From Salisapilia sapeloensis CBS 127946 (taxonomy: Eukaryota > Protista > Oomycota), in contig JAADVB010000026.1 of NCBI GenBank assembly GCA_023334545.1, positions 1-64,000 of the forward strand: a stretch of DNA of 64,000 nucleotides, given 5' to 3'. Made by a program: the position numbers and the translations under genes. The notes beneath the pieces are model-generated. The model made no database searches. It was not told the origin of the DNA and worked only from the letters and a program-made list of their open reading frames with translations. The number at the start of each line of letters is the position of its first letter. Position 1 is the first letter of the stretch. Shown here piece after piece: positions 1-64,000 of this stretch.

Positions 1-1757
1 GCTGCGGCTCCATTCGCCATCGGTAGGATAGACCAGTAAGCTGTATTTACACGAGTCTCGAGTCCAGCCTCGAGTGTGTCCATAATACATAGACGCAAAT
101 GAAGCGAACTCGTAACACCCACAATCGAAAATTAAGTGTGAAGTAGGAAATTTATTGTTTTGAGTTATTGATTCGATGAAAGCTTTTCAAATAGAATGAT
201 TGCTTTAGGTCAAGTAGATACATTATCATGCTTTCTTTATTTACTACATGGACAAAGATGTTTGATGAGATGGCAAAAGTATCTACGCAATTAAAGGAAG
301 ATAGTATCTTTGTTGAGACGCAGTGTTATAGTTAAATTTCGATATGATATTCAGCGTACGAGTTCTGTTGTTATCCATAGCTAGCCTGATGCTACATATA
401 ATTTGCTACGATTGAGAACAAGCATGCTTCCTGAGCCGACAGGGTTAAATCTAAAGAAATCTATTTACTTTGTTTTAAGTTTATACGTCAGCCTAGACGT
501 TAAAAATCGGGCATGTTGTCAACGTGTATTATAGATTCCTAGTCCCGCATGTTACCTACTACAAGTTCACTATAGACCTCTTAGATTGCTTCTGAGAAAT
601 CTAGAACGTTATCTGTACGTGGAACTCTACAAAGTAAAAGCAATGCTACAAATGTATAAACGTCATTCCACTCAGACTAGCTTTTTGCCTGCTGCGAGTG
701 TAGTAGTTGTTATCCTTTTTTTGCACCGTACCTGCAGAGACTACCTAGTTTCAACTGATATGCCTTAATGAAATTTATAGCTCGGTCAAGACGACAAAGG
801 CTCTTCACTGTCGGTCAATCCAGGTAGATCTTATCTAAAAATCGTAGTGAGAATGCTATGCGAAACAGAATAAATCAGGCGTGAATATCTATACTGCACA
901 AGCATGATTGCAGTCTCTTTTCATGCACGCTTAGCCTCCAAGATCGCTTGCATATCTTTAGCGATGCTCACGCTACACATACAACACAAAAGCCACCTAT
1001 CGCACTTGTGCTACGTGCACCATTTCTTTGAAATAATCTTTTGCACCTACGATGTCTCATATGCAAGCCAAGGAAAAGTTTGATTCTGCAAAGATGGGAG
1101 AGCTCAGCGTTTGGAAATGCGCCAACAACTGGACTGCCAAGGAAACAAGCTGTGCATGGCCTACGCTTGGTATGCGTTATGACTATAAATTTAGCTCTTT
1201 TTGCTTGATATCTCTCCAAACCATGGGCTTACCTGGATGTGACTAAGTCTAAGCAAAGCATTCGTCCACAATGCTATGGATAGCTACTTGTATCCACTAC
1301 TGTTGACGCAAATACTACAAGCCAACGACCAAAACACGTAAGCAGTGGGAAAGCGACTGCACGCTACTTCAATTAACTCTACTGCGTGGTTGTTCGGAGA
1401 CATTTCATTCATCAGAGCACTAGCGCAGATCAAACACCAAATAACAACTTCAAGCTAGTCATGCTAAACACTAGGTACACTAACAAGTATGCCGATTAAT
1501 AGACAGCACGAAACTTTATCATGAACTCGTTCGGCTGACTCGCCCATCACTATGGTAACCCAGCGTTTCCCTTTTTCGAACCTCCAAGTTGCCTTGAACT
1601 CCCTCAACTGCATACAATTTACTGCAACCACGTCCTTTTGTCCTGAAATAAAAGGCCGTCGTTCCTATCCATGGTCGATCGAGTCGCCATAGAAAAGACA
1701 AGTGATTTGTTTGGCGAGCGTTCCGGACAAACAATAGTCGAGTACTAGAGCAAAAGC

Positions 1758-2624
1758 ATGGAGCAGACGAGCGGTGCGACGAGTACGGAGAATGGGAGTC
1801 TAGCAGAATTCCCAAACGCTGATGCGATCACAGCCGTCCACATGGATGCGTTGGACTCGAATCACTTGGTCTCATCTGCGATAAAATCGGAATCCCCGAG
1901 TGACGACGGTCAGAGTAAAAAGCGCTTCGGCCCGAAGCAAGATCTCTTGCTCCTTCGACAAGTTAAAGCCGAATGCCCATTCTCATCCCCTTGGGGCACC
2001 ATGATGACAGCTTGGAACAAAATTGCTGATGATCTAAACGCGCTAGAAGACTTTGGCTTAGAAACGACTGGCAAAGCCTGTCAAAATCGCTTCCATGCGC
2101 TCATGTTCAAGCACCGTCAGCGCTATCAACCTCGAGAAGGCTACAATCCTCCTGCTCCACCATCGGAGAATGAAGCAGAAGAGTTGTCACAATACAATCT
2201 ACTGGAAGATTTGGAGAAAATGATGCGAGACGAGGAACGGAATAAGCCTGCGAGACCTTTGGAGAGCGAAAAGGAGGCGGATGGAAGTGGGAAGCGGACG
2301 AAACGAAGCGGACCTGACACGCCAGTGAAGCGACGGAAGCGAAGTGACCCGAATGAGGCACCAAAGTCAATCACAGGCATGATGCAGCGTCTCGTCGAGA
2401 TGCAGAACGAGAGTCTGTCTGTCTTTCGCGAGATGCTCCGAGCTTCTCAGCAGCAAGAGATTGATTTCCGACGACAAGAGTGTGAAGAGCGACGTCGGGA
2501 GCGACAGGAAGATCGAGAAGAGCGTGAACGAGCGAGGAGAGAAGAGCGTGAGGAGCGAGAACGGGACCGGAAAGCAGAGAATGAGCGCTTCCAATCGCTT
2601 TTGCAGGCAGTGCTGAAGCAGTAA
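1758..2624 (+). CDS. Myb/SANT-like (MADF-type) DNA-binding protein with C-terminal E/R-rich coiled coil
   Basis: Single 288-aa ORF. RFGPKQDLLLLRQV...PF...G.MM.AWNKIADDL...GKACQNRFHAL is a Myb-like helical motif; the tail is low-complexity (REEREERERD). Confidence 0.7.
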   Translation: MEQTSGATSTENGSLAEFPNADAITAVHMDALDSNHLVSSAIKSESPSDDGQSKKRFGPKQDLLLLRQVKAECPFSSPWGTMMTAWNKIADDLNALEDFGLETTGKACQNRFHALMFKHRQRYQPREGYNPPAPPSENEAEELSQYNLLEDLEKMMRDEERNKPARPLESEKEADGSGKRTKRSGPDTPVKRRKRSDPNEAPKSITGMMQRLVEMQNESLSVFREMLRASQQQEIDFRRQECEERRRERQEDREERERARREEREERERDRKAENERFQSLLQAVLKQ

Positions 2625-2648
2625 CTTTTTTCCTTTTAAAGCGAAACA

Positions 2649-5357
2649 TCACGTTGTTTGACTTGCACAGTACGCGACATCAATGACGTTGGAAGAAGTC
2701 GCAGACTCCCACACTTTACTCTTACTTGACGCATGCACTGGCACGTCATACTTGTAGTCGTAAAAGAGCTAGGAAAGACACACGTTAGATCAATTGGACG
2801 AAGTCAAATCGGACACTCGCACCTCTGAGTAGGCAGGAATCGAATGGAGAGCAAAGATCCCGATACGATAGTCTCCTTGGATGTTTAGGATCCGACACAC
2901 ACAGTTCGGTCGGTCCGAGTGGTTAATAAACTACATCATCACGTTAGGCTAAGACACTTGTAAAGGGATAGACACTGCATACTCGAGTCTTGTTGCCCTT
3001 ACGAGTAGAGTCGACGACTGTCTCCGAGTCCAGATTGAACAAGTAGCTTCGATCCAATCGCTCGTACGCTCCACCTCGTCGCTCTGCTTCTGCATGTGAC
3101 ACTAGCTCTCCTCTATATTCCAGCACGAACTCATCTTTCTCAATTGCTTCCATCGTATAGAGTCCCCATTGATCGCTCTGGAGAGTCGATCGAGCGACTC
3201 GCACACGTTTCGACAGACCTCTCGTGATCGATCGATGGAGACATGTTGCCGCATCTCCTTTCTGCGTCCGTCGGATCAACGCACAACAAGTTTTACAAAT
3301 GTCCGGATCACATTCTCTACCAGAAGCATAGCATGGACAGGCATTCGTTTGACAACGACCTCGTTGGCATTGACAACCATGAAAGAAAATGGGGCAAAAG
3401 GCATGGACGCAATGGCAATGCTTCGAGCACAAAACGCCATCCAGAATGCAAGAGCAGTTCTGATTGTCACATGGACCAAAGTGCGCACATCCTTTCGGTC
3501 TAGTCGGATCAATTAGTCATCATGTACCCAATGTACGTGTAAGAGGTATTACTTGGTTGCGAGTTGGTTGCTATGACTACTACCCTGACTTTCTATCGTA
3601 CAAGAAGATAAGTACGTGTATACTACTATGAATGTGTCCTCTACTGGCGTCCTGGACATGTATGCCTAGCTACAGTCCATAAGACGATCTAGAGATGTCT
3701 CTATCTGTCTCTCTTCATGACTGCTACGTCTATGAACCTCGAGACGGCAGCGTATCTGAGGACAAGTGGAAGGAAAGGAAACGTACTCGACATATGACGA
3801 ACGCCCGTCTTCCCATTCCGCTTCTTCCGTCGCCCTTTATGCATATGCGACCGTCGATCGCTATCGTCGCGTAAGGACTGCTGACTGATCTGATAGTACT
3901 CACAGAATTCAGCGACTTCTTCACACGTTTTATTGCCAAGGGCACGAGCGACATCACAAAAGCTACCGGACAAAATAAAGTAAAGACGAATACAAAGGAC
4001 TTTGCTCCGTCGACTCCACGTGACTTGGAAACGATCTGAAACAATACTTGTGTCTTCGTCACCTGGTCGACGTGTCCTACCGAAGATGCACTTATTGCCA
4101 CAATTACGACCCATGCTCATATTGACATTGTTGTTCATATCCTTGGTAGCCAGCATATTTTGCTGTGTGATAGCCTATCCATGTACATTGGTATCATGAT
4201 ATTAAAGTGGTAAGTAGATAACATACGAGCTCCGGGACGGCGGTGCATCCGTGGTAGTCACAGTCGTATACATAACACCTTCTACAGAGCAGAGCTGTGC
4301 AGATAAAGTTAGTAGCGAATAGGGCAATAAAAGATAGGATAAGTACATCGATAGGAGTCGAGGATAGCTTCATACTGTTCAAAGGAGTCACCCTTGTCTG
4401 ATAAAAGGTCTTCACTTCCGACGGACATGTCTTGGGACGGTATCTCCTCGACTGCTTGCGTTTTATTCTTGTTCCGTTTTGACAGAGCCGATTTGGTTTG
4501 TTCACGAACGTCTCGATGCACTGCAAACACGACTTCTTCATCGACTTGAATGGCCGATGCTGCCCGTCTCAAGTCTTCCGTGCTCAAGTCCCACGTGATG
4601 GACAGTTCCTTGAGTACTGCTGTGACGATCTGTTTCGTGAATTCGATCTCGGCTGCACTCGTACGTTGCTCTCTACGGCAAAAGTTACATTTGTGCTTTT
4701 AAAAGGACAGACGAGAAGGCATACTTAGCGTTATAATGCTCTGCGACGATGTCATCGACGCTCATCACATTGTTTTCGGACTGTGTTGGCTCATCTTCGA
4801 CCTCAAAACTCTTACTGAGTCCCGTCCACGACGTATAAGTCGGTTTGGGTGGGATGCAAGGCATGACATTGGGCTTCCGGACGACTGTCACGGGCTTTTG
4901 GTCCTTGGCAATAATCTGGTATTGGCATTGTATCATAGACTTTGAAGAGGATGGAAGTGGTTTCTCAGATGCTATTATACACATGAACACATTAGATCGC
5001 TTATAAACGCTTGTAATACATACTAAAGTACTCGTCATAGCGTGCATCGAGTCAAAGACCATGCTTAGATTCTGTCCAAGCGTCGTAAATGGAAGTATCC
5101 GTTCACTCCGGAGTTGCCGTAAATATGTAGCTGTTTGCACTCGATTGAATGCAATACGTTCCTACGCACAACGTCAGACATGTACCTTGTCATCGGACAT
5201 GATCAGCATCATGACTAGTAGCTAGTACATTCGCTCGTCGTTGAAACGCTCGGATGTATTCATTATGTGCCGTGATCGCATGAGACACCAATTGCTGCTG
5301 CATTAACCAATCCGCTTGCTCCTCCATCTCATCGTCCTTGTCCCCAAGCACAGTCAT
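2649..5357 (-). CDS. E(z): Enhancer-of-zeste family histone H3K27 methyltransferase (SANT, CXC, SET); multi-exon, 5' end unresolved
   Basis: Spliced reading gives DSYRSLLCRRCYVYDCDYHG, SANT (FCDVARALGNKTCEEVAEF), CXC (CSKHCHC...GCQCQRGRCQTNACPCYASGRECDPDICKTC) and SET (WGLY..EYRGE..SYLFNL..VDSTRKGNKTR|FINHSDRPNC..GDYRIGIFA..SE|LFYDYKY). Stop TGA at 2649-2651. Confidence 0.9.
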
Positions 5358-5459
5358 CGCACCTCGGATGTACTCGGCGCTTGGCGTGGGGATAGTGATG
5401 GTTCTATGTTATACAAGACATACGTTTTCCTAGATAAATACCACGACACCAACAAAAGG

Positions 5460-7530
5460 ATGGCGAACGGATTCGCGAGTCCGTCGGAGCGGACGATCGT
5501 CGAAAGTGTGCTGCATGCAGACTTTGGTGCCTTGGCAGCACAAGCAGCTAGCACCATCCTGCGCTCTGAAGGTCTGTCTGTAGTCGAGTTGGTCCAGAAA
5601 CTCCGAAAAAAGGCGCTGGGTGGACACCAACCAACTGTCCATGAGGTGAGCCAGTAATTTGGTCGACGACGTCCTGATAGATGGTCTGATATACGTGCAG
5701 GTGAAGAATGTGTTGCTTAAGCTACTTCAGCACAATATTCTTTCCGTGCATCCGGTAGCGTCTTCTCCCAATACGACTTCGCCACCTCTCATCTACAAGG
5801 TGTCCATCTCCTCTATTAATTATTCCATCGACTATTATATTGACAATCGAGGTGATATAGATCAATGTCCAGGAGACTATGCACCGCCTTCGATTTCCAA
5901 AGTTCCTACAACAAACGGAAAAAATATTTGGACAAGAGGTACATGTCTCGTGGTACTTCCACCACTAGAATACTCATCATACATGTAGGGAGAGATCGTG
6001 ATGGAAGAAGTGTTAGTACAAGGAAGAGTTCGATTGGACCAGTCACTTGATGCCATGGCTGAGAACTTGGCGGAGGCTCTAAAAGAGCAGAAAAAAGAAC
6101 CGGGTGACGATTCGGTCGAGGACGAAGAGATCAGTGAAGAGTTTTTAGAAGAATGCAAAGAACGCATTCATAATGCCTTTATTGAAATGGCCAAGCGTAG
6201 ATACATCCAACGTGTCTATCCGTTAGATTTGAAGGTCCCGGAGCCAGAGGCCAAGCCAGACATACCAGCAAGTCTCGGTGGCGGCTCGAAGCCATCCGAG
6301 TCGAATGGAAAAAAGTCCAGTGGCAACAAGTCAAACAAGAACGGTTCAAAGCAAACTCCGGATGCATCTCCGGAACAAAACGATGGGATTACGGTCAAAG
6401 CGAAGCAAAAGAGGCGACCGAAGACGACGCAGGACTCTAGTATCCCGGTCGAACTACAGCACATGCTAGAAGCAGATGAGAAAGATCGAGACGACGGAGA
6501 AGCTGAAGTTGACTTATCAGCATCCAATGCGCGTCCAACTAAGAAAAGAAAACTAGCTAAGAAAGCAAAACTACCTGGTCGTGGTGCAGACATCAAGTCT
6601 GCTACAAGCTCTCCGAATAGTGAAAGCACCGAGAGTGAAAGTGCCATGTCGTTGGACCAATCGTGTCTTGTCTGGCGCTGTGGCGTCGATCAGATCATGC
6701 GTGAATTACGGCGTGAAACGTGCGTGAAATTCGCTTCGGAGAATGTTAATGAAGTAGGCGGTGTCCTCATCCGTGCGATCTTGACCAAGTCCACGGCATT
6801 CGAGAAGGATGCAAGAGAACCGACGTCTTCCCCTGTAACCGCTCGAACACTGTTTGAGATGCAAGAAGTGAAAGACGCACTTCCACAAGGCAGTAAACGG
6901 AAGCCTTGGGATCTCTTGATCGGCTACTTGTCCCACATGTGTCTCGACAAGTCCGGTATGCTCGCCAAGGTTGCTGCGAATACGCACGACCCGGCACGCG
7001 CGAATGACGGTGGACAGTACGTTGTCCACATGGACAAGATCATCACGTTCGTGAAACGAGCGTCGACGCATGCGTATTTAGAAGACCGATTTGGCGTCGC
7101 GAGTGCACGCATTGTACGTGTCTTGCTGCAAAAGCGTCAGGTAGAGCAGCAGACAGTCGCGGAGTTAGCTCTACTGCCTGGACATGAAGCACGACGCCGA
7201 CTATACGAGCTGCACGCTGCGAAACTGATTAAACTGCAGGAAGTGCCGAAGCGTGCGGATCATAACCCGGCGCATACGTTCTACTACTGGTCACTAGATG
7301 AACCGGAGCTGGAGCTTCGGTTGCAAGAGCGACTGCTAGAGTCCGTAGCGAGACTGCGCGCGCGACGTCAGACAGAGGCAGAAGAGAATAAGGAGTTGAT
7401 CGCTCGATCCGATCAGCTTGTGGAGGAACTGGATTTGAAGAAATTTGATAGACTTAGTCGTGCACTTGACCGGATGGATCGCGCCGTCGTCCAGCTCGAT
7501 GCGATGCTCATGCTCTACCGAGAGTTCTGA
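5460..7530 (+). CDS. RPC3: RNA polymerase III subunit RPC3 (C82/POLR3C), 4 exons
   Basis: ATG at 5460; introns at about 5646-5700, 5800-5859 and 5939-5988. Motifs: N-terminal HADFGALAAQ..VKNVLLKLLQHNIL, HRLRFPKF, and C-terminal LYELHAAKLIKLQEVPKRADHNPAHTFYYW. Confidence 0.88.
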
Positions 7531-7632
7531 CGTAGTGTAGGATAAAGTCTGTCCGGAACATGCTTATTTTAGAGCACGTCGTAGCTAGTCGTTTCAATTT
7601 GTTTCGTTCTACCATCCGTCAGGCTAGAGACG

Positions 7633-8612
7633 ATGGACTACTACGAAGTGTTGGGATTACCACGTAGCGCAACAGAGCAAGAGATAAAGAAAGCGTACAA
7701 TTGTCTAGTGAACATAATGATCGTGTAGATATTTATCCTCGTTGGCATAGATATCGAAAGTTGGCATTGAAGTGGCATCCGGATCGTAATGCGGATAACA
7801 TAGCTGAAGCTCAGCACCATTTTCAAGAGATCGCAGAAGCCTATGATGTTTTAATTGATCCAGCGAAACGATCTGTCTTTGACCAGTACGGATATGAAGG
7901 CCTGAGGACTGGTGTGCCGGATGAAAATGGACACATGCGAGATGGATATGCTTTCAATGAACGTGCAGCTGAAGATGTCTTTACCTCGTTTTTTGGTACG
8001 AAGAATCCCTTCTACGACTTTGGATTTGGCGACACGCTTCCATTCGCGAGTTCACTCCGAAAGCAAGGTCCAGAGAAGCATGAGCCAATTGAAATCGACG
8101 TTCCGTGCTCTTTAGAAGACTTGTACTCTGGAACGACCAAGGCAGTAGATGTCAATCGAACGAGACTTCAAAACGATGAGATAGTAGAAGATCCTAAGAC
8201 ATTCCAGATCAAAGTCCGTGCTGGGTGGAAACATGGCACGAAAATTACTTTCGAAAGAGAAGGAAGTGAATCAAGAACGAACGAAGTGGGTGATGTCATC
8301 TTCCGCATCGTGTTGGAACCTCACACTTTATTCACAAGAGATGGCAATGATTTGATCTATCGAGCAAAGATCAAACTATGTGAAGCACTGACAGATTGCT
8401 CTGTCATGGTGCCGACATTAGATGGTAGACAGCTCGCCATCTCTTGCAACGACGTCATCAGTCCTCAGACAGTCAAGACTCTCACTGGCGAAGGCATGCC
8501 CATCAGCAACAAGCCAGGATACCACGGCGACCTCATTGTAAAGTTCCACCTGGTGTTCCCAAAGCACTTGACAAGTCTGCAGAAAGCAGCAGTCATGAAG
8601 ATCCTCGGATAA
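7633..8612 (+). CDS. DNAJB13: Type II J-protein, DNAJB13/radial-spoke RSP16-like, 2 exons
   Basis: MDYYEVLG..KKA|YRKLALKWHPD J-domain; FDQYGYEGLRTGVP and FFGTKNPF linker; DnaJ C-terminal domain with GWKHGTKITF and GEGMP; no zinc finger. Confidence 0.75.
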
Positions 8613-8726
8613 CAACTAGAAACAAAATTCTTTTTCCAATTGATTCTGTTCAAGTTACGTTCCAAAGCTACCAAGCTATTATCACGTTTGCAGGTCTACA
8701 ATGCACGTCCGAGTACCTGGCAACAT

Positions 8727-10737
8727 TTAGAGCAGTTCACTAGAACACAAAAATACATTAGTATAAATATAAATAAATGATAATTGAAGGGAACGTACTA
8801 TGCAGGTCCTCCGCCACCTTCCGGAACAGTCCAGTTGATGTACTCGCGCGGCATCTTGATGGAGCAGCACTTGCAGTGCACGCAGTTCTGTGCATTGATC
8901 ACGAGCTGAGGTTCGCCACCAGCCTCACTTCCATCCGTGTACTCGTACACCTTGGCCGGACAGAAGCGCTGTTCCGGACCAGCATACACCGGATACGACT
9001 CTTTCGCCGGTACATCCGACTTCTCCGGTCGTACGCGCAAGTGTGCTGGTTGATCATGATTGTGGTTCGTGCCACTACGCTGCAAATTCGACAGCAGATC
9101 AAATGTAATCTTTCCATCCGGCTTTGGGTACTCAATCGGTTTAAATTCGCTCGCAGGTTTCGTCTTGGCAGAGTCCGGAAGTGTATTCGGGACCGTCCAC
9201 GGCTCCTTTCCTTTCGAGATAAACGTGCTGAATCCAGAGTGGAGGAGACCAGGTGCTAGACCATAGTGGAAGGAAGCGTGAGAGTTTCGCACACGCTTGA
9301 GCTCTTCAATGACCCACGAGTTCTCCACTGCTGTCTCATAAGACGAAATGTCCGTCGGCTTTTCAGACGGGTCAATCTCCATCGAACTGCTGACGGGCTC
9401 CTTTTCGTCTGCTGTCAAGGCTTCATACGCAGCTTCAGCAGCCAACATGCCAGACTTCATGGCTGTGTGTGTGCCCTTGATCTTCACGCCGTTGAGGAAA
9501 CCAGCAGAGCAACCGATGAGACCGCCACCAGGGAACGTGAGCTTCGGAAGAGCATGATAGCCACCTTCATTCAAGCACCGAGCACCGTACGAGATGCACT
9601 CACCACCTTCCAAGAGCTCTTTGATCAGAGGATGCGTCTTGAAGCGCTGGAACTCTTCATAAGGGTTCAAGTACGGATTCTCATAGTCCAGACCGACGAC
9701 AAGTCCGATCTGGATCAAGTCTTCTTCCATATGGTAGAGGAACGACCCGCCAAACGTCTTGTCCATCAAGCCAGTCTGCAATGGCCAACCGAGAGAGTGC
9801 TGGACGTGGCCGGGCTTGTGCTTTTCCTTGGGAATACGCCACACTTCCTTCAGCCCGAGACCGTACGTCTGCGGCTGTGAATTCTCACGCAAGTTAAACT
9901 TTTCCATCACTTCCTCACTGCACGATCCACGGCATCCTTCGCCGAATAACGTCACGCGCGCTCGAAGCTCCATGCCTCGCGCAAAGTTGTGCTTCGGACG
10001 ACCTTCCTTGTCCAGACCGACGTCACGAGTGGCAATACCACGCACGCCCCCATCTTCATGGTAAAGGACTTCCGAGGCGGAGAAACCAGGGTAGATCTCG
10101 ACGCCTTCTTCTTCGGCCTGTTCGCCAAGCCAACGAGCGAATTTGCTCAGACTCATAATGTAGTTACCATCGTTATGTTGCTCTGGCGGAAGGAGGAAGT
10201 GAGGCCATTGCACGTGCTTGTTCTCGCTTAGTAGCATCAATGCGTCGTGCGTCACTGGCGTATCTAATGGTGCGCCACGTTCCTTCCAGTCCGGTAGAAG
10301 TTCATTCAAAGCTCGTGGCTCAAACACATTTCCTAGTTTCAAAATGAGACCATCTAGAGCATAAGAGGAAGATGTGGGATGTACATACCCGAGATGATGT
10401 GGGAACCGACTTCGGCTCCTTTTTCGACGACACAGACGGATAGATCCGTTCCTTTTTCATTTGAAAGTTGCTTGAGTCGAATCGCAGCCGATAGACTAGC
10501 AGGTCCAGCTCCCACCTATTTAGAGCCCAGGAGCGGTTACAAAGATGAGCTATGAGTGTATTCTAGCGAACGTACGAGCAGAACGTCGTAGTCCATGCCT
10601 TCCCGTGGCTCATTCAGCATCTCCTTCTCTTCATCCGTGAGTTGCGTGGAGAAGAAGCGAGATGCGCTCCGACGAGTGGCACCAGCGCGTACCAGCGCTG
10701 GCTTGGAGGAGGACAACGATAGCGTTCGACGTAGCAT
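8727..10737 (-). CDS. ETFDH: Electron transfer flavoprotein-ubiquinone oxidoreductase, mitochondrial
   Basis: Arg/Ser-rich presequence [12 protein letters not shown]; MDYDVLL FAD-binding start; GARCLNEGG; [18 protein letters not shown]; [15 protein letters not shown] 4Fe-4S motif. A final intron gives GGGPAYELL*. Confidence 0.95.
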
Positions 10738-11659
10738 CGCGAGCGTGAATAAAGATGTGGATTCCGACGGTGTGTACAAGGAGTTTCAAGACGGTATTTT
10801 TATGGGTCGAATTCACGGTATGAGTGTATAAACTGTATGTAATTAAGTGATATCGTTTGGCCAATCAAACGCGCGGTATTTTAACTTGAAGAGTGTATGT
10901 TGCGCTTCATGAGTTTATTGTATCCATGTATACATCTATCGATCAGTTCTAGGCTATGATAGATTGTCCTTTTCATTGTTATAGTATGCTCTTGAAGATG
11001 AGTAGGTAGGTTGCGTGTTGAGTGGATCGCACTGGTACAGTGGAGGAGATGCCCAACTCAGTTAAGTGATGACCTCAAGTTGGTAGAAACATGCGAAAGA
11101 CTGGTCTCTTCGGTAGCCTTCGTCTCATCCCTGGGAAGACTGGAGGCTTGTCATGGATCGAATGCATTTTGCTGATGTACGATTAAAAGCAGAGGTTCAT
11201 CCTAGAGCTTGTTTGGATGCATGCTTTCGTGGTAGTTTGAGCCACTTCATCAGATGCGATTGGAAGCAGAAACTTTGGTATGTGATAATCACCACGATTA
11301 CACAAGAAGTGAAGAAGAGCTTTGCATGATCGAGATGCATGCAAAGAGACGGTGATACTGCTAAAGCCGACGTTTAAATGGATTCTAGACAGCTCTTGAA
11401 GATACAACTTTAAGCACGAGACGAAACGAAGGAGCGTTGTAATGTATGCCTGTATATGAAAGGATCAGATGATCACTTCTTGCGTCGAACAGACTAGTCG
11501 TATTTTCATCTAATCCTTTCTCGCCTCGCATGGACATTTTCTGCAACTTGTAAATCAAGACGAGCAATGCAAAATGGGAAGAATGATGGCATACTGAACT
11601 CGATGGAACCGAAATGATACATGCGACCTTGCTCGCATATATCTACTAAAGTACAGTAA

Positions 11660-12610
11660 GGCCATGTTATTCCAGCAGGTAGCCGGGTATTGTGCAAGGC
11701 ATAATAGGCAATATGAAAATAAACATGGATAAATTGTAGTAGGAATCAATGACTACGTCTTTGGTGGTGCATCCTGTGCTTACATCGCTATCCATCTTTC
11801 CAGTCCTATCTACGTTTATCGTCCGTCCTTCTGCCATGTCTTGGCGGGGAATGGTGTCGAGCGTATCCTCAGAAGCCCTTCAGGTTGAAGTTGCATTCGA
11901 TTTACTTGCAACAGTGAGCTCTTCGCCAATGTAGTGGGACATATTACAGTGCGAGTCACAAATATCAATAACCTATTTCGTCTACCACTGTAGTACACCT
12001 GTTCCGAAATAATAGCGAAGAGCTCAATAGCGCAAGTAAAGCGAAAAGCTCACCAAGTCTTTCGCGCGCTTTTTCAAATTTGCACATGTCGAACACCAGG
12101 CCTGACTTGAAGTCTTCTCAAAGATGGTTTCCTCCTGATTGCATCGAAGACGAAGACAGTGATAGACCAAAAGAAGCAAGGCCGTGTTTGTTGCGTGGAC
12201 AATCGGGGATTATGCGAGGCGAAATATGCAATATGAGAATGAGCACGTGCGAACTGTGATCGGTATTGTGCCTCTTATATCGACTTGATCGAAATCGACG
12301 AAAAAGGTAGATAATGTCGAGGGATAAATCAATTCAGATCTATATTGCTCCGTGACGTCATCTATATCTTGCAGCTTTCACACAACTCACGCCACAGCGA
12401 GTATCGCAATGGAAACCTCAATTACAACATAGGATGGAGCTCGAGAGGCGAGATGTATCAACAGTATAAAGTGGTGCATCCATAACCACCATTCATCATT
12501 TCACATCTTGTTCTTCTTTTCAGGACAATCGAATCGGGAAATTCCGCGTTCGGTGAGAATTGTCGATTGTGCTTTGCCACTCGCCATCGGAAATCCAACG
12601 TAATACTTCA
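11660..12610 (+). repeat. Decayed dispersed repeat or pseudogene, copy A (homologous to 59150-60120 on the minus strand)
   Basis: Collinear similarity to the reverse complement of 59150-60120, including exact blocks 12004-12045 = rc(59745-59786) and 12406-12424 = rc(59365-59383). Stops and frameshifts break the shared frame. Boundaries are approximate. Confidence 0.85.
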
Positions 12611-13348
12611 ATATGACTTTCCCGACAAACCAAGGGTGTAAAAGCAATTCCTAATTATGCTGAAACGATATTCAACGCAAACACCACTCGACTTTTTTAC
12701 ATAGTTAAGCAAAATAGGAATGAACGATTGAGACCGTCTTGAGACTTGGCAAGGCGATCGATGGAAATGTAGGCGACTGCTCTATCTTTAGATTTTTCCG
12801 TCAACAGACTGATATCACGAATACTGTAGCAAGTATTAAACTTGAGGGCAAGGATATCACGTATATGCACTGAAAACACCGCCACATTTCGATAGAACTA
12901 TCCTACAGCACACTTCAAGTTGCCGTCCTTCAAATACACTTCAATGAACTTACCACTTTAAATTCATTTGAACGTAAATAACAACCAATGTTTTTAGGAA
13001 TACATTCATACTTAATCGACATTACATCTGTCTTGATCTACCCGGTGTAGTCGTTCAACCCAGTATCCTAAAGCTCCTAAAGCTCCTCATCGTAAAACCA
13101 TTTGTATTGAAGTAGTTACGAACCTCTTGTTAAGCTGAAATCCTATCATCAGCTGAAACTCAATTTGACAGCCGAGCGAGCACTGTCAAGCGGACGAGGA
13201 GCTACTTCCCTCTCCCCTCTGCAACCAGTGTCTACTTAAGTCACAGTACCTCGGTCCTTTCATACCCAAGAACTTGTCCTTCTTAGCAATATACTTTTCA
13301 TACCAATTGCTTTACAAAACACAAGCAAAGTGATCTTGACGCACCACG

Positions 13349-16300
13349 ATGGCAGATACGGTACATCGTACGTCCATGTCAGGCGCAAGTCCAAGTGCTG
13401 CATCAGGTCCAGAGAACCCATACGAAAAGCTGTCAAGGGAAGTGCATAAGATGCATAGCACAGGTGCTATTCATCAAGAATGGTTGGAGAATCCCAAGGG
13501 ATTTCTTCTCAAACCGGACTTTAAACGCAAAGCACAGCACGTTGGTGCTGGAGGTAAGAAGCTGAATGTCTCTAGAGGTCTACGACTGCATCTAGGAAGT
13601 ACCTACCGAGCTCGTTGGTTTGCTCTCGACGGTCTCGTGCTTCGATACTTTAAAAACCAAAGTGAAGACCAAGAATTAGGCGCTATCCACCTCACGTCAG
13701 TAAATGCCGTACTACCTTCCAGTGTTGCCGATGCGCCAGAGTTTGCTTTAGACCTGGTACCTTAGTATTCGCGTGTATAAGATCTAGAAAGGAGATTAAC
13801 ATCGACCTAGGTGTGTGCCGATCGCATCTACACGGTCGCAGGGAACAATCGAGAGGACATGGTACGTTGGGCTACTGTCCTCACCCTCGTTTTACGTGGT
13901 GAGTACAAACCAAAGCTCATGAAGCGCCCCGAGTCGACTGTCATTCGAGGCAGTTCGCAGATCCCTCGTGCAAGTGCACGCAAGTCGAATCGTCAGACCA
14001 CTTCTCGATTCACAGATGCTCCTCGTATGACCACAGGCTTTTATAACGATGATAACAGTAGCGACGGCAAGTCGAACGATGAGGACGTGAAGGAAAAAGT
14101 CGTGACAGTCGTATTTGACCAACCAGGGCCCTTGTACATGTCGTTTAAACAGACTGTCGATGATGAGATCGTGATCAGTGGCTTCGATGAGCCGCCGTCA
14201 GATGAAGAGAACGGATCCGTGTCGTCCAGTCCATCAAGTGTCCTGAACGTCGGAGACATTTTACTCGCGATTAACGACTACTACTTGAATTCGTACATTA
14301 GTTTCTCCGAAACGATCGACATGTTAAAGAACGCAAATCGTCCTCTTACACTACGCTTCTTACGTGTAGAAGCGCTGTCCTCTTCTTCTTCCCAACCTTC
14401 CCATCGAGTCGCAGAAGGATGGGTGCTTGCGAAAGAACCAAACGTTCGGCGCTATCGTGTTCGTCTGCTGCAACTCAAAGACGATCGACTCAAGCTATAC
14501 AAGCCCAGTCGGGATGGAGAGAGACTCCCAAAGCCTTGCATGGCACTACGCATCGAAGGCGTGACGGACATTCGACCAGTGCATGACGAACGAGGCATCG
14601 CAGCAGCTGCGAATCAATTCTATCCAAAGCAATGGGGTCTCACGTTAGAAAGCTCTCGCAATATGTTCACTTTCTTTGCACAGAGTGAACTGGAGATGCA
14701 GCAATGGGTTGACGTCCTCAAGAACTCTCCTCACTTTTCTCCCCACACGCAATTCACATCGAATGGAGTACCATCATATCGATCTTCCATCCCTGTCTAC
14801 CCCGTCGCACACGTCGGTGTGATGAAAGAATTGGAACCAGAAGTCCTGTTGGAAGATGATTTAGGCAAATTAGGAGACTTAGTACCGACGTTTGCCGTCT
14901 ATCATTTCATCCTCTCAGCAGATGGGAAGCTCTCGTACTATCCTACTCGAGAAGCAGCAGAGAAGAGACAGCAGGCTATCGGACAAGTACGCTGCGATTG
15001 TATCTACAACATCGTCGTGAGTCCACAGCCAGAACGCGGGAAAGCACATAATTCCAGCACGGATAATGTCCTGGAAGTCGGGACAATCACGACGGACGGT
15101 AGTGACTTGCGTGCCGAGACGATGCTATGGCGACTTGAAATGGGCGTCGTCGTCTCTGGCGTCGGACACAAGTATAAACGCACGATGGTTCTGTGCTTTA
15201 CCAGTCGCGAACAAATGCTACGATGGGGTAGTACGCTCGGTCGAGAGGCGAAACGTCTCACAGGACAGGACTATGACCTATCAACGAAAGGCAAACGTCG
15301 TAATCGCGGTGCTTCCAAAGCGATGAAACAGCCGAGCGGTCCGAATACCAGTCGCGGACCTTTTTCCAAACTCATGACGAATCCACAAAAGTACGTCGAC
15401 CCGAACGTCTCGTCTTCCACGACACTCGGTCGTAGTCTCAAGGAAGTGATGCAAAAGACGGCGACGAAAGGATGGTTCTTCGTTCGACAACCGAATGGCG
15501 TCGGGTTAGAAGCATATCATCCTCGTTTCCTCATTCTCCATAAGCATGAACTCTTCTTCTTTAAGTATGAAGTACTGGAAGATCTACCTGATGCACTTGC
15601 CTTTGCATCTACGTCACTTGATCTACGAGATGTCAAGGACGTGAGTGAGTCACCTGCAGGCTTCCAAGAGAACCTCGAGTTCACGATCCAATTAACGACG
15701 ACCAACGACGTCGTCTGGATGCTTGTCGCCGAGACATTTGCGCAGAAAGAGACGTGGCTAGCGACGCTCGTGTGGATTAGTGACTTTTACATGGGTGGAG
15801 AGACGGATGCATCGACGCTATCCTCCATCTCGATGGATAGCAAGCCGTCCATGGCGAAATTCAACAACCAAATGGCTGTCATTCGAGAATCGGATGAAGA
15901 ACGACCGAGTCGAAAGAGTAGTTCCTTCGTAGATGCTACTGCAGAAGCTTCTTCTCCTGCCCCGACACCTTCCTATCCTTCTCGTAATACTTATGAAAGT
16001 AGTCAACAAGATGATACGACCCAAGTGCGTGGTCAATTGCGTATCGGAGGTAAAGTCGTGTTTGCCGTCATCCGCAATGGCGTCTTCAGCTACTATGACA
16101 AGAAAGAGGACTTTGATAGCCAATGGGGAGATGCGATCAATGCCTTTAGTCTCACGCGAGTCGAAGACGTCCATTCTGATGGCGTCAGTAGCTCTAGCTT
16201 TGCTCTAAAAGTCTCACAGGATCGAGAGACACAAGTCGTAGCTGAAAGTAATACGATTGCAAAGCAATGGATGCTCGTCATCTGCTCTTGCGCTGGTCTG

Positions 16301-17875
16301 ATCTTGCAAAAGACAGGAGATGGAAATGCTTGGGCAAGTACGAAACCAAAGGAAGCTTGGGTTTGGAAACTCGATCGACTCTATCAAGTCTTCCGTCGTC
16401 GTTTCGTTTCGTTACGAAATCATGAACTCGTCTATATGACTGTACCTGATGGACGTTCCTTAGGCACGATCTCCCTCCCGACAATCTTCCATGTCTCTTT
16501 ATCCAAAGTCTGTTCACGTGGGAAAGAAACGGCAGATTTCTATCAACTTGAAATCAACTTTTCTGTCTCGACACCTGCATCCGATGATACGAGTCAACGA
16601 GAGAATGGGAGTGGCATAGACTCCTTCCTCCTAGCTTTCGATTCACATGACGCACTTCACGACTGGGCTCGAGATATCTACGACTGCTGCACCAACTCGA
16701 TGGCACTGCAGAAACACGCAGAGCTAGCGCCTCTAGGTGACATCCAGACGCTACCCCGAGAGCTACTTAAAGTAGCCGACTTTGACCTCGAGCGAGATCC
16801 TTTGAATGAAAATGCAGTAGTCGAGTCGCCACCTTCCAATGAGCTCGCGGCGGACGGATGGTTGTTCTACCGCACATCTGGAGACGAACGACTGCGATTG
16901 AGATACTTTATGCTCTGGGGCTTTGAGCTGTCGATCTACAAGCATCAGGTGCTACCGGATGAAACGAATGCGATTCGGTATGGTGTCATTGACTGCCGAG
17001 CGCTGTCGGACGTCCGCTTTGCATCCGGATGTAGCTCCCCTGAGAACGCAGTCAACCTCGTGCTCGGGTCTGGGATTAGTGTGACGATCGTGCCGCGCAC
17101 AGATGTCGAGGCCGTGCGATGGCGTGATGCACTTGCTGCCGTCCAGCGTGTGTACGGCATCGATGATGACGGAGAATTGGGTGAAGAACAGCTACAAATT
17201 GTCGGCTCTGGTCTCTACGTCAGTCGCGGAAGCACATTCGATACGCACAAGGACAACGAAGAGCTACTTCGACAGCAGATCGAAGCGTCTGTCCTGTACT
17301 CTGCGAATCTACAGGATTGGGACGATGCCAAATGGATCCCAAAGTACTTTGTCCTGACACCATCTCGTGTCCTCGTGCTCTCTCTAGCTGTCCACTTGTA
17401 CGACGAAGAACCAGATCTACTAGGTTCCTTCCCGACGAGAGATATCCTCGAAGTCCGTTCTTGTAATGAAGCAGAGCAGAAAGAAGTAGGATTGAAAAGC
17501 GGCGCAGCAGCGTGCGTTGTATCAATTAAAGAACCAAAGGACGTATCGTCCAACTGGATTAGTGGTGCACCTGTGGCCATTCATGGACGAGTCTACTTAC
17601 ATGCGGACTCGACTGATGGATGCTATGAGTGGATGCGAATGATATGCGCTGCGAATGGCAAGTTGGAATTGAAAAAGAATGCTGCAACGGGACAATGGGG
17701 TAGTGTCAATCGTATCGCAACGATGGCGAGTCACCAGAGCTTCCATGCGTCTGCTCCACTCTCATCCAATCGTGCACCAGTGCTTAACACATCTTCCATT
17801 GCTCCGTCTTCTTCTCCCACAAGCGACCGACCTCGACGTGCTTCACGACATGACGCAGCCAAGAGGTATCTCTAG
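13349..17875 (+). CDS. Multi-PH-domain (about 8) plus PDZ scaffold protein, 2 exons
   Basis: Intron at about 13757-13810 joins ALDL|VCADRIY. Repeated G(W/F)L.K..R.F.L....L.Y(Y/F)K ... W...L PH signatures; PDZ-like GPLYMSF..VGDILLAIN..LKNANRPLTLRF. Confidence 0.85.
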
Positions 17876-18108
17876 TACATTTCCTACTATACGCATTTGA
17901 ATTAACGATATTCATTACGAACAGACGTACGTCGGAACTGATTAAGAATCGCAAGATGAATGCTCGGTAGAGACCGACGTAGGTATCAATCAGACAGACT
18001 TTGTAATTCCACAAAACTGCGTGCTTTCCAATTTTCCAAGAAATTCCAATGACAATGAAAACAATATATCGCACCCGACGCCTCTTGTCTACAGCATCCA
18101 CCTGGCAA

Positions 18109-20973
18109 CTACTTTCGATCGCCTTCCTCTGGTTCATAAGACGCCGCAATAGGCTGAAACTCGACACGATCAATCGCCCAACCACCCCAACTGCTATTCC
18201 GTCGTTCCTCCGACGCTTTCTTGATCTCACGTACATCCGCTGGTGTGAACTCAAGCAGCTTGGAGATCACTGGCACCAGCCTCCCTTGCTCGCTCGAACC
18301 AGGCTTGAATGACACGAACTGCACCACGACGTTCTTCAGATACTCCAAGTTCACCCCATCTCGTCGCTGTGATCGCATCACTTCCTGTAGCTGCTGGTCG
18401 TACTTGTGCTTTTCCGCCTCGAGTTCCTTAATCTTCCGTCGTGCAGCCTCCACTTGCTGTGACAGTGTCTGCAGCTGCACCGCCTTATTCCTTGAATCCG
18501 CTTCACGCTTCGCCTGTAGCTGGGCAAACTCGAGAATCTTCCGATTGTCCGCTCCACCAGACCGAACATCTTCCTCCAACTCCACCAGCCGGCTCCGTAG
18601 CTGTTGAATCTCTTCGTCCTTCTCCTGCACCGCCTGTCTCGCCATCTTCGATCGGTTCTTACCGTCCGCTTCAATCCGCTGTCTCTGTCGTTCAAACGCT
18701 TCGCGTTCACTTTCGACGGCAGCACGAACTTGACTCTCCGTCTCTTTGCGTGCATCTAGCACCAACTGTCTCTGCGCCTCCACTTCCTTTTGCAAGCGCG
18801 TCATCTCGGCCGACGCGTCCTCCTTGACTTTCTTCGCACGTTCCATCTCCATACTCATGCTTTTTACTTTATCCTGCGCCTCATGCATCTGCTCTCGACA
18901 CTTTTCTGCATCTCGATGCGCACTTTCAATCAAAGCAGCTTGCTCTGCCTGTTTCCCTGCGATACCCATGTTTTCATTCTGCAGACGCGTTGCCCATGCA
19001 ACGCGATCGGATAGAGACTTCTTGGTATCAGCTAGCTCCTTTGTCGTCTCCTTGAGCTCTGACTCGAGGCGACTCGTCGTTTGTTCCAAGTCTTGTACTT
19101 GTTTCTCCAAGCTGTTAGCCTTGTCCTGTTCGTTCTTGAGAGAAGCCTTGACAGTCGTGAGCTGACCTAACGCATCATCCTTTTCCAAACGCACACGCTC
19201 CGTCTCGGCATCTTTCTCTGTCCGAAGCATCTCAATATCATCTCGATGCTGACCGTGCAACTGTTCAATCTTATCTTCTAATTCCTTACACCTCCTCTCA
19301 CTCTCCTCACTCTTATCTGCATGTGCTTCCATGCCTTTAGAAGCCATCGCGAGATCCTGTGTCATGGATGCTACTTGACGCTCTAACTCCATCGTCTGGT
19401 CCGTTAGAGCCGACTGGGAAGACGACATCTTTTCCACCTGCTTCTCTTTCTCCACTAGCTTCTTCTCTAATTCCTCCTTTGCTTTAAACGCGACTTCAAG
19501 CTCCTCACCAAGTGCCGCAGCTCTCGTCGATGCACTCTCATCTGCGTCACTCAATCTTGATTCGAGAGCTTCCTTGTCGGACGTCAGCTGCTTCACTTGG
19601 TCCTTGTACTCTTCAAGATCGTTCAAGACGCTCGTCAAGTTGTTACCATTCTCTTCCCGTAGGATCGAGAGCTCTTCTTCAAGCGTTTGCTTGGATCTTT
19701 CTAATTTGGACACTTGATTCTTCAAGGCTTCCACCTCTTCCTTCGAAGTGCTCGACTGCAGTTGGTCACGCATTGTAGACAACTCGAATTCTAACTCTTC
19801 TGCCTTGCTCTCTAGTTTGTCACGCTCATCTTGAATCGACTGGAGAGTAGCATCTGAGTCTGTAGCCCCTGCATTTACAACAAGTCTATCGTTTTCAGCC
19901 TTTACATGCTCTAGCTCTTCTTTCAGATGTTTGATTTCATCTTGTAAACTTAAGTCTGTCGCATCATGTGATTCAGCAGCATTCGAATTGTGCTGAACTT
20001 CCTCAAGCTGCTGTTGAAGACGCTCCAACTCTGTCTGTTGTTCCTGCCATTCCATATTCATAAGATCTATTTGAGCTCGTAATGACTCTTTCTCACTCTC
20101 AAGCTGCTTTACTACATCCGACTTGTCATCAGCATCTGCTGATTGCATCGTAGAAGCATCATCGTCGTACGACACGTGTACAAGTTCGTTACCACTTTCA
20201 GGAGAGACAACGCTTTCTTGCTGTTCTAATCTCTGCTTTAAACGCTCAATTTCGGCTTTCGCTTCGCTCAGTTGCATGCTCAAGTCCGTTGAATTCGGTA
20301 TTTGATCAAGTGTCATGGCAGGCTTCTTCGGCGTACTGTCGCCTGTGAGTAAATCGATTTCGTCATACGAATCAAAAGATGGAGGTTGCTCTGACTTGAC
20401 AGTACTGGAATGAAAAGAAGACGAAGCACGATATCCTTCTAGTTCCTCTTGTAGTAACGAAACTTCACGTTCATGCACTTTTTGCTTTGACGCTTCTTGG
20501 TCGGTGTACTGTTGAATTAATTTCTCTTTATCCAGAGGTAATGACGGCTCGTCATCTTCTCCTTCTCCATCAACTTGCTTACGGCAAGAAGTGATGTCAA
20601 GTCCAACGACTTTTTCGAGAAAATCAACCAACACTGGTGCATCGCCAGACTCAGTCAACGACTCTTTCCGCTGCGATTGTACCTTTTGCAGCTGAGTCCG
20701 CATCAGCTTATTCTGTCGCGTCAGCTTCACACTTAATGATACTAGATCATCGTAGCTCATGCGTTCTTGCTGAGCGTTTGCTGACTCATTATTAACCGTA
20801 TTGGCAGTATTCGCACTAGGAACAGCATCCTCCTGTAGCTGTGGCGAAGTTGCAGGCGCTGCTTGTGCTGCAGAAGACGCAGTGCGTAGGAATGTGAGTC
20901 CACTCATCAGTCCGCGGTTGACGCCAGACCTACCGAGCTCCTTCATCTGTTCTAGTCGCTCCTTGCGATTCAT
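18109..20973 (-). CDS. GRIP-domain golgin (long coiled coil)
   Basis: 954-aa E/K/Q-rich coiled-coil ORF ending in NLEYLKNVVVQF..LVPVISKLLEFTPAD, a GRIP signature. Confidence 0.85.
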   Translation of the reverse strand: MNRKERLEQMKELGRSGVNRGLMSGLTFLRTASSAAQAAPATSPQLQEDAVPSANTANTVNNESANAQQERMSYDDLVSLSVKLTRQNKLMRTQLQKVQSQRKESLTESGDAPVLVDFLEKVVGLDITSCRKQVDGEGEDDEPSLPLDKEKLIQQYTDQEASKQKVHEREVSLLQEELEGYRASSSFHSSTVKSEQPPSFDSYDEIDLLTGDSTPKKPAMTLDQIPNSTDLSMQLSEAKAEIERLKQRLEQQESVVSPESGNELVHVSYDDDASTMQSADADDKSDVVKQLESEKESLRAQIDLMNMEWQEQQTELERLQQQLEEVQHNSNAAESHDATDLSLQDEIKHLKEELEHVKAENDRLVVNAGATDSDATLQSIQDERDKLESKAEELEFELSTMRDQLQSSTSKEEVEALKNQVSKLERSKQTLEEELSILREENGNNLTSVLNDLEEYKDQVKQLTSDKEALESRLSDADESASTRAAALGEELEVAFKAKEELEKKLVEKEKQVEKMSSSQSALTDQTMELERQVASMTQDLAMASKGMEAHADKSEESERRCKELEDKIEQLHGQHRDDIEMLRTEKDAETERVRLEKDDALGQLTTVKASLKNEQDKANSLEKQVQDLEQTTSRLESELKETTKELADTKKSLSDRVAWATRLQNENMGIAGKQAEQAALIESAHRDAEKCREQMHEAQDKVKSMSMEMERAKKVKEDASAEMTRLQKEVEAQRQLVLDARKETESQVRAAVESEREAFERQRQRIEADGKNRSKMARQAVQEKDEEIQQLRSRLVELEEDVRSGGADNRKILEFAQLQAKREADSRNKAVQLQTLSQQVEAARRKIKELEAEKHKYDQQLQEVMRSQRRDGVNLEYLKNVVVQFVSFKPGSSEQGRLVPVISKLLEFTPADVREIKKASEERRNSSWGGWAIDRVEFQPIAASYEPEEGDRK

Positions 20974-21172
20974 CGCGACGGAATGGCCGATGGCGGGATA
21001 TCTCCCCTCTACGTAGCAAATGTGCTGTCAAGCGTTGACTATAAATTTGTATGTGAAAGTACGCATATGTCTCCGTCTCAGATATAGAATTAATACCAGA
21101 AAAGTATACATTCGAAAATCATGATTCATGTTTGTACAATAAAAGTTCTTTTCGCGAGAGAACCTACTTGAA

Positions 21173-24119
21173 TTACTTTTCAACTTGAGATATGGTAGGT
21201 CCTTGTTTCGTCGGTCCTGCGTCGCGGGTTTGTGTACGGTTGAAAGTTTCCTCTGTCCCTGAGTCTGCGGTCTCTAATCGAAGAGGTGGCTCATCCTGAA
21301 GTAGACTATGTGTTTGAGGCAGCAATGCCATATTAGCCGCTGCAGCTGCTTCCGAGAAGGCTGAAGATTGACGGGAGTGACCAACAGATGCTGATTCAAG
21401 TCCGGACGACTGATGCATGGAAGTCCGGAGACGAAAGCTACTCCCCATGCTCATTAACTCACGACGCGTATTTCTCCACGCCGTACCACGATGCAACTTA
21501 CCATAAGGTGGAGCATATTGCTTATTAGCATCTTCAAGTGTCGCTTCTCCATCAATGGAACTAAATTGCTCAATACTGTTTCTATAACTTTCGCTCAGAC
21601 TCTCTGAACCTTCATCAGCTGGTCCTGAAACTCCATTTTCGGTTGGCTTGCGATTCTCTTCATCCGCAACGTGACCATTTTCATCTTGACTGCCATTTTG
21701 GTAAAATGCAGCAATTTGGGACATCCGAGGGGGTTCCGACACTAGTTTTACTGAATTTCGATCAACGGGAGGGGATTCACCACGACCTTGTCGAAGACGC
21801 TGTAAATGAGCAATAACGGAGCGTTCTCCATAGCTAGTAGGCGTAACGGGAGCATTTTCGTTATTATCTGTAGCAGGATCCGGCTCAATGTTAAGTTTAG
21901 CTTCGATTCTAGTCATCCGTGTTTGAATTTGTTGCAGGGCATTCAAAATATCGTCCTTCTTATCAAGCGCATCATGAATGGTATGCCATTTCGACTTTTT
22001 TGTGATCGAGGGTGTTGGAGTGGTAGTCGCTGCCTTCGTTGTTCTCATTGTAACCTCTTGAGACTGTCGTAAAGCCACTTCTAGCATCTTCGGATCGTAC
22101 TTTTGCATAATAAATTTCTCAATGATTGAGCGATCCTCCAAGTAACGAAGAGAAATGCTTTCAAATACGTCCCGTGTCAACACGCACAGCTCTGAAAAGG
22201 TAGAAGCTCGAACATTTGCCGTGCGCTTGCAATTCATCAATAGAGAAATTTCACCGAAATAATCACCTTGGCCTAGCGTCTTGAGGACGACTTCTTCCGA
22301 TGAAAATGAGCTCGCGGGTGGAGGATTGTTATTTAGCATTGCATAAGTACCATTTACTTCCCTCGTGACTTCACAAATGCCACTCTGTACAAAATACATA
22401 TCGTCCCCTACTTCACCTCGCACAACAATGTAGTCTCCAGGCATAAAGACTTGAAGCTCTAGTTCCATCACTAGTTCTTGGACTACTTTAGCACTGCACT
22501 GTTTAAATATTGGAGAGCGGTTGATCATATCCATCCGCTGAAATAGCTCTACTTCATAGGCTAAGTTGCGTGAAAGTTCGGGGACAAAGGAGCTGATCTC
22601 GCCGTCCAGTGTTCCGTGTCGCTCCCACATCATTTGATAGTAATCATTCACACGATTTTGAAGTTCCTGCGGTAAACGCATTCGAGTCATGCTTGCAAAA
22701 AGCCATTCCATTTTCTTTTGATGCCGACTTTGGTTCTCGTAGAAATTTGAGATGAGCATTGCAACGTTACCGAAAACTACGGCCATGAGTACAGCACCGA
22801 TAATCATAGCAGATATGCAGAAAATATACTCTGCGTCTGTGTGAAGTTCCAGGTTTTGCCCCATAACCACAAGCAACGCGTCATAATAGGCGACAAAATA
22901 GACATATTTCGCCTCTGAGTAGCTTTTGTGGGCTAAGGTCAGATTGCTTGCGACCAACCCGTACCAGATACAAGCAGCATAATGGTTCGTTCCTAGAAAT
23001 AGTATCACAAGCCGAAAAAGCCGGAAGAGGTTCGCGTGACGTGAATACTGCAACCAACGGCGAACCTCTGGACGAATCTTTACGATCTTGAAAACGCGAA
23101 CAAGGCGAACCAAGCGAAGTAGTCGTGGAGCTCGAAGCACTTTAAGTAGACCAAGAATGCTTAAATTGTTTGCATCTCGAGAGTCGGTCATCATCAGCAC
23201 TAGTTGGTCAAAAGGAATGCATGCCAGTAGGTCGAAAAATAGCCTAAGAATTCACAGTCATGTCAAATTTGTTTAGTTTATAGCTATCAGGCCTAGCATG
23301 AAGTAAAACCAAAGCTAAACATACCATCCTCGCATGTAGACTTTTGCAATTTCTTTCCAGTTCGTAATATATTCATTTTCTCCATTGTGGGTCTCGATGG
23401 GAGTGCGGAATTGAATCAAGATATCAATTCCAAATATAATATTCGTCATCTCATCGACTATATCACCGCTTCCAGTTGCCGTAAATGCTAAGCTATAAGG
23501 AAGAACTAAGGCTTGATATAGGATGAGCAAGAGTGTTGCCTGCATACAGAAACCATGTTCAGTTCATATTCAGCCACCTGGCATCAGTCTTACGTACCAG
23601 CTGCCAAAACTTATATAGTGAGCTGTGAGGATTAACAAGACCTTTGTCGAGCATATTGAGCTCTTTAGTTTCTCCGTCATCATTGCCAATTCGACGAATT
23701 TTGTAGTTTGACAGAACCTTTTCATGACGTTCGATCGCTGCTTGCGCTTCATCAAGCTTTCGATTACCAGACATCGATCGCCGAAGTTTTCTTCGCGTTC
23801 GGAGCGCAGCAAGCACAGTTCCCACCCCACCAGGATTAATATTAATGCCACTGCCATTCTTTCCCTCGTTTTCTTCCTACGGTAGCCATGAGCTCAAGAC
23901 ATGAGTTTTAAATTCCATCATGAACTTACAATCTAATGCAAAACAATATCTTACCGCCCTAACCAATTCATTTATCTCTTCAGGCGTCAAAGGTTTCTGA
24001 GCCACACTCAGTCTATCCGGGGCATACGGCACCACTGGTGTGGGTCGAGCGAAGGCACCCATAAGAGATTTTCTCGTGTTCGCCCTGGTAGCTTCTTTCT
24101 CATTGGTTTTCCTGTCCAT
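21173..24119 (-). CDS. 6-TM cyclic-nucleotide-gated/KCNH-like cation channel, 4 exons
   Basis: Spliced S1-S3 (ATLLLILYQALVLPY; IFGIDILIQFRT; WLFFDLLACIPFD); basic S4 LKVLRAPRLLRLVRLVRVFK; S5, pore, S6; C-linker; CNBD GDYFGEISLLMNCKRTANVRA. Confidence 0.9.
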
Positions 24120-24348
24120 GCGTATGTACAAGCAGCTAAAATTTCACTCAGTGTGTGGGTACCAACGAGGCTCCTCACTACTACCGAAGAGAAGAAACGA
24201 ACAGCCAATTTTAAAGCAACCGATCTATTTAAAGAAATTGATGATGACGAAAATACTTTTAAATACCAACGGTAGTCACCAGACAGTTTGCATCAGTTCC
24301 ATTCCCCCGTTTGCTTCACAAACAATCAAGCAGTTATACGTGTGCACG

Positions 24349-25117
24349 ATGAATATCAATTTAGAGCAATGTGACGCACTACAACCCCCAGCACCACCCG
24401 AGATTGAAGGTTATTTAAAAAAGCTGAAACGCAAGACAAGCAGCTTTACATCAGGATGGAATCGTCGCTGGTTCTATGTGGACTGCAGAAAGTCAGAGTT
24501 CTGCTACTCGAAAACTAAAACCGGGTCCGGCCCGATAAGTACTATTTTTACAGTTATTGATAAAATAATGTTTATTGATTTGACCATATCTACCTCGTTA
24601 TCTGCGCTTAGGCTCGATCCATCTCAATGACATTATGGCCATTGTCCAGTATGACGAAACTCACTTTCAAGTTGAAAGCCGCTCTCGTAACTTTTTCTTA
24701 CGGGGAGAAAGCAAAGCTAGCACGTCTTGCTGGGTGTCCAGTCTGGATACTTATCGCCGTAAATATGCAGAGTATGAAAAGAAGAAGTTTCAACTAGCGA
24801 TTGCTGCAGCTCAGTGCGGCATAACAAATGTGAATGATAAACAATCTAAAGGGAAACGCGCTCTACCTAATCAAGAGTACTCTCGTCCTCCACTGCAGCC
24901 TTCGAAAACTGACAGTCATGAGGCGGAAGTCATGCCAATGAAGCCGAACAAGAAGCGGAACACGATGAAGGATGATCACTCGAAAATGAATGAGAGTGGA
25001 GTCCGCTCACCTTTAAGTCAAAAAGCTAGTATGCAAAAGCGTAAGCATGAGGAAAATGCCAAAAGCGATTCAAAGCCTCGTCAAGTCGTGGAAGCTTGGA
25101 TAGCGGATGACATTTAG
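24349..25117 (+). CDS. Small PH-domain protein, 2 exons
   Basis: IEGYLKKLKRKTSSFTSGWNRRWFYV, then an intron at about 24540-24610, then SIHLNDIMAI..RNFFLRGESKASTSCWVSSL; disordered basic tail. Confidence 0.8.
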
Positions 25118-25166
25118 ACAACTTCTGAATGACACATTTGGTTAAGAACGAGTGTATTTCGATACA

Positions 25167-28100
25167 TTAGGCACCTGCATTACCATCTGAATTAAGCGAT
25201 TGTACTCGATCACTCTTTTCCTTTAATTCCAATCGGGGATCTTGTAGAAACTCCTTCGATTTTTGATGCATTCTACGTGCCATCCACTTTTTACGCAAGG
25301 ATGAGCGGGCAGAATGCTCACATACCCATTTCCAATCCTTTTTCAACACGACTCCACATTCCCTTGAACGCTTGTGGAGCACAGAATACTCATGGCCAAA
25401 CCACCGCTCAAATTCTTGAAATGATATAGCGCCAGACTTGTCGTCGTCCATCATCTCGATTACATCCATACGCTCGCTAGGAGTCAACGGTATGTGCAAG
25501 CGCTCCATCAATGCCGACATTGTGTGCCGATCTAACTCCCCAATATTCTCTGCATCCATAAGTTCAAACATATCTCGTATCTCTTCCATAAGACGGTCTT
25601 CGACACTTAGAGACTCGCGAGCTTTTGCTAGCTCTTCAATGTGCTTTCGAATTTTGCTTTCTTCCTCTTTCAATTGCCTCTTGCCTACTTTACTTTTACT
25701 AAACGCGGGAAAGGATTCGAAAGATTCCATTCCTGTTTGCCAACTGGATTCATTTGCAATGGCATCTTCGTCCCTATCACCATGTTCGCTTCCATGTTTC
25801 TTGACAGAACGAATATCTTTTAGCATGCTCGTGTAGATCTTGTGATGTCCACGACGTCGCTCTAATTTCTTGCGGTAAGCTCTTTGTATTTTGACCGCAG
25901 CTCGACACAACCGCAAGAATTGTACTCGGCGACGAGCGATCCTTTGCCGGTATGCACACTGGATAATTCGAGCCGATTGGAATTGGAGCTTTCGAGCTTG
26001 AAACAGCATCCTAGCTCGATAGCAACGATAAGCAGACTGGATGGTGGTTGTTTTCTGAGCCAAGGACAGCGCACTATCCTCAGCGTGCTTCACTTGAGAC
26101 ATATAGTATTTGACAAGGGCTGATGCTGCACACAATACGTCGTAAAAAGCACAAAGAGGGCATTTCATAAGCTCTACAATGTCAGCAAAGGTGCAAGCTG
26201 AATCGAGATATACCTTTGCCTTCAACACGGTATCCCACCGGTTCTGGTTTTGAATATCATCCACCAGTGAAGTAATGATGGATATTGGCTGGACTTTTAG
26301 ATACTCTTTAAAGAATTCCAATGTTTGTAGCGATTTCACGAATACTGCATCCTTACCAGTCAGCACTAGTAAAGCTCGCATAGCTATCGTAGTTACCCTG
26401 GTTTCCGCATTTTCTAATTCATTAGATAGAATTAAATGCAGAGCTAGAGTTTCCTGTGGTGAAGCCCCTGTCAAGATCGATCGAAGAGTACGCAGCAAGT
26501 CTCGATCTTGAACTGTTGCTTCGGCAATATATTCACTCAGAGCGCTTCGAAGAAGGAAAGACCGTAAAATACAGTCATGAGCGTCATCTCCATTAAGATG
26601 GAGGGTAAGCGCTCGACCGAAACCTGAGAAGTCTAAGAAGGCTTCCTGCATCATTCTCTGTGAAGCATTGATAGTACTTTGAAGTTTGTTGCTGACATTG
26701 TCTGCTTCGAGCTGAGATGCCACCTCCGATGCGACTGTGACCACATCCGTGTAATCACGATAGACAAAAGTACGTGCGTGGTAAATGATGTGAAATTTAT
26801 GAAGCTGTTGTATCTCTTGTGTTTTTATTGGAATAGATGTAGCAAGTGAAGACTTCGATTCTGTTGGTGAAGTAGCTGCAGGATGTTTGAGTTTTGGTCT
26901 TTTAAACTGAAAACGAGATTTCTTTGGTGTCTTTTGTGGCGAAACTGGGGTTGTCTCTCTGGTAATCTCGACAGTATTTGTTACCACGAACTCGGCTATT
27001 GACGTCTTAAAGCTCTTACCTTCTTTAATGAGTACGTCTACGACGTTCAGTTCGGTTGGAGGCAAGATGTTTACTCTGTCAGTTGAATGCCAGGACACCA
27101 AGGTTACCATATGACTCGTGCTCGTGTTGTTTTCAGAGCGCCTTACTGTCACCTCTGTAAGGGGACATTGTTCTCGGAGAAGATATGAGAGCTCTTCGCT
27201 TGCAGTATATAGAACAAACGAACGAAAAACGGCTGTATACACCTCTTCTGCGTGTGCAGATAATCTATAAAAGAATTGTTGTTGTTCAGGTGAAAACCCA
27301 ACGTCAGAAGAAGGATGGTCCGCTAACTTTTCATAGCTGTAGATGCATAAAGCAATACGAGGGGATTTATATTCTCGATCGAGCATGGCTGCCAAACAAG
27401 AGCTTGACCACTTTCGAACCTTTTCAAAGCCATGAGACGGTTTCTGCTCACTTCTTGCAATATCCAGCGTCCTCGGCAAGTTTGTCATTGGTAAAGCTAG
27501 CAACTTCTCTCGATGAATGTTGCAGCTACAGATCAAGTCTGTCCTGCAATTATGACGGAAGCAGTAATGCGGTTCTTTGTATTGTAAGGATCTTGGAAAC
27601 GGGGCTTTATGCCACCAACCGACTTGGAACATACCTGTGAAGTCATCTGCTAGTGACAGGACTTGTTGAGAGTGAACTGAAACAAAATATCGTCGCACAA
27701 TCTGTAGTAGCGTCGAGTAAAATGCATCCATTGTAGGTTGCCACAAGTTTGCTACTTTACTCAGCACGTCAAAGCAGTATCGCTGCTCTGTTTCATCCAT
27801 GATGTCTCCCACTATACTTGCGCTTTGGTAGAAATACGATATAACGTCTTCCTCTAGTGAAAATCTTTCAAAAACGAAAGCGTCCATCCCCATGCTATCC
27901 ATGCAAGCTATACGATCAACTCCTACTGGTTTTATTATGAGGGCATTTCGAGGTTGCTGTTTGCCAAATCCATGCGCATCCGCAGCGCATTTGAGATCCT
28001 GCAGACTCATAATCTTGGTCTCTTGCTTGTTCAGACATTGAATAACTGGTAAACTCTGTACACTTTCCGATCGTAGATCTAATGTCACGCCTGACATACC

Positions 28101-31100
28101 GCTTGAAGATGATGTTTGGGTATAAACAAATTCTGTGCCTCCGATTTGACGCTCTCCAATATACACATTCGCACCTTCCAAACTTGCAGCGGACGAGATA
28201 AGAGTAAGCGCTTCATTTACAGAAGATGGGAGAATGTTCTTTGCTGTGTTTGAAGGTAGCGCATTCAGGTCCATTTGGAGCTGTCGAATATACTGTAATG
28301 CATTTCGACGTCGAACGATCAATTCGACTCTCGGATTAATTTGTCGAATGAGATTGTTGACCAGAGGAAGGATCATTTCAAGGTATTCGAAAGGATATGA
28401 CCAAGTGGCCCCGTCAACGCGTTTTAATATCATCAAAGTTTGATAGTGCGATGCGTCATCGTCATTAACGTCTCGTGTCTTCTCAAACTCAACAACTATT
28501 ATATTAGGATCGATCGCATAAAGACAATTGGCTTGGTACGCTGTCTTGAATGCTGCCGAACCATATTTTTTTGTCGCAAGTATAGAAACTTGTGTATCTG
28601 TCATTTGCCTTGCAAGTATATTTCGCAAAGCATCAGTGGCTTCATCCCATTGTACGATTTCAACGCCGATTACATCAGGTAGGTTATCGATCACCTCCTC
28701 CATGACACGCTGAAACACGACCTCGAAAGTGCTTTTATTTCCTTTGAATAAGGAGGATAGGCATGCCTTTGATCTAGCTTCTCGCTGTTGCCGACAGAAG
28801 TGGCCGAGATGCAGTGCGATGGTCTTTACCCATTCGACAACATCGTTATCTGGTACCTGTGTGCCGAAAGAAGAGGCACAAGCACCTCCGATAGAATCGA
28901 CATACAACAGACCAATAAACGGTATCGGGACACAGATAAATGCTTTTCCAAGAACGTCATCATGAAAGACTTGGAGCTGTCGATTACTGCCTTCGATACC
29001 TTCTCCTTTGTATAAAATCTTCTGGTTTTTATGAGTCAGAGCTGGTCTCTCTACTCGTGCAAACATAAGTGGGTGTTGTGAGGTGAAGACGTTGAAAGTC
29101 AGACATTCATCTGTCCTTAAAATGCGCATGCCCATCGAGCTACGAGAAGATGCATACGTGAAGTTTATAGCTTTACATAATGGCCGTAGGAAACCGACAT
29201 AGGCATTGGAAGATGGCAAAGTTGCTGCAATTTCATCTACAAGCAATTGCTGCACGAATCCGACCTTGGTGTTAAAATTCTCACAGCACTTGATCATTCG
29301 ATTAAGAACAGCAGATCGATGCTGCGATCGCTTCTGCTCTGTCAGCACTCTGGCAATTGTAATTGCTCCTGCCAACAACGATGCAATGCTTCTTAAAAAG
29401 TCCATGAGACCTAGTTCCGGCTGTACTTCTCCTGCATTATGAGCATAGGCTGACAAATCGTCCAAAGCCAAAACACCAAGACGGCCAATCGGGACCACAA
29501 GAAAAGGAAATGAAGTTAAATTTCCCTGATCAGCAAAGTTTCTGATCTTAGGATTGGATTCCAAGTATACTAACGGAATCTCTCTTTCGAGGCATTGGAA
29601 ACTTACGCCCCTCCCATAGTTCAAATGCTTGCCTTTCATACTGCTTCTACTCGAAGCACAGGTATACCGCAAGCGATGTAGTGTTGGCTCATAAAGACCG
29701 ATGTATACATTCGGCCCATGTAAGACACGCTCAATCAGTTGAACCATCATGACTTGTAACTTTTCTTGTTCCTCCACTTGCATCTCCTCTAACGTTGACC
29801 TTGTTTGTGCTTGCTGTTCGTAGCAATGTTCCACAGACTCTGAGGGTGTCGTCTTACAGGCCTGTTGGAATTGTTTCAGCGCAGCTTGACGATCTCTTGT
29901 ACGACGCACACGTGCTTGAACATTAGTTAAAAGGTTTGATGCTAGGCTTGAAAGTCGCTCACAGAAAAGCTGTTCACATGCACCAGCTTCTCTTGGATGT
30001 GCAACGGTGCACGTTAGCAGTACTTGAGTATTCAAACACTCTAGCAATGGGAGGCGTGCGTACCAGAAAGCTTCCGTACCCAATAAAGTTTTCACTGAAT
30101 GAACAAGATACTTTTCATGCGCTTTACTAGTACTCTGTGATGGTGCAAAGTCAGCTATTAGATGAAAATATTTAGCTTCTAGTGGCTGACTTGAAACCTC
30201 ACTACGACTTGACACAATCGATAGTACTCTATTCGCTTCTTCCGAAGATAACTTGCATTGTGAAGCGACAGTATCACAAAATAGTTCATTTTGTCGTAGC
30301 CGTAAAGGAGATATTAACTTGAAATCTTCGCTATTTATCGTCTCTTGCTCTGCTTCATTGAAGTTGTAGAAGACGGTAGTATGCCGCTTGTCGAAATTGA
30401 CTTCCACTAGCCGGCATCTTTCAGAGCCAACGACGATAGTAATAAACGACTTGCAGGTATGAAAATAAATTTGCTGTGGCGTCAATAAAGGGTCTTTCAT
30501 GAGCTCTTGTAGCTGGAACAATATAAACGACCTTCGCTTCAAGTAAATTGCTTTGGCAATGCATTTGGCAATATCCTCCAAGTACTTTACAACGCCATCT
30601 TCCGGATGCGTCTCGTCCGGCCGACTAAGTGGAACCTCATTGAAGCAAGAGACTCCCAATACACCAATGCAAATGTCTTCATAAAGAAGAGGAATATAGA
30701 TTATAAGAGATTGATCATCACCATAAACATTCACCAACTTTTGTTCCTCGCTGCGAAGGCGAGAGCGTAATGGGGAAAGAGAGTCTAGGACGACAGAAGT
30801 TCCATGATCGACAGAACTAAAAGCGACACAGCGGCCACGTTGTAATACGGGCGTGCTTGTACGCTTACCTTCAGACAAAAACGTACATTTGAGCTCATAT
30901 CCACATGGCTGTAATTCTGCTACATAAGCTCGAGTTCCAGGGAGGTTTTGTGCTATATTTTTAAAAGCCTCTTGAACCACTTCATTAAGTGATCGGAGCG
31001 AGTCATTGGATGGTGTCATTCCCATCGACTGCGTTAAATGCTGCAGTTGCTCAACAGAAACCTTGCGCACTTTTCTCCTTGCTTCCCTTTCCCGTACGCA

Positions 31101-32888
31101 GCGCAAATTTGTGTTTGCAATCGCCACCGCTCGGAGTAAAAAAGCTTTAATACCTGATGTAATATCACACTGACGCTTTAAATCAACTTGTAGCGTATAG
31201 CAAGTTTGTTGGGGTAAAATATTATCTTGAAGGATGAAAGCGACCCCATGAGGATCAGACAATTCGATCATACTATCCGTCGCAACGTCAGTTGGGTTGG
31301 ATGCAATGAGCTGTTTACCAACCTCTTTTAGCAATAGGTTTAACTGAAAGTGCTTTATGTTCATCGGTCGAATGGCTAATTGCTGGCGTAATTTTGTCCA
31401 AGTAAAGGTTTCCACGTTAGAACTGGACCACGCAACAACGTATGTGGCTAGGCTATGCATCTTTCCCATATCCTCAACTCCATTCAGTACCTCAGGTCGG
31501 TTAATTCGCACAAGAGTTCCTCGTACAAGCTCACCTTTGTCTTCCTTGTAGAGTGGAACTCGACGTAGCTGTCCTTCTTTCCAGTGTATAAATGGATCGA
31601 ATCGATCGGCTGGAAGCTCTGTCGTCGCGATAGTATCAATGTGTGCCTTGGAGCCCACTCGTGTTTTCCACACAACTGCGCGTGTTACGCCAGACACCGA
31701 TTGACCTATCGCTTGAAGAAGTTGACTAAATACATCATATACCGTGCAATGAGGGTCTTTCGTTACGTCTGCAAGTGATCGATGGGCTTGAATGCCTCGG
31801 AAGCCGTCGATAAAGCTTCCGGAGTCAACGGTTAGTTTCTGCAGAAAGAGTATTGCATGCTCATCATCGTGAAAGAGTTGAGGAAGTGATTCTAAATGCA
31901 ATGGTACGCCTTCTCGAAGAGCTTTTACTATATCAAGCAGGCGTTGTCTCGACGTGACCTTTAGCTTTTGAAAGCGAGGGTGATGCTGAATTTCAGTCAC
32001 ACTAAGCTGGAGGAATTGTGCTCCTGTTATGTTGTTCTTTTGAACGACAGATGCAACATCAGGTAGTTTCATCCGAGTCATAAATGCAGTTAAACTACTA
32101 CTGGTCATCGTTTCCGGAAGTAGACGCCGAGATAACCTGCAAGCATCTACATTCATCACACCATGTGCAAATTGTTGTGACAATGACAGAAAAGGAAAGG
32201 AGACGACAGGACCAGTCTCTGTTTCTGTGGAGTATCGACACACACGAGTATCATCTAGCCTAGCTATGTTCTTGAATTCCACTGGTCGAAGCTTACGAGA
32301 TGCTTCCCATGTAATTGTCATTGCCTGACGTCCGATACCTTCCTCTTGGTTCGATATCGTCGTCGGATGCCGAGACAGCATTTGTCCAGCCATGCTACTC
32401 TTACTTGTACAAGCAACAAAGCGGAATATCTCTTCATGATGATCGAGTGGAAATGGTTCATAAAACGCCAAGTAGGCATCGCATTCAGGCAGACATCGCT
32501 CGACTAAAGAGATAATTTGGCGCTGGACTTGCAGCAATGTAGGCAATGATGTCATTCGAGTTGAATCAAAGAGCCATGCAGGAACTACCGTCGGATACGC
32601 TTGATCGAGGCTTTTCAACCGGTCGTTAACAACGTCAAAATATCTTCCGAGGTCGACTAACGCTTTATCGAATGTTTTACGACGAGTTATCGTCTGCTCA
32701 ATGCTTTGGGTGTATAGTTGGTTCGATGATGGATTGGAGTAGATGTCTCCCACGATATTGGCACTTCGTTCTCGTCGAGCCAAGTTGACTGCATCTTTCT
32801 CATCTATATCATCACTCGTTCGAGACAAGTGATGACGCATCTTTTCTGGTAAGAAGCCATATTCAACATCATCAACGTGATCGTCCAT
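25167..32888 (-). CDS. 2573-aa protein: GAF-like repeats, SAM domain, IQ motifs, EF-hand pair
   Basis: Uninterrupted ORF. SAM-like segment (KLPDVASVVQKNNITGAQFLQL); recurring YxG....(L/F).Y...S..SSM.G units; IQxxYR x3; EF-hands (FELMDAENIGELD; MMDDDKSGAISFQEF). Confidence 0.8.
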   Translation of the reverse strand: MDDHVDDVEYGFLPEKMRHHLSRTSDDIDEKDAVNLARRERSANIVGDIYSNPSSNQLYTQSIEQTITRRKTFDKALVDLGRYFDVVNDRLKSLDQAYPTVVPAWLFDSTRMTSLPTLLQVQRQIISLVERCLPECDAYLAFYEPFPLDHHEEIFRFVACTSKSSMAGQMLSRHPTTISNQEEGIGRQAMTITWEASRKLRPVEFKNIARLDDTRVCRYSTETETGPVVSFPFLSLSQQFAHGVMNVDACRLSRRLLPETMTSSSLTAFMTRMKLPDVASVVQKNNITGAQFLQLSVTEIQHHPRFQKLKVTSRQRLLDIVKALREGVPLHLESLPQLFHDDEHAILFLQKLTVDSGSFIDGFRGIQAHRSLADVTKDPHCTVYDVFSQLLQAIGQSVSGVTRAVVWKTRVGSKAHIDTIATTELPADRFDPFIHWKEGQLRRVPLYKEDKGELVRGTLVRINRPEVLNGVEDMGKMHSLATYVVAWSSSNVETFTWTKLRQQLAIRPMNIKHFQLNLLLKEVGKQLIASNPTDVATDSMIELSDPHGVAFILQDNILPQQTCYTLQVDLKRQCDITSGIKAFLLRAVAIANTNLRCVREREARRKVRKVSVEQLQHLTQSMGMTPSNDSLRSLNEVVQEAFKNIAQNLPGTRAYVAELQPCGYELKCTFLSEGKRTSTPVLQRGRCVAFSSVDHGTSVVLDSLSPLRSRLRSEEQKLVNVYGDDQSLIIYIPLLYEDICIGVLGVSCFNEVPLSRPDETHPEDGVVKYLEDIAKCIAKAIYLKRRSFILFQLQELMKDPLLTPQQIYFHTCKSFITIVVGSERCRLVEVNFDKRHTTVFYNFNEAEQETINSEDFKLISPLRLRQNELFCDTVASQCKLSSEEANRVLSIVSSRSEVSSQPLEAKYFHLIADFAPSQSTSKAHEKYLVHSVKTLLGTEAFWYARLPLLECLNTQVLLTCTVAHPREAGACEQLFCERLSSLASNLLTNVQARVRRTRDRQAALKQFQQACKTTPSESVEHCYEQQAQTRSTLEEMQVEEQEKLQVMMVQLIERVLHGPNVYIGLYEPTLHRLRYTCASSRSSMKGKHLNYGRGVSFQCLEREIPLVYLESNPKIRNFADQGNLTSFPFLVVPIGRLGVLALDDLSAYAHNAGEVQPELGLMDFLRSIASLLAGAITIARVLTEQKRSQHRSAVLNRMIKCCENFNTKVGFVQQLLVDEIAATLPSSNAYVGFLRPLCKAINFTYASSRSSMGMRILRTDECLTFNVFTSQHPLMFARVERPALTHKNQKILYKGEGIEGSNRQLQVFHDDVLGKAFICVPIPFIGLLYVDSIGGACASSFGTQVPDNDVVEWVKTIALHLGHFCRQQREARSKACLSSLFKGNKSTFEVVFQRVMEEVIDNLPDVIGVEIVQWDEATDALRNILARQMTDTQVSILATKKYGSAAFKTAYQANCLYAIDPNIIVVEFEKTRDVNDDDASHYQTLMILKRVDGATWSYPFEYLEMILPLVNNLIRQINPRVELIVRRRNALQYIRQLQMDLNALPSNTAKNILPSSVNEALTLISSAASLEGANVYIGERQIGGTEFVYTQTSSSSGMSGVTLDLRSESVQSLPVIQCLNKQETKIMSLQDLKCAADAHGFGKQQPRNALIIKPVGVDRIACMDSMGMDAFVFERFSLEEDVISYFYQSASIVGDIMDETEQRYCFDVLSKVANLWQPTMDAFYSTLLQIVRRYFVSVHSQQVLSLADDFTGMFQVGWWHKAPFPRSLQYKEPHYCFRHNCRTDLICSCNIHREKLLALPMTNLPRTLDIARSEQKPSHGFEKVRKWSSSCLAAMLDREYKSPRIALCIYSYEKLADHPSSDVGFSPEQQQFFYRLSAHAEEVYTAVFRSFVLYTASEELSYLLREQCPLTEVTVRRSENNTSTSHMVTLVSWHSTDRVNILPPTELNVVDVLIKEGKSFKTSIAEFVVTNTVEITRETTPVSPQKTPKKSRFQFKRPKLKHPAATSPTESKSSLATSIPIKTQEIQQLHKFHIIYHARTFVYRDYTDVVTVASEVASQLEADNVSNKLQSTINASQRMMQEAFLDFSGFGRALTLHLNGDDAHDCILRSFLLRSALSEYIAEATVQDRDLLRTLRSILTGASPQETLALHLILSNELENAETRVTTIAMRALLVLTGKDAVFVKSLQTLEFFKEYLKVQPISIITSLVDDIQNQNRWDTVLKAKVYLDSACTFADIVELMKCPLCAFYDVLCAASALVKYYMSQVKHAEDSALSLAQKTTTIQSAYRCYRARMLFQARKLQFQSARIIQCAYRQRIARRRVQFLRLCRAAVKIQRAYRKKLERRRGHHKIYTSMLKDIRSVKKHGSEHGDRDEDAIANESSWQTGMESFESFPAFSKSKVGKRQLKEEESKIRKHIEELAKARESLSVEDRLMEEIRDMFELMDAENIGELDRHTMSALMERLHIPLTPSERMDVIEMMDDDKSGAISFQEFERWFGHEYSVLHKRSRECGVVLKKDWKWVCEHSARSSLRKKWMARRMHQKSKEFLQDPRLELKEKSDRVQSLNSDGNAGA

Positions 32889-33066
32889 TGCATGTAGAAA
32901 AGAAGAGGCGACAAGAGTGACTTGTGAGGTAGAAAAGATATTTTGGATATGAAGCTAGAAAACGACCCTCTACAGGACTGGTCGCTACTACCATCCAAGG
33001 GTTGATGCGAATGAGTAAAAGAGATAGTCTTGCCGCTCATCTAGTAGCACAACCATCGCGAAATGT

Positions 33067-34837
33067 CTAGCTAATGAATCGTGCGTTCGCGACATCCACT
33101 CTGCAGACACGAACACTGCCAAGGATTTGCTCCGGTAGTTCCTCATCCTCTTGCCCTTCCAGTACAAATCCGAAGTCCAGTACCATGTGACGCAAGTGCT
33201 CTGACACACCGGCAAGTGCTTTTCGAGCTATATAATTGAACTCATGGACATCCACGTCCACTTCCATGTACCCTTGTCCTTCATAAAAGCGATGCTGAGG
33301 TCGCGTCAACACCGGCTGACCATTATACGTCTCTACAAGATGCGCTTGTGTCCGTCCAAGCTTTTGATCCTGAGCATTCACCACGAGTCCCATGGCTTTA
33401 AACCGGTCACGCATCCCCGGTTCATTCGCCAAGAATCGACGTAAAAGTCGAATAGGAGGATCGGCGTTCTGTTCGTCACCTAAAGACGCACGTACGGATG
33501 ATGGGAATTCAAAATACGTGACGAAATTATATCCAGGCCCATTCGTCACTCGTTCTCCCCATAGAGGATTCGGCGGATCATAGTCTGGTACTTGACAGTT
33601 TACAATTAATAGATCACGGTCCTCTCTACATAGAAGGTCGAAGGATTAGTCTGGATGGAAGAGCAGTGGGAAGGTGTAGCATACCGTGTCGTGGACAATT
33701 GTGACAAGTCAAAGAGGCTGCCAACGTTGTCTAACTTGGTACTCGACTAACACATCACATTTGTTATACTAACAGCAAGCGTCTCGTATAAAGACCACGT
33801 ACTCGGAAGACGTCTACATCCACGATTTGGAGTAAGCCTGGTCCAGAAGGTTCTTTCGTCTTTGTCCTACGGTAGTTTGGACCCTTTCGGACGTTGAATC
33901 GACTCGCGTCGAGTTCTGTCCAGCACTGCGTCCCATCGTCCTTTTCGCTCCTTTCAATAGATGTACCTGCAACGACAGATTCTTGAAGCTGAGGCTTGCT
34001 CGTTTTGACCGGTGTTTCAACCTCTTGACGTTGCTCTTCATGCACATGATCGACTGGGGTGAATTTAGAATCACTCTGTGGCGGTTGATTTGGAGGAGAG
34101 GTATGGTTGGATTCGAATGGAAGCAAAAGCCAGAGGAAGAAGGCGTTTAGTAGTACAGCACTAGAATAGTAAAAGACTGGCACTGGAGACAGCATCTTGA
34201 TAATCGCAATCAACGGATGTACAGCTAGAACAGTTAAAACCACATTCTTCTCCCTCTCATCCCACGCACCCTTTCCATTCACATCGTCCGTCACGGTCAT
34301 TGCTGAAGACAAAAAGTCGATTGGATTCGTGACGGACGACTGATGGAAATTGCTGTCTTCATCTTCGGAAGGAACGATCGAGGACTCGGATTCTTGTGCT
34401 TCAAATGCCTTCTTTGGTCGAATGATCGACGAAATGGCACTTGTCCATTCTTGGAACTCAAACTTGTTGTCAGCACATACACGAAGGTCTCGATTTCGAC
34501 TCGTCAGGACGGAAAAGCAGCATGGCGTCGGCACTCCTCGTGGCATATCACCTTGCACGACAAGCATAACTCCTTTCTCCTTCAAGTAGATCGTTTCATG
34601 GGATGTGTCGCCCTTGTGTCGAGAGTACGACAACACACCCGAGTCCAGATCAAGCGTGAACCATCGTTGATTCCAACGTTTCCGCTTCCATCCACCAGCA
34701 CTTTGTTTAAATAGAAACCCTTCTTTCTTATGCCTTTCATCCGATTCTTCTGCCAAATCCTCCTCCTTTTTCATTGTCGGTGAGGTACTTTGAGCTACTA
34801 AGACTCGGCCCGACGCACTTTGCTTCCGGCGATGCAT
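33067..34837 (-). CDS. PH domain + hydrophobic segment + DUF1336/EDR2 C-terminal-like protein, 3 exons
   Basis: KEGFLFKQSAGGWKRKRWNQRWFTL PH domain; F.VRKGPNY..TKTKEPS..L..VDVDVF; LTRPQHRFY.G.GYMEVDVDVHEF..LDFGFVLEG..EELPEQILGSVR. Confidence 0.8.
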
Positions 34838-35318
34838 TTTTGACCTGATACATCTTCATCCGTTTTCGATCGCCAATAAAAATTTACCAAGAGGATATTG
34901 GCCTATCACAACCTATTGCATACGTGTCTCGGAGAACCGACAATCAGATGAATACGAGCCTTTACATGTCGGGATGAGTCGGTATCAATTGTAGATACTA
35001 TGCTACGAGAGAGGCAGTTGGATGTTATAACGTTTTATTTCACAGAGTAGACTGTGAAAGAATGTCTTTGGAGATGGTAAATGCGAGTACTAGCATTTCA
35101 ATGATGAAGAGCTTGTAACCAAGAGTGCTGCTTCGTCATGTATCTTTTTCTTGTGCAGTGCCTACCGTTTGGAGGCGGCTGGCATGTATAGTAACCTTCA
35201 GAATATGACTATTTCCACGACACTGGTAAGGAAGTTCCCGAGATTACCACATCTCGACATCTATGCAGATACGACATGAAGTAAGACTACAAGACGATAG
35301 CAAAAGCACAACTATATT

Positions 35319-37007
35319 CTATTCCAACTGGATTTTTGGAAAAGCAACAAACGGTGTCTTGTGGTCGATTTGATCCGTCATGATACCAGGTTGGTCTAAG
35401 TACAGCTTCGCGTGGTTGACGGTCCTTGAGCCTGCTGGGGTACCGATGCGATCAAGAATACGTGACGCAGACGAAGGAATGGCAGGTTGGAGCAAAATAG
35501 TACACACTCGAACGGCATCAATGGATGTGTAAAGAACGGTGTCTAGACGCTCTTTCGTGACTCGATACTCGTCTGAATCCTTCTCCAATTGCTTTAACTT
35601 TTTGTTCAGTACCCAAGGAGCATTCGTCGTGAAGTAGCCATTGACATCATACAAGAAGCGAACGATCGCTTGGAGTCCGTTGTGGAAATCTGGGACCTCA
35701 AAGCACCGTTCGACCTCGACTAATAGATCCTCGGCCTTTCGCTTTAAACTCTCTTCTTCATCTCCTAACACGGCAGGAAGTGCTGGCATCCGGCCGTCTT
35801 GTAAAAATGCTTTTCCAGTACTTCTAGACAGTAAGTTTCCAAGCGTGTCAGCGAGTTCACTATTCACCCGAGTTTCCAGTAACTTGGCATTAAAGTCACC
35901 ATCGTTACTTAGTACACTATCACGCAAGAGGAAGAAACGCACGGGGTCTGGACCGTATAACTTTAGCAAGTCTAACGGATTGACAACGTTGCCCAGACTC
36001 TTAGACATCTTCACGTTGTCCACTGTCCAGTGGGAATGGGCGACAATACGTTTCGGTAGTGGTAATCCGGCGGCCATGAGGAAGGCAGGCCAGTAGATCG
36101 CGTGAAATTTCAAAATGTCCTTGCCGACGATGTGGTAGTCGGCTGGCCATGCGTCTACTTGACCAGGATATCCAGCGCACGTGAGGTAGTTTGTAAGCGC
36201 ATCGAGCCATACGTAGACACAATGACTGTCGTCATCAGGGACATCGATCGCCCATTGAATTTTCGACCGCAAGCGAGAGACAGAGATGTCCCGAAGACCT
36301 GCTTCGACAGTCGCACGCACTTCATTATGTCTACTGGGTGGTACGACCGCATCCGGATTGGCATCCAACCATTCGAGCAATTGGTCTTGGAAAGCAGACA
36401 ATTTGAACTTATAGTTTTCTTCACGTAGCTTTTCAACTCGATGACCACTCTCTTTCGATATCTTGTACTCTCCGTCAGCAGAATCTTCAACCTGCAAGTC
36501 CGTCAGGAATGATTCATCCGATTTACAGTACCACGACTCGTGTTCGCCCAAGTAGATGTATCCATTATCTCGGATCGTACGCCACAATACTTCTACTGCC
36601 TTGTGATGATCGGGTTCACTCGTACGAATGTAGCGCGAGTACTGGACATCACACTGGTCAAACGTCGATTGAAAGCGAGCCGAGATGCTATCACAAAAGC
36701 TCTTATAATCAGTTGTACCACTAGCTTCCGCTGCTTCCTGTACTTTCAATCCGTGCTCATCCGTGCCAGTAGTAAATCGAACAGACTTATTCTTCAATTG
36801 AAACCACCTTGTCATGGCATCCGTCAGCACTGCTGAATGGACATGACCAATATGTGGCTCTGCATTCACGTAGAAAATAGGTGTCGTCAATAGCATTGGT
36901 TTTGCATCATCTTTGCCATCATTCGCAGTCGTAGCAAATGGTCGATGGATACTAGAGTATCGCTTCGATAAGCAAGTAGGCCGCAAGCCACTTGACCTCC
37001 GCCACAT
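35319..37007 (-). CDS. MARS2: Methionyl-tRNA synthetase, mitochondrial type
   Basis: TPIFYVNAEPHIGH (HIGH motif), TGTDEHGLK, YVWLDALTNY, KMSKSLGN; Arg/Ser-rich N-terminus. Confidence 0.95.
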   Translation of the reverse strand: MWRRSSGLRPTCLSKRYSSIHRPFATTANDGKDDAKPMLLTTPIFYVNAEPHIGHVHSAVLTDAMTRWFQLKNKSVRFTTGTDEHGLKVQEAAEASGTTDYKSFCDSISARFQSTFDQCDVQYSRYIRTSEPDHHKAVEVLWRTIRDNGYIYLGEHESWYCKSDESFLTDLQVEDSADGEYKISKESGHRVEKLREENYKFKLSAFQDQLLEWLDANPDAVVPPSRHNEVRATVEAGLRDISVSRLRSKIQWAIDVPDDDSHCVYVWLDALTNYLTCAGYPGQVDAWPADYHIVGKDILKFHAIYWPAFLMAAGLPLPKRIVAHSHWTVDNVKMSKSLGNVVNPLDLLKLYGPDPVRFFLLRDSVLSNDGDFNAKLLETRVNSELADTLGNLLSRSTGKAFLQDGRMPALPAVLGDEEESLKRKAEDLLVEVERCFEVPDFHNGLQAIVRFLYDVNGYFTTNAPWVLNKKLKQLEKDSDEYRVTKERLDTVLYTSIDAVRVCTILLQPAIPSSASRILDRIGTPAGSRTVNHAKLYLDQPGIMTDQIDHKTPFVAFPKIQLE

Positions 37008-37111
37008 CTTGCGTTAGAGGTTCAGGAATTGGTGTGTGATTATCGTATGTGCTAAACTATGCATACGTATAAATAGCGTCCGATCCCAGGTCGACACGTC
37101 ACCAAAAAGCG

Positions 37112-39226
37112 ATGTTAAGGGTCGGAACGCGGCGTATCCGAGCTGCTTGTGCGCCTCTTGCGACTCATCGGAAGCAACTAGCTACTGCAACTTCTAACTA
37201 TTGGTCCAGTGGATCTGAGAATGACCGATCGACTATCTCAAAGGCTCTATTATTCGCACTAGGGGCGACGGGAGCTGGAGCGATTCTATTTGGTGATCAT
37301 GAAGCTGACAATTGCGGCATTGTGGGCGTCGTGAGCAAGAATGATACGGCTTCTGACTTTCTACTGGAAGGATTGACCATCCTGCAGAATCGAGGGTATG
37401 ATTCAGCCGGTATGTCGACGCAAAAGTTCGATCCAGAGACTCCGAACGAGCCGGCACCCATCACGACGACCAAGTTCGCGTCCGTTCGTAACACTGCTGA
37501 CTCTATCCTCTTATTGAAAGAGACTCGAGGCAAGCATGATGGCAATAACGTCGGTATTGCCCACACACGATGGGCGACGCATGGTGCCAAAACCAACCAG
37601 AATTCGCATCCGCACGTAGACTCTCACAATCGCGTCTCGCTCGTACACAATGGAACGTTGACAAACTACTACGAAATCAAGCAGGAGCTCATGGAAGAAG
37701 GAATCAAGTTCTCCACGGAAACGGATACGGAAGTTGCAGCGCAACTGATTGGACATTTCATGGGCGAAGGTGCCGATCTAGTGACAGCCACTCGTCTCGC
37801 GCTTAGTAAGCTCGAAGGTACATGGGGCATCTGTGTCATGTCGAGAGACGATCCTGGCAAGATCGTCATCGCGCGAAACGGGTCGCCGATCTGCATTGGC
37901 TACGGTAGCGATGAAATGTACGTAGCGTCCGAAACGACAGCATTCAGTCGATACACCAAGCGCTTTATCTCGCTACAAGATGGAGAGATTGCCGTCCTAT
38001 CTTCTGAGTCCGCTGAAGTCAATCCTCCTCATGACGACAAAGGATTGCTGCAAAACTTCCCGACAAGTCGATTCGCCATTGCCCCAGACGTGAAAGTTCG
38101 AACGACACCTGCACCGTATCCCCACTGGACGATACGCGAGATCATGGAACAACCGAAAGCTGTCGCTTCTGCCCTCGGCTATGGTGGACGTGTATCTGAT
38201 GATCACGTCTACCTCGGAGGTCTCGAAGCCGATAAAGACCGCATACTACAGATAAAGCACTTGCTCATCTCTGCCTGTGGAACCTCCCTCTATGCCAGTA
38301 AATACGGCGCGAAGCTCATGCGTTCATTGAACTCGTTTGATTCAGTCGCGACGGAAGATGCGTCCGAGTGCTCGAGCGATAGGTTCCCACGAAAAGATGG
38401 TGGTGTCCTCGTCGTGTCTCAATCAGGAGAAACCAAAGACGTCCATCGTGTGCTTAAGTCTGTCGAGGAACTGCCGCTTGAGATCCCGACATTTTCCGTC
38501 GTGAACAACGTCGGATCGCTCATTGCACGCACGACCAAGTGCGGCGTCTACTTGAATGCCGGACGTGAAATGGCTGTGGCGAGCACCAAGGCATTCGTGA
38601 CGCAGGTAGCTGTCATGGGTCTCATTGCCTCCTGGTTCTCACAAAACCGAGCGGATGGTAATCGAGGCAAGCGTGAGGAGCTCATCCAATGCATGCACCG
38701 TCTTCCGATCGCCATTGGCATGGCTCTACGCACACGCGACCAATGTGCCTCTATCGCGGATCACCTACTCGGTGCAGAGCACTTGTTCGTGCTCGGTCGT
38801 GGCTACGGAGAACCCATTGCATATGAAGGTGCGCTAAAGATCAAGGAGATTACGTACTTGCATGCAGAGGGTTATCCTGGTGGAGCTCTCAAGCATGGTC
38901 CGTTTGCATTGATTGAAGGGGAGAAAGATGGCAAGTTTGGTGCGACGCCCATCATTCTCATCGTTCTAGACGATGAGCATGCCAACTTCATGAAAACGGC
39001 AGCGGAAGCTGTACGTGCGCGAGGTGCATACACGATCGTTATCACTGATAATCCAGAGATGTGTGAGAGCATTGCTGACACGGTCGTGCCTATCCCGACG
39101 AATGGACCGATGACAGCGTTGCTCGCATCAATTCCGTTGCAACTGATTGCGTACGAACTGGCAGTACGTCGAGGCGTGAACCCAGATGTGCCACGTAACT
39201 TGGCCAAGTCCGTGACAGTCGATTAG
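37112..39226 (+). CDS. GFA1: Glutamine:fructose-6-phosphate amidotransferase (GFAT/GlmS) with 67-aa N-terminal extension
   Basis: CGIVG, RGYDSAG, GIAHTRWATHG, HNG, SQSGET, VASTKAF, EGALKIKE, LKHGP, C-terminal PRNLAKSVTVD. Confidence 0.96.
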   Translation: MLRVGTRRIRAACAPLATHRKQLATATSNYWSSGSENDRSTISKALLFALGATGAGAILFGDHEADNCGIVGVVSKNDTASDFLLEGLTILQNRGYDSAGMSTQKFDPETPNEPAPITTTKFASVRNTADSILLLKETRGKHDGNNVGIAHTRWATHGAKTNQNSHPHVDSHNRVSLVHNGTLTNYYEIKQELMEEGIKFSTETDTEVAAQLIGHFMGEGADLVTATRLALSKLEGTWGICVMSRDDPGKIVIARNGSPICIGYGSDEMYVASETTAFSRYTKRFISLQDGEIAVLSSESAEVNPPHDDKGLLQNFPTSRFAIAPDVKVRTTPAPYPHWTIREIMEQPKAVASALGYGGRVSDDHVYLGGLEADKDRILQIKHLLISACGTSLYASKYGAKLMRSLNSFDSVATEDASECSSDRFPRKDGGVLVVSQSGETKDVHRVLKSVEELPLEIPTFSVVNNVGSLIARTTKCGVYLNAGREMAVASTKAFVTQVAVMGLIASWFSQNRADGNRGKREELIQCMHRLPIAIGMALRTRDQCASIADHLLGAEHLFVLGRGYGEPIAYEGALKIKEITYLHAEGYPGGALKHGPFALIEGEKDGKFGATPIILIVLDDEHANFMKTAAEAVRARGAYTIVITDNPEMCESIADTVVPIPTNGPMTALLASIPLQLIAYELAVRRGVNPDVPRNLAKSVTVD

Positions 39227-39297
39227 CATCTTTGAGTAAGTAAACAAGCTCCATACAAAGTACTTTTTTCTCTCTACACCCATCTCTTTTATCCTTG

Positions 39298-40808
39298 CTA
39301 GTTCTTCTTTAGATTGATCATCTTGGAAGGACCTATGGGAATTACTTGTAGCATCGTTCGATTCTGAATGCCTGCATTTGCAAGTGTTTCGTCCAAGTGA
39401 CGTAGACGCTTTCCATGCGGAAAGAAAAGGTCGAAGCTATTGGTACTGGTAAATCGTCTTTGCCTACGTAGCAAGACAGACTTGAGGTGGCCAACTGTCT
39501 TGGAAGTGTGGACTTGAATAGTAATCAGCATGCCTCCAGGCAGTCGAAAGCTTACTGCTATAAAGACCCCTTTGTCGTCTAGATCTAATTCACTTTTCCT
39601 TTCACTTACGAGGTGAAACACATCGTCTACTTCTTGACCTTGCTGTAGTATTTGCGTGGAAGACGGAGAGTTGGTCGACACCGATGTGGTTACTTCATCT
39701 TTGCTATCGTCTACGTTTCCATCAAGATCTTCGTCTTGAGCAACATACCTGAGGAGACCACAGCGCTTTGCAAGTTGAGTAATGCGTCGCTTTCCACTTG
39801 GCTGGCATTTAACCCAGTCCAAAGCATCAAATTCGTCTTTAGCATTTTTGCTCTTACCTCGTTCTTTCGATAGCATCGGCAAGGAGGAAGAGCGATCTAA
39901 CTTTGCTCCCTCTTTATTTCCCTCTAGTTGATGCTTATACGTAGCAATGGCACTCTCGACCTTCTTTTTCTGCTGAAAGTATGCATCAGATCCGTTCCAT
40001 GCATCTGAAACTGCGTTAGACGGCAGCTTATAGCCAGGATTCCAGACAATGTTGCGCTTCGCATTCGACTTTCCAAACAATGCCGTCGTAGATTCTTCTT
40101 CCCGGTTGTGATAACTTGATTGAGCATCCCACAATCTTGGGATGCCGAGCTTTACGTCATCCGTGTATTCACTAGGTTTAGCCATATCCATTACTCGTTC
40201 AGCTTTCGGAAATCGGTAGCTTTGGACACTGCTTAAAATCACGTGGTAACTTGGATTCTGTTCACCTCGTGTACCTTCGCACTCTTGTTCTACTTGAAAT
40301 CGATCTTTTCGCGATCCAAATGGAAACTTCCTGCCTTTGCGAGTAGATGATGTCGGCGCCGAAAGCTCTACCGTTGTCATACCTCTTGGTTTTGTCCCCT
40401 TTAGCATACGCTTCGCTTTGGTGATACGCTTGGAACCTGATGAAGGATCGCGTGGTTTCGAACGAAAGCAGGCCGACTCTTGTAAATTCTTATCCAAAGC
40501 CCACGGATCTCTCAAATCGTACGCTCCTGGACCAGGTTCGTTCTACGTATATGATAATAAAAAGCTTCATCACAAACAACATTGACGTGCATCCTTACCT
40601 CACTTTCATCTTTCGAACCACGGCGTAGTGTACTCTCAAGTGCATAAGAAGGTGGTACATGAAGTTTTTTGGCCAACTTGTCTACATCCACGTCCACTTT
40701 TTGTGACTCTAGCTTCACAAGCAATCGAAAGATGTCGGACGACAGTACTGGCTGATGTCCGAGTACCTCCTCGACTGGATGATACATGCATCGTGTATTC
40801 ACCATCAT
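39298..40808 (-). CDS. Hypothetical protein with a PGPGAY (STPG/SHIPPO-like) motif and C-terminal ubiquitin-like domain, 2 exons
   Basis: Intron GTAAGG...CGTAG at about 40597-40543 joins SKDESE|NEPGPGAYDLRDPW. C-terminal FRLPGGMLITIQV..KTVGHLK..TLANAGIQNRTMLQVI is UBL-like. Start could be 40808 or 40787. Confidence 0.65.
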
Positions 40809-40908
40809 CCAACGCAAACTCTTGGCGTCGAACAAAATTCAAAAGTTATATTTAGATTCAGAACGTAGCTTGAAAAGTCGAATCGATGCAAGAGAGAAAG
40901 ATGGTTTA

Positions 40909-43200
40909 CTAGTGCGAACCACGTCCAGCCAAGGGCGACGACAAGAGGACATTCAGAATGCGTTCAGCCGTCGGCCTCAAGTGCGGATCAAATTGCAGAC
41001 ACTCGTGCGTCAAACGACGAATGACTTCCGGGCATGAGTCACTTACCTTGGGCTTCAACTTACCCAGCGCCACTTTCTGCACAATCGTCGATTCCTCCAA
41101 TTGCAAATCGGCAAACGGGATCCTGTGCGTATCAAGTTCCGTTAGCAGCACGCCGAACGAGTACACATCCGCGCTTTCGCTGTACATCTCTCCAAGAATG
41201 AGTTCCGGCGCGACCCAACGAGCAGTACCGACGTTGCCAGTCATCGTCTGATGCACCGTCCGCTGCCTGCTCTCTCCAAAGTCCGAGATCTTTGCACCTT
41301 TATGCGAGTCCACCAAGATGTTGCGTGATTTAATGTCACGATGGATAAGCGGTGGCTGGCGACTGTGAAGGTAGTACAGCGCCTCACTGATGTGGCAGCA
41401 GTACGCTCCTTTCGTGCCTTCCCACGGCAAGCGAGATCCAGACACTTCCCGCAGTACTGACAGCAAGTCGCCCGAGTCCATGTACTCGGTGACGATCTGC
41501 AGATCGCTCATGTCGTCCTTCCAACACGCTCCGTAGAGACCCATGACTCGACTGTGATGCAGACTCGAGAGTAGGTTCAACTCTCCGATAAATGCCTCCG
41601 TACTGCCTTCATCCGTAAGCAACAGCTTCTTCACTGCGACCATCTGCATGTCATACTGCGCCAGCCATACCTCTCCAAAAGATCCTTTCGCAATCACTCG
41701 TGTAAAGTTCAGGTCTTCCTCCGGGATACGCAGGACATCTGGATTGATCTCACCCTTCTCAAGCGGACGCAAGGCATTGTTCTGTCGCATCTGCGCTGGA
41801 TCGAGACCAGCGTACGTCGAGACGGCTGCGCTCGCAGCGGAAAGACCACGAGAGTTGCGGTTCTGGGGAGTCCCGACACTGCCTCTTCCACCTTGGAAGC
41901 CAGGAGACTTGCCATTGTTGGCAGAAGCACGTGGGACAGAGTGAAGTGGCTGCTCATTGTTACCTTTGTGTTGCGACTGCCGGTGTTCAAACGTCGTAGG
42001 TAAGGAATTCGACGTCGAGTTCGACGCATATGGTGACTGGGATGGCGTGTAGCCTGCTGTGGAGGATTTCTTACGACGGCAGAAGAAGAAGATGGCGCCG
42101 AAGACAGCTAGTACGACGACAGCCGCGACGACGACGAGTACGATGAGCAGATTATTGCTTCCACCATCGTCACCAGAGTCGCTGACACAAACGTAGGATT
42201 CACGAATCTTGCGTTCAGTTGTGTCGGACGGACAGGAACCGGATGCAGCTTGGACACCGAGTGTCGAATCACTACTTAAACCATTGAGCATTTCTGCTTG
42301 GTCGGACGTCACAGTGAGTGATGAGATGGAGTTCCCATCTAGATAGAGAGACTCGAGCAATGACATGTTAAGTATAGACGAAGGGAATTCTGTGAGAGAG
42401 TTCTCCCGCAGGTCTAGTGTCGTCAGCCCTGCGATGACAGTGTCAAACTTATCGAGAGCGTTGCCACTAAGATTGAGTGACGTAAGTTTTTGAAAGACTT
42501 TCGACTCGTCGGTATCGGACGGGACGGATGCAATGTCATTGTTCGAGAGATTCAGATTCCGGAGGTTGGATAGATCCGACAAGTTGATCGGATAATCTTT
42601 GATTTTACAATTGACGAGGAAGAGGGATGAGACACTAGTTGTAACGAAAGCGTCGGTCATGGCAGATAAGTCCAAATTAATGAGAGCTAGCTGCCCCAAG
42701 GTTTTTGCACTCTCGAAGACGTCACTATCGAAATCAACAGTCTTCACGGACCCTTTCTGGACGCCGATTCGACCAAAGCCTGTGATTTGTCTATATCGAC
42801 CGTGTTAATCTATCCATACACTTGACAAAGTAGATATAAATACATACATCCGCTCTACGTTTTCCGGGAAGGTGAAGCTATTAATGGTATCGATAGGTGC
42901 TGTGGCCCTGGCGTCACCATCCCGTGGTTCATTCACAAAGAGCATCCACTGGTACAATAAAATATTATACGGATTCACGCACTGGTACGTGCAAGTCGAG
43001 CCTTGCGTGTTACAATCGTCACCAGCAGCGTCATTACAAGAGGCGTCGGCGTCGCTCCCATACTGGATGCACGCAGAATCCTGAGAACAGTCATCACAAT
43101 CCGTGAGCACTACGGCCGATGTATCCGCACACCATTCTCCTGACCCACTCTCCTGTCCGTAGACACCAACAAGCAGGAGAAGACTCCACCACAATCGCAT
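40909..43200 (-). CDS. LRR receptor-like kinase (TKL group), 2 exons
   Basis: Signal peptide MRLWWSLLLLVGVYG; Cys-rich cap; LxxLNLSxN repeats; TM LLIVLVVVAAVVVLAVFGAIFFFC followed by RRKK; kinase GSFGEV, VAVK, HRDIKSRN, DFGESR, GTARWVAPE. Confidence 0.92.
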
Positions 43201-43387
43201 GAGACTGTACTTTAAGTATTCGGATCAAATTTATCAAATGACGCATAAAGTGTTTTGTACCAATCAGAAAACTCGCAGGTGTAATTTGAACCAATAAAAA
43301 TCCACCGTTTCGAACATGGATTTTCGCAACAGGTGCACCTACGTCGTCCTTTAGCACGCCAATACCGCCCTTGTCTTCCGAGCAAGC
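43201..43387. promoter_or_regulatory. Putative bidirectional promoter with paired CCAAT boxes
   Basis: 187-bp gap between divergent ATGs; CCAAT at 43260 and 43291. Confidence 0.4.
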
Positions 43388-44539
43388 ATGTCTCGACAAG
43401 ATCAAGTCACGTACTCTGGATGGGTCTTCAAAGAAGGTAGTCTTATCAAGAGTTGGAAGAAACGATTTCTTGTCGTGAAACACCGGGATCTGGCGTACTA
43501 TAAAAACACCGACGAAAGGAATCAGGCACAGATCTTGGGTGCACTCACGATTGAAAGCGTCGAGAAGCTTTCGGATATCACGAATGGCCTGCTTATCCAT
43601 GGTAGCAATGGACGAGACTTGAAGATCTTTACAGACACGAAAGCAGAGATGGAGAAATGCTATGCCGCCATCGCTCAGGACTGTCGCCATTCTTCCGGCG
43701 GAGTGTCCCACGCCCCTGCGACGCATATCCCACCTCCGCGTCGAGAATCAAGTGTCGATGGCTCCAAGGCCCTGCGTCGAGTCGGGTGGTTGGAAAAGGA
43801 AGGACAGAACTTTCATACTTGGAAGAAGCGATACTTTGTATTGGACAAGGACCAGATCTCGTACGCTGCGCAAGTGAATGGGGATGCGCTAGGTGAAGGA
43901 CGTGTCGTTGCCGTACGTCGAGACGGATCGAGGCCGTATACGTTGGAAATTACATTAGATTCAGGAAGACAGCTACGCGTTGGTGCCAAGACCGAGTTCG
44001 AAGCGGACGATTGGCTTAAAGCGATCCGTCGCGCTGCCGTGGAAAGCAGTAGATCGGAGTCTTCTGCACATGACAATCACGCTCGGACTTCCACGAGCTC
44101 TCGCAATGATCGACCACTATCTCCACTGCAAACGTCCCCACCAGCGTATACGTACGAAGACGACGATCCGAATGCCTTGTTCGGACCAGGCAAAGACGAA
44201 TCTTCCCAGTCGACAGCGACTACAGACGACGCTAACTTGCAGTCGGAAGACGCACAAACCGAGAGCAGTGACGATCCGACCAAGTTCTTCGGTCGACGAA
44301 TCGTCTTGGACGATACGAGCGGTGGGAACCAAACGTTCACGGAGGAGAAAGCATTTTCTCCCAAAGCTCCTGGTAAAGATACAATCCTTCAGATGCGTGA
44401 AGACGACCGTCTGTTGCTTCAAGAGCTCGAGGAAGAACGTCGAGAAGCCGAGCAAAGCCACTACGTTGTCGATCGATCTCAACTACCTGCTGCCCAGAGA
44501 GGGAACGCCACAGCCTGCGCTTGCTGCATTCTCATGTAG
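43388..44539 (+). CDS. Tandem-PH (2x) protein with C-terminal CaaX motif
   Basis: YSGWVFKEGSLIKSWKKRFLV and VGWLEKEGQNFHTWKKRYFVL; ends CACCILM*. Confidence 0.85.
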   Translation: MSRQDQVTYSGWVFKEGSLIKSWKKRFLVVKHRDLAYYKNTDERNQAQILGALTIESVEKLSDITNGLLIHGSNGRDLKIFTDTKAEMEKCYAAIAQDCRHSSGGVSHAPATHIPPPRRESSVDGSKALRRVGWLEKEGQNFHTWKKRYFVLDKDQISYAAQVNGDALGEGRVVAVRRDGSRPYTLEITLDSGRQLRVGAKTEFEADDWLKAIRRAAVESSRSESSAHDNHARTSTSSRNDRPLSPLQTSPPAYTYEDDDPNALFGPGKDESSQSTATTDDANLQSEDAQTESSDDPTKFFGRRIVLDDTSGGNQTFTEEKAFSPKAPGKDTILQMREDDRLLLQELEEERREAEQSHYVVDRSQLPAAQRGNATACACCILM

Positions 44540-44759
44540 ATATTCTCTCGTACAGTACTCTCTTTTCCTCCATCTTGATTTGTAGCTTGAAAGTGAATAG
44601 CACTTGTACTTGATCCGTCCTATCTCGTTACTCTCGTCCTCTTCGGGTGTCGGATGCCACCACGTACGTATTACATTCAAGCGACATGCACGTGGTGGAT
44701 TCTACCAGTATACCATACGACGTTCAAGTGAAGACCATCAATACCGCTCTAGCGCGACG

Positions 44760-45770
44760 ATGGCAAGCATGTACCAAGGCGACTACGCCGGGTGGGCTTT
44801 TAAGCAGGGAAGTCTTGTACGGAATTGGAAGAAACGATACATGGTCCTGTCTGGACGGCAGCTTACGTACTATGACACGGCCAACATTACGCCGGCCGTC
44901 CGTGCGAAAGGAAGCTTCCAAGTCATTACGGCTGAGTTAAGCACAGAAATTCAGAACGGGTTGCTCGTTCATGGACGTGGGGGACGAGTGCTCAAGCTGT
45001 ATACGAGCAGTGCAGATCAAACGAGTGCTTTGTACAATGCGATTTTGGACGCCACGACTGCCGCGGGCTCGAGTGCTATGGAACGTCGATCATCGATGGG
45101 GAACTTTCAGAAAAGTAGTAGCGTGCTCAGCTCCAGTGATGATGCAGAATTAATTGACAGACTCGATTCGTTGCCGCTGGAAGACAGTTTAGTCCAGCAC
45201 GAAGGATGGCTGATGAAGGAAGGCATGCGAGTCAAGACTTGGAAACGACGTTTCTTCATGTTACGAGGGAATGCACTATCCTACTTTGATTCACAAGGTA
45301 CAGGCGCTGCAGCAAAAGGCTATGGACACGTCCAACGCATTGAAGTCGCAGCAGCACGGCCGAGAGGCCTTGATATTCAATTCGACAGCGGGCGGATGTT
45401 GTACGTAACTGCAGAGACAGATCAGGATCTACAGGATTGGCTCATCAAGCTCAGTGAAGGTATTGAAAGCGCGCAGGCAGAAGACCAGAACATACGCGAG
45501 AGCGTCGCGGCGAGAAACACGTTCCGAGCGTCCTTACCGGCCTCTCTACAAGGCACACGACCTCCTCCGCAACGGCATTCCGTGCCGTACAAGGCAGATC
45601 GGAGAAGATCTCCGACGTCATCGTTCACGTCGTCGACAATGTCCCAGTCACGCACTACTAACGTCATTGAATCGGACAGTGACGAGTTTCTCTCCAGCGA
45701 CGATCGAAGTCTCAGTCGCAGTCCTAGTGACAGTGGTAGTGGCAGTGAGAGCGATGGTGACTGGATCTAA
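44760..45770 (+). CDS. Tandem-PH (2x) protein, paralog of the upstream gene
   Basis: YAGWAFKQGSLVRNWKKRYMVL and HEGWLMKEGMRVKTWKRRFFML; Ser/Asp-rich tail; likely ATG at 44760. Confidence 0.85.
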   Translation: MASMYQGDYAGWAFKQGSLVRNWKKRYMVLSGRQLTYYDTANITPAVRAKGSFQVITAELSTEIQNGLLVHGRGGRVLKLYTSSADQTSALYNAILDATTAAGSSAMERRSSMGNFQKSSSVLSSSDDAELIDRLDSLPLEDSLVQHEGWLMKEGMRVKTWKRRFFMLRGNALSYFDSQGTGAAAKGYGHVQRIEVAAARPRGLDIQFDSGRMLYVTAETDQDLQDWLIKLSEGIESAQAEDQNIRESVAARNTFRASLPASLQGTRPPPQRHSVPYKADRRRSPTSSFTSSTMSQSRTTNVIESDSDEFLSSDDRSLSRSPSDSGSGSESDGDWI

Positions 45771-46175
45771 GATGAGCTCTCTCACTACCGGCGACAGGAC
45801 AGTCCACAATGATCATATTTCGCCTACATCGTTTTGTTTTCTAAAAGATTTAAGCCACGACGGTTTTGCATCCACTTTGCATCTTCCCTTGCTTGTCTTT
45901 GACTACTAGAAAGACACGTACTTGTAGATTTGTCCAGGTCTATTCTTGAAAGCTTAGTCCTTGCTTGTAGCGTTTGGTAGAATCAGACGAAGAGGTAAGC
46001 TTCTGTTTCTACCTTCCGGTAGGCTATTAATATGCCGATCATATTCACGTTCTCTACTCTGTTCTCCAAAAATATACTTCGTTACATGTCAGTGGGCAAA
46101 GCAGTCGACTTAGCGTATCACTCTGAGCTTACTTGTCAATATCATCTCCATCGAAAAAGTGTTGTGAGAAGACGA

Positions 46176-49100
46176 ATGGGGGCATCAGCTTCAATCGAAT
46201 CCAACAATGGCATCCCGTTATCACCTCGCGTTGAAAATGGGATTAACATGGACCTGATCGCTAGAATGAGTGAAAGCTACAAACGTATGAAAGATGATGA
46301 TGTACCTGATGAAGCTATGTTTGAGCGCATGAAGACGGTAAAGAACTGTACAAGAAGCTCTGCTTAATTTATTTTAATACCTTTTGTAAATCTCGAATAG
46401 CTCTGCACCAAGGCGTACGCGGACGGTTCTGGTAAAAAGTTCTGTCGGCGTGCTTCGGACGCATCTCGCAAGAAGAGAGAAGTTATTTTTGGCAAAGGGC
46501 TTGTAAGAACAATGCGCAATATCTACAGTATCCTCGTGATTGAACAAGGAATTGTCTGGATAGGATATCGCAAGCGATGCTGGTCTTGTACCGAAGCGTC
46601 CTTCAGAGCATAAGAGTGCCGAGACCATGGCTATCCTAAAAAAAGCGCTCCAGTCAATCTTGTTTACAGGGTCCAGCAATGAAGACTTTGACAAAGTGCG
46701 TGCATTAATATGGTTATTTGGTTCGCTGTGTCTAATGCTAGTCGCCTATAGGTCCTTTTCATTATGCAGCGACTAGTAGTTGAACCAGGTGAGTACGTGA
46801 TCAAGCAAGGAGACATTGGAGATCAGTTCTTCATCGTTCAATCTGGCACATTGGATGCTATTGTCAACAATTCGACGGTTGGACAGCTCAGTGTTGGAGA
46901 CCACTTTGGAGAACTCGCTCTTATCTATGATGGTAACCTCGAATTATAACAGGCAAACAGTAAACGCATTGACATGGAACACTGCATGTAGCTCCTCGTG
47001 CCGCTACGATTCAAGCAGTAGATAAATCTGTGTTGTGGTCACTTGACCGTGAAGAGTTTCGCATGGTAGAGTCGATTAATGAAGTATTGATGAGCTCTAA
47101 ATCTAATTTGGCTATACGCTAGATGCAAGCTAGATCCTCGAACAATTCTTTAGCGAAGCGAGCCAAATGGCTTCGCCAAGTTGACATCCTTGCGACTCTA
47201 TCTCAGCGTCAATTAGCCATCCTTGCAAGTGTACTACAAGCTGTAACGTTTGAAAAAGGAGAGCAGATTATCAAGCAAGGAGACGTTGGTGACACGTTTT
47301 ACATTGTCGAAGAAGGGCTGACTTCCTGCCGTATCGACGGTCTGCCTACATACATGGATACGGCTAATTCAGTTGGGACTTACCTTTCATGTTTATGTAG
47401 TGCCCGGAAGATCGAATGAGGGTGAAGACAGTATGCAAGGAATCGAGGTAAACGTCTATGCTGCATATAAGATACACCTAGTTTCTCATTGCTTCCCTAG
47501 ATTGCTCGCTTTGGTCCAGGTGACTACTTTGGTGAAATGGCATTGCTGAGTGATGTGCCTCGCAATGCTAGCGTTTACGCCATTGAGTCGGTCAAGTGTC
47601 TCACGATGGAGCGTCAGGAGTTTGACTCCATGCTTGGTCCCTTGACAGAATTGCTCGATACGAATAGTCGTATCCGCATCTTGCGCATGTTCCCGTTCTT
47701 TAGTGAAGCCAGCACCGAAGACCTGAGCTTCGTTGTCTCTCAATTGGAAATCAAAGTCTTCCACGACTCCCAGTGCATATTCAAGGAAGGAGATGTTGCC
47801 ACCACTTTTTATATTGTCAAGTCGGGATGCGTCAAGCTGATCGAGTATTCGAAAGACGCAAATACCGGTCAGAAGGTATCTCGTGAGTCACTACTAAAGG
47901 CGAATGACACCTTCGGCGTTGAATGTCTCGATCAGGTTGGATCGTATACATCAACAGCAGTCTCTTGTGGCAGATCCCAATGTCAATGGCTGAAGCTGGG
48001 CAATATCACTCGTTCCGGTAAAAGGCAGTTTACACAAAAGATGAGCAACTACCCTACATCAGCAGCAGCTCAGTATAGTAGTATTCGCTTTGAAGATTTG
48101 CGAACAGTTAGTCTATATCTTTCATATCGTAGTATGCGACGGCATTATTAACGTGATGTTCATGAGTAGATTGGTATTTTGGGCGAAGGGTCCTTTGGCA
48201 GAGTTGCTTTAGTCCATACCTCTATCGATGGAGAAATGAGCGAGCCGATGGCAATGAAAGTACTAGCCAAGTCACACGTTGTGGAAACCGATCAGATGAT
48301 ACAAGTGAAAAGAGAGAAGGAAGCGTTGTCGACACTTCCATATCATCCATTCATTGTGGAGCTCTACAACACTTACCAAGACTATAACTACTTGTACTTG
48401 CTGATGGAGTTTATTCAAGGAGGTGAATTATTCACACTGCTACGCAACGAAGAATTCATCGAAACTGTGGATGAAGCTGCTGTCCGTTTCTACTCTGCGA
48501 ATGTCATACTTGGTCTGCAGCACATGCATCGGTATGATACGGTCTACCGCGACTTGAAACCAGAGAACCTTGTCATCAATAAGCAAGGTTACTTAAAATT
48601 CGTCGACTTTGGCTTTGCCAAGAAGATTCCCTTTACGATCGTCAACAGCGACGGAGTCGAAGAGCTACACTCGCGCACATATACGCTCTGTGGTACCCTC
48701 GAGTACTTGGCACCGGAGCTTGTCCTCAACACCGGTCACGACCTCGCCGTGGATAACTGTACGTATCGCTACAAGTGACCACATACTTTTCTATCTAACT
48801 CGCTTATTACAGGGTCTCTGGGTATTTTGATCTACGAGATGCTAGTGGGTTATACACCTTTCAGCACACCTGATGGAGATACGAATCAGCTTTTCCGGAA
48901 CGTTGCCATGGTTCGTACAGGTGCCAATGCCGTCGACTTTCCATTTCATTTATTAGAAAATTGTCCCAATGCGTGCGACCTCGTTCGACGCTTACTCCAA
49001 GGAGATCCAACTAAACGCATTGGTGTCGGTATCAACGGCGACCAGGACCTTCGTCAACATCCTTGGTTCAGTCGCATCGAATGGGAAAAACTTTATGCAA

Positions 49101-49234
49101 TGCAACTCGAACCACCCTACTTGCCACCTCTAGAAGGCAAGTTCGACTTGTCGTTATTCGAAGGTGAACTCGGGAATCGTGCCAAGGATCGACCATTTGA
49201 TGGTAATGGACAAGAACTCTTTGCAGATTTTTAG
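46176..49234 (+). CDS. AGC kinase fused to three cyclic-nucleotide-binding domains (PKG-like layout), multi-exon
   Basis: MGASAS start; CNB1 FGELALIYD|APRAATI; CNB2 FGEMALLSDVPRNASV; CNB3 degenerate; kinase GEGSFGRV, AMK, YRDLKPEN, DFGFAKK, TLCGTLEYLAPE; ends FADF. Confidence 0.88.
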
Positions 49235-49381
49235 ATGTGAACGTACTAGATAAAACACAACTCGATGGAAGACTTTGCAAACGATACATTTTTTAACTCT
49301 TGTTCGTTCACATCTTCGACTGCTTGCCGGTAATATTGGCATGCGTCTCATACTGGACGCCGACGGATTCTCCTTACTGGT

Positions 49382-51748
49382 TTAAGGTGAAAAAGAGATA
49401 AAGTCATCACGAATTGGTGACGAGATAGGATCGTCTTTTGCCATTGTCTTTGTTGCTTTCAACGGGAATGGACGTAGAAGACGTTCTGCACCAGTCACAT
49501 GTGCTCCATAGGACACGCGCTCATGCACACCATTCGTGATGATCACTTCATAATACCCAGGATACACGACGTGGTTACCAGCATTATCAAACAGTCCAAA
49601 CGTCCCAGCGTCCACTTGAATCTTCACATTAGCCGACTCCTGCGGACGTAAACTAATGCGCTGATAAGCAAAGAGTTGTTGATTCAAAAGCGTAGCTGGT
49701 CCAGTCGCATTCTTCACATCCAACGGTCGGAAGTACGCAAGCACAACTTCATCTCCCTCTCTATCCCCTGTATTCGACACCTTCACTTTGATCGTCTGCT
49801 TGTCGTCATTCTCTGTATACAGCATCTTATCCGAGTGGTTATCCACCCCAGTAAAGCGGAACGTAGTGTAGCTGAGTCCCCATCCGAAGGGAAAGACCGG
49901 TATTTCCTTATAGTATCGATAAGACCGACCTGGATACGCCGTCATGCTCATACTCTTCATACTGACTTTATCAACATAATCTGACCGGTACATGGTCACC
50001 GGTAGCTTTCCACCCGGGTTATAGTCCCCAAAGAGTGCTTCAGCCATGGCTTGTGCGCCATATATACCAGGATAAAATGCTTCTACAAGTCCATCCGTCT
50101 GGAGCACGATCTCTTCTGCGCCAATGACGCCTCCATTCAGCAGCACGACAACCATCGGCTTCTTTAGCTTCCGAACGTCTCGCAAAAGCCTCATCTGAGG
50201 CTCGGGTAGTCGGATATCTCGTCGGTCATTCACTTCCTCCTCGATCTTCGTGTCCAGTCCAAGAAACAAGACGACTGTATCCGCTTCCTTTGCCACATTC
50301 AAAGCTTCTACCAGGTCTTCCTCCGTACCAACTTGCACATCGCTTCCCTTGGCAGTCATTGTATACTCCTCTCCATTCATAGCACGCATCGCCTCTGCCG
50401 GGGACTCGACACAATCAAAGTCTTTCCGACCTCCATGACAAACCCATCCGAGGTAGTTCCCAAGCAATGCTTCTCTTGCTTCAATATGAGGTCCAATCAC
50501 AGCTAGCTTCCGACGTCTTTTTAGCGGCAAGACTTGTTTTTCGTTCTGGAGTAGAATCAGTGACTTGCGTGTGATTTCTAAACTCTTTTCCATCGATGAC
50601 TTCTTATTCACTTCACTTGGTGCGACGTGCCAATACGTTTGATTTTCAATCGGATCAAATAACCCGAGATCAAAACGCAGTTGTAACGTATTTCGCATAG
50701 CAGCGTCGATATACTTTTCATCGAGCTCTTTGCTCATAACAAGAGATTCAAGACACTTTTGGTAGACAGAGCCACTGTTCACGTCCGTACCACGCATGAT
50801 CGATAGCTTCCCGACTTCACATAACGATGCACCAAAGTGTGCTTTCTTGTAGTAACCTTCTAAAGCACCACTGTCTGTTGTTACGTAGCCTTGAAACTTA
50901 TATGTGTCTCGTAATAAGGAATTCATCGCATCGTGCGTACACATTGGCATGCCATTTAAACTATTATATGAGCACATGATCCCTCTCGCCTTGCCATCAA
51001 TCACAGACGTCCTAAAAGCAGGCAAGTACGTGTCGACAAAGTCGTAATTAGACACGAGAGCATCGAAGGCCATGCGATTTACATGATCGTAGTCGTCGAA
51101 AGAGTAGGCGAACCAGTGCTTGAGCGTGACTACGGCTTGCATGTACTTTGGATCTTTTCCTTCTTGCAAGCCACGCGAATAGGCAGCTCCGTATAGCCCG
51201 TTGATAAGCGGATCTTCCGATGGCGTCTCCATGTTGCGTCCCCATCGCGGATCGCGATTGATATTGATATTCGGCGACCAGCAGTCAAGACCAATGTGGA
51301 TATTATTCGACGCTTCTGTCGCTCCTTCAAGCCATAGAGCTCGAAGCTCCCATCCGATGATCTCTGCCATGTCGTATGCGGCCTGTGGATCGAAGACAGC
51401 TCCGAAGTTGACGGGATTCGGGAAGGATGTCGGGCAGTTCGTGCCACAACTCGACTGGACACCGTGCACGCAATTGCCACCCCAGTCATACTCTGGTACG
51501 CCTAGACGTGGAACTCTGTCGTTAGGACTGGCTCGTGCAGTTAGCATTTGCACCTTTTCATGCGTCGTTAGGCGCGAGATGAGATCGTCGATACGAGCTT
51601 CGGTCGATAATTTCGTGTCACAAAAAGGATATTGCTGATGCTCTGGTTCAGAACAAGCGCGTCCGATGGGTGTAGGAACATTGGCATTTGAAATAGGTCC
51701 GTTGGCAAGCAGCACAAGGACGGAGAAGACCGTCGCGAGTACTCGCAT
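49382..51748 (-). CDS. Secreted GH3 beta-xylosidase/beta-glucosidase
   Basis: Signal peptide; WSPNININRDPRWGRNMETPSEDP; KHW; nucleophile motif YVTTDSG; PGGKLPVT; FPFGWGLSYT; Fn3-like tail. Confidence 0.93.
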   Translation of the reverse strand: MRVLATVFSVLVLLANGPISNANVPTPIGRACSEPEHQQYPFCDTKLSTEARIDDLISRLTTHEKVQMLTARASPNDRVPRLGVPEYDWGGNCVHGVQSSCGTNCPTSFPNPVNFGAVFDPQAAYDMAEIIGWELRALWLEGATEASNNIHIGLDCWSPNININRDPRWGRNMETPSEDPLINGLYGAAYSRGLQEGKDPKYMQAVVTLKHWFAYSFDDYDHVNRMAFDALVSNYDFVDTYLPAFRTSVIDGKARGIMCSYNSLNGMPMCTHDAMNSLLRDTYKFQGYVTTDSGALEGYYKKAHFGASLCEVGKLSIMRGTDVNSGSVYQKCLESLVMSKELDEKYIDAAMRNTLQLRFDLGLFDPIENQTYWHVAPSEVNKKSSMEKSLEITRKSLILLQNEKQVLPLKRRRKLAVIGPHIEAREALLGNYLGWVCHGGRKDFDCVESPAEAMRAMNGEEYTMTAKGSDVQVGTEEDLVEALNVAKEADTVVLFLGLDTKIEEEVNDRRDIRLPEPQMRLLRDVRKLKKPMVVVLLNGGVIGAEEIVLQTDGLVEAFYPGIYGAQAMAEALFGDYNPGGKLPVTMYRSDYVDKVSMKSMSMTAYPGRSYRYYKEIPVFPFGWGLSYTTFRFTGVDNHSDKMLYTENDDKQTIKVKVSNTGDREGDEVVLAYFRPLDVKNATGPATLLNQQLFAYQRISLRPQESANVKIQVDAGTFGLFDNAGNHVVYPGYYEVIITNGVHERVSYGAHVTGAERLLRPFPLKATKTMAKDDPISSPIRDDFISFSP

Positions 51749-51871
51749 GCTCCCTTATTGAGTAGGTTTGAAAATATCATCTTTTAGGAAATTAATAGGC
51801 GATGGTAGCCTTCTTGAAGTTGAATTCGGAAAAGGCATAGTGAAAGTAAGATAATTGATAGTGTAAAATGG

Positions 51872-52359
51872 TCAAAGAGGCAAACTCAGGTGCAACGGAG
51901 CTTCAATAGCATGAAAGATATCGAGCAACGCAGGTGACGAATGCAGCGTGAGGTCGAGAGGCCATTGAAGCTCGGTAGATGTGTGCTGTACGAGAGTACA
52001 AAGAACAGGATATGGTGCAGTGATAGGCTGTGAGTGGTGAGAGCTGACGTGGTATTACATCGACGAAGCGCTACAAATAATGATCGATGGGATGCCTTCA
52101 CAATGGCTCTATTGGAGTCTGTACAAGCGACACTTTTGAATGAATGCAGCTTTGCTATAAACAGAACAACACTAGAATCGTCAACAAATGCAGAGTAGAC
52201 CGATTCCTACTAGTAGAAATAGGACTTCAAGAACTCGACTCGCCGAAGACACTGATAATTGAAGAAACATCAACATCTATACAAAGTCCTACCATCCAAA
52301 CGACTGATCTCCAGCTCGTAGCAATCAGTAGTCTGCTTGCAACTTCCCGAGCAGGTCAT
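51872..52359 (-). CDS. Putative 87-aa protein from five small exons (absent from the ORF track)
   Basis: Exons 52359-52293, 52251-52211, 52154-52125, 52070-52059 and 51985-51872 are joined by four GTA..AG introns (41, 56, 54, 73 nt) and stay in frame to TGA. No homology recognised. Confidence 0.4.
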
Positions 52360-52600
52360 CTGATCACGTCGACTGGATACGCGATCACCGTTCTTCAAGC
52401 AACCAGAAATTACTGCCAAAAAGCATATTCACCCAAACTTCTGCTATTATATATATATTTTCTCTTTTGTACCGTCAAATCGATACAAAAGTACACCATT
52501 TATTATATAAATAGTATCGCTCATATACTATTCACATTTTCTACATGTGACCTCGAGTAACATTCACCGTCCAAATCCAAATTGCACATCTTTCGCTACG

Positions 52601-54045
52601 ATGGTCAAGCTCTCGCTATCTCGTTCCACGCCGCAGACGGTCGGTTCTTTCCTCAACTTCATCAACAAGTCGCCGTCGCCATTCCACGCCGTCAAAGAGA
52701 CCGCGGAGACGCTCACGGCCGCAGGTTTCCAGCCTCTGCGTGAGAGCGACACATGGAACAGCGTCCAGCCCGGTGGCAAGTACTACGTTACGCGCAACCA
52801 ATCCGCCATCGTAAGCACCAGTCATACACTGTACAGACGACAAAACTAAATCATTTATTCCACTAGGTTGCGTTTGCTGTCGGTGGCAAGTTCAAGCCTG
52901 GCAATGGCTTCCACGTGATTGGAGCCCACACGGATAGTCCGTGTCTCAAGGTGAAGCCGGTCTCGAGTCTCGAGAGCAACGGATGGCTGCAGGTCGGTGT
53001 CGAATGCTACGGTGGTGGGCTCTTCCACACCTGGTTCGACCGCGATCTCGGTCTTGCTGGCCGTGTCATCGTTAGCGACAAGGACAGCAACACCTTCCAG
53101 TCGCGTCTCGTCCTCATCAACAAGCCGATTATGCGTATCCCAACGCTTGCCATCCACCTCGACCGTGAAGTTGGCACGAAAGGTTTCCAATTTAACAAGG
53201 AAACTCAATTGCGCCCTGTGATCGCGACGGCTGCGAGAGCAGAGCTCGAGTCCACAGTCTCTGGCTCGGAAGACTCGCCCAAGCACCAGTCCGTACTCAT
53301 GCAGCTTCTTGCGAAGGAGCTAGACGTTGAAGTCGATGCCATTCGCGACTTTGAACTCTGCCTCTTCGACACCCAAGGCGCCAACACCGGTGGTGCGCTG
53401 GATGAATTTATCTACTCGCCGAGATTGGACAATTTGTGTTGCTCGTGGCTTGCCACCAAGTCTCTCGTCGACTCGTCTTCTAACTTGGAGGAGGATAGCA
53501 ACGTCCGTGTCGCTGCTCTCTTCGATAACGAAGAAGTGGGCTCCAATTCACGTCAAGGAGCTGCCTCCAACTTCCTTCAGTCCGTCATGGAACGTGTGAG
53601 TGGAGGCCAGTTGCCGCATGAAGCCACGAGAAAGAGTGTTTTGGTGTCTGCAGATATGGCTCACGCGGTGCACCCGAACTACGCTGAAAAGCATGAATCC
53701 AACCACCGTCCGGCTCTGCACAAGGGTCCAGTGATTAAGTACAATGCGAACGAACGCTACGCAACTACGAGCGAATCTGCCTTTTTGCTCAAGGAGATCG
53801 CTAGACGCCACGAAGTTCCGATCCAAGAGTTTGTCGTACGTCAGGACATGGGCTGTGGCTCTACGATCGGTCCGATTCTTTCGACGGAATCTGGTATTCG
53901 AACCATTGACGTCGGTGTCGCGCAGTTGAGTATGCATAGCATCCGAGAGATGTGTGGAACGGAAGACTTGGAGATGACACTCAAGTGGTTCACTGGATTC
54001 TACGCCGAGTTTGCTGATCTCGACAGCAAATTGACGACGGATTAG
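52601..54045 (+). CDS. DNPEP: Aspartyl aminopeptidase (M18), 2 exons
   Basis: FINKSPSPFHAV, YYVTRNQSAI|VAFAVG, IGAHTDSP, RLDNL, FDNEEVGS, ADMAHAVHPNY, GSTIGPI, MHSIRE. Confidence 0.95.
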
Positions 54046-54142
54046 TTGGGCAAGATGCAGTGAAGAGAGAGAAACAGGGTTACATGTTGACCAAGTTAGT
54101 TGGAGTTTGTACTTTTTGTTAGATAATCTTTTTCATCGGTTG

Positions 54143-56863
54143 CTACGCCTTGGACGATGGCAAGCAGACGGATCGAAGTGCTTCGATCCAAAGGTCTCGA
54201 GTTGCTTCCGAGTCTGCCTCTAAATCCAATCGTCGATCTCCTCCGACAATAGAGAAACACTTGCGAAGCAATTTACCTAGTAGAAGCAGAATGTTATCGA
54301 ATAGAGCATTAGGATATGTAGGATCGTCCAAGTTACCATCGTTCGAAGTCCGTGTGAATACGTCACGTGGTCTTGATGCTGCAGTCGGGACGACGGATTT
54401 TATCCGTCGTATCGGTAGGCTTTCCATGCTCGACGGGTTCTTCTTGTTCACAGGTCTCCAATACAAGACATCGAGGTCCGTGGAGCTCCAGACGTACCAT
54501 CGATGCGGATTTCCCCATTGCCCGACTTTCTTAAACAAGGCTCCTTTACGCAATGTGCTACGATACAAAGTCGTGTTGGCACCGAATAAGGAGGATGTAG
54601 AGGACTTTGGCGTGAGATCGCCAGAACGAACGCGAGGAGATAGTGCATGTGTCGACCGTGGTGATCGATTTAAAGTTGCTTCATCGCTTTGGTCAGGTAC
54701 TAGACTTCCTTCTAAGAGAATGCTCTGGGACTTCTTGCCCGTGTCTCCGTCAGCAGTTTCATTAGAACTTTCAACCTGATTCATCTCGCCATCCAGCTCT
54801 TCCAGATCGTCTTCTAATGGCGATAGACCATCTTCGTGATCAACAAGGCTATCTTGGTCGTCAAAGTTTCGTCTCATTTGTCCATGATGTATCAATGCAG
54901 CCTTAGTGAGTCTGTTTAACGCTTGTTGGCCTCTTTCATCACGGCATGGAACAAGTACACTCGTCTGAGATGGGATGCAAGTGGGCAACACAACTCGACG
55001 TGTTGGACTCGATGTCGTCTCATACCTCTGTGATTTCTCAGGGGAAGCTACTTCCTTTGCTATATCTTCGTTTTCACTGTAACTCGAAGGTGTAGGAGGT
55101 GCAACCGTAAGGTAGTCTGGAGATCCTTCCACACGCCACATATCGAAAAACTTATTCGTGAACGCGACTGAGCCGCGATAGAACCTTGTTCCGTACACGG
55201 AAGTCGAGGCATGATTGTGGAGGATTTCAAGGACGCGAGTACGACTTAATCCTCGACTTAGATGATGAAATACTGCCTTGAAACACAGCAAGCTGTCTCC
55301 ATTCAAGTGTTTTCCGTATGCAGACAGACCTATACGTCCTAGCGCATCTAGGAAGGCTGAAAAGCCCATGCACAGACGCTTTACTTGATTATCTGCAAAT
55401 GTATAAACTATTAGCCCATCAACACTTTTGAGAACACGTCGTAAGGTTTCAATCACGCCAGCAGCGTCCGACTTAATGCTACTGGCGATATCTAAATCTT
55501 CTTCTGGAGGATTGTTCAGCATAGATGAATGAAATGGTGTGCTTGCACACGACGCGAGGAAGATGTGCGCCGCACCAACACTGGATAGTGGAAGGTTGGC
55601 AAAGTTAAAGTCAGTGATAAACCTCTGGAAATCCGGATAAGCCATGAACAGCTCTTTCGTGCCGACAACCGAGTCGACTGCCTGGCTTTTGGCATAGAAC
55701 ATGAACATGTCAAGCAGAGGCTCAAGGAACTTGCACACGAACTGAATGGCACGAGGTTGTCGAAGACGTTTCGTGTTTGTCTGCCAAGTGTGTGTCGGCC
55801 ATCGGCGTGCGTACAATAAGATGTTGTCCAGAATCAAATGTTGGAAACGCGCTTCATACTCATCACTGTCTTTTAAGAACTTCTTTGGTGGAGGGACCCG
55901 ACGCACGTTTGCAACCTTCATCAAAGCTTTAATAAACTCATCATAAGTCATCTTGGACGTAGATGAACGTCCTTTTGTTTCCGAGGTGTAGATGATATTG
56001 ACAACGGCGGGTGTCAACTGACTTGTTAGTACACGGGCATCACGTAAGAGCTTCGTGAAATGATGAGACCGCAAGCTAGCTAATTCTCGACTGTCACCAT
56101 GGACACAGTAGTAAGTATACACATTCCAGAGCTCTTCGACTGGATCAGCGTAATTTCGCACTGGTGATGCAGGAGCGCTTCCAACGTCCGACCCTCTCTT
56201 CACTGGCCTTGGTGAAGACGCTACCGCGGACGAAAAGGATTTACTTGGTGACACGCAATTGGAAAAAGGAAGAATCGGAGTATTGCCTCCAAGAGATGAA
56301 AGTTTGCAAAAGTCCGCAACGATCTGCCGGGCCGGTTGATCTTGACTCGGGATCAAGGATAGTATCCTCGCATGATCCGGCCATAAGCACCCTTCTGGGT
56401 CAGACAACGCTACTTTCGTAGCTGGTACGCGCCAATAGAGAGCGCAGTCATGACGTAGCTGCTGGAATGTGTAGTCTTCAGGTATCCATATCGCAAAGCC
56501 TTCGCCCGATACCGTTTCGACCATGACCTTGTGGATAGCACGATTATCATCATCGTTCGTGTCAGCAGCATTTCGTACACCCTTGCGAGTGTTAATTGGA
56601 CGTATCTTTATGCAAGGAAAGTAAGACGATATCATCTGAGTGACCTCTTGTCTCGCACTAATCGGAACGCCGTCGTCTAGTACGAATTGAAAGTTCGTCG
56701 GGGCGTCATCGACACTTTGGCAAATGCTTTCCCGTGCCTCTTGAAGCGTCATGTGCTCATTCGTTTCAATAAAGCCAATGACCCCACGTCCATCTAATGC
56801 GACTCGAATGACATCATATGCCTGCCATTTCTGCCGTCGACCAAAATCACCTGGAGACATCAT
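54143..56863 (-). CDS. Multidomain protein: two ubiquitin-like folds, p25alpha/TPPP-like domain, C-terminal PH domain
   Basis: 906-aa ORF. LWNVYTYYC..G....L....FTKLLRDA....T...VNIIY....MTYDEFIKALMKVA resembles p25alpha; LRKGALFKK..RRLDLEADSEATRDLWIEAL is PH-like. Confidence 0.65.
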   Translation of the reverse strand: MMSPGDFGRRQKWQAYDVIRVALDGRGVIGFIETNEHMTLQEARESICQSVDDAPTNFQFVLDDGVPISARQEVTQMISSYFPCIKIRPINTRKGVRNAADTNDDDNRAIHKVMVETVSGEGFAIWIPEDYTFQQLRHDCALYWRVPATKVALSDPEGCLWPDHARILSLIPSQDQPARQIVADFCKLSSLGGNTPILPFSNCVSPSKSFSSAVASSPRPVKRGSDVGSAPASPVRNYADPVEELWNVYTYYCVHGDSRELASLRSHHFTKLLRDARVLTSQLTPAVVNIIYTSETKGRSSTSKMTYDEFIKALMKVANVRRVPPPKKFLKDSDEYEARFQHLILDNILLYARRWPTHTWQTNTKRLRQPRAIQFVCKFLEPLLDMFMFYAKSQAVDSVVGTKELFMAYPDFQRFITDFNFANLPLSSVGAAHIFLASCASTPFHSSMLNNPPEEDLDIASSIKSDAAGVIETLRRVLKSVDGLIVYTFADNQVKRLCMGFSAFLDALGRIGLSAYGKHLNGDSLLCFKAVFHHLSRGLSRTRVLEILHNHASTSVYGTRFYRGSVAFTNKFFDMWRVEGSPDYLTVAPPTPSSYSENEDIAKEVASPEKSQRYETTSSPTRRVVLPTCIPSQTSVLVPCRDERGQQALNRLTKAALIHHGQMRRNFDDQDSLVDHEDGLSPLEDDLEELDGEMNQVESSNETADGDTGKKSQSILLEGSLVPDQSDEATLNRSPRSTHALSPRVRSGDLTPKSSTSSLFGANTTLYRSTLRKGALFKKVGQWGNPHRWYVWSSTDLDVLYWRPVNKKNPSSMESLPIRRIKSVVPTAASRPRDVFTRTSNDGNLDDPTYPNALFDNILLLLGKLLRKCFSIVGGDRRLDLEADSEATRDLWIEALRSVCLPSSKA

Positions 56864-57037
56864 CCTACCAACTACTTATTCCCAACGTCGTCCGAGAGCT
56901 AAATTCCCTTTCAACCTGTAGCTTAAATGATGAATCTATGAATAGCATGGACTCGACAACGGAAATAACGACGATTTGAAAGGGTCAAGAACAATTTCGT
57001 ATTGTCATGTTTGACATTAAGAGAGGAAAAAAGTGAG

Positions 57038-58450
57038 TTACTTTTCTCCTTCCTCTTCCTCATACTCCGCCGTCTCAGACGGATACAAGACGAGTTCCTG
57101 GTCTTCCGGAAGAGGCTCAAAGAATCGCGTCACGTCCTCACGGCTGACTTGAGACAAGTCACTCTTGGCCCACTTGGGGTTCCTGTCCTTGTCAACAATG
57201 ACCGATCGCACACCTTCGAAAAAGTCCGGGTTGTGCATCATACGAGAGGCAATACGGAACTCCATTTGGAAGCACTCGGAGCACGACTTAGTCGCGCCTT
57301 GACGCATCTGTTCCAACGTCACCTTTAGACTCAACGGCGACATCTTCTGGAGTGTCTTGAGTGTGTGCGAAGCCCATTCGCCATCCAGTTTCTCAAGACG
57401 CTTGAAAATGCCTTCGACCGTGTCATCCTTGTTCTGAGCACCAAAGACAGATTCGACCGTCGACAGGAATTCATTGTCACCTTCCTGCGCAGCTTCATCC
57501 GTTTCAAGCTCCTCGAGCGCTTCGTGGATCATCTCGTCGCGCTCTTCCTGAGGCATGTCCTTCGGGAAGTCCATGCCGCTCAAGTGGTGCACCATCGTCT
57601 CGTATTCCGAAGCGTTTATGTAGTGCGTCGAGAGACCAAACGCCATGACTTCGTGTCCGCTCAGTCTGTCACCCGTCAACGCCAGGTACGTTCCCAACTA
57701 CACAGCATGTACGGTTACTTTTATACTCATGTACATTTTTATGTAGAAAACGTACGCCTTGGCCCTTGATAGCACGGGATTCTGGGACGTCCGCTTCGTA
57801 CTCCTCCATCTCATCGAGCTTACGGCCGAGGCGAGGGAGCAAGTAGGACGCACCGACGTCTGGGAAGAAACCGATGGCGGTCTCCGGCATCGCAAAGAGC
57901 GTCTTGTCAGTTGCTACGATAAACTTACCGTGCATCGAAAGACCGACGCCACCGCCCATCGTCACGCCGTTCAGGAACGAGATGATCGGCTGCTCCGTCG
58001 TCGCTAGCATGTAGTTCATGCGATATTCTTGACGGAAAAAGTCCACTGCCTAATACAGCAAAGCAACTTGATAAGCTAGAGAGAAAATATTCGATCCGTA
58101 TCTTTTCATACTTGTTCCCGAGTCGCATCATCTTTTCCGTAGTCATAGAGCGATCGAATGTCACCACCGGCACAGAACGCCTTACCACCCATACCGGAGA
58201 ACACGACAGAGCTGACCGTACTGTTCTTCTCGAACTTGCGCAGACGGTTCGTCAAGTGCTGCGTCATCGGAAGGTTGAGCGCGTTCAGCGCCTTCGTACG
58301 GTTAAATTGGACCGTACGGACATTAGCGTCTTGGCCGTAGATAATCTCAGAAAAGTTCGGGTCCATCGACGCCGTCGTGAAGTGGGCGGCATGCTGCGGT
58401 CGCACTGGGCGCTGCAGCAACCTCAATCGCATCGCCATCGTACGCTGCAT
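57038..58450 (-). CDS. HIBCH: 3-hydroxyisobutyryl-CoA hydrolase, mitochondrial, 3 exons
   Basis: [82 protein letters not shown]. Confidence 0.93.
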
Positions 58451-58573
58451 TTTCGATTTTCGATTCTGGTCGATGGCGTCAATTGATATAGTCTTTTCAA
58501 CCAATCCTATCATTTTATTTATATTTAAAACCAATCATCGACTGAAAGATGACTACAATTTGAACTACAAGGT
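58451..58573. promoter_or_regulatory. Putative bidirectional promoter with paired CCAAT boxes
   Basis: 123-bp AT-rich gap between divergent ATGs; CCAAT at 58501 and 58531. Confidence 0.4.
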
Positions 58574-58849
58574 ATGGAGGATATAGATGAGGAGCTCCCG
58601 CTACTTTTCTGCGAGACACTGCCGGCAGACTTCCAGAAAAATACACAGATAGCTGCTTTAGCGACGTTCATGGCAAGTGACGAAGAGGATGTAGATGAAG
58701 AGGCTTCGTCTGAGAGTTATGGGAAGAAGATGCGAGCGAAAAAGTCGCATCGATCACATCCGTATTCGAAACCACGCGCTAAAGCTACCAAGGAGAAGAA
58801 CGAGATAAAAGAGCTGCAATTGTATTTAAATATGTTTAACGTAGAATAA
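58574..58849 (+). CDS. Small 91-aa hypothetical protein
   Basis: True ATG start; acidic then basic tracts; divergent from HIBCH across a CCAAT-containing gap. Confidence 0.6.
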   Translation: MEDIDEELPLLFCETLPADFQKNTQIAALATFMASDEEDVDEEASSESYGKKMRAKKSHRSHPYSKPRAKATKEKNEIKELQLYLNMFNVE

Positions 58850-59149
58850 AATCACGAGCCATTGCACTACTAGTAGCGAAATGTGTTTTTTTCTTAATGA
58901 ATTCACCTATGTAGCAAGGGATGGATGGCACGATTCGTGTATGAACACAAGGTGCAATCCAACAGCATGCGGCTCTACATGACTGGCTTATCCTAGCATT
59001 TTGATCTAAAACAAATTAACAAAAAGGGCATTTAATTTTGCTGGCGTCGTCCTTGTGGCGAATGCTATGATGGAAAAATGCTTTCCAGGTATACAGGCAC
59101 TATGGCCGTGCTCGCTCTGAATACCGATTCGGTCTAATTGAGGATTCAA

Positions 59150-60120
59150 ATTTTGTAGAAGTATTTATGATAGTCGAACCGGACAATTCCATGTTCGTTG
59201 AGAATTGCCGATTCGGATGAATTACATGACGTTGCAATCCTTCATATGGTACCAATGTAACTTTCCCGCGAAACTAGGAGTACGAAAGCGAGTGATGAAT
59301 GGTGGCAATGGAGATACTGCCTTCTATTTGGTCTAACTTATCTGCTGTGCCCCATTCTTTGTTATAATTGAGGTTTCCATTGCCATGCTCACAGCAGCAT
59401 GATCTGTGTGGATATTGCAACATGCAGATGACGTTCCTGGGTTGATATAAGTCTGAATCAATATATATCTCGACATCATCCACCTTTTTCGTCGGCTTCA
59501 ATCAGGCCAATTCAAGAGGCATAATACCGATCACAGCTCGCATGGGCTCGTTCTCATAATGTCTATAACTCCTCGCATAATTGCTGATTACCCTTTTAAC
59601 GAACACGCCACTCCATGTTCTTGGTCTACCTCTTTCTTCGTCTTTGCTGAAATCAGGAAGAAACGATCTCTGAGAAGACTTTCAGACATTCCTGGTGCTC
59701 GTAATGTGCAGATTTGAAAAAGCGCGCGAAAGATCGGAGAGCTCTTCGCTTTACTTGCGCTATTGAGCTCTTCGCTATTATTTCGGAGCAGACTATGTAC
59801 AGTGGTGGATGAAATAGTTGGTCGATATTTGCGACTCACACTGTACCTGTCCCAATGAATTGGCGAAGAGCTCAGTGTTGCAAATAAATCAAATGACACT
59901 TCAACCTGAAGAGCTTCTGAGGATACGCTGGACGCCATTCCCCGCCAAAGTATGACAGAGGAACGGACGATACACGTGGATATGAATGGAAAAGCAGGAT
60001 GAACCTGCAAAAACTCAGTCATTGATTCCAATTATAATTTATCCATATTTAATCACACAATATCCGGAAATGCCTTGCTTAACACCCAACTATCTGCTAA
60101 ACGAACACGACCTCGACTTT
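59150..60120 (-). repeat. Decayed dispersed repeat or pseudogene, copy B
   Basis: Inverted homolog of 11660-12610. Retains a longer open stretch (59588-60031: WRGMASSVSSEALQVEVSFDLFATLSSSP...). Boundaries are approximate. Confidence 0.85.
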
Positions 60121-60352
60121 AATTTTCCTTTAATTTTGTCGTTCTTTACTATCATTCCTTCTAGGCATCCCTCCTTTTATTTAAAATATACATTCTTCTT
60201 GCCTCTGTCTAATTTCCACTCTCCACATACAAGAACACTTACACAGTATACAAATTGATGTGGAAGTTTTTATATTTCCACAAATACATGCAGTGATGAG
60301 TATCCGTAAGGTACCGAGACGGTATCGAAGGTCCCTCGAATTGTGCTTGAAC

Positions 60353-62000
60353 CTACAGCGGAATGTTGCCATGCTTCTTCCACGGGTTGCTCAACTCCTT
60401 CGTCTCTAGCACGTCCAAGTCCTCGCAAATGTGCAATCTCGTGTTCGTCGGCTCGATCACATCATCGACGAACCCACGCTGCGCAGCGACCATCGGCGTC
60501 GCGAACTTGCGTTCATAGTCCGCCGTATTCTCCTCGACATTCTTGCCTCGGAAAATGATCTCGACTGCTCCTTTAGCTCCCATGACAGCAATTTCAGCGG
60601 ACGGCCAAGCGTAGTTCACATCGCCACGAAGATGCTTGGAGCTCATCACGTCGTATGCACCTCCATATGCTTTACGAGTGATCACAGTGATCTTCGGTAC
60701 AGTAGCCTCGGCGTACGCGTACAGCAGCTTCGCACCATGGCGAATTATACCATTGTACTCTTGGTCTGTACCAGGCAGGAAGCCAGGGACGTCGACTAAC
60801 GTGACGATTGGGATGTTGAATGAGTCGCAGAATCGGACGAAGCGAGCAGCTTTCACGGATGCATCAATGTCGAGGCAGCCAGCAAGTTCCATCGGCTGAT
60901 TAGCAACGATACCGACGACGCGACCTTCAAAGCGTCCGTAGCCCACAATGATATTCTTCGCATAGTCCGGCATGATCTCGAAAAAGTCAAACGAGTCGAC
61001 GATCTGGTCGATGATGTCTCGCATGTTGTACGGAACGTTCGGATCCGGAGGAACGATGCTTTCCAACGCTGGAATCGGTCGGTTCCGATCATCATCCGAC
61101 TCGCGTCTCGGTGGTTTTTCTATCTTTACTTGAGTTTATTTCTACATGTATTAATATGCAAGACATACCCTTGTTGTTGAGAGGAATATAGTCGAAGAAG
61201 CGACGCATCTCTCGAATGGCTTCCACGTCATTATCAAAGGCGCAGTGGGCCACACCAGACGTCTTCGTATGTGTGGCAGCTCCTCCTAATTGCTCCTGAG
61301 TCACATCTTCATTCGTCACTGTCTTCACAACGTCCGGTCCAGTCACAAACATGTAGGACGAATCTCTCGACATGAAGATAAAGTCAGTCATGGCTGGCGA
61401 GTACACTGCTCCACCAGCACATGGACCCATGATCACAGACAATTGCGGAATCACACCCGATGCCAATACGTTCAATTGGAAGATATCAGCGTATCCAGCC
61501 AAGGATGCCACACCTTCTTGGATACGAGCCCCTCCAGAGTCGTTCAGACCGATGACAGGAGCGCCGACTTTCATGGCTGTCTCCATGATCTTGGCAATTT
61601 TTTCTGCATACGTCTCCGACAGACTTCCGCCAAAGACCGTAAAGTCTTGGCTAAAGACAAAGGTCAGTCGTCCGTTAATCAGTCCTCGACCCGTCACGAC
61701 GCCATCTCCAGGGTACTGTTCGTTCTCCATACCAAAGTCCGTGCATCGATGCGTCTTGAGCATATCATACTCTCGAAAAGATCCTTGATCCAGAAGCAAG
61801 TCAATTCGTTCACGTGCCGTTAACTTTCCTTTTTCATGCTGCTTCGCACGTCTCGCTTCTCCACCTCCGTCCAACGCTTGCAATCGAGCCTTGTCCAATT
61901 CTTCCCGAAATGCCATTTTCCGAGCAGCAGGCGTCAACACAGACGAGGCACTGAGATATCGGCGTCCATGACGAGCAAAGGTTGATGTTAAACGTAGCAT
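60353..62000 (-). CDS. PCCB: Propionyl-CoA carboxylase beta chain, mitochondrial, 2 exons
   Basis: [12 protein letters not shown] presequence; [68 protein letters not shown]. Confidence 0.96.
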
Positions 62001-62141
62001 CGTCTCCTGCAACGTTGCACTTGTACTTGGCAGGTTCAACGTCAGGAAAAGGAATGAGCCGTCGGCTAGGTTTAGAGTCGTCTGTGACGGTACCATATGC
62101 GTACAGTCGCGATCTTTCGAAGCGTCACTTGCACGTTGAAC

Positions 62142-64000
62142 ATGAAGGATTGGAGATCTCGAGGTCGAGTACTACTACTTCTAGCTACATGGAGCATTGT
62201 ACATGCACTTGAGGTAAACTGGCAACCTGTGCAGAGCCTGAGACCTTTTGATTTGAATGGGTATTACCCTTTACGAGGTGATTGGGCGGATTATGCTTCC
62301 GTTGATACGTGCGGTAGGCGATACGTGACTACTCGGTTTCTACCACCACAGACAAGAGAAGAGCAACGATTATCTGGAACGCTCTTGGAAGAAGTGAGTA
62401 GTATACATGTACCAGTTCCGACGGATGAACTGACTCGTCGGACTGTTGGTGCATGGATTTATCTGAGTGCAAAGCATGCGCAATATTCAGGGTATGGATT
62501 TTCATTGCGTAGAATGTAGATGTATCTTATCAGATTTATTGTGTATGTTTAGATGCATCTTATCCTATGGTTGGGGAAGTCTTTGCATTCGTCGTGACCA
62601 ATGGGAGCTTTCTGGGAAACTTGTGGACGAACTTGAGGTCACGTATGGACAATGGATGTTTGTTGCCGTCGTATATGGCAATGGAACTCTCGGAGAACAA
62701 ACGAAAATATTCATTAATGGAGAGATGCACATGCTGTCACATCTAAGCTCTCCAGGCCAAGATCTATCTGATCTAGTTATTGGTGCGGAGTCGGACACGA
62801 TCAAGAATGGGTTTCGAGGAAGGATAAAAGATCTTTTCCTTTACGATACCCAACTAAGTTCTGGTGAGCTACAATATCTCATGACAACCAAATTACCATC
62901 AGTAACAGCAAATATGATGGCCTTGGAGATGTCTCCACTAAGTGGGAGATCTTTCCTACTCTTGCCACTGCCAGATATGGACCAAGCTGCTCTTAAACTA
63001 AGTATGTGGGTAGCCTTGGATGCTTATCCAGCTGATCATACAGCGCTAGTAGAATACGTTGCACTAAGCAAGTCGAAAAGACTTTCGCTTTGGGCAGAGA
63101 TAGACAATTCCTCTGGATTATACCAGCTCAAGGCGACATTGCACACATACATACTTCAGAACGAAGACCGCGTATGGGAATTTCCACGCACTCAGATAAA
63201 AGGAAGACGCCAATGGCAGCATATTGCGATTGAGTGGAGTAACGATCAAGTAGTAGTCAACATCGATAGCAACGAGCCTGTACGTTTGTACACAAAAGAT
63301 CATATCAAACTCCCCACATAACACATATACGAGTAGGTTCTGATCCAAGACAGCAGCTTTAATTGGGCAGATGATGTACATGAAATTCGCATTGGCTCCG
63401 AGAGTGTGATCGATCACGACGGGACGGACTACACGCATATAAATGAAAAGCTGCTTTCCTTTGTAGGTCAGATTGCAAAGGTGAATCTGCTACTGAGCAA
63501 CAATGAACATGACCCTGTCCGTGGATACTGGAGCCTACGACATACTAACTCCCCGCTTGTATTCGAAAACGAATTGGCGATGCCGAACGTAGCACTCAAC
63601 CTCCAAGTCCGATTCATATCTTATCCATACAAGACATCGCTTGGGTCGCTCCTATTCAGTGAGGTATATTCCAATATGCCAAAAGACCCTATCGAATCGG
63701 ACTCCAGCGATGATAACTTTATCAGACTGCCAACCGTAAGGGAACTCGTCCCACGCGCCGGATTCAGCGCTGAGTCGTACAATGTTGCCGTCCATGGCGA
63801 TAATTTAGATGGACTGGTCTCGCCTTTCAGTAGAATCCTCTGTGCGTTCGGAGACCTTACGCAGACACCAGCTACAGTGCTTAACGATACGATCTTGGAA
63901 TGTACTATACCAGCGACAAAGGTCGAAAACACTGTACAGTCTTTAGACTTGTCACTTTCAACAGCAAATTTCCAAAAGATGCATACAACAATGACATTTA
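62142..64000 (+). CDS. Secreted or surface protein with LamG/ConA-like and IPT/TIG-like domains; runs off the window end
   Basis: Signal peptide ([13 protein letters not shown]); [32 protein letters not shown] LamG; after an intron near 63283-63336 the frame is open to the end with [26 protein letters not shown]. Confidence 0.7.

What the first reader, a model, noticed from the sequence alone, without database searches (positions are those of the whole stretch)
37112..37330. GFAT catalytic Cys sits at residue 68 behind a mitochondrial-type bipartite presequence
Seen: MLRVGTRRIRAACAPLATHRKQLATATS (Arg-rich, no acidic residues), then hydrophobic ALLFALGATGAGAILFG, then HEADN|CGIVG (Cys codon 37313-37315). 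There is no Met near the Cys. Known: GFAT is an Ntn amidotransferase that needs a free N-terminal Cys, is cytosolic in animals and fungi, and the related PurF removes a propeptide. Inference: the enzyme is imported into mitochondria (perhaps stop-transfer/intermembrane space) and activated by cleavage, implying organellar entry into hexosamine synthesis. This would fit other relocated carbon metabolism in stramenopile mitochondria.
Basis: partly seen in the sequence, partly recalled or inferred. Interest (0 to 1): 0.7.

Follow-up and report, generated by a model that had tools for sequence, protein, structure and literature searches.

The report
GlmS enzyme behind bipartite mitochondrial presequence
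An oomycete's only glucosamine-6-phosphate synthase has a 67-residue leader that looks like a mitochondrial intermembrane-space sorting signal ending in a signal-peptidase site right before the catalytic cysteine, a design shared across stramenopiles, alveolates and rhizarians, which may explain why earlier papers predicted, without explanation, that this enzyme is "mitochondrial".

Summary
Window 37112-39226 (+) is one unspliced 704-aa ORF for a bacterial-type GlmS/GFAT. Its catalytic Cys is residue 68 (codon 37313-37315). The only Met codons in the first 120 residues are 1 and 101, and an in-frame stop lies 14 codons upstream.

Transcript-like contigs from three runs start at 37103-37113 and run collinear with the genome, so no splice puts a Met before the Cys.

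The leader has three parts:
- a basic part with no acidic residue in its first 30 residues (1-44);
- an Ala/Gly/Leu hydrophobic stretch (45-61);
- a polar spacer, DHEADN (62-67).

All 97 full-length eukaryotic orthologues share this plan, from oomycetes, diatoms, other stramenopiles, rhizarians and a colponemid alveolate. Position -3 is A/S/T/V in 95 of 97 and -1 is always C/N/A/S/T, never Met. The hydrophobic stretch usually ends 4-9 residues before the Cys. This is the type-I signal-peptidase rule.

Best reading (about 0.55): import through TIM23, arrest in the inner membrane, and cleavage by an IMP-like peptidase that frees active enzyme into the intermembrane space.

Mitochondrial targeting of stramenopile GFAT was already predicted in three papers. 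The bipartite/IMS reading and the cleavage site at Cys1 appear in none of the three. No localisation experiment exists.

The parts
37068..37075 (+). TATAAATA box in the 104-bp divergent intergenic region
   Evidence: Read directly. It lies about 28-35 nt upstream of the contig starts at 37103-37113. Its function is inferred from spacing only.
37103..37111 (+). Very short 5' leader of the transcript (apparent)
   Evidence: contigs of runs X2, X1 and X4 begin at 37103, 37107 and 37113. No contig of these three runs covers 37013-37102. Assembled contigs can lose true ends, so the start site is approximate.
37112..37243 (+). Leader part 1, residues 1-44: basic, Ser/Ala/Arg/Leu-rich presequence-like segment
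   Evidence: 6 K/R and 0 D/E in the first 30 residues. The start M-L-R is conserved in oomycete orthologues. In the family this part is S 17%, A 14.5%, R 11.6%.
37244..37294 (+). Leader part 2, residues 45-61: hydrophobic Ala/Gly/Leu stretch (candidate stop-transfer/sorting segment), preceded by Lys44
   Evidence: mean Kyte-Doolittle 1.88 over 17 residues, the highest in the whole protein; the only helix in the leader (42-54); family median length 17 and mean hydropathy 1.74.
37295..37312 (+). Leader part 3, residues 62-67: polar spacer D-H-E-A-D-N with Ala at -3 and Asn at -1 (candidate signal-peptidase site)
   Evidence: -3 is A65 S12 T11 V7 P1 I1; -1 is C60 N19 A11 S4 T3; spacer median 7 residues. 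It is unchanged in the 3.5%-divergent relative.
37313..37315 (+). Codon of catalytic Cys68, equivalent to Cys1 of GlmS
   Evidence: alignment to E. coli GlmS residue 1. It is an invariant column in alignment A1.
37313..39226 (+). Mature GlmS/GFAT (637 aa): class-II glutamine amidotransferase domain plus two SIS domains, with stop codon
   Evidence: GATase_6/7, SIS x2; E. coli GlmS, end to end; mean pLDDT 83 for the whole 704-aa model; the mature part is mostly above 85.

Best explanation
The gene encodes a bacterial-type glucosamine-6-phosphate synthase (GlmS), made as an inactive precursor with a 67-residue bipartite leader.

Proposed route. The basic N-terminal part takes the precursor through TOM and TIM23. 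The hydrophobic stretch (residues 45-61), with a positive residue on its matrix side and acidic residues on its outer side, stops transfer in the inner membrane. A type-I signal peptidase of the inner membrane (IMP-like) then cuts after Ala-Asp-Asn, releasing a soluble enzyme into the intermembrane space. Its new N-terminus is the catalytic Cys.

Consequences. The step that completes sorting would also create the free alpha-amino Cys that every Ntn amidotransferase needs. In the intermembrane space the enzyme would draw fructose-6-P and glutamine from, and return glucosamine-6-P to, the cytosolic pool through porins.

Shown here: the sequence anatomy, the absence of splicing in the assembled contigs, the conservation and the site pattern. 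Inferred: import, arrest, the identity of the protease and the final compartment.
For: Gene model. It is a single ORF with a stop 14 codons upstream and no Met between residues 1 and 101. In three runs the contigs end at the neighbouring gene's 5' end (37009-37012) and start again at 37103-37113. They have 0 differences, 0 gaps and no joints through 39400, and depth changes between genes, as in transcript assemblies.

Catalytic requirement. Cys68 equals Cys1 of E. coli GlmS and is invariant. The fold starts at residue 68.

Conservation. All 97 full-length eukaryotic orthologues carry a basic, acid-poor N-part (median 7 K/R against 1 D/E), then a hydrophobic stretch (median 17 aa), then a spacer of median 7 residues (85 of 97 within 4-9). 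Position -3 is A/S/T/V in 95 of 97, with one Pro and one Ile; -1 is C/N/A/S/T in 97 of 97 and never Met. All 10 bacterial relatives start M|CGIVG. The set spans oomycetes, diatoms, a dictyochophyte, Spongospora and a cercozoan (names) and Colponema.

Close relative. Organism B, 3.5% divergent, has 6 conservative changes in the leader against 1 in the next ~335 residues, with the spacer unchanged.

Literature.
- IMP removes the sorting part of bipartite presequences. Imp1 substrates have Asn at -1, H/D/F/M at -2, a hydrophobic -3 and a preserved distance from the membrane segment (PMC8835746). The window's A-D-N site matches at -1 and -2.
- DeepLoc scores the P. infestans GFAT as mitochondrial at 0.926, and oomycetes are listed with an 'M' form only (bioRxiv 10.64898/2026.07.27.741032).
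- Diatom GFATs are predicted mitochondrial and also carry weaker signal-peptide calls, and fructose-6-P is not made in mitochondria (PMC5124317). An intermembrane-space location would explain both points.

In-window contrast. The neighbouring MetRS has a basic leader but no hydrophobic stretch: best 15-aa hydropathy 0.75, against 2.04 for the GFAT leader.
Against: There is no experimental localisation, N-terminal sequencing or import assay for any member, and none was found in the paper library.

The -3/-1 rule is shared by ER, bacterial and thylakoid signal peptidases, so it does not by itself name IMP. The yeast Imp1 motif is only partly met: -3 is Ala rather than Ile/Val, and +1 is Cys rather than Asp/Glu.

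The amphipathic moment of the first 30 residues is not significantly above shuffles (0.69 against 0.58 +/- 0.13; 20% of shuffles reach it).

The hydrophobic stretch is Ala/Gly-rich and only moderately hydrophobic, so arrest in the membrane is not assured, and 15 of 97 stretches contain a Pro.

A few orthologues have short leaders that look like plain signal peptides (Spongospora P0120, Rhizochromulina P0062) or long spacers of 23-40 residues (P0016, P0077, P0110).

The runs used for the transcript evidence are only guessed to be RNA, and contigs drop rare isoforms. TargetP and MitoFates could not be run. The presence of IMP genes in this genome was not checked.
Confidence: 0.55

Rival explanations
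1. Matrix enzyme. The basic part imports the whole precursor into the matrix, and the rest of the leader, including the hydrophobic stretch, is removed there by a second peptidase or by self-cleavage at Cys68.
For: DeepLoc and other predictors call 'mitochondrion' without sub-compartment. The hydrophobic stretch is only moderately hydrophobic, and 15 of 97 contain Pro, which favours passage to the matrix in yeast (own knowledge). The same preprint predicts glutamate synthase, another enzyme of glutamine/glutamate nitrogen metabolism, to be mitochondrial.
Against: Fructose-6-P is not known to be made in or carried into mitochondria (noted in PMC5124317), and only the pay-off half of glycolysis is mitochondrial in oomycetes. 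The later hexosamine steps are predicted cytosolic in diatoms. The conserved hydrophobic stretch plus -3/-1 site at a fixed distance has no role in plain matrix import.
Confidence: 0.15
2. Self-cleaved propeptide, as in Bacillus and animal PurF. The Cys itself cuts the bond before it, and the leader's conserved end reflects the needs of that reaction, whatever the compartment.
For: Ntn hydrolases commonly self-process, and PurF removes an 11-residue propeptide (own knowledge). PurF chains match the glutaminase domain from Cys68 (1ao0, 1gph).
Against: The leader is 67 residues (family median 80) with targeting-type composition and a membrane-type stretch, unlike the short PurF propeptide. The -3 small/-1 small pattern with a charged -2 is the signal-peptidase rule. 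The closest bacterial relatives need no propeptide at all. AlphaFold2 does not dock the spacer onto the domain (pLDDT below 50 for 49-67), which is weak evidence only.
Confidence: 0.1
3. Mitochondrial transit. The precursor engages the import machinery and is cut by IMP, but much of the mature enzyme ends up back in the cytosol, so mitochondria serve only to make the N-terminus.
For: Yeast Ptc5 has a presequence plus a transmembrane segment, has been detected in the intermembrane space, and reaches peroxisomes via mitochondrial transit (PMC7217942, abstract and title). The pathway's other steps are cytosolic.
Against: No second targeting signal is visible. The C-terminus (KSVTVD) is the conserved GlmS catalytic tail, not a PTS1. 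This reading is purely speculative for the family.
Confidence: 0.08
4. Secretory or other membrane route. The hydrophobic stretch acts as an internal signal peptide or signal anchor cut by the ER signal peptidase.
For: The -3/-1 rule also fits the ER peptidase. [quoted passage not shown] One T. rotula copy is predicted ER. Some rhizarian leaders are short.
Against: The hydrophobic stretch starts at residue 45 (family median 55) after a long Arg/Ser/Ala-rich, acid-poor segment, which is not the layout of ER signals. The ER lumen lacks an obvious supply of substrates (inference). The diatom plastid-type signal is excluded because the hydrophobic part is not at the extreme N-terminus and +1 is Cys, not an aromatic residue (own knowledge of the ASAFAP rule).
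Confidence: 0.07
5. Gene-model artefact. The true protein starts with Met-Cys through a splice, another start site or an assembly error.
For: None was found. The only caveat is that contigs can hide rare isoforms.
Against: There are no joints, gaps or differences in contigs of three runs. No AG acceptor lies directly before the Cys codon. There is no Met at -1 in any of the 97 orthologues, many of them from transcriptomes. The M-L-R start is conserved.
Confidence: 0.02

Closest known systems
Bacterial GlmS (E. coli glucosamine-6-phosphate synthase; PDB 4amv, 2j6h, 1jxa)
   Same: The alignment is end to end, 68-704 against 1-608. It covers the Cys1-Gly-Ile start, the class-II amidotransferase domain, two SIS domains and the conserved C-terminal tail. 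The closest bacterial sequences are 55-58% identical by BLASTP (58-60% in alignment A1).
   Different: Bacterial enzymes start Met-Cys and need only Met removal. This one has a 67-residue leader and no Met next to the Cys.
Animal/fungal GFAT (human GFAT1; PDB 6r4e and others)
   Same: Same reaction and same domain plan.
   Different: A more distant subfamily: E about 1e-85, matched in two stretches, against 1e-97 in one stretch for E. coli. It is cytosolic, starts Met-Cys, and is regulated by phosphorylation and UDP-GlcNAc (own knowledge).
Bipartite intermembrane-space presequences cut by IMP (yeast cytochrome b2, cytochrome c1, Mcr1, Gut2, Ptc5, Prx1)
   Same: A basic targeting part, then a hydrophobic sorting part, then a cut a fixed short distance after it. 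Asn at -1 and Asp at -2 fit Imp1 substrates, and Ala at -1 in some orthologues is a standard signal-peptidase site (the Ala-Imp2 link is own knowledge).
   Different: The cut would create a catalytic N-terminal nucleophile, which is not described for any known IMP substrate. -3 is Ala rather than Ile/Val, and +1 is Cys rather than Asp/Glu. Cleavage by IMP is not shown.
Organelle-targeted Ntn amidotransferases (plant plastid PurF/ATase2, PDB 6lbp; plant Fd-glutamate synthase) and the PurF propeptide
   Same: Removing an N-terminal extension must expose Cys1 (for the PurF match; the rest is own knowledge).
   Different: Those use plastid transit peptides or a short self-cleaved propeptide. None has a hydrophobic sorting stretch with a signal-peptidase site, and none is a GlmS/GFAT.
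Earlier predictions of mitochondrial GFAT in stramenopiles (Traller 2016, PMC5124317; Mendoza & Judelson 2026 preprint; T. rotula 2026 preprint)
   Same: Same enzyme family and same N-terminal signal, scored by predictors as mitochondrial.
   Different: They treat it as an unexplained matrix-type prediction, or as specific to oomycetes. None mentions the bipartite layout, the intermembrane space, the conserved cleavage site at Cys1 or the spread across stramenopiles, alveolates and rhizarians.

Membership tests
[quoted passage not shown] | Class-II (Ntn) glutamine amidotransferase domain beginning Cys-Gly-Ile | tested here: met
   Pfam GATase_6 8.8e-20 and GATase_7 7.9e-15. Cys68-Gly-Ile aligns with residues 1-3 of E. 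coli GlmS. C68, G69 and I70 are invariant in 44 sequences.
[quoted passage not shown] | Two SIS (sugar isomerase) domains and the conserved C-terminal tail | tested here: met
   SIS 2.8e-31 in two stretches. The alignment runs to the last residue of E. coli GlmS.
[quoted passage not shown] | Free N-terminal Cys in the mature enzyme | not testable with these tools
   This needs N-terminal sequencing or N-terminomics. The gene offers no Met-Cys start, so a proteolytic cut is required.
Bipartite mitochondrial intermembrane-space presequence (cytochrome b2/c1 type) | N-terminal positively charged, acid-poor targeting segment | tested here: met
   6 K/R and 0 D/E in the first 30 residues. Family N-part has median 7 basic against 1 acidic residue and is rich in S/A/R/L. 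The amphipathic moment alone is not significant (20% of shuffles reach it).
Bipartite mitochondrial intermembrane-space presequence (cytochrome b2/c1 type) | Hydrophobic sorting stretch after the targeting segment, with basic residues before it | tested here: met
   Residues 45-61 with mean hydropathy 1.88, preceded by Lys44. Family: median 17 aa and a median of 1 basic residue in the 6 positions before it.
Bipartite mitochondrial intermembrane-space presequence (cytochrome b2/c1 type) | IMP cleavage site: small or Asn at -1, hydrophobic or small at -3, at a preserved distance from the stretch | tested here: inconclusive
   The general -3/-1 rule is met in the family (-1 in 97 of 97; -3 A/S/T/V in 95 of 97), and the spacer has median 7. 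The yeast Imp1 motif [I/V][H/D/F/M]N|[D/E] is met at -1 and -2 but not at -3 or +1.
Bipartite mitochondrial intermembrane-space presequence (cytochrome b2/c1 type) | Membrane-potential-dependent import, two-step processing and intermembrane-space residence | not testable with these tools
   No experiment was found in the library.
PurF-type self-cleaved propeptide | Short hydrophilic propeptide without targeting features | tested here: not met
   The leader is 67 residues with a basic start and a 17-residue hydrophobic stretch.
ER signal peptide / diatom plastid bipartite signal | Hydrophobic core within roughly the first 20-30 residues; for plastids, an aromatic residue at +1 | tested here: not met
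   The core starts at residue 45 (family median 55), and +1 is the invariant Cys.

The most novel reading that the evidence does not exclude
Across stramenopiles, alveolates and rhizarians, a GlmS of bacterial type is a resident of the mitochondrial intermembrane space. It would be made as a zymogen whose catalytic N-terminal Cys is unmasked by the inner-membrane signal peptidase. That would make it the first metabolic Ntn amidotransferase activated by IMP, placing the committed step of hexosamine synthesis inside the mitochondrial envelope of a major part of eukaryotic diversity. A further speculative point is that this route lets a bacterial-type enzyme escape cytosolic N-terminal modification of Cys1.
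Probability: 0.45. Interest if true: 0.7.

Novelty: new variant of a known kind. Interest (0 to 1): 0.55.

Why it matters
Three papers have noted, without explanation, that stramenopile GFAT is predicted to be mitochondrial although its sugar substrate is not made there. An intermembrane-space location would explain this, because that space shares small metabolites with the cytosol.

It would add a large metabolic enzyme to the short list of IMP substrates, of which only about nine are known in yeast. It would also show protein sorting and enzyme activation joined in a single cut.

According to the preprint's table, oomycetes have only this form, so N-glycosylation, GPI anchors and chitin in these organisms, many of them plant and animal pathogens, depend on it. 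A bacterial-type enzyme with an unusual maturation step is therefore of interest as a target for study.

The conservation across three supergroups dates the arrangement to a very early ancestor.

Tried and rejected
- RNA evidence: no run is on record as RNA. The contig lay-out behaves like transcript assemblies, but raw-read 5' ends could not be seen.
- N-terminomics: the supplements of the Thalassiosira amino-termini study (PMC3774753) were searched for the expected neo-N-terminal peptide and for the enzyme name, with no occurrence. This is uninformative because the stored files may be cut.
- Literature: searches for a glucosamine-6-phosphate synthase in the intermembrane space, for stramenopile mitochondrial proteomes and for organelle-targeted amidotransferase propeptides gave nothing relevant.
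- Amphipathic-helix test of the first 30 residues: not significant.
- Tree of mature parts: bacteria form one clade, but the root, and so the direction of transfer, is unresolved without a wider outgroup.
- Asn-cyclisation idea: an intein-like break at Asn67|Cys68 was considered and rejected, because most orthologues have Cys, Ala, Ser or Thr at -1.
- Rhomboid cleavage: rejected because the required cut lies 6 residues outside the hydrophobic stretch.
- Searches not run: the large exhaustive protein search was left out because the word search already gave ample relatives. A search for a second, animal-type GFAT and for IMP genes in this genome was not possible without a query sequence.
- Earlier scan notes: searches by words returned nothing on this theme.
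Full report
**1. What is in the sequence**

Window 37112-39226 (+) is one open reading frame of 704 codons. Pfam finds a class-II glutamine amidotransferase domain (GATase_6, GATase_7) and two SIS stretches. Against solved structures the best match is E. coli GlmS, aligned in one piece from residue 68 to 704 against residues 1-608 (E about 1e-97). Human GFAT1 matches less well and in two pieces. So this is a glucosamine-6-phosphate synthase of the bacterial type, and Cys68 (codon 37313-37315) is the catalytic Cys1.

- Residues 1-28 are rich in Arg and free of acidic residues.
- Residues 45-61 (ALLFALGATGAGAILFG) form the most hydrophobic 17-residue stretch of the whole protein.
- Residues 62-67 read D-H-E-A-D-N.
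- Met occurs only at positions 1 and 101 within the first 120 residues.
- An in-frame stop lies 14 codons upstream of the ATG.

AlphaFold2, run on an alignment of 44 sequences, gives no confident structure before residue 68 apart from a helix at 42-54. The confident fold starts exactly at Cys68.

**2. Is the gene model right?**

Four public runs hold the stretch, but none is on record as RNA. In three runs of one study the assembled contigs behave like transcripts:
- One contig covers the neighbouring gene and stops at 37009-37012.
- No contig of these three runs covers 37013-37102.
- A new contig starts at 37103, 37107 or 37113 and runs on through 39400 with no difference, gap or joint.
- Depth differs about five-fold between the two genes.

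A TATAAATA box at 37068-37075 sits about 30 nt before these starts. So the message appears to begin a few bases before the ATG and is not spliced. No form that would place a Met before the Cys is seen. Contigs can hide rare isoforms, and their ends are approximate.

A fourth run, from a relative about 3.5% divergent, holds a contig from 37121 to 39268. Applying its listed differences gives six conservative amino-acid changes in the leader against one in the next ~335 residues. The spacer before the Cys is unchanged.

**3. Conservation**

The word search returned oomycete orthologues at 74-81% identity (Pythium, Globisporangium, Phytophthora, Peronospora, Albugo, Saprolegnia, Aphanomyces). It also returned many eukaryotic sequences at 52-58% identity, together with bacterial 608-residue GlmS at 55-58%. 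One eukaryotic sequence was identified as Colponema vietnamica, an early-branching alveolate. Others are named as diatoms, a dictyochophyte, Spongospora and a cercozoan.

All ten bacterial sequences start Met-Cys. Every full-length eukaryotic sequence has an extension of 36-128 residues.

In the 97 extensions that start with Met and are at least 35 residues long:

| Feature | Value |
|---|---|
| N-part charge | median 7 basic, 1 acidic residue |
| N-part composition | S 17%, A 14.5%, R 11.6% |
| Hydrophobic stretch | median 17 residues; A 32%, L 19%, G 13.5% |
| Spacer to the Cys | median 7 residues; 85 of 97 within 4-9 |
| Position -3 | A 65, S 12, T 11, V 7, P 1, I 1 |
| Position -2 | nearly always D, E or K |
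| Position -1 | C 60, N 19, A 11, S 4, T 3; never Met |

The pattern holds in 71 non-redundant leaders. Background frequencies in the leaders are 0.46% for Cys and 17.8% for Ala. The sequences are related, so these counts are not independent trials. Even so, the leaders are otherwise almost unalignable, which shows selection on the features rather than on the sequence.

**4. Most likely mechanism**

A basic, acid-poor start followed at a distance by a hydrophobic stretch, then a cut a few residues later at a small -3/small -1 site, is the layout of the bipartite presequences that send proteins such as cytochromes b2 and c1 to the intermembrane space. In that route the matrix-targeting part engages TIM23, the hydrophobic part stops transfer, and the inner membrane peptidase IMP, a type-I signal peptidase, releases the mature protein (PMC8835746 and PMC8847149).

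Known Imp1 substrates have Asn at -1, H/D/F/M at -2 and a hydrophobic -3, with a preserved distance from the membrane segment. The window's A-D-N|C matches at -1 and -2 but not at -3 or +1. Most orthologues have the standard small residue at -1.

GlmS needs the free amino group of Cys1 (established knowledge of Ntn amidotransferases), and the gene offers no Met-Cys start. A cut exactly here is therefore required for glutamine-dependent activity. I infer that the sorting cut is also the activating cut.

The intermembrane space is the compartment that makes metabolic sense:
- Fructose-6-P is not made in mitochondria (PMC5124317).
- Only the pay-off half of glycolysis is mitochondrial in oomycetes.
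- The later hexosamine steps are predicted cytosolic in diatoms.
- The outer membrane is open to small metabolites (own knowledge).

In the same window, the neighbouring MetRS (35319-37007, minus strand) has a basic leader with no hydrophobic stretch, as expected for a plain matrix protein.

**5. What is already known**

- Traller et al. 2016 reported that three of four Cyclotella GFATs are predicted mitochondrial, that all have weaker signal-peptide calls, and that the substrate supply would be a problem.
- A 2026 preprint on Thalassiosira rotula repeats the observation and calls it unclear.
- Mendoza and Judelson (2026 preprint) list P. infestans GFAT (PITG_02122) with a DeepLoc mitochondrial score of 0.926. 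They mark Pythium and P. parasitica with a mitochondrial form only, and call Phaeodactylum cytosolic and Ectocarpus plastidic.

None of these mentions the two-part layout, the intermembrane space, the conserved site at the catalytic Cys or the spread beyond stramenopiles. No experiment on location or processing was found.

So the bare claim that GFAT is mitochondrial in stramenopiles is not new. The reading given here is a new variant: a known enzyme with a known kind of signal, in a combination not described.

**6. Rivals**

- **Matrix location with a second cut, or self-cleavage as in PurF.** This remains possible. The stretch is only moderately hydrophobic and 15 of 97 contain a Pro. It leaves the conserved signal-peptidase geometry and the substrate supply unexplained.
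- **Processing at the inner membrane followed by return to the cytosol.** This is conceivable by analogy with yeast Ptc5 but has no support here.
- **A secretory route.** The hydrophobic stretch lies too far from the N-terminus.
- **A gene-model artefact.** This is effectively excluded.

**7. Limits**

- All evidence on targeting is by sequence pattern and by published predictors.
- TargetP and MitoFates were not available.
- IMP genes and a possible second GFAT were not searched for in this genome.
- The runs are only presumed to be RNA.
- The tree places the five closest bacterial sequences as one clade among the eukaryotic ones when rooted at the midpoint, so the origin of the gene is unresolved.

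**Verdict**

Confidence is about 0.55 for import, arrest and an IMP-type cut that exposes Cys68 in the intermembrane space. Interest is 0.55.

Noticed in passing
window 35319-37007 (-) and 37008-37111: A methionyl-tRNA synthetase (Pfam tRNA-synt_1g, 3e-98) lies here. Its leader is basic, with no acidic residue in the first 29 residues and no hydrophobic stretch, so it is probably the mitochondrial matrix enzyme. It is transcribed divergently from the GlmS gene across only 104 bp. Contigs end 2-5 nt beyond its ATG.
   Followed up: partly
orthologues P0001-P0120, position -1 before the catalytic Cys: A Cys-Cys doublet (Cys at -1) occurs in 60 of 97 orthologues, against a background Cys frequency of 0.46% in the leaders. 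The window's protein and the Saprolegniales have Asn instead. The small-residue rule does not explain why Cys is so strongly preferred.
   Followed up: partly
tree of mature parts, alignment A1: The five closest bacterial GlmS form one clade; one is from a Patescibacteria MAG and one lies on a 617-kb contig. In the midpoint-rooted tree the clade lies in a polytomy with colponemid and rhizarian sequences. The direction of gene transfer between bacteria and these eukaryotes is open.
   Followed up: partly
window 39227-39607 and the gene at 39298-40515 (-): The GlmS contigs run about 200 nt past 39400 into the 3' end of the convergent neighbouring gene. This suggests overlapping or abutting 3' ends of the two transcripts.
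   Followed up: no
P0016 (Albugo laibachii), P0077, P0110 (Helicotheca tamesis): In these exceptions the hydrophobic stretch lies 23-40 residues before the Cys instead of 4-9. The -3/-1 pattern is still kept.
   Followed up: no
literature: Table S3 of the Mendoza and Judelson preprint scores Phaeodactylum GFAT as cytosolic and Ectocarpus GFAT as plastidic. The diatom transcriptome orthologues found here all carry the bipartite leader. Truncated gene models or other paralogues may explain the difference.
   Followed up: no
window 37112-39226, placement among oomycetes: The protein is at most 81% identical to any oomycete sequence in the database. It groups, on a rather long branch, with the clade represented by P0005, which has no source name; the inference that this is the Phytophthora/Peronospora group rests on leader similarity. 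The source species seems not to be represented in the protein collection.
   Followed up: no
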